Both the position numbers and the translations under genes were made by a program. Below, piece by piece: positions 1 to 64,000 of a stretch of 64,000 bases of DNA. Location: assembly GCF_947568905.1 (NCBI RefSeq), contig NC_079167.1:8308001-8372000 (forward strand). Direction: 5' to 3'. The DNA comes from Ostrea edulis (taxonomy: Eukaryota). How positions within the stretch are numbered: position 1 is the first letter of the stretch; every line of letters begins with the position of its first letter. A model generated the notes under the pieces. It did not search any database and was not told the DNA's origin. It worked only from the letters and a program-made list of their open reading frames with translations.

Positions 1-264
1 GAAAACAAACACCAATGCCTGAGTGTTTTGGTAGTAATGCCTCCAGAGAGGCCGTATTTTGCCCCTGGTGCCTACATCCCACACTGTCAGCTCTGAATTA
101 CCGAATTTCACTGTCTCTACATTAAATCCTATGGTAGGAATGGTCGTGACAACTTCTCCGAGTTTGTAATGGTACAGTATGCTGGTTTTACCGGCGGCAT
201 CTAATCCCAGTATCAGAAGTCGAATGGGTTCTCGGCGACAAAGTATACTACTAAGGTTCCCCAT
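1..264 (-). CDS. Atypical Arf-family small GTPase, copy 1 (5' 88 codons; 3' part lies outside the window)
   Basis: Hand translation from the ATG at 264: [88 protein letters not shown]. Has the Arf G1 motif GLDAAGKT, switch [13 protein letters not shown] and an MG myristoylation start. Paralogous to 13340-13978 and 20175-20813. Confidence 0.93.
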
Positions 265-591
265 TGCGATTTAAAAACTCTAGATATCAAACATGCCCTA
301 TATGTCTATATTTAGTACTGTCATTTCCTCCACGTTAAGGATATTACGTGGCAACATCAAAACATTTTCCCGTGAATGTCGATCCCGAAGCATGTTAAAT
401 CTTTAAATTATTATGACACCAAGGCGAACCGGGCTTATTATAATCGATAATACCGATCGAGCTATGAAAACACTGAGACCCTAAGGTTTATTAGAAGAGA
501 TAAAAGGAATCTCAGCGGATTTGATTTTTTTCAAAAGTTACGTCGATGAAATATAGTCTAAACTTGGACATTAATAAATACTTTTTTGATT

Positions 592-635
<44 letters not shown>

Positions 636-1022
636 TGGTATTCAAAATTTCAAGAAAGATAATCAGAATTGAATTCAAGCTATAAATGTTAACGACATAT
701 AATGTAAATTGACTAATATAATTCACTATTTTTACGCTAAAATTTGTCATTAAAACTAATAATATTTTCCCAAGAATATGCAAAGTCACAGCATGTACAG
801 CATATGTACAGCATGGCATGGTTTTCATCGAGACAATTTTGGTCTTACCCTGGTACAAAAATTCTTATTCATGGTATTCATATTTTATCAGTTACATTCA
901 TTTACTTAACCATACAGGATTAAACTTTCTACAAACGTCCTTGATTTTCATCCTTTTCAGGCTATATATTAGAAAGGTGAAGATAACGGACACTGATCAA
1001 TCTCATAACTCCTACAAGCAAT

Positions 1023-1066
<44 letters not shown>

Positions 1067-1069
<3 letters not shown>

Positions 1070-2073
1070 CACTAAAGTTCCAACAACATCCGATACCTCA
1101 AAGTGTCGGATTCACAACATGGATACAAGGTTATATACAAAAAATTATACAAAGCACTAAAATAACCAACAGAACGAACAACCAGATTGTCAAATTTTCG
1201 GGATGACCCGTCCTGCATGGTATCAACAAACCTACTGACTTCACCAGGATGGATACGGGCTAAACCCTTACTAGATTTTAAGCTTCATCTAGACCTACTC
1301 ATCTGATCATGTCCCCAACAGTGGTACTATGACCATTTTTGAACACATTTTTTTCCTTTTCAATTCCGTTTACAATCAGCCCACCCCTTTTAATTACTTT
1401 GACCTTCATAACCGATTGCTTACATGTAAATCTGTTTTTTGCACATCTACCCTATACATGATCAGTACGGGAATGTCTGATGTTGATTCAATTTCCTAGG
1501 CTGCTTATTCTTTGTTTTTGTTTGGAGTTGGTCCACTTTGTTTACTTATTCAGACTTGTTATTTACATTATCTTTCTCTCAAATTGTGTTCATTTCTTAC
1601 TTCATTTACATAGTTTATTTTTATTTTTATTTTGTGTGTGTGTGTGTGTGTTGATATTTTCTACTTATTATTATCTTTTATAAATTATTTATTCTTAATG
1701 CATAGTTAAAATAGAATCTCTCTGGATACGAGTTAGCTTTACTATTTGTCAACGTAATTGGGTTAACTCGTTCCACTTGAGATTAATTAAGTCTATTTTT
1801 ATCACTTCGTACATTTTGGATCAGCCCTTTGGACGGATAAGGCATGTCCTAATTCGCTCCACTTTTAACATTGATTGGCAAGCCTATAGACCAAAAACAT
1901 GTAGTCTGCGTTGTAAATACGTTTGTAGATTAGTGTAGTTGCAGTGCTAGATGTATTTATATGTAGTTTTTGTTATTATTCTCTGTTGATATTGGCCACA
2001 TAATGTAATTCTTTTCGTTTGTCCCGAAAATTTGACAATCTGGTTGTTCGTGTCGTTGATCATTTTAGTGCTT

Positions 2074-2078
<5 letters not shown>
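1067..2078. mobile_element. Unclassified repeat block with inverted AAGCACTAAA / TTTAGTGCTT termini between two (TA)n tracts
   Basis: 1146-1203 is an inverted match to 2021-2078 (aagcactaaaat...gaacaaccagattgtcaaattttcggga). (TA)n flanks at 1027-1067 and 2076-2112. Absent from the paralogous unit. Family not identified. Confidence 0.5.
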
Positions 2079-2116
<38 letters not shown>

Positions 2117-2198
2117 TGTAAATAAAGAATTCGGTATTTGATACAGTAAATACATCCAATAATAAAAGTCAAGAAACACAAAATTCGAATAACATTTC

Positions 2199-2237
2199 AC
2201 TGTTAGCGCTTTCGGCTTTAATGCCTCTTCAGACAGT
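2199..2237 (-). ncRNA. Minimal type-I hammerhead ribozyme in the inverted PLE terminal repeat
   Basis: Minus strand: ACUGU-CUGAAGA-GGC(AUUAAA)GCC-GAAA-GCGC-UA-ACAGU. Perfect 5-bp stem I, conserved core, palindromic GCGC stem III, CUA cleavage triplet. Confidence 0.85.
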
Positions 2238-2665
2238 TATAAAATAAAATAATATTGCTAAGTAACGTCAACATATCACGACGTAAGTAATTGTCCTTTG
2301 TGACGTCATAATAAATTACACTGGTAGCGGTATAATACACACAATATTAGACAAAACTTGGAAATCAATTACAGAGTTCAGTTCAATGTAGTTTCAATTT
2401 TACACAGTTATTTTCTATTAAGTTTGGGATTAAATAATTTTATAAAGTATTCCTCCTTTGTAACTCTGGAAATTTCGCAGTCATTATACATTTTATAAAA
2501 TGGAAATATGTTGAAATCTCCATGACCACAATTGGCAAAATGTTCGGAACATGGCGAATTTCTGATACTTGGATCGCGAATTTGCTGCTTGTGGACGCGC
2601 ACACGGGCGTTCAGTTTGTTGGTTTGTCCGATATAGTTTTCATTACAGGTAGGGCAGGTCATACA

Positions 2666-4002
2666 GTACCAACATACCACATGACTTGGGACTAGAAGCA
2701 GTGAAATTTTGGATTGAGAAATATCCAACAGAAATTAACGAAAGATTTTCTAAAGATTTTATACTTAAAGCTCTTCAAGTAGTTTTAGAAAATAACCACT
2801 TTCAATTTGATGATCAATTCTATCTTCAAATTAAAGGCACGGCCATGGGGACAAAGGTGGCTCCTACCTATGCAACCTTAGTAATGGGTTACTTGGAAGA
2901 AAAACTACAGAATAAACTTCCTGAGATGTTTGATGCAAATTTTGCACAATATATTCGACATAATTGGAAAAGATACCTCGATGATATTTTCATTTTTTGG
3001 AATAAAACTACAGATGATTTACAAAAATTCCGTGCTGAAATCAATCAATTCAATTTACTATGGATGTGAGTGATAAAGGACTACCATTTTTGGATCTTCG
3101 AATCATTAAGGATGATACCAATATAATCACGGATCTTTATTGCAAAGAAACAGATTCACATCAATATTTGGATTTCCATTCATGCCACCCTTCCCATACT
3201 AAACGTAACATTCCATACAACATGGCTAGACGGATATGTACAATAAATACGGATACTTCATTACGGTCAAAAAGACTGGAGGAATTGAAAGCATACCTTC
3301 GGCGACAACATTATCCGGAAAACCTCATTAATGACGGAATTACCAAAGCACGGAACACACCTATATCTATCTTAAGAAACTCCCGACACGAAGAAAACGA
3401 TGTAAACAGCGATATTCCTTTTGTAATTACGCATAACCCACGCAACCACAATATTTTTGAAACAGCTAGAAGATTTTTTCCTATATTAGAACAATCCCAA
3501 AATCTCAAAAACCTGATAAAAGAATCTCAAATAAAAAACAGCAGAAGACAGGCTCCTAATCTGAAGAGAATTCTAACGCGTGCCCGATTTACTACGAAAA
3601 ATTCCAAATCCGTGCAAAAATGTGGTGATTCACGTTGCGGTACATGTAATCATCTAGAGGAAGGCAGAGAAAAAATTCTTAAATGCGGCAAAAAATTAAC
3701 ACCAAATTCTAACATCACATGCAAATCCGAAAATGTAATATATTGTATGACCTGCCCTACCTGTAATGAAAACTATATCGGACAAACCAACAAACTGAAC
3801 GCCCGTGTGCGCGTCCACAAGCAGAAAATTCACGATCCAAGTATCAGAAATTCGCCATGTTCCGAACATTTTGCCAATTGTGGTCATGGAGATTTCAACA
3901 TATTTCCATTTTATAAAATGTATATTGACTGCGAAATTTCCAGAGTTACAAAGGAGGAATACTTTATAAAAATTGTTTAATCCCAAACTAAATAGAAAAT
4001 AA
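2666..4002 (+). pseudogene. Disrupted PLE ORF: RT C-terminal half plus GIY-YIG endonuclease
   Basis: ORF pieces 2686-3069 and 3060-3980 are joined by a frameshift near 3050. A second frameshift near 3970 (extra A) replaces FIKLFNPKLNRK*, which is intact in the inverted arm, with FIKIV*. Confidence 0.9.
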
Positions 4003-4172
4003 CTGTGTAAAATTGAAACTACATTGAACTGAACTCTGTAATTGATTTCCAAGTTTTGTCTAATATTGTGTGTATTATACCGCTACCAGTGTAATTTATT
4101 ATGACGTCACAAAGGACAATTACTTACGTCGTGATATGTTGACGTTACTTAGCAATATTATTTCATTTTATA

Positions 4173-4211
4173 ACCGTCTGAAGAGGCATTAAAGCCGAAA
4201 GCGCTAACAGT
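4173..4211 (+). ncRNA. Minimal type-I hammerhead ribozyme in the PLE 3' terminal repeat (one stem-I mismatch)
   Basis: ACCGU-CUGAAGA-GGC(AUUAAA)GCC-GAAA-GCGC-UA-ACAGU, with a C.A mismatch in stem I. Confidence 0.8.
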
Positions 4212-4520
4212 GAAATGTTATTCGAGTTTTGTGTTTTTTGACTTTTATTATTGGATATATATATATATATATTATTATATTATATAAGATGATAATAATT
4301 ACTAGTCGCAAGTATTTATAAATATAGATATAAATCCAGAATCAGGTATAGTAAACAAAATCTACAGAAGTAGTCTAATAAAAAGATTATAAACCGACTT
4401 AGTATACTCGACTACGGTAGTTTCTTTACTTCTTCAGGAGGAGAACTAAGCAATATTCAATATACTCCTGGAGAAGTTTAGAAACTAGTCGCGAGTATAT
4501 ATTTAAGGAGTGATTTTTAA

Positions 4521-5331
4521 TGGAAAGGCAACCCTAACCACATTGTTGCTTTTATGAATAAAGTATTACTTACTGATATTGTAAATAAAAGTCTTTAACA
4601 ATAAAAATCCCTGCTTAACGATTAAATCAATATTAGTCTATCATATCTTTTAAATTACCAGCCGCCAAGAGAAGGGCCATTGATGTTTAATTTATGACGT
4701 CACACCATCGGTTCCGGTTTATTTCATCAGCAGCACTGTAAATATGACAAGTCACGAACAGTTAAATTTGGAGCCGTATATATTTGAATCCATTATTTCG
4801 CAAGAAGAAATTCAGAAAAGAAGACGTTGTCGAATCGCAGATCAGGCAGAGGGTACACGTTTCTTCATACAAATTTATCAAACCTCAACTTGTCATTACG
4901 TAAATGATGGATCCACAGTTTACACAGTCTCTTCTTTTCAGGTGACTTGATGGGGTCAGGAATTTCGGGGGGAAAATTTTCTTTTACATCTCCCCTCCAC
5001 ATTAGTGTAATTAACTGCTTGACAGGAAGTCATCAACCTATTTACAATGTATTCGTAAAATCTACCACATGTACATCTTTGATGATCTTAGAATCTCATC
5101 AAAACCGGAACAGACGGTGTGACGTCAAAATTATTGATTTTTGTGGTCCTGAATACAAAAGAGTTCCACATCATGGCATCCTCTATAGTTGGCGGGAATT
5201 TCAATGTTTAACGTTTTCAAATTAGTACTGAAGCTTATCTAGGCCTTATATCAACAGCATAGTATGACAAATCTCTATCATACAATTAATCTTATCATTT
5301 ATCATGTAAATTTTTTAGGTTGCCTTTCCCT
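4521..5331. mobile_element. Non-autonomous Kolobok-like DNA transposon (internal deletion derivative)
   Basis: TTAA on both sides (4517-4520, 5332-5335) and imperfect TIRs GGAAAGGCAACC(C)TAA. The minus strand has a decayed THAP-like start (ATG 5033: MTSCQAVNYTN...IPDP...LWIHHLR). The plus strand has the start of a second ORF with a PY.FE motif (4744). Confidence 0.65.
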
Positions 5332-5659
5332 TTAATTGTGGTGCATATACGAGTATAAATTGATTTGGTTTAGTTTACGCTTTATTATTCGTTGCGGATT
5401 AACTGACCCAAATTATACGTGTATAACCTGGTTTGGATCGGTTTACGCTTTATAATCCGTGTAGCGATAATTGATAAAATTTCCAACTCCTGTCCTTTGA
5501 CCTATACCCAAAATCAGCATTCAAAGTCAAAATATCAAAAAATGCAATAATTTGCGGTTTTTAATTCTATGAATACATGTATTTCTACTACGTGAAAACT
5601 TGCCCTTCAGGGCTTGCATGCAGGATTGGCGTAAATCCATATATACATATGAGAAGACA

Positions 5660-6077
5660 TGAAGAGACATTATTTGTCGAAATGCGCATCTGGTGCATCA
5701 AAATTGGTACCGTATAAGTTTTACATTATGACCCCTGAGTCGAGGCCTATGCTGGTGGACTGTTAGTTCCCGAGGGTCTCTACAGCCCAGTAACTAAGTA
5801 CTCCGTTACTAGCTTGAAAATACGGATGTATATTTAATTGCTGTGGTAAAATTTAGAAATTCATTTCAAAATTAAGGATTATCTCCCTCATGCATAGCTC
5901 TTATCCTTAGACGAATTCGACTCCAGTTTTTTGACATTCTATTTTTCCCTAAAATAGCCTTTGTAAGTTTATTGTTATTTCGGATTTCAAAACTTTCGGT
6001 TGAGCATCACTGAAGAGACATTATTTGTCGAAATGCGCATCTGGTGCATCAAAATTGGTACCGTATAAGTTTTACAT
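5660..6077 (+). mobile_element. Retrozyme-like repeat: one 351-bp monomer plus a 67-bp terminal direct repeat containing a hammerhead
   Basis: 5660-5726 equals 6011-6077 (period 351). The repeated part is a hammerhead core. No coding capacity. Confidence 0.78.
6004..6047 (+). ncRNA. Minimal type-I hammerhead ribozyme
   Basis: GCAUCA-CUGAAGA-GACA(UUAUU)UGUC-GAAA-UGCGCA-UC-UGGUGC: 6-bp stem I with one G.U pair, 4-bp stem II, palindromic stem III, AUC cleavage triplet (after 6041). The upstream copy at 5660 lacks the C of CUGA and the 5' strand of stem I. Confidence 0.87.
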
Positions 6078-6504
6078 ATAAATATTGCATGTAGTTGAGG
6101 GTAACATTGGAAATTTTCACTCTTTAAGAAACCATTATCAACCTCGGCTACGCCTCGGTTGACAATGGTTTTCTCTGGGTGAAAAATGTCAATGTTACCC
6201 TCAATTACCTGCAATATTTCTTTTATTATACTGAATGTTATACATAAACAACAAAGCAGAAAGACTGTAAATGTCTGTTGACATTTTATCAATCACCGTC
6301 ATGCGATGTTTTGTATATTAATGCAGATATCCGCGTTTATTACAAACACCCAAACGCAGTCGTCAAACAATCTTCGGCGAACCTTACGCGCATAAATTTG
6401 ACGCCGTGATAATTTTAATAATATCACCTGTTGTCAAGTAATCTTACCCGTTGTTAGATACTATCACCCTGGAGCGTGTGCTTTCTATTCTCAGAGGGGA
6501 AATA

Positions 6505-6650
6505 TTATGCATTTGTTGACTGATTTTAGGGTCAACATGTGTTATGTCGGACCTGCGAACCAAACTCTTGCATGAGGCCGAAGGCAACAGCTTGGGTCGA
6601 GGGTCCAACATAACACCTGTTGATCCAAAACTCAGTCTACAAATGTTTTG
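6505..6650. mobile_element. Small fold-back (palindromic) non-autonomous element
   Basis: ttgactgattttagggtcaacatgtgttatgtcggacc is an imperfect inverted match to ggtccaacataacacctgttgatccaaaactcagtcta. Confidence 0.5.
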
Positions 6651-6980
6651 TTATACTTTCTCATTATATGAAATCAAATAATAAAACGGTAGCTAATGTA
6701 CATGTATGTATTATTCAATCAATAATTACCAGTTTTTGGATTCTTTAAACAATCAATATAGGCCTATATCACAGAATTAGGTTATCTTAAATGTAACTTG
6801 GTTATTTTATATATCTATTAACAACAATAGAACACTGATTAAAGGAACGAGCTCGGAATTCCTGTTTCTCCGGATATTTCAAATACATTTTCTAAATTAT
6901 CTAGAAGTAATATTGGTTGTATTGTCGCATATGAGGCGTGACGTCACAGTTCAAAAGTTCACTTGATGTTGACTGAACAG

Positions 6981-7239
6981 GGCTGCGTTCAAGATCGTAG
7001 CGGCTAGTTTAAGGGCTAGGTATGCCGGCTGATTTGTGCCATTTTACAAAAAGACGAGGCGAAAAGACAACAAAACGATATTTAGCAACTTTTCGTCTTG
7101 AAATAACGTAAAGATGACAAAATGATAATATCAGCTACTTTTCGCCTCAAAATAACGAAAAGACAACACATTGTAAAATGGCACAAATCAGCCACTATAC
7201 ATAGCTCCTAGGCTAGTCGCTACGATCTTGAAAGCAACC
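6981..7239. mobile_element. MITE (PIF/Harbinger-like, CAG target duplication) with a second nested inverted-repeat element at about 7020-7200
   Basis: TIR ggctgcgttcaagatcgtagcg / cgctacgatcttgaaagcaacc, flanked by CAG on both sides. Inner TIR ggctgatttgtgccattttacaa / ttgtaaaatggcacaaatcagcc. Confidence 0.6.
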
Positions 7240-8989
7240 CAGTACAACATACAAAAAAGGGGTGATGGTCAACATTTTACTGTGAGAACATTTGAATTAT
7301 TGGATTTTTAATTGCATTAATTTATATAGAAAGTAATTTATAAAGGTATAACAATATGCTTTTTCAATTGTTTCTTGGCCAATCAGATTCGAGTATTTTA
7401 CATGAAAGTATAATATAAAAGAATATGACAAATCGCGGTCCAGATGTTATTGTGAGGTGACGTTATGTTATATAATATGCCGCATGAATTTTTTAGTTGT
7501 TGCTTTATTGAGAGGCGGATCAAGCAAAGAAGCAAGAATCCTCCTTTCCCCAGTGATAAATGTATATCAAAATGAACAGAGCAATGTTTACTTGGTAAAT
7601 TTATAATTCGAAGTTGATATCTTTGTTTTGACCTATTATTGGGTCATCATACAGAGAAAGATGTTTTACAACAGTGATTTGTGTACAAGTAGAATCTATA
7701 CGGTTTGCTTGACAACGAAAAGAAACTCTGTGTATTAAACCAAAGTATCTCATTTCACCAGCTGACCTTTTATTCCATAGAAAGCCCGAAAACAGTGCTG
7801 TGGTGCAAATTTAAAGAAAGAAAAAATAGTTCCGGTAGCTGGTTGTCAAGGGATGTGTCCCCATGCCAAACCAGGTTAAACAAAAATAACTTGCACTCCT
7901 GAATTTGACCAATCAGAGACTAGAATACAATACAGTTGATTTTGTTTATCATCTTGGAATTAGTCCTTGAATTATCTAGATAAAAACAAAGAAAAGCACA
8001 CACACAAATATAATTTATTTAATATATGAATCGAAAAATATGGCGGAACTGAGAATTCTAGTATTTGATTAATTCATGACAGCTGTTATTGCACACAGTG
8101 TTAGGCTTTACGGGTACACGTCAAAAGAAATCGTAGAATATTTCAGACCTCACGTCAGCTTTAAAGTTTGTTTTGTAAGTAGTTTAACGGCCGTCATATA
8201 GAGACATCACCAGCTGTAGATGAAGTGTTTCAAATTTTGGCCTATGCATGGCGCTGACAGCTGTGGTAGTGATGGTCCTTTTATCAATCTAACAACTACC
8301 ATAACACAGGACGTCGATTGTCAAGGTCATATCCAAACATCCGTGATTTTCACTTTTAATGTCGTGCGCTTGAAGAAGGAATACCTAGTAATGTTATATT
8401 CACCAATAGAGCTTTCTACATGTATGTAGACTTCCTTCGCTTCAAACATCTGTCACAATTTTTAACCCAGTCCTCTGTATCAGACTCCGTCCAGGCCAGA
8501 AGAATCTCTCTCCTAATAATCCAAATGTTCGACTTTTCCAAGGATGACCCATGTCGTTATGAAGTTTTGTCAATGCTGACTTTAGAAGCTGTCCCCGAAG
8601 GATAAACGTTGTTTTCCTGAAGATTAAATATTGAGTTTCAAGTTGTCAAAGTTTCTCATTATTGTTATGTATCATTTATATAGAAAGAAATTTTTGCACT
8701 TTCATTTTTGGCAAATGTTTCTCATCCGCCAAAAGCCAACATTTTCAACACGCCAAAATTACCCGATATACCGTAATCACAACATATGTTAAAAATCTCA
8801 GGTTTGACCCGGGGACGGGGTCGAAAAGAGAACCCGTCCCTTCTAAATGCAAAGCGAAAGTTCTAACCACTAGGCTTCAAGTACCGGTAAAGCAAATTAG
8901 CTTTGAAATTAAGACTTATAGAAAAGGGAAGCTAAAATCATGATTTTATTGCCCCGGTACTTAACCTCAGAAGACAGATTTCATTAATT

Positions 8990-9845
8990 TGGTTATTTAT
9001 TTATTATTATTTATTGAAGAATAGGCATGTATACAAGAAAATAACACATAGAGACATACATTGAAAACGAGAGATCTTGTAAAATACATTGGGTACAAAG
9101 GAAAAATCTTTAAACTATTTGATATTAAAAATATGGTGGTTATACCAGGTAATGTATATGCCAAGGATTACTTATGAAAGCCATATGGCTTATTTCCAAT
9201 GATTGGTAAAGGTCTCTGTATACTGTGATGATAGCAAGATAGCTCGTGTAACGCATGGTCATCTGCAAGAAGAACTTAACTGAGAATGGACAACTCACCG
9301 TTAACAAGTTGTGGAAAAATCTAAATGATATACCGTCCTTAACTATTACAGAATCAGCTGTGAATGAAGCCTGTTCAGGGTCAGTGAGAGGATTTTATAA
9401 GTGGGGAAAGATATGCTAGTTTTAAGAACCTGTACAGTAAATTTAGTAATGGCAAATTGGTCTCTTTTCATGACTGCAGTTTTCCTTTTCTCTGAATTGA
9501 ATAGCTATATCCAGTAAAAAATGGATATAGAGCGGAGAGTAAACGAATATTATATCATTAGACAAAGAAGTCCCTTCAGTGGCAGTCAGTAAGATTTCTC
9601 CCAAAGAAATCATCCCTTCTCCTGGCTAAATGGCTACTATATCGTGACCTTTTCCCGCAACAATGGTAATACAGTAATCTTTGTCTATAGGAATGGCTAA
9701 TCTTAATTATGATTTTATACCTTATAATCATATTTCTACCCTCTGTAGCATTTCGTCCCATCCAGACATTTCTCTGTCCACCTGGATATCAATAATTTGC
9801 ATAAACGTGTACTTTTATCAATAATGTTCGGACATTCTTGATGAA
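8990..9845 (-). mobile_element. Old CR1/L2-type LINE 3' fragment (predates the duplication; paralog at 18546-19415)
   Basis: AATAAA plus (AAT)n tail at the low-coordinate end. Decayed C-terminal zinc-knuckle-like translation (...TSFHYLLTVSCPF...) in the paralog. Confidence 0.55.
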
Positions 9846-9849
9846 ACGA

Positions 9850-12400
9850 TCGATATTTCGATTTCAACAGTATTTTATTCATGTATATATAGAAAATACA
9901 TACATAAATAGGATTAGGCAGCAGACACAATGCCTATATAAGCCTTTCTCATAGGTCAAAGGTCAGTTATGACAAAATAAAATTAATATAGTACATGAAA
10001 ATATAACAAAATGATTGAAGAAAAAGAAATTTACAAATAAGAGAAAAGATAAACAATTATAAAAAGGGAGGATATGACTATGTGCCGGTTAAGTTAAGAA
10101 TATAACAATTAATACATACAATATTTTGGATTCAGAAGTACGTGTATGTTTAGCTGTACAGTGAAGTATTCAGTGAGTACATATTTACATACCTCTTGCA
10201 CAAGAATATCAAATACTGAATCTTCGACTTTTTTCAATGAAGGAATGAACTGTATCAAATATTTTTGAATTAGTACTAAAAGATTCGCCATTGACACCAT
10301 TTAACAATATTTGAACTGTAACTGGGATATTAATAATTGAACTTATGTTATTCAAGAGCATTTCTCTTTGTGCATTGTACTATGGACATTCCATGAATAA
10401 ATGGTAACTATCCTCACATAGATTACCACAAAGATTACAAGATGGATAACTAATAAGACAATGATTAAAGAGATGCGCATTAAGATTCCTAGCCTGATTG
10501 CGAAGTTGGCAATGTATGTTATTTNNNNNNNNNNNNNNNNNNNNNNNNNNNNNNNNNNNNNNNNNNNNNNNNNNNNNNNNNNNNNNNNNNNNNNNNNNNN
10601 NNNNNNNNNNNNNNNNNNNNNNNNNNNNNNNNNNNNNNNNNNNNNNNNNNNNNNNNNNNNNNNNNNNNNNNNNNNNNNNNNNNNNNNNNNNNTGTTTTGA
10701 AAGATGTAATGGAAGGTGATTTTGTTATGTCTTCAGGAAGGTTATTCCATAGTTTTATTGTTGCTAGTACAAAACTATTCATATATGATGATGTTCTAAC
10801 CTGAGGAACAGTATAAGTCCTAGAGGCCCTAAGGTTGTAATTATGATGTGATGATTGACACAATTCTAACATCTCTACAAGATAGTCCGGAGTATATCCA
10901 TTTATAATTTTATAGAGAAGAATAAGCCTATGATTTCTTCTTCTGATTTCTAAAGGTTCCCATCCCAGTTCAGTATAGAGTTTACTTCTTGAAGAATTAT
11001 ATCTCATTCCAGTAATAATTCGTGCTGCTTCAATTTGTACATCTTCTATAGTAATTTTGAATCTTGTACGCTACAACCATCCCATACAACATCAGCATAT
11101 TCTAGTACTGGTCTGATAAAAGAAAAAATATATTTGATAAGGGAGTCTCTACTAAGTGTGTATTTGAGCATTCTAAGAATACATGTATTTATACGATTGC
11201 ATGCTTTTTGGTAAATTCCTTCAATATGTGATGACCAACTTCCATTAGACTGGAATTGAATGCCTAGATGAGTATGCTTGTCACATTTCATAATTGGTTC
11301 ACCTTGAGTGCCAAAATGTATTGAAGGATAGGACATTGATTTTCGAGTGAAATCAACATTTACAGTTTTATTTGGGTTAAAATCCACTGCCCACTGCATA
11401 GACCAGCTTCTAATACTTTCAAGATCAGATGTTAATGACTGTGTTGAACTAATTACATCATCATCCACTATAACAAACAGAGATGTGTCATCTGCTAAAA
11501 GCCTTATATGATTTACCAAGTTAGTATTGATGTCATTTATGTATAATAAGAATAAAAAAGGTCCTAGTACAGACCCTTGAGGCACACCTGCTTCTGTACC
11601 CTTATATGTAGATGAATAACCTTCCAAGACTACTTTCTGAGCTCTGTCACTGATATAGTTCTCAATCCAATGATACAGATTACCCCGGATACCATTTTGT
11701 CTTAATTTGTGTAATAAACCCCTATGCCAGACCCTATCAAATGCCTTAGAAATGTCACAGAAGACAAATCTAACATCTTTACCTTTATCTAAATTTGATA
11801 TTATATTGTTATAAATTTCTATATGTTGATTTACAGTAGAATCGCCTGGTTGAAAACCGGACTGATATTTTAATAATAATTCATTATGATGAATAAAATT
11901 ATACAGGTGTTTGAATATAATTTTTTCCATAATTTTACATACTGAACTTGTTAGAGATATTGGTCTATAGTTGCCAGGGTCTTGTGGATCACCTTTATTT
12001 TTATATACTGGTGTAATACTGGCTTTCCCCCAAATATTGGGGAGAAGACCTTTTTTTGAGGGATAGATTAAAAAGTTTAGTAAAGGTGTTTTAATGGAGT
12101 TGGAAATATTTTTTTTTAGGATTTTAGGAAGAATGCCATCAGGACCAGGTGGGGTTTTTTTTTTATTGCTTAGGATTTTAAGTTGATCAAGTACGATCGA
12201 GATGTATGAAGACCTAGTATAAATGTTTGAATTGTGTAAAGGTTCGAAAGATACCATGCTGCATGGAGACCTCTAGCTCTCTGGGGAAATATTGGAACAG
12301 ACCAGAGAGCTTCAGATCTACCCCTTATAAAAACCTTCGATTTACGTTGCAACTTTTTTTCTTCGTACGGTTAAGGTCTTGTATCACTGTAATTCAATAT
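9850..12400 (-). mobile_element. CR1/L2-clade LINE, 5'-truncated, with disrupted ORF2 (RT domain and C-terminus); present only in this duplication unit
   Basis: ORF 11046-12257 has PGPDGI, YRPISLTS, YQSGF, FCDISKAFDRVWH, GVPQGSVLGP and ADD. ORF 10519-11007 is the thumb/C-terminal region. Past the N gap the frame continues IHCQLRNQARNLNAHLF...CNLCG...HLFMECP*...FIEKSRRFSI*. The empty site is visible at about 19417 in the paralog. Confidence 0.92.
10525..10692. other. Assembly gap (168 N) inside the LINE
   Basis: Run of n characters. Confidence 1.
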
Positions 12401-13339
12401 AAGAAAATTACTATTGCATTTTCCCACTATACTTGTGTCCAAACATACCTTCAATTTGTAAGGATAGGACTGTTATAAAATAGAGGGGTGGGGTCTCAGT
12501 CAGGGGGGGGGGGTGGTTATCCTGTGTCCTTGAGGATATTTTGTTCCTATTGGTTCTGCAAAATAAAATATACAGTGTGTAGTTTTTTGTAAAAAACAAA
12601 CAAACCATGTGTAACATACAACAGGGTTTAAATAAAGATGTTCAACAAATCATATACTTATTTTGCATGCCCACAATAAATATGTGCATTCTGAATCAAA
12701 TCGATTACCACACACATAATTATTTAAGACCTCTTTCCAATACTGGAGTGTGAACCTGTAGAGCAAACTACCAAACACACCAGGCTTTCTCAGTCTCAAG
12801 ATATTTTTTTAATAACGGAGAGAAGTACATCATCAGCTGCCATACCACTATCTAGCATGCTTTCTTCTTCTCGTATATAAATTCTATATATGTTTATGTT
12901 TTTTAATCTTAATCTGGAATATTAGATTTTGATTGTTTATTACTATTATTCAATTATAATAATAGTATTATCATTATTATCAAATGATTTACAGTAACAA
13001 TGTCCATACCACAGAAGAAACACACACTGCTGTCTACAAAAAGGAAGACAATAAACTAGACTAACCTTTATATTGCACAAATGATAATTAATACATGTCA
13101 GTGCATATTTAGACATTTTTTTTTTCCATTAGAATCTCCTATGCTGTGGAATTTTTGATTGCCATTTCTAATTTTATGATTTCTGAAAATGCATCAAATA
13201 ACAGCAAAAGAAATTCTAAAGATATGAGATCTAAAAGACTTCAGTAAATGATATCACATATCTGATTTAATAGTTAAAACTGGTTGAACTGTTCAAGACC
13301 AATCCTAGTAGATAGTTCTACTACTTATATCAAATCTTG

Positions 13340-13978
13340 TCAGTTAAACATCATGTTCTTCACTTTCATTATTGGTTGCCAAATGTATGATGAGAAAGGG
13401 TCCACCTTCTGATTTTTCGGAGAAAAAGCCTTTCGTCTTTTGGTAGTTTCCTCTGTAATCCACTCCAACAATTTATCAAATTCCGAGTCCACTTCAGCAG
13501 TGGGTTTAACTGTCGTCAGAAAAGCTTCACAAGGTCTCTGTTTCTGAATTTTCCTCAAATCTAATTTTTCCACCATCTCCTCTCTTGTCATGCAGTCTGG
13601 AAGATCCCTTTTATTGAGAGCAATAGCAACAGGAACACCGTTCAATTCATCCTCTGTAAGGATACTATAAAGTAACTCTCTTGCTTCTGTAATTCTCTCC
13701 CTGTCAACACTATCGAAAACAAACACCAATGCCTGAGTGTTTTGGTAGTAATGCCACAGGAGGGGCCGTAATTTTTCCCGAGAGCCTACATCCCACACTG
13801 TCAGCTCTGAATTGCCGAATTTCACTGTTTCAACATTAAATCCTATGGTAGGGATGGTCGTGACAACTTCTCCGAGTTTGTAATGGTACAGTATGCTGGT
13901 TTTACCGGCGGCATCTAACCCCAGCATCAGAAGTCGAATGGGTTCTCGGTGATAATGTATACTACTAAGGTTCCCCAT
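13340..13978 (-). CDS. Atypical Arf-family small GTPase, copy 2 (212 aa, single coding exon)
   Basis: Intact ORF with [25 protein letters not shown] in place of WDVGGQ, NKRD (G4) and a C-terminal extension of about 30 aa relative to Arf1. Confidence 0.96.
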   Translation of the reverse strand: MGNLSSIHYHREPIRLLMLGLDAAGKTSILYHYKLGEVVTTIPTIGFNVETVKFGNSELTVWDVGSREKLRPLLWHYYQNTQALVFVFDSVDRERITEARELLYSILTEDELNGVPVAIALNKRDLPDCMTREEMVEKLDLRKIQKQRPCEAFLTTVKPTAEVDSEFDKLLEWITEETTKRRKAFSPKNQKVDPFSSYIWQPIMKVKNMMFN

Positions 13979-14766
13979 TGCGATTTAAAAAGTCCAGAAT
14001 CAAACATGCCCTATATGTCTAAATGATATTGTGTTACTATGCTTATCAAAACATTTCCACCTGAATGTCGATCCCGAGCATATAATAACACCGAGGGGAA
14101 TCGGGCTTATTATAATCGATAATACCGACCGAGTTATAAAAGCACTGAGACCCTAGGGTTTATTCAAAGAGATAAAAGGAATTTCAGCGGATTTGATTTT
14201 TTAAAAGGTATTTCCATCCTCCTGTGACAAGATTGTGCAAAGTCAATGATTTAATAAGATTTATGCATGATAGGAACATGAATTTTGTCTTTTTAAATAG
14301 TTATTGTAAAAAATCTTGTTAACCATAGAATATCTCAAAAGCCTAAGTTATATATGAATAATCAATTATATGTTTCAAAATATTGAATGTAAGGGCAATA
14401 ACTCTGTTTTGATTGAATTCTTTCTCAATTCCAGTTTGCGATAGATTTTCTTTATTTTTCACAAGCTTTTCGAATATTCTCCAAAGAAACAAATTCATGA
14501 AATTTTCATAATTACTTTTATAAACGATATATTGATTGATTGATTGTTAAGCAAGATGCAATAAATCAATCAAATTGCAAATTTCTGACGTTGTGCTTAC
14601 TGATATTTTATCATTTTAATTTGTTACCAAGATATATTATTTGAAGAATCAACAATCAAATATAATAAAAAAATAAAATCCAATACTCAAACTAGATAAA
14701 AGTTTGAGTATTGGATTTTATATTTTGACTTTATTCTACCCCGATACCAAGAAAAAAGAATTTATG

Positions 14767-14807
<41 letters not shown>

Positions 14808-15130
14808 TGGTATTCAAAATTTCAAGAAAAATCATCAGAAGTGATTCAAGCTATAAATGAAAACGACATGTAATGTAAATTGACTAAATATAATTCAAAT
14901 TAGTTTTATTTTTACGTTAAAATGTGTCATTAAAACTAATAATATTTTCCCAAGAATATGCAAAGTGAAAGCAAGTGTACACCATGGCATTGTTTTCATC
15001 GAGACAATTTTGGCCTTACCCTGATACAAAACTCCCTATCCCTGGTATTCAAATTTTATCAGTTACATTCATTTACTTAACCATAAAGGATTAAACTTTC
15101 TACAAACGTCCTTGATTTTCATCCTTTTCA

Positions 15131-15177
<47 letters not shown>

Positions 15178-15261
15178 CCAAATAGAAAGAGTTGATATCA
15201 CACAGTCAAAATAATTCAATAAAAAAAGCAGGAAAATATACAGTTCCAAAATATATTTAAA

Positions 15262-15302
15262 TCACTAGCGCTTTCTGGATTTTAACATCCATCCTCAGGT
15301 GA
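15262..15302 (-). ncRNA. Minimal type-I hammerhead ribozyme (left arm)
   Basis: Exact reverse complement of 15324-15364. Confidence 0.85.
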
Positions 15303-15323
15303 ATACAAATTAATAATTTGTAT

Positions 15324-15364
15324 TCACCTGAGGATGGATGTTAAAATCCAGAAAGCGCTAGTGA
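15324..15364 (+). ncRNA. Minimal type-I hammerhead ribozyme (right arm)
   Basis: UCAC-CUGAGGA-UGGAU(GUUAAA)AUCCA-GAAA-GCGC-UA-GUGA. Confidence 0.85.
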
Positions 15365-15413
15365 TTTAAATATATTTTGGAAATGTATATTTTCTTGCTT
15401 TTTTTTTTTATTG

Positions 15414-15460
<47 letters not shown>

Positions 15461-15463
<3 letters not shown>

Positions 15464-15547
15464 CACTAAATAATCACAACTAGGTACTGAAAATTTTCGC
15501 CCCAGCCCGGGGTCGAACCAGCGACGTACGGCACCCACCGCCTAGCA

Positions 15548-15549
<2 letters not shown>
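15461..15549 (-). mobile_element. 5'-truncated tRNA-derived SINE in (TA)n
   Basis: Nearly identical to the 3' 88 nt of the SINE at 25752-25884. Retains the B box GGTTCGACCCC. Confidence 0.8.
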
Positions 15550-15601
<52 letters not shown>

Positions 15602-15851
15602 GTATGTATATCACCGTATATAAAATGATAATAATTACTAGTCGCAAGTATATATAAATATAGATATAAATCCAAAAATAGGTATCGTAAAAAAAAAAAT
15701 CTACACAAGTAGTATAATAAAAAGATCATAAAGCCGACTTAGCATACTCGACTAGTTTCTTTGCTTAAGGAGGAGAACTAAGCAATACTCAATATACTCC
15801 TGGAGAAGTTTCGAAACTAGTCGCGAGTATATATTTAAGGAGTGATTTTAA

Positions 15852-16407
15852 ATGGAAAGGCAACCCTAACCACATTGTTGCTTTTAGGAATAAAGTATTA
15901 CTTACTAATATTGTAAATAACTAACTTTACCAACAAAAATCCCTGCTGAACGATTTATTCAATATTAATCTATCATATATTTTGAATTACCAGCCGCCAA
16001 GAGAGCGGCCATTAAAGTTTAATTCATGACGTCACACCATCGGTTCCGGTTTATTTCATCAGCAGCACTGTAAACATGACAAGTCACGAACTGTTTAGTT
16101 AGGAACCGTATATATTTGAGTTCATTATTTCGCAAGAAGAAATTCAAAAAAAAGAAGACGTTCAGTTGAATCGCAGATCATGCAGAGGGTACACGTTTCT
16201 TCATACAAATGTATCGAACCTCAACTTGTCATTACGCAAATGATGGATCCACAGTTTACATAGTCTTTTCTTTTCAGATGACTTGGTGGGGTCAGGAATT
16301 TCGAGAGAAAAAAACCTTTTTTCACATCTCCCCTCCGCATTAGTGTAATTAACTGCTTGACAGGAAGGCACCAACCTGGTTACAATGTATTCGTAAAATC
16401 TACCACA
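15852..16407. mobile_element. Paralogous Kolobok-like derivative with its right end deleted
   Basis: Colinear with 4521-5070. THAP-like frame at 16204-16371 on the minus strand (VPSCQAVNYTN...FFSLEIPDP...LWIHHLRNDKL). Confidence 0.62.
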
Positions 16408-16833
16408 TTCATTCATTCATTCAATATTTTATTCCTCTTTGCAGAGAGTATATCAGAAATATATATATTACATTAAGGATGAATCATAGAACATATGTAC
16501 AAATATGAAAATGTGAGAACAAAAAAAAAAAAAAAACGTACAAGTAGAATCTATACGGTTTGCTTGACAACGGAAAGAAACTCTGTGTATTAAACCAAAG
16601 TATCTCAATTCACCAGCTGACTTTTTATTCCATAAAAAGCCCAAAAAACAGTGCCGTGATGTAAATACACAGAGAGAAAATAGTTCCGGTAGCTGGTTGT
16701 CAAGGAATGTGTCCCCATGCCAAACCAGGTTAAACAAATATAACTTGCGTTCCTGAATTTGACCAATCAGAGACTAGAATACAATACAGTTGATTTTGTT
16801 GATCATCGTGGAATTAATCCTTGAATTATCTAG

Positions 16834-17484
16834 GGTAGCAGGGGACAGTTTCGCACTATGGGCCCGGTCAACTTTTTCAAAAAATGGAAATACCCCATAT
16901 TTGAAGTGATATTATATGTGTAAAAATGTATACAATAATTTTAGGATGCATGTCAAATGTAGATGAGTGCTTAATAAAAATGTTGATATACAACATGTTG
17001 GTGTCACCATCATTCCTAGCATATAGATGGGTGCAAATACGAAACTAAGACACGTGGTCAGTTGCTGAAGAAATTCCGGTGAAAACATGCAGGGTCCAGC
17101 AAAGGGTCTGTAGCTGTGAGGGAAGGTGGATGGCCCCATATAAAAGGTAGATTTTTGAGAAGGGCAGATAGGATTCTTGATTGTGCACAATGTCTAAATC
17201 CCGATATTTGGTACTGTGATGGTGTGGGGGTGGTGCGGATTAGCCCAAATGAGAGAAAATCAAAGCAAAAACGGGGAACCTGCTCAGAGCATGTTTTGTG
17301 CACCAGCACCAGTATTTATAGATTACATGTCATTTAGGGTCATAATTTACTAACTACACTAATATGAAATACAAGTATTGACATAAAAGGGAAATATGAT
17401 TTTTCATTAGTCTGTCATAATCTGACTTTGATGTATACCACCTATCCACATGTTTCAGAACCAAAGAAACTGTCCCCTGACACC
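16834..17484. mobile_element. MITE with 19-bp TIRs and TAG target duplication (PIF/Harbinger-like)
   Basis: ggtagcaggggacagtttc ... gaaactgtcccctgacacc, with TAG at 16831-16833 and 17485-17487. The empty site ttatctagataaa is present in the paralog near 7975. Confidence 0.82.
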
Positions 17485-20174
17485 TAGATAGGGACAAGGA
17501 AAAGCACACATACAGATATAATATATTTAACAGATAAATCTAAAAATATGGCGGAACTGAGAATTCTAGTATTTGATTAATTCATGACAGCTGTTATCGC
17601 ACACAGTGTTGGGCTTTACGGGTACACGCCAAAAGAAATCGTAGAATATTTCAGACCTCACGTCAGCGTTAAAGTTTGTTTTGTAAGTAGTTTAACGTCC
17701 GTCATGAAGAGACATCACCAGCTGTAGGTGAAGTGTCACAAATTTTGGCCTATGCATGACGCTGACAGCTGCCAGTGATGGTCCTTTTATCAATCTAACA
17801 ACTACCATAACACAGGACGTCGATTGTCAAGGTCATATCCAAACATCCGTGATTTTCACTTTTAATGTCGTTCGCTTGAAGAAGGAATACCTGGTAATGT
17901 TATATTCACCAATAGAGTTTTCTACATGTATGTAGACTTCCTTCGCTTCAAACATCTGTCACAATTTTAACCCAGTCCTCTGTATCAGACTCCGTCCAGG
18001 TTAGAAGAATCTCTCTCCTAATAATCCAAATGTTCGACTTTTCCAAGGATGACCCATGTCGTTATGAAGTTTTGTCAGTGCTGACTTTAGAAGCTGTCTC
18101 CGAAGGATAAACGTTGTTTTCCTGAAGATTAAATATTGAGTTTCAAGTTGCCAAGTCTCTCATTATTGTTATGTATCATTTAAATGAAAAGAAATTTTTG
18201 CACTTTTATTTTTGGCAAATTTTTCTCATCCGCCAAAAAGCCAACATTTTCAACACGCCAAAATTACCCGATATACCGTAATCACAACATATGTTAAAAA
18301 TCTCAGGTTTGACGGAAGACGGGATCGAGAACAGAACCCGTCCCTCCTAAATGCAAAGCGAAAGTTCTAACCACTAGGCTTCAGGTACCGGTAAAGCAAA
18401 ATAGCTTTGAAATTGAAAGACTTACTGCTTGTGGGAGTTATGAGATTGATCACTGTTCGTTATCTTCACCTTGCATTATAGAAAAGGGAAGTTGAAATCA
18501 AGATTTTGTTGCTCCGGTGTTTAACCTCAGAAGACAGATTTCATTAATTTGGTTATTTATTTATTATTATTTATTGAAGAATAGGCATATATACAAGAAA
18601 ATAACACATAGAGACATACATTGAAAACGAGAGATCTTGTAAAATACATTGGGTACAAAGGAAAAATCTTTAAACTATTTGATATTAAAAATATGGTGGT
18701 TATACCAGGTAATGTATATGCCTATGCCAAGGATTACTTATGAAAGCCATATGGCTTATTTCCATTGATTGGCAAAGGTCTCTGTATACTGTGATGATAG
18801 TAAGTTAGCTCGTGGAACGCATGGTCATCTGCAAGAAGAAGTTGACTGAGAATGGACAACTCACTGTTAACAAGTAGTGAAAAGAGGTTGGTACAAGGAC
18901 TCTAAATGATATACCGTCCTTAGCTATTACATGTGAATGAAGCCTGTTCAGGGTCAGCGAGAGGATTTTATAAGTGGGGAAAGATATGCTAGTTTTAAGA
19001 ACCTGTACAGTAAATTTATAATGGCGAATTGGTCTCTTTTCATGACTGCAGTTTTCCTTTTCTCTGAATTGAATAGCTATATCCAGCAAAAAAATGGATA
19101 TAGAGCGGAGAGTAAACGAATATTATATCATAAGACAAAGAAGTCCCTTCAGTGGCAGTCAGTAAGATTTCTCCCAAAGAAATCATCCCTTCTCCTGGCT
19201 AAATGGCTACTATATCGTGACCTTTTCCCGCAACAATGGTAATACAGTAATCCCTGTCTATAGGAGTGGCTAATCTTAATTATGATTTTATACTTCATAG
19301 TCATATTTCTACCCTATGTAGCATTTCCTCCCATCCAGACATTTCTCTGTTCACCTGGATATCAATAATTTGCATAAACGTGTACTTTTATCAATAATTT
19401 TTGGACATCCTTGATGAAAAACAAACAAAACACGAGTAACATAGAACAGGGTTTAAATAAAGATGTTTAACAAATCATATACTTATTTTGCATGTCCACT
19501 ATAAATATGTGCGTTCTGAATCAAATCGATTACCACACACATAATTATTTAAGACCTCTTTCCAATACTGGAGTGTGAACCTGTAGAGCAAACTACCAAA
19601 CACATCAGGCTTTCTCAGTCTCAAGATATTTTTTCTTAATAACGGAGAGAAGTACATCATCAGCTGCCATACTACTATCTAGCATGCTTTCTTCTTCTCG
19701 TATATAAATTCTATATATATATTTATGTTTTTTAATCTTAATCTGGAATATTAGATTTTGATTGTTTATTTCTGTTATTCAATTATAATAATAGCATTAT
19801 CATTATTATCAAATGATTTACAGTAACAATGTCCATACCACAGAAGAAACATACACTGCTGTCTACAAAAAGGAAGACAATAAACTAGACTAACTTTTAT
19901 ATTGCACAAATGATAATTAATACATGTAGGTGCATACTTTTACGATAGACATAATTTTTTTTATTAGAATCTCCTATGCTGTGGAATTTTTGATTGCCAT
20001 TTCTAATTTTATGATTTCTGAAAATGCATCAAATAACAGCAAAAGAAATTCTAAAGATATGAGATCTAAAAGACTTCAGTAAATGATATCACATATCTGA
20101 TTTAATAGTTAAAACTGGTTGAACTGTTCAAGACCAATCCTAGTAGATAGTTCTACTACTTATATCAAATCTTG

Positions 20175-20813
20175 TCAGTTAAACATCATGTTCTTCACTT
20201 TCATTATTGGTTGCCAAATGTATGATGAGAAAGGGTCCATCTTTTGATTTTTCAGAGAAAACGCCTTTCGTCTTTTGGCCGTTTCCTCTGTAATCCACTC
20301 CAACAATTTATCAAATTCCGAGTCCACTTCAGCAGTGGGTTTAATTGTGGTCAGAAAAGCTTCACAGGGTCTCTGTTCCTGAATTTTCCTCAAATCTAAT
20401 TTTTCCACCATCTCCTCTCTTGTCATGCAGTCTGGAAGATCCCTTTTATTGAGAGCAATAGCAACAGGAACACCGTTCAATTCATCCTCTGTAAGGATAC
20501 TGTAGAGTAACTCTCTTGCTTCTGTAATTCTCTCCCTGTCAACACTATCGAAAACAAACACCAATGCCTGAGTGTTTAGGTAGTAATGCCCCCAGAGGGG
20601 CCGTATTTTGCCCCTGGAGCTTACATCCCACACTGTCAGCTCTGAATTGCCGAATTTCACTGTCTCAACATTAAATCCTATGGTAGGGATGGTCGTGACA
20701 ACTTCTCCGAGTTTGTAATGGTACAGTATGCTGGTTTTACCGGCGGCATCTAATCCCTGCATCAGAAGTCGAACGGGTTCTCGGCGAGAAAGTATACTAT
20801 CAAGGTTCCCCAT
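20175..20813 (-). CDS. Atypical Arf-family small GTPase, copy 3 (212 aa, single coding exon)
   Basis: Intact ORF with 17 aa differences from copy 2. Switch II reads [16 protein letters not shown]. Confidence 0.96.
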
Positions 20814-21329
20814 TGCGATTTAAAAAGTCCAGACATTCAGTACTATCAAGGATATTTACGTGTTACTATGCTTATCAAAACATTCTCCTGCGAATGTCGA
20901 TCCCGAAGCATAATCTTTTAATATTATTTCACGTATGACACCGACACCAAACAGTCTTATTATCATCAATAATACCGATCGAACTATGAAAGCACTGAGA
21001 CCCTATGGTTTATCTAAATAGATAAAAGGAATCTCAGCGGATCTGAATAAATAAAAAGTTACGTCGATGAAATGTAGTAAAAACTTTGGCGTTCCAGAAC
21101 TTATCTCTATCACTATTTAAAACGAGGAATTTTGATCTAAAAATAAATTGGTAAACGCTCGCACTCCAGCCTAGATTTCTATCGAGGCCGGTGGCAGGTT
21201 CAGCAGTTAGAATTCACTGCACACAAGTCACATATGTATATATCTAAGTGGCTATAGTAGTGTGCACATTTGTCATTCATAAACAGAACTGTCGCGCAGC
21301 TGACACAGATTAGACCGACAAGGTGAACC

Positions 21330-22089
21330 ATGGCGGGAGATCGGCTGTACAGTTTTCAGACCGGCCAGAAGAATGCCTTCCATGTTGTGGATTATATTCT
21401 TTTTGCTGGATTACTGCTTTGTTCTGCTGGCATTGGATTGTTTTATGCCATTAAAGACAGGCGAAAATCCAACACCAAGGAGTTTTTACTGGCCGGAGGA
21501 AACATGAACCCCATACCTGTGTCCCTGTCTCTCCTGGCTAGCTTCATGTCCGCCATCACTCTCCTTGGGACTCCTGCGGAAATGTACAACTATACCACTA
21601 TATACTGGTGGATAGGACTGGGCTATTTTTTCGTTATTCTTGGAGCGGCCCACGTTTACATGCCCGTATTTTACAGACTCCGTGTGACGAGTTCGTATGA
21701 GGTAAATTATATGCTTTTAAATATCTTTGGAAATAAAATTCAAACAAAAAATTTATCGATCCACATTCATAATTTGGTCACTATTGCATGGACTGTACAT
21801 TCAATATTTATGGCGCTCTCGAGCTTAATCATGTGTATTTTGATCACACTAATAGGAGAGAAAGAGAGAGAGAGAGAGAGAGGCTATCTCGACAAACTCT
21901 ATTTATCTTTCGTACAAACATGGGGGTCCGCGCGCGAGATGCATGTATACACACTTAAATACAGTATTATCATAATAGGGACTGATGTACATGTTTGCAT
22001 TTAAAGCAAACTAAAACTTACTTGTAGTACCCTATCGGAACTTTCAGTGTGTACCGAACACGCGTTAGTGGTTTTTTCTTCTTCTTTCT

Positions 22090-22129
<40 letters not shown>

Positions 22130-61204: not shown

Positions 61205-62584
61205 GTAAGTTTATACTCCATGCTCTGTGTCTGGATATCCACCAGTAACATTAAACAGGTTGGGAACACTTCTCCGATAGCGAGATATTCATGCAAAAAC
61301 GCGATTATCCCTTTTTAACGAGAGTAAATATACTCCGTACAACCGAGAAAAACACCCGAGGAGTACATTTTTTCATGTTTCACGTGAAAAGAAGAAAAAG
61401 TGCTCAAATGTCAAAAACACTTGCGATGCGCATTGGATTTCAACCTCCTTCCCTCTTACGCAGCATTCGCAGCAACGTTATGAATTTCTTGACTGGGTTA
61501 TCAATTTTATAGAGGCAATTCGCATTTTATTGAATGTGTGTTGCACTTATTCAGCATTGCACAGAATTTACCATTATTTTCAATCAAAACACCAAATCAT
61601 TTGTTTATGGTAAGGTTTAATTTCTCGCTAAAGAAAGATAATTGTGTTTTAGCGAGAAGATCTCGCTTAATTTAGGGGAAGGGTTCCCAAACAAATTCTA
61701 TACCCAATACATGTGACTGGTTAAGGTTTTATACATAGTACTGTACTGTACTGCCTGTCTAATCCAACATTTGGAGATAAATTTTTCATCATAACAGACA
61801 TGGTGACAGAAAGCCAATCAGGATCACTTATAAGTAAATAAAAGTTAGAGGTATAAAATATAAATGATAATAATGCAAATCAAATACATCATAATGTTAA
61901 TCAAAGGCATAATAATATGTAATACTGTGAAGTTAAAAGTCATAATGTAGGTGTCATAATGCAAATGAAAGGTGTGATAATGTGAAACATAGGCATGATA
62001 ATGTGGAGTAAAAGACATAATAACACTATTTAAGAAAGGGTTTTGAATGGGAATTAATTTAAATAAAGTGCTCTGGACCTCCAATGTGCATTGCCATGCA
62101 TTTGTACTTTTTAATATGTATATATGTACATGAAAAATTGCTTCTGCAGCTCTGTCCAAGCCCGATTGTTAAAAAACTAAAACAAAGACAAAACATTTTT
62201 ATTGTATGTAGATCTACCACTTTTGTTGTAGTCAGATAATCACAATTTCATCAATTTTTTTTTAGGGAAAATGTCAATCTAGTACATGTACCAATTTTCT
62301 TCAGTTAAATCCTGGATCCAACACTCAGGGCTCGAAATTAACATATGCCCGTCAGTCTGTGACTGGTTAAAACTCTAGTGGACTGACTGACATTTGTTTT
62401 AGTCAGTCCAATGTGACTGGTTAATTTTCTAAAGCATCATTTAGGAAAATATACTCATGAAATCTAATACACACATTTGGCATGCTTTGATATGTAGATA
62501 TCAGACAAAACTGTTTCATAAATCTCACATAAGTGTTACAATATTGTCTGAGGCATATTGAGTACAGTAATGAAATATGTTTAA

Positions 62585-63598
62585 AGAGACACTACAGCTC
62601 ATTTTGCGGAAAAATCATGAAATGACAATTTTCCTAGCGCTTTCTCAATTTTTGTTGCATTGTTGAAAGTATGAACTTTGCGAAAATAACACTTATCTAA
62701 AGTTAAAAATTATCGTTTGAACGTAAAAATTAATACTTTTTGATGGCCTATACAAAAAATATCGAGTCTCCTCCTTTCAGTCTTCAGACGCATGCGCATA
62801 GACAGTAAACAGTGCAGCATGTCGTCCAGTGAGAGAAAGTGTAGTTGATAGATCTAGAATTTTGACAGATTCTGTGAGAAAAGAGGTGAAAATAGAATGA
62901 GATAAAACTCATACGTGAAATAAAATTTACCATGGTATCAGTTTGACCGTTGGAAAACAAAGAGCTCGGAGAAACCCATGTAACTCAGTGGCGGATCTAG
63001 GATTTCCGAAGGGGGTGTGAAAGTCAAAGATTAGCCACAGTAATCGGCCATTCTGGTGCAAAATTTGGATTTTCATTCACAATCTGTGGCGTAAAAAGGG
63101 AGGGGGGATCCTGCCCCCCCCCCCCCCCCCCCTCCCCCTAAATCTGCCATTGAGACTAGCTGCGAAGACACTACTTTTAAAAGTAAGTGCTATTTTTATC
63201 TGAACACGACACGTGTTAGTTGTAAAAACATCGGTCAATGGGAACATGGAAGGATTTCTGTTGAAATAATGATTTATATAATTACTTATTTTAAGGAGCA
63301 GGGAATACTCTTGTACTTGAAAGGTGAGTGTGGACCCCCTTGAAGGGGAATTTAAATAATTTCCTACACAACACCTTTGCTGTCATTCAAAACCACGTGA
63401 TGTAAATAAGCATTCAAAAGTCCGAGTCAGAATGAAGAAACCTTTGAATTCCGAACGATCTTCAAAGCGCAGTTGAGGGTAAATTGATGCATCCCAATTG
63501 TTCAAAATTGTCAGTATCGTTATGAATTTTATCATTTTATCAATACATGTTTTAAAAAACACTTTATTAAAATGTGGAAAATGAGCTGTAGTGTCTCT
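62585..63598. mobile_element. Kolobok-type MITE (TTAA TSD, perfect 21-bp TIRs)
   Basis: TTAA-agagacactacagctcatttt ... aaaatgagctgtagtgtctct-TTAA. Confidence 0.8.
62986..63151. mobile_element. Short CAGTGGCGGAT-type MITE (same terminal type as 27208-27619)
   Basis: cagtggcggatctag ... ctaaatctgccattg. Confidence 0.62.
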
Positions 63599-64000
63599 TT
63601 AATTATTTCTGGAAAATTCTGTTGGACTAGTAAATTTTTCTGCGAACTGGTTGAAATTATACCCCATCAGTCCGGCTGGACTGGTGACATGAAAAGTTAG
63701 CTTCAAGCCCCGACACTATATATAGGGGATTTGTGGAGGGGTCCTTGGTAGTAGCTAAAAGAATACTTCAATCCTGTTCTTATATTTTTTGTATGAAAAG
63801 ATATTGATTTAGCTATTTATTTTTAAAAAGAACAACCTTTATTTAGTTTGTATAATTTCCATATCTTAAAAAATTTACATCTACTAAAAAACTAATCTTC
63901 CCATACTAGGGGTAAGTCCCAAAGGACTGTCAAACTTGGTGCACATACTCCTCGTGCCAAGTGGAGAAGGTTCAAGGTCATATTATTCCTTCAGGGCCGT

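Follow-up and report, generated by a model that had tools for sequence, protein, structure and literature searches.

Why do neighbouring copies of an Arf-like GTPase gene in the oyster Ostrea edulis differ mainly in switch II and near the N terminus, and does this pattern reflect diversifying selection on an interaction surface, as the initial annotation of the locus proposed? The stretch of DNA analysed here (the window) is 64,000 nucleotides long and holds part of an array of six tandem loci in the O. edulis genome (G000), with relatives present in four oyster genera. Three further loci lie upstream, outside the window. Our search of the literature found no publication on this array. The most likely reading of the data below is a gene body that is kept by purifying selection and partly converted, in which a few sites are kept different between paralogs. 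The features that carry the argument are as follows, in window positions unless a genomic position is given.

1–264, minus strand: 5′ part of copy 1, codons 1–88, truncated by the window start
G000:C4:8307629–8308264: full open reading frame of copy 1, 212 codons, intronless
13340–13978, minus strand: copy 2, intact intronless Arl20-like open reading frame of 212 codons plus stop codon (Pfam Arf, E 4e-51)
20175–20813, minus strand: copy 3, intact intronless Arl20-like open reading frame of 212 codons plus stop codon (Pfam Arf, E 1e-49)
25–78, minus strand: copy 1 G3/switch II, codons 63–80, with the Arg67 codon at 64–66
13739–13792, minus strand: copy 2 G3/switch II, codons 63–80, with the Arg67 codon at 13778–13780
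20574–20627, minus strand: copy 3 G3/switch II, codons 63–80, with the Arg67 codon at 20613–20615
13922–13975, minus strand: copy 2 codons 2–19, N-terminal segment and β1
20757–20810, minus strand: copy 3 codons 2–19, N-terminal segment and β1, including Gln19
12592–14196, unstranded: duplicated block carrying copy 2, 92.4% identical to 19417–21046
19417–21046, unstranded: duplicated block carrying copy 3
7976–9846, unstranded: tandem unit, further flank, 93–94% identical to 17484–19419

Copies 1–3 contain no coding introns, each 212-codon frame is preceded just upstream by a stop, and the Pfam matches cover the G domain only. All three have Gly2, the P-loop, the switch I Thr, the G3 Asp and NKxD, and their switch I, together with Phe47, Trp62, Leu73 and Tyr77, is still Arf1-like. 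The predicted structure (AlphaFold, 19 sequences, mean pLDDT 62.9) is an Arf fold; pLDDT is below 50 at residues 66–77 and 186–212, and we draw no contact claims from this model. The G3/switch II motif reads Dxx[T/S]R, placing Arg at the site of the Gln of DxxGQ, for which a catalytic role is stated in PMC12485133, and Thr or Ser at the G3 Gly. All 19 aligned oyster-clade proteins have Arg67; one ENA member, P0148, has Ser. The array proteins also carry a C-terminal extension of about 30 residues.

The premise that these are true Arfs proved wrong: Arg stands for the catalytic Gln, the G3 Gly is lost, the C terminus is extended and the genes lie apart from Arfs in the trees. A clade with the canonical Arf1 and Arf4 is rejected (p-AU 0.002, 14 rows against 11). 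The nearly invariant switch II of Arfs, which the initial annotation had used as its contrast, is therefore the wrong baseline. In the trees, bivalve DxxGR proteins enclose the oyster genes (support 99/92 and 93/82), and a scallop DxxGR protein finds its best G000 match, among the matches listed, in the array. In the best quick tree a single branch sets the whole Arg-type group apart, with support of only 75. Grouping with a TRIM23-like domain is absent from the best trees and is not rejected by the AU test (p 0.128).

On sequence grounds, the array genes likely belong to Arl20, an ARF-family group that Vargova et al. (2021, PMC8358228) present as old and holozoan. Arg occupies the Gln71 site in 17 of the 18 Arl20 sequences seen from the supplement of that paper, and the array has both this Arg and the C-terminal extension. 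These two marks are our own reading of the supplement rather than the definition in the paper, whose searched main text contains neither “glutamine” nor “Q71”; nor is such an Arg confined to Arl20, since certain protist Arf1 paralogs and one Arl17 have it too. The paper marks Arl20 by three unique intron positions, with single-exon genes retained and omitted from the intron test, and these positions cannot be scored in the array because its coding introns are absent. A search of the supplement for Crassostrea sequences gave 0 matches. In our trees the Arl20 proxies were rotifer, hemichordate and bivalve proteins, and published Arl20 sequences were compared by eye. An intron-bearing Arl20 parent was not seen elsewhere in G000 among at least 18 and at least 22 matches, mostly judged by place and score.

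Of the 212 residues, 17 distinguish copy 2 from copy 3 (5, 8, 9, 10, 14 and 19; 65, 68, 70, 74, 75 and 79; 146, 157, 179, 187 and 192). We reproduced every count previously given for this pair, found the three quoted switch II strings correct, and obtained the same four nonsynonymous changes (65, 66, 75 and 79) and one synonymous change (72) between copies 1 and 3 across codons 63–80. The clustering is non-random, with two 15-residue windows holding at least six differences each (P = 1e-5, 100,000 shuffles). Copies 1–3 vary at 20 sites, and each of the two 18-residue regions contains seven of them (p = 4e-4 each). The N-terminal cluster is real, but its description as an N-terminal helix holds only in part, since residues 14–20 form strand β1 in the AlphaFold model. 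Copies 1–3 show nine nonsynonymous and no synonymous differences in codons 2–19. A dense tract specific to copy 2 accounts for 7 of the 8 polymorphic sites in CDS nt 198–221, two of them purely synonymous.

The gene body is under purifying selection, with dN/dS of about 0.2 (0.21; different from 1, p 3e-5). The 4:1 count in switch II, previously taken as a sign of selection, is not one: codons 63–80 contain 42 nonsynonymous and 12 synonymous sites, so that this ratio is the neutral expectation. NG86 dN/dS for these codons is 1.14 (copies 1 and 3), 0.69 (copies 2 and 3) and 0.43 (copies 1 and 2), the pair originally cited being the most favourable of the three. Under a single mutation rate, dN/dS reaches 2.9 in codons 2–19 (p 0.02) and 3.0 in switch II (p 0.011), and a value of 1 in both regions is rejected (p 0.008). 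Relaxed constraint alone, which the initial annotation had offered as an alternative, is thereby rejected under a shared rate. With a separate rate per region, dN/dS in switch II is 1.01 at a 2.8-fold rate and a value of 1 in both is not rejected (p 0.057).

The neutral regional-rate model and the selection model have equal numbers of parameters and tie (lnL −1118.0 and −1117.5, respectively). Codons 2–19 give p 0.017 with a free regional rate, but with a parameter at its bound. Site models, proposed as a check at the outset, favour M2a over M1a on copies 1–4 (p 0.018) but not on six copies, with the two older ones included (p 0.39). We note that the selection tests assume a star tree and use regions picked after inspection of the data, and that recombination inflates such tests. 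A metagenome scan for oyster DNA homologues kept 80 of 226 loci, all at 57% identity or less and none in the oyster clade, so the codon tests are confined to the G000 copies. Switch II enrichment was not significant in any of 7 other groups tested (p 0.056 to 1).

Mosaic runs between copies indicate patchy gene conversion, as had also been suggested. Copies 1 and 3 agree at a run of eight sites (CDS nt 309–535, p 0.03), after which copies 2 and 3 agree in the 3′ flank; four successive 60-nt bins at 19957–20196 contain 0 substitutions between copies 3 and 2. Copy 5, which is older, diverges from copy 1 by 12–14% in codons 91–175 and by 30–33% elsewhere. For pairs with copy 2, synonymous divergence is 0.33 and 0.24 in switch II but 0.09 and 0.08 elsewhere in the gene. 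A runs test across the whole CDS gives p 0.063. A version that included the flanks (p below 1e-4) was inflated by clustered differences beside an insertion, and the CDS-only values are preferred. Two contigs resembled recombinant alleles, one in X8 joining a copy 1 N terminus to copy 2 switch II and one in X6 joining a copy 1 N terminus to copy 3 sequence; these were left uncounted because the copies share stretches of 69–89 nt, longer than the assembler word, and the contigs may be graph chimeras.

The foremost rival is a neutral one, in which conversion homogenised most of the gene but skipped the N terminus and switch II, where old differences at tolerant sites survive unselected. It would account for the raised synonymous divergence of copy 2 pairs in switch II, for the switch in agreement between copy 1 and copy 3 and then copy 2 and copy 3, and for the closeness of copies 5 and 1 in codons 91–175. 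It also gains from the non-significant six-copy site model and from the tie at dN/dS of 1 with regional rates: neutral evolution of an older tract that escaped conversion fits the data as well as selection does. The nine-to-zero count in codons 2–19 and a CDS-wide runs test that reaches only the value above argue against it, and it leaves unexplained a four-residue paralog mark shared by two genera. We regard this account as a possible one, and lean against it.

That mark comes from four paralogs, two each from M. gigas and S. cucullata, chosen after the alignment had been inspected; among them 53 sites sort by genus, 4 by type and 0 crosswise. The type sites, 17, 19, 70 and 74, are common to one Magallana and one Saccostrea paralog and define two types, Leu17-Leu19-Ile70-Trp74 and Phe17-Phe19-Met70-Leu74. 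This type across genera appears to be the strongest independent signal in our alignments. Sites 19, 68 and 70 are variable alike in Ostrea, a Magallana cluster and a C. virginica cluster (p 0.006 under a uniform null, p 0.036 with family-variable sites only); paralogs in other oysters reuse sites 17, 19, 68, 70, 74 and 79, and amphioxus Arl20a and Arl20b also differ at 19, 70, 74 and 79. Switch II is mostly conserved in 35 non-oyster Arg-type proteins (Gly65 and Arg75 in 35 of 35 each), so loss of the Gln alone does not free the region. Across the Arg-type proteins as a whole, site 19 is hypervariable (2.73 bits against 0.18), which fits tolerance; by analogy with Ras Val9, this residue may pack against switch II.

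The proposal of diversification on an interaction surface stands in part. The pattern is non-random, residues 70 and 74 correspond to Arf1 Ile74 and Trp78, published as part of an Arf1-partner interface, and the shared-rate tests point to selection; the tie with regional-rate neutrality does not. Our fuller model, which we hold to be about evenly poised, is of a six-locus, likely Arl20, Arg-for-Gln array with predicted poor GTP hydrolysis, in which a few residues tune partner binding or switch conformation. Replacement of the catalytic Gln by Arg is predicted to weaken GTP hydrolysis, and a few β1 and switch II residues would probably set copy-specific partner binding or switch conformation. 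Within each species, conversion and recent duplication would hold the copies alike, and selection would keep a small set of specificity residues distinct. Each copy could thus serve as a membrane-anchored, mainly GTP-loaded adaptor with its own preference for host or microbial partners.

The arms race envisaged by the initial annotation, in which the duplicated genes serve as decoys or restriction factors with an Arf1-like surface and diversify against Arf-dependent microbial effectors, appears unlikely. MCF binds ARF3 chiefly through the interswitch and switch 2 (Gly69–Gln86; PMC6731672), the region that varies in the array, and the retained Arf1-like switch I, Phe47, Trp62, Leu73 and Tyr77 are what a bait would require. 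Repeated duplication in oysters and the weak positive-selection signal also fit. However, Arl20 is old (holozoan) and amphioxus differs at the same sites, and the cross-genus type resembles stable functional types rather than a running race. A literature search, with the supplements of oyster transcriptome papers outside its scope, returned no report of induction, binding or resistance for the array. An extended form, in which oysters have a repertoire of GTP-locked, Arl20-like Arf1 mimics whose N-terminal and switch II modules are shuffled by conversion under long-term balancing or diversifying selection imposed by Arf-hijacking pathogens, with the two functional types above common to several genera, seems to us similarly doubtful.

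Among the runs, X5, X7 and X8 contain contigs with the copy 2 switch II letters; the copy 3 type turns up in X6 and the copy 1 type in one contig of X9, a run without a recorded library kind. The best-matching DNA run may itself be the source of the assembly, and apparent absence of copies from some runs was left uncounted since contigs drop variants. Two RNA or presumed RNA runs, X1 and X2, gave 0 contigs of the array, and we do not read their small word shares as expression. A reading of the copies as uncollapsed alleles or as duplicates in decay, with clusters made by assembly errors or early pseudogene damage, would suit the radical changes at family-conserved positions in copies 2 and 3 (Trp/Gly75, Ser65), the loss of codons 1–68 from copy 4 and the empty RNA result, but is very improbable given three intact frames, the low body dN/dS, flanks of copies 1–3 distinguished by insertions, and this recurrence of copy-specific types across runs.

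Within the ARF family, Arl20 is an old invertebrate group to which the literature found by name assigns no function; a whole-word search for Arl20 found only the paper that coined the name (PMC8358228). The locus presents likely oyster members that lack the catalytic Gln, are repeatedly duplicated and differ at the same few residues, and it supplies a small set of positions, with their natural variants, at which to study Arg-for-Gln Arf function. If pathogens drive the divergence, farmed oysters would have in this array a novel kind of immune gene, and if the copies are GTP-locked mimics, a decoy GTPase arm of invertebrate immunity. If pathogens are not the driver, it would be an instructive case of conversion and a wrong baseline imitating an arms race.

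Among known systems, the array resembles Arl20 in its Arf1-like P-loop and switch I, replacement of Gln71 by Arg, C-terminal extension, invertebrate range and frequent duplicates, and single-exon Arl20 genes are known (Adineta Arl20a and Arl20b). It departs from Arl20 in that most oyster-clade members have Thr, Ser or Phe for the G3 Gly, the Arf-type G5 motif is lost, coding introns are absent and the genes form a tandem array. Class I/II Arfs (Arf1, Arf4) share about 50% identity, the fold, Gly2, the P-loop, switch I and most of the switch II helix, but they have DxxGQ where the array does not, lack the roughly 30 extra C-terminal residues and are rejected as a joint clade; none of sites 65, 66, 70 and 74 varies across 36 canonical Arfs, unlike in the array copies. 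The TRIM23/ARD1 GTPase domain is likewise Arf1-derived, and the Gln is missing too from the single TRIM23-like sequence in our set (P0055), whereas the RING, B-box and coiled-coil are absent from the array frames. MHC and opsin arrays evolve in concert with sites maintained by selection. The oyster paralogs similarly cluster by species along most of the gene with a few functional sites staying distinct, although the case for selection is not firm here.

This locus is a tandem array of six Arf-like loci over about 47 kb, made up of copies 1–3, one copy without codons 1–68 and two older degenerate copies.

Loci of the array and other elements within and around it (bare positions refer to the window, which spans G000:C4:8308001-8372000; G000:C4 is contig NC_079167.1)
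G000:C4:8253591-8255765, minus: upstream neighbour, somatomedin-B secretin-type GPCR
G000:C4:8281771-8282199, plus: copy 4 (L005); codons 1–68 and 5′ leader gone, upstream region kept
G000:C4:8285064-8285672, minus: copy 6, older, intact but more degenerate, 58–61% identity
G000:C4:8290896-8291807, minus: 304-codon ORF within the array, no Pfam match
G000:C4:8296944-8297570, minus: copy 5, older, intact but more degenerate, 67–70% identity
G000:C4:8298028-8302761, minus: overlapping long ORFs within the array, weak integrase SAM-like match
G000:C4:8307629-8308264, minus: copy 1, first 88 codons inside the window
2653-3980, plus: broken retroelement between copies 1 and 2, RT plus GIY-YIG
10519-12272, minus: broken RT retroelement between copies 1 and 2, adjoining masked stretch 10525-10692
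13340-13978, minus: copy 2, complete intronless ORF
20175-20813, minus: copy 3, complete intronless ORF
21327 onward, plus: sodium:solute symporter
52934-53251, minus: alpha-2-macroglobulin RAP exon
60799-61248, plus: death effector domain exon

Duplicated blocks of 89–94% identity enclose copies 2 and 3, and an insertion of ∼220 nt lies directly after the copy 1 stop codon (G000:C4 near 8307400-8307615), absent from copies 2–4. The overlapping ORFs are likely a DIRS-type retrotransposon; the 304-codon ORF has just three homologues found, all O. edulis proteins. Contigs from other sequencing runs also contain all three switch II types of copies 1–3, and two runs (X5 and X7) contain the copy 4 deletion joint. 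The sole product that copy 4 could yield is 142 residues from Met70, lacking the P-loop. M. gigas (P0124) and S. cucullata (P0070) also have annotated products of 142–144 residues starting at Met70, which may simply be the first free ATG there. Copy 5, which pairs with a JGI record (P0025) in both trees, has an altered P-loop and lacks five residues after switch II; copy 6 lacks eight residues of switch I as well as the G3 Asp. Both look like maintained pseudo-GTPases. By eye, database proteins P0177 and P0296 resemble copy 6.

Copies 1–3 have the Arf fold and retain Gly2, P-loop, switch I, G3 Asp and NKxD, with DxxGQ replaced by Dxx[T/S]R, a G5 region that is no longer alignable and a C-terminal extension of ∼30 residues, the last part a low-confidence predicted helix. 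Arg67 is found in 19/19 aligned proteins, with one exception among further cluster members. Relatives, several per species, occur in S. cucullata, S. echinata, M. gigas, M. angulata and C. virginica, and cluster by species or genus in trees from either protein half. A profile search recovered DxxGR proteins with an extension from scallop, clam, rotifers and hemichordates. Main-text passages of PMC8358228 give such proteins the name Arl20 and describe a holozoan group that arose from Arf1 and disappeared in vertebrates; of the 18 Arl20 sequences examined in its supplement, 17 carry Arg at the Gln71 site. Because the oyster genes nest within bivalve Arg-type proteins and the AU test rejects placing them in one clade with canonical Arfs (p-AU 0.002), we file them, from sequence, as likely Arl20 members, although support for the whole Arg-type group is only 75 and the test does not reject grouping with a TRIM23-like sequence (p 0.128). 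The initial annotation's baseline, an invariant switch II in true Arfs, is thus inapplicable. At G000:C4:92337000-92363000 (L023-L026) lies another tandem array, comprising six or more Arf-like genes that have introns and the canonical DxxGQ; its interswitch resembles, by eye, Arl19 sequences of PMC8358228, and switch II also varies among its copies.

The earlier difference counts for the copies were all correct, and finding six changes in each of two 15-residue windows is not a chance outcome (p = 1e-5); residues 2–19 and 63–80 each hold 7 of 20 variable sites (p = 4e-4 each). The cluster assigned to the N-terminal helix is real but not purely helical, as residues 14–20 form strand β1 in the structure model; on that model, it is the N terminus plus β1. 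Residue 9 is Cys, Tyr and Ser in copies 1, 2 and 3 (238-240, 13952-13954, 20787-20789). Most oyster-clade proteins retain Cys9, and a copy-3-type allele in one X6 contig also carries Cys at this position. This residue could be a lipidation toggle.

The proposal of diversifying selection was supported in part. The count of four nonsynonymous changes to one synonymous between copies 1 and 3 in codons 63–80 is neutral: dN/dS for the three copy pairs is 1.14, 0.69 and 0.43, with dS of 0.08, 0.24 and 0.33 versus 0.045–0.09 elsewhere. In a codon likelihood model (copies 1–4, star tree), gene body dN/dS is 0.21. Under one mutation rate, the two regions reach 2.9 and 3.0, and dN/dS = 1 in both is rejected (p 0.008), so that relaxed constraint by itself fails to fit. 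M2a is favored over M1a with four copies (p 0.018), but not with six (p 0.39). With regional rates, switch II has a 2.8-fold rate and a dN/dS of 1.01, the two-region test drops to p 0.057, and the neutral model lies 0.5 log units from the one-rate selection model.

The copies are mosaic. CDS nt 309–535 hold a run of 8 sites where copy 1 equals copy 3 (p 0.03, with p 0.063 for the runs test over the CDS), in the 3′ flank copy 2 equals copy 3, and over codons 91–175 copy 5 comes much nearer to copy 1. From the DNA of the O. edulis genome alone, selection and skipped conversion are inseparable.

Sites 19, 68 and 70 are variable in Ostrea and in both the Magallana and the C. virginica clusters (two nulls give p 0.006 and 0.036); none of the seven other groups, taken singly, shows significant switch II enrichment. 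Among two paralogs each from M. gigas and S. cucullata, a quartet selected after inspection of the alignment, 53 sites pair the sequences by genus, four by type (17, 19, 70 and 74) and none crosswise. Amphioxus Arl20a and Arl20b, in the sequence compared, differ at 19, 70, 74 and 79, with the oyster Gln/Leu pair at 19. Across 35 non-oyster Arg-type proteins, the majority of them rotifer-like, hypervariability at site 19 contrasts with conservation of most of switch II. Residues 70 and 74 correspond to Arf1 Ile74 and Trp78, assigned by PMC12485133 to an Arf1-PH domain interface. Together, these observations favor maintained differences between paralogs at a small number of specificity or conformation residues, a reading to which we give an even chance, over a purely neutral mosaic, a weaker contender that we still take seriously. 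That the copies diversify against pathogens is improbable: the idea is coherent because MCF binds ARF3 via interswitch and switch 2 (passages of PMC6731672) and copies 1–3 retain an Arf1-like switch I, but the present analysis found no link between copies and pathogens, and the two RNA or presumed-RNA runs tried yielded no contig of them.

The original observation is borne out and its interpretation in part. Literature searches found no paper on these array genes. They are a real oyster variant of a named group that is still unstudied, likely Arl20; the most useful results are the Arg-for-Gln replacement and the set of recurring sites. Since the DxxGQ Gln is catalytic (passages of PMC12485133) and Q71L constitutively active (passages of PMC9652361), poor GTP hydrolysis by Arg67 copies is a reasonable prediction by analogy. 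The PMC8358228 supplement also shows Arg at the Gln71 site in one Arl17 and in unrelated Arf1 paralogs of protists (Neovahlkampfia, Goniomonas, Chromera and Symbiodinium), so the change seems to recur.
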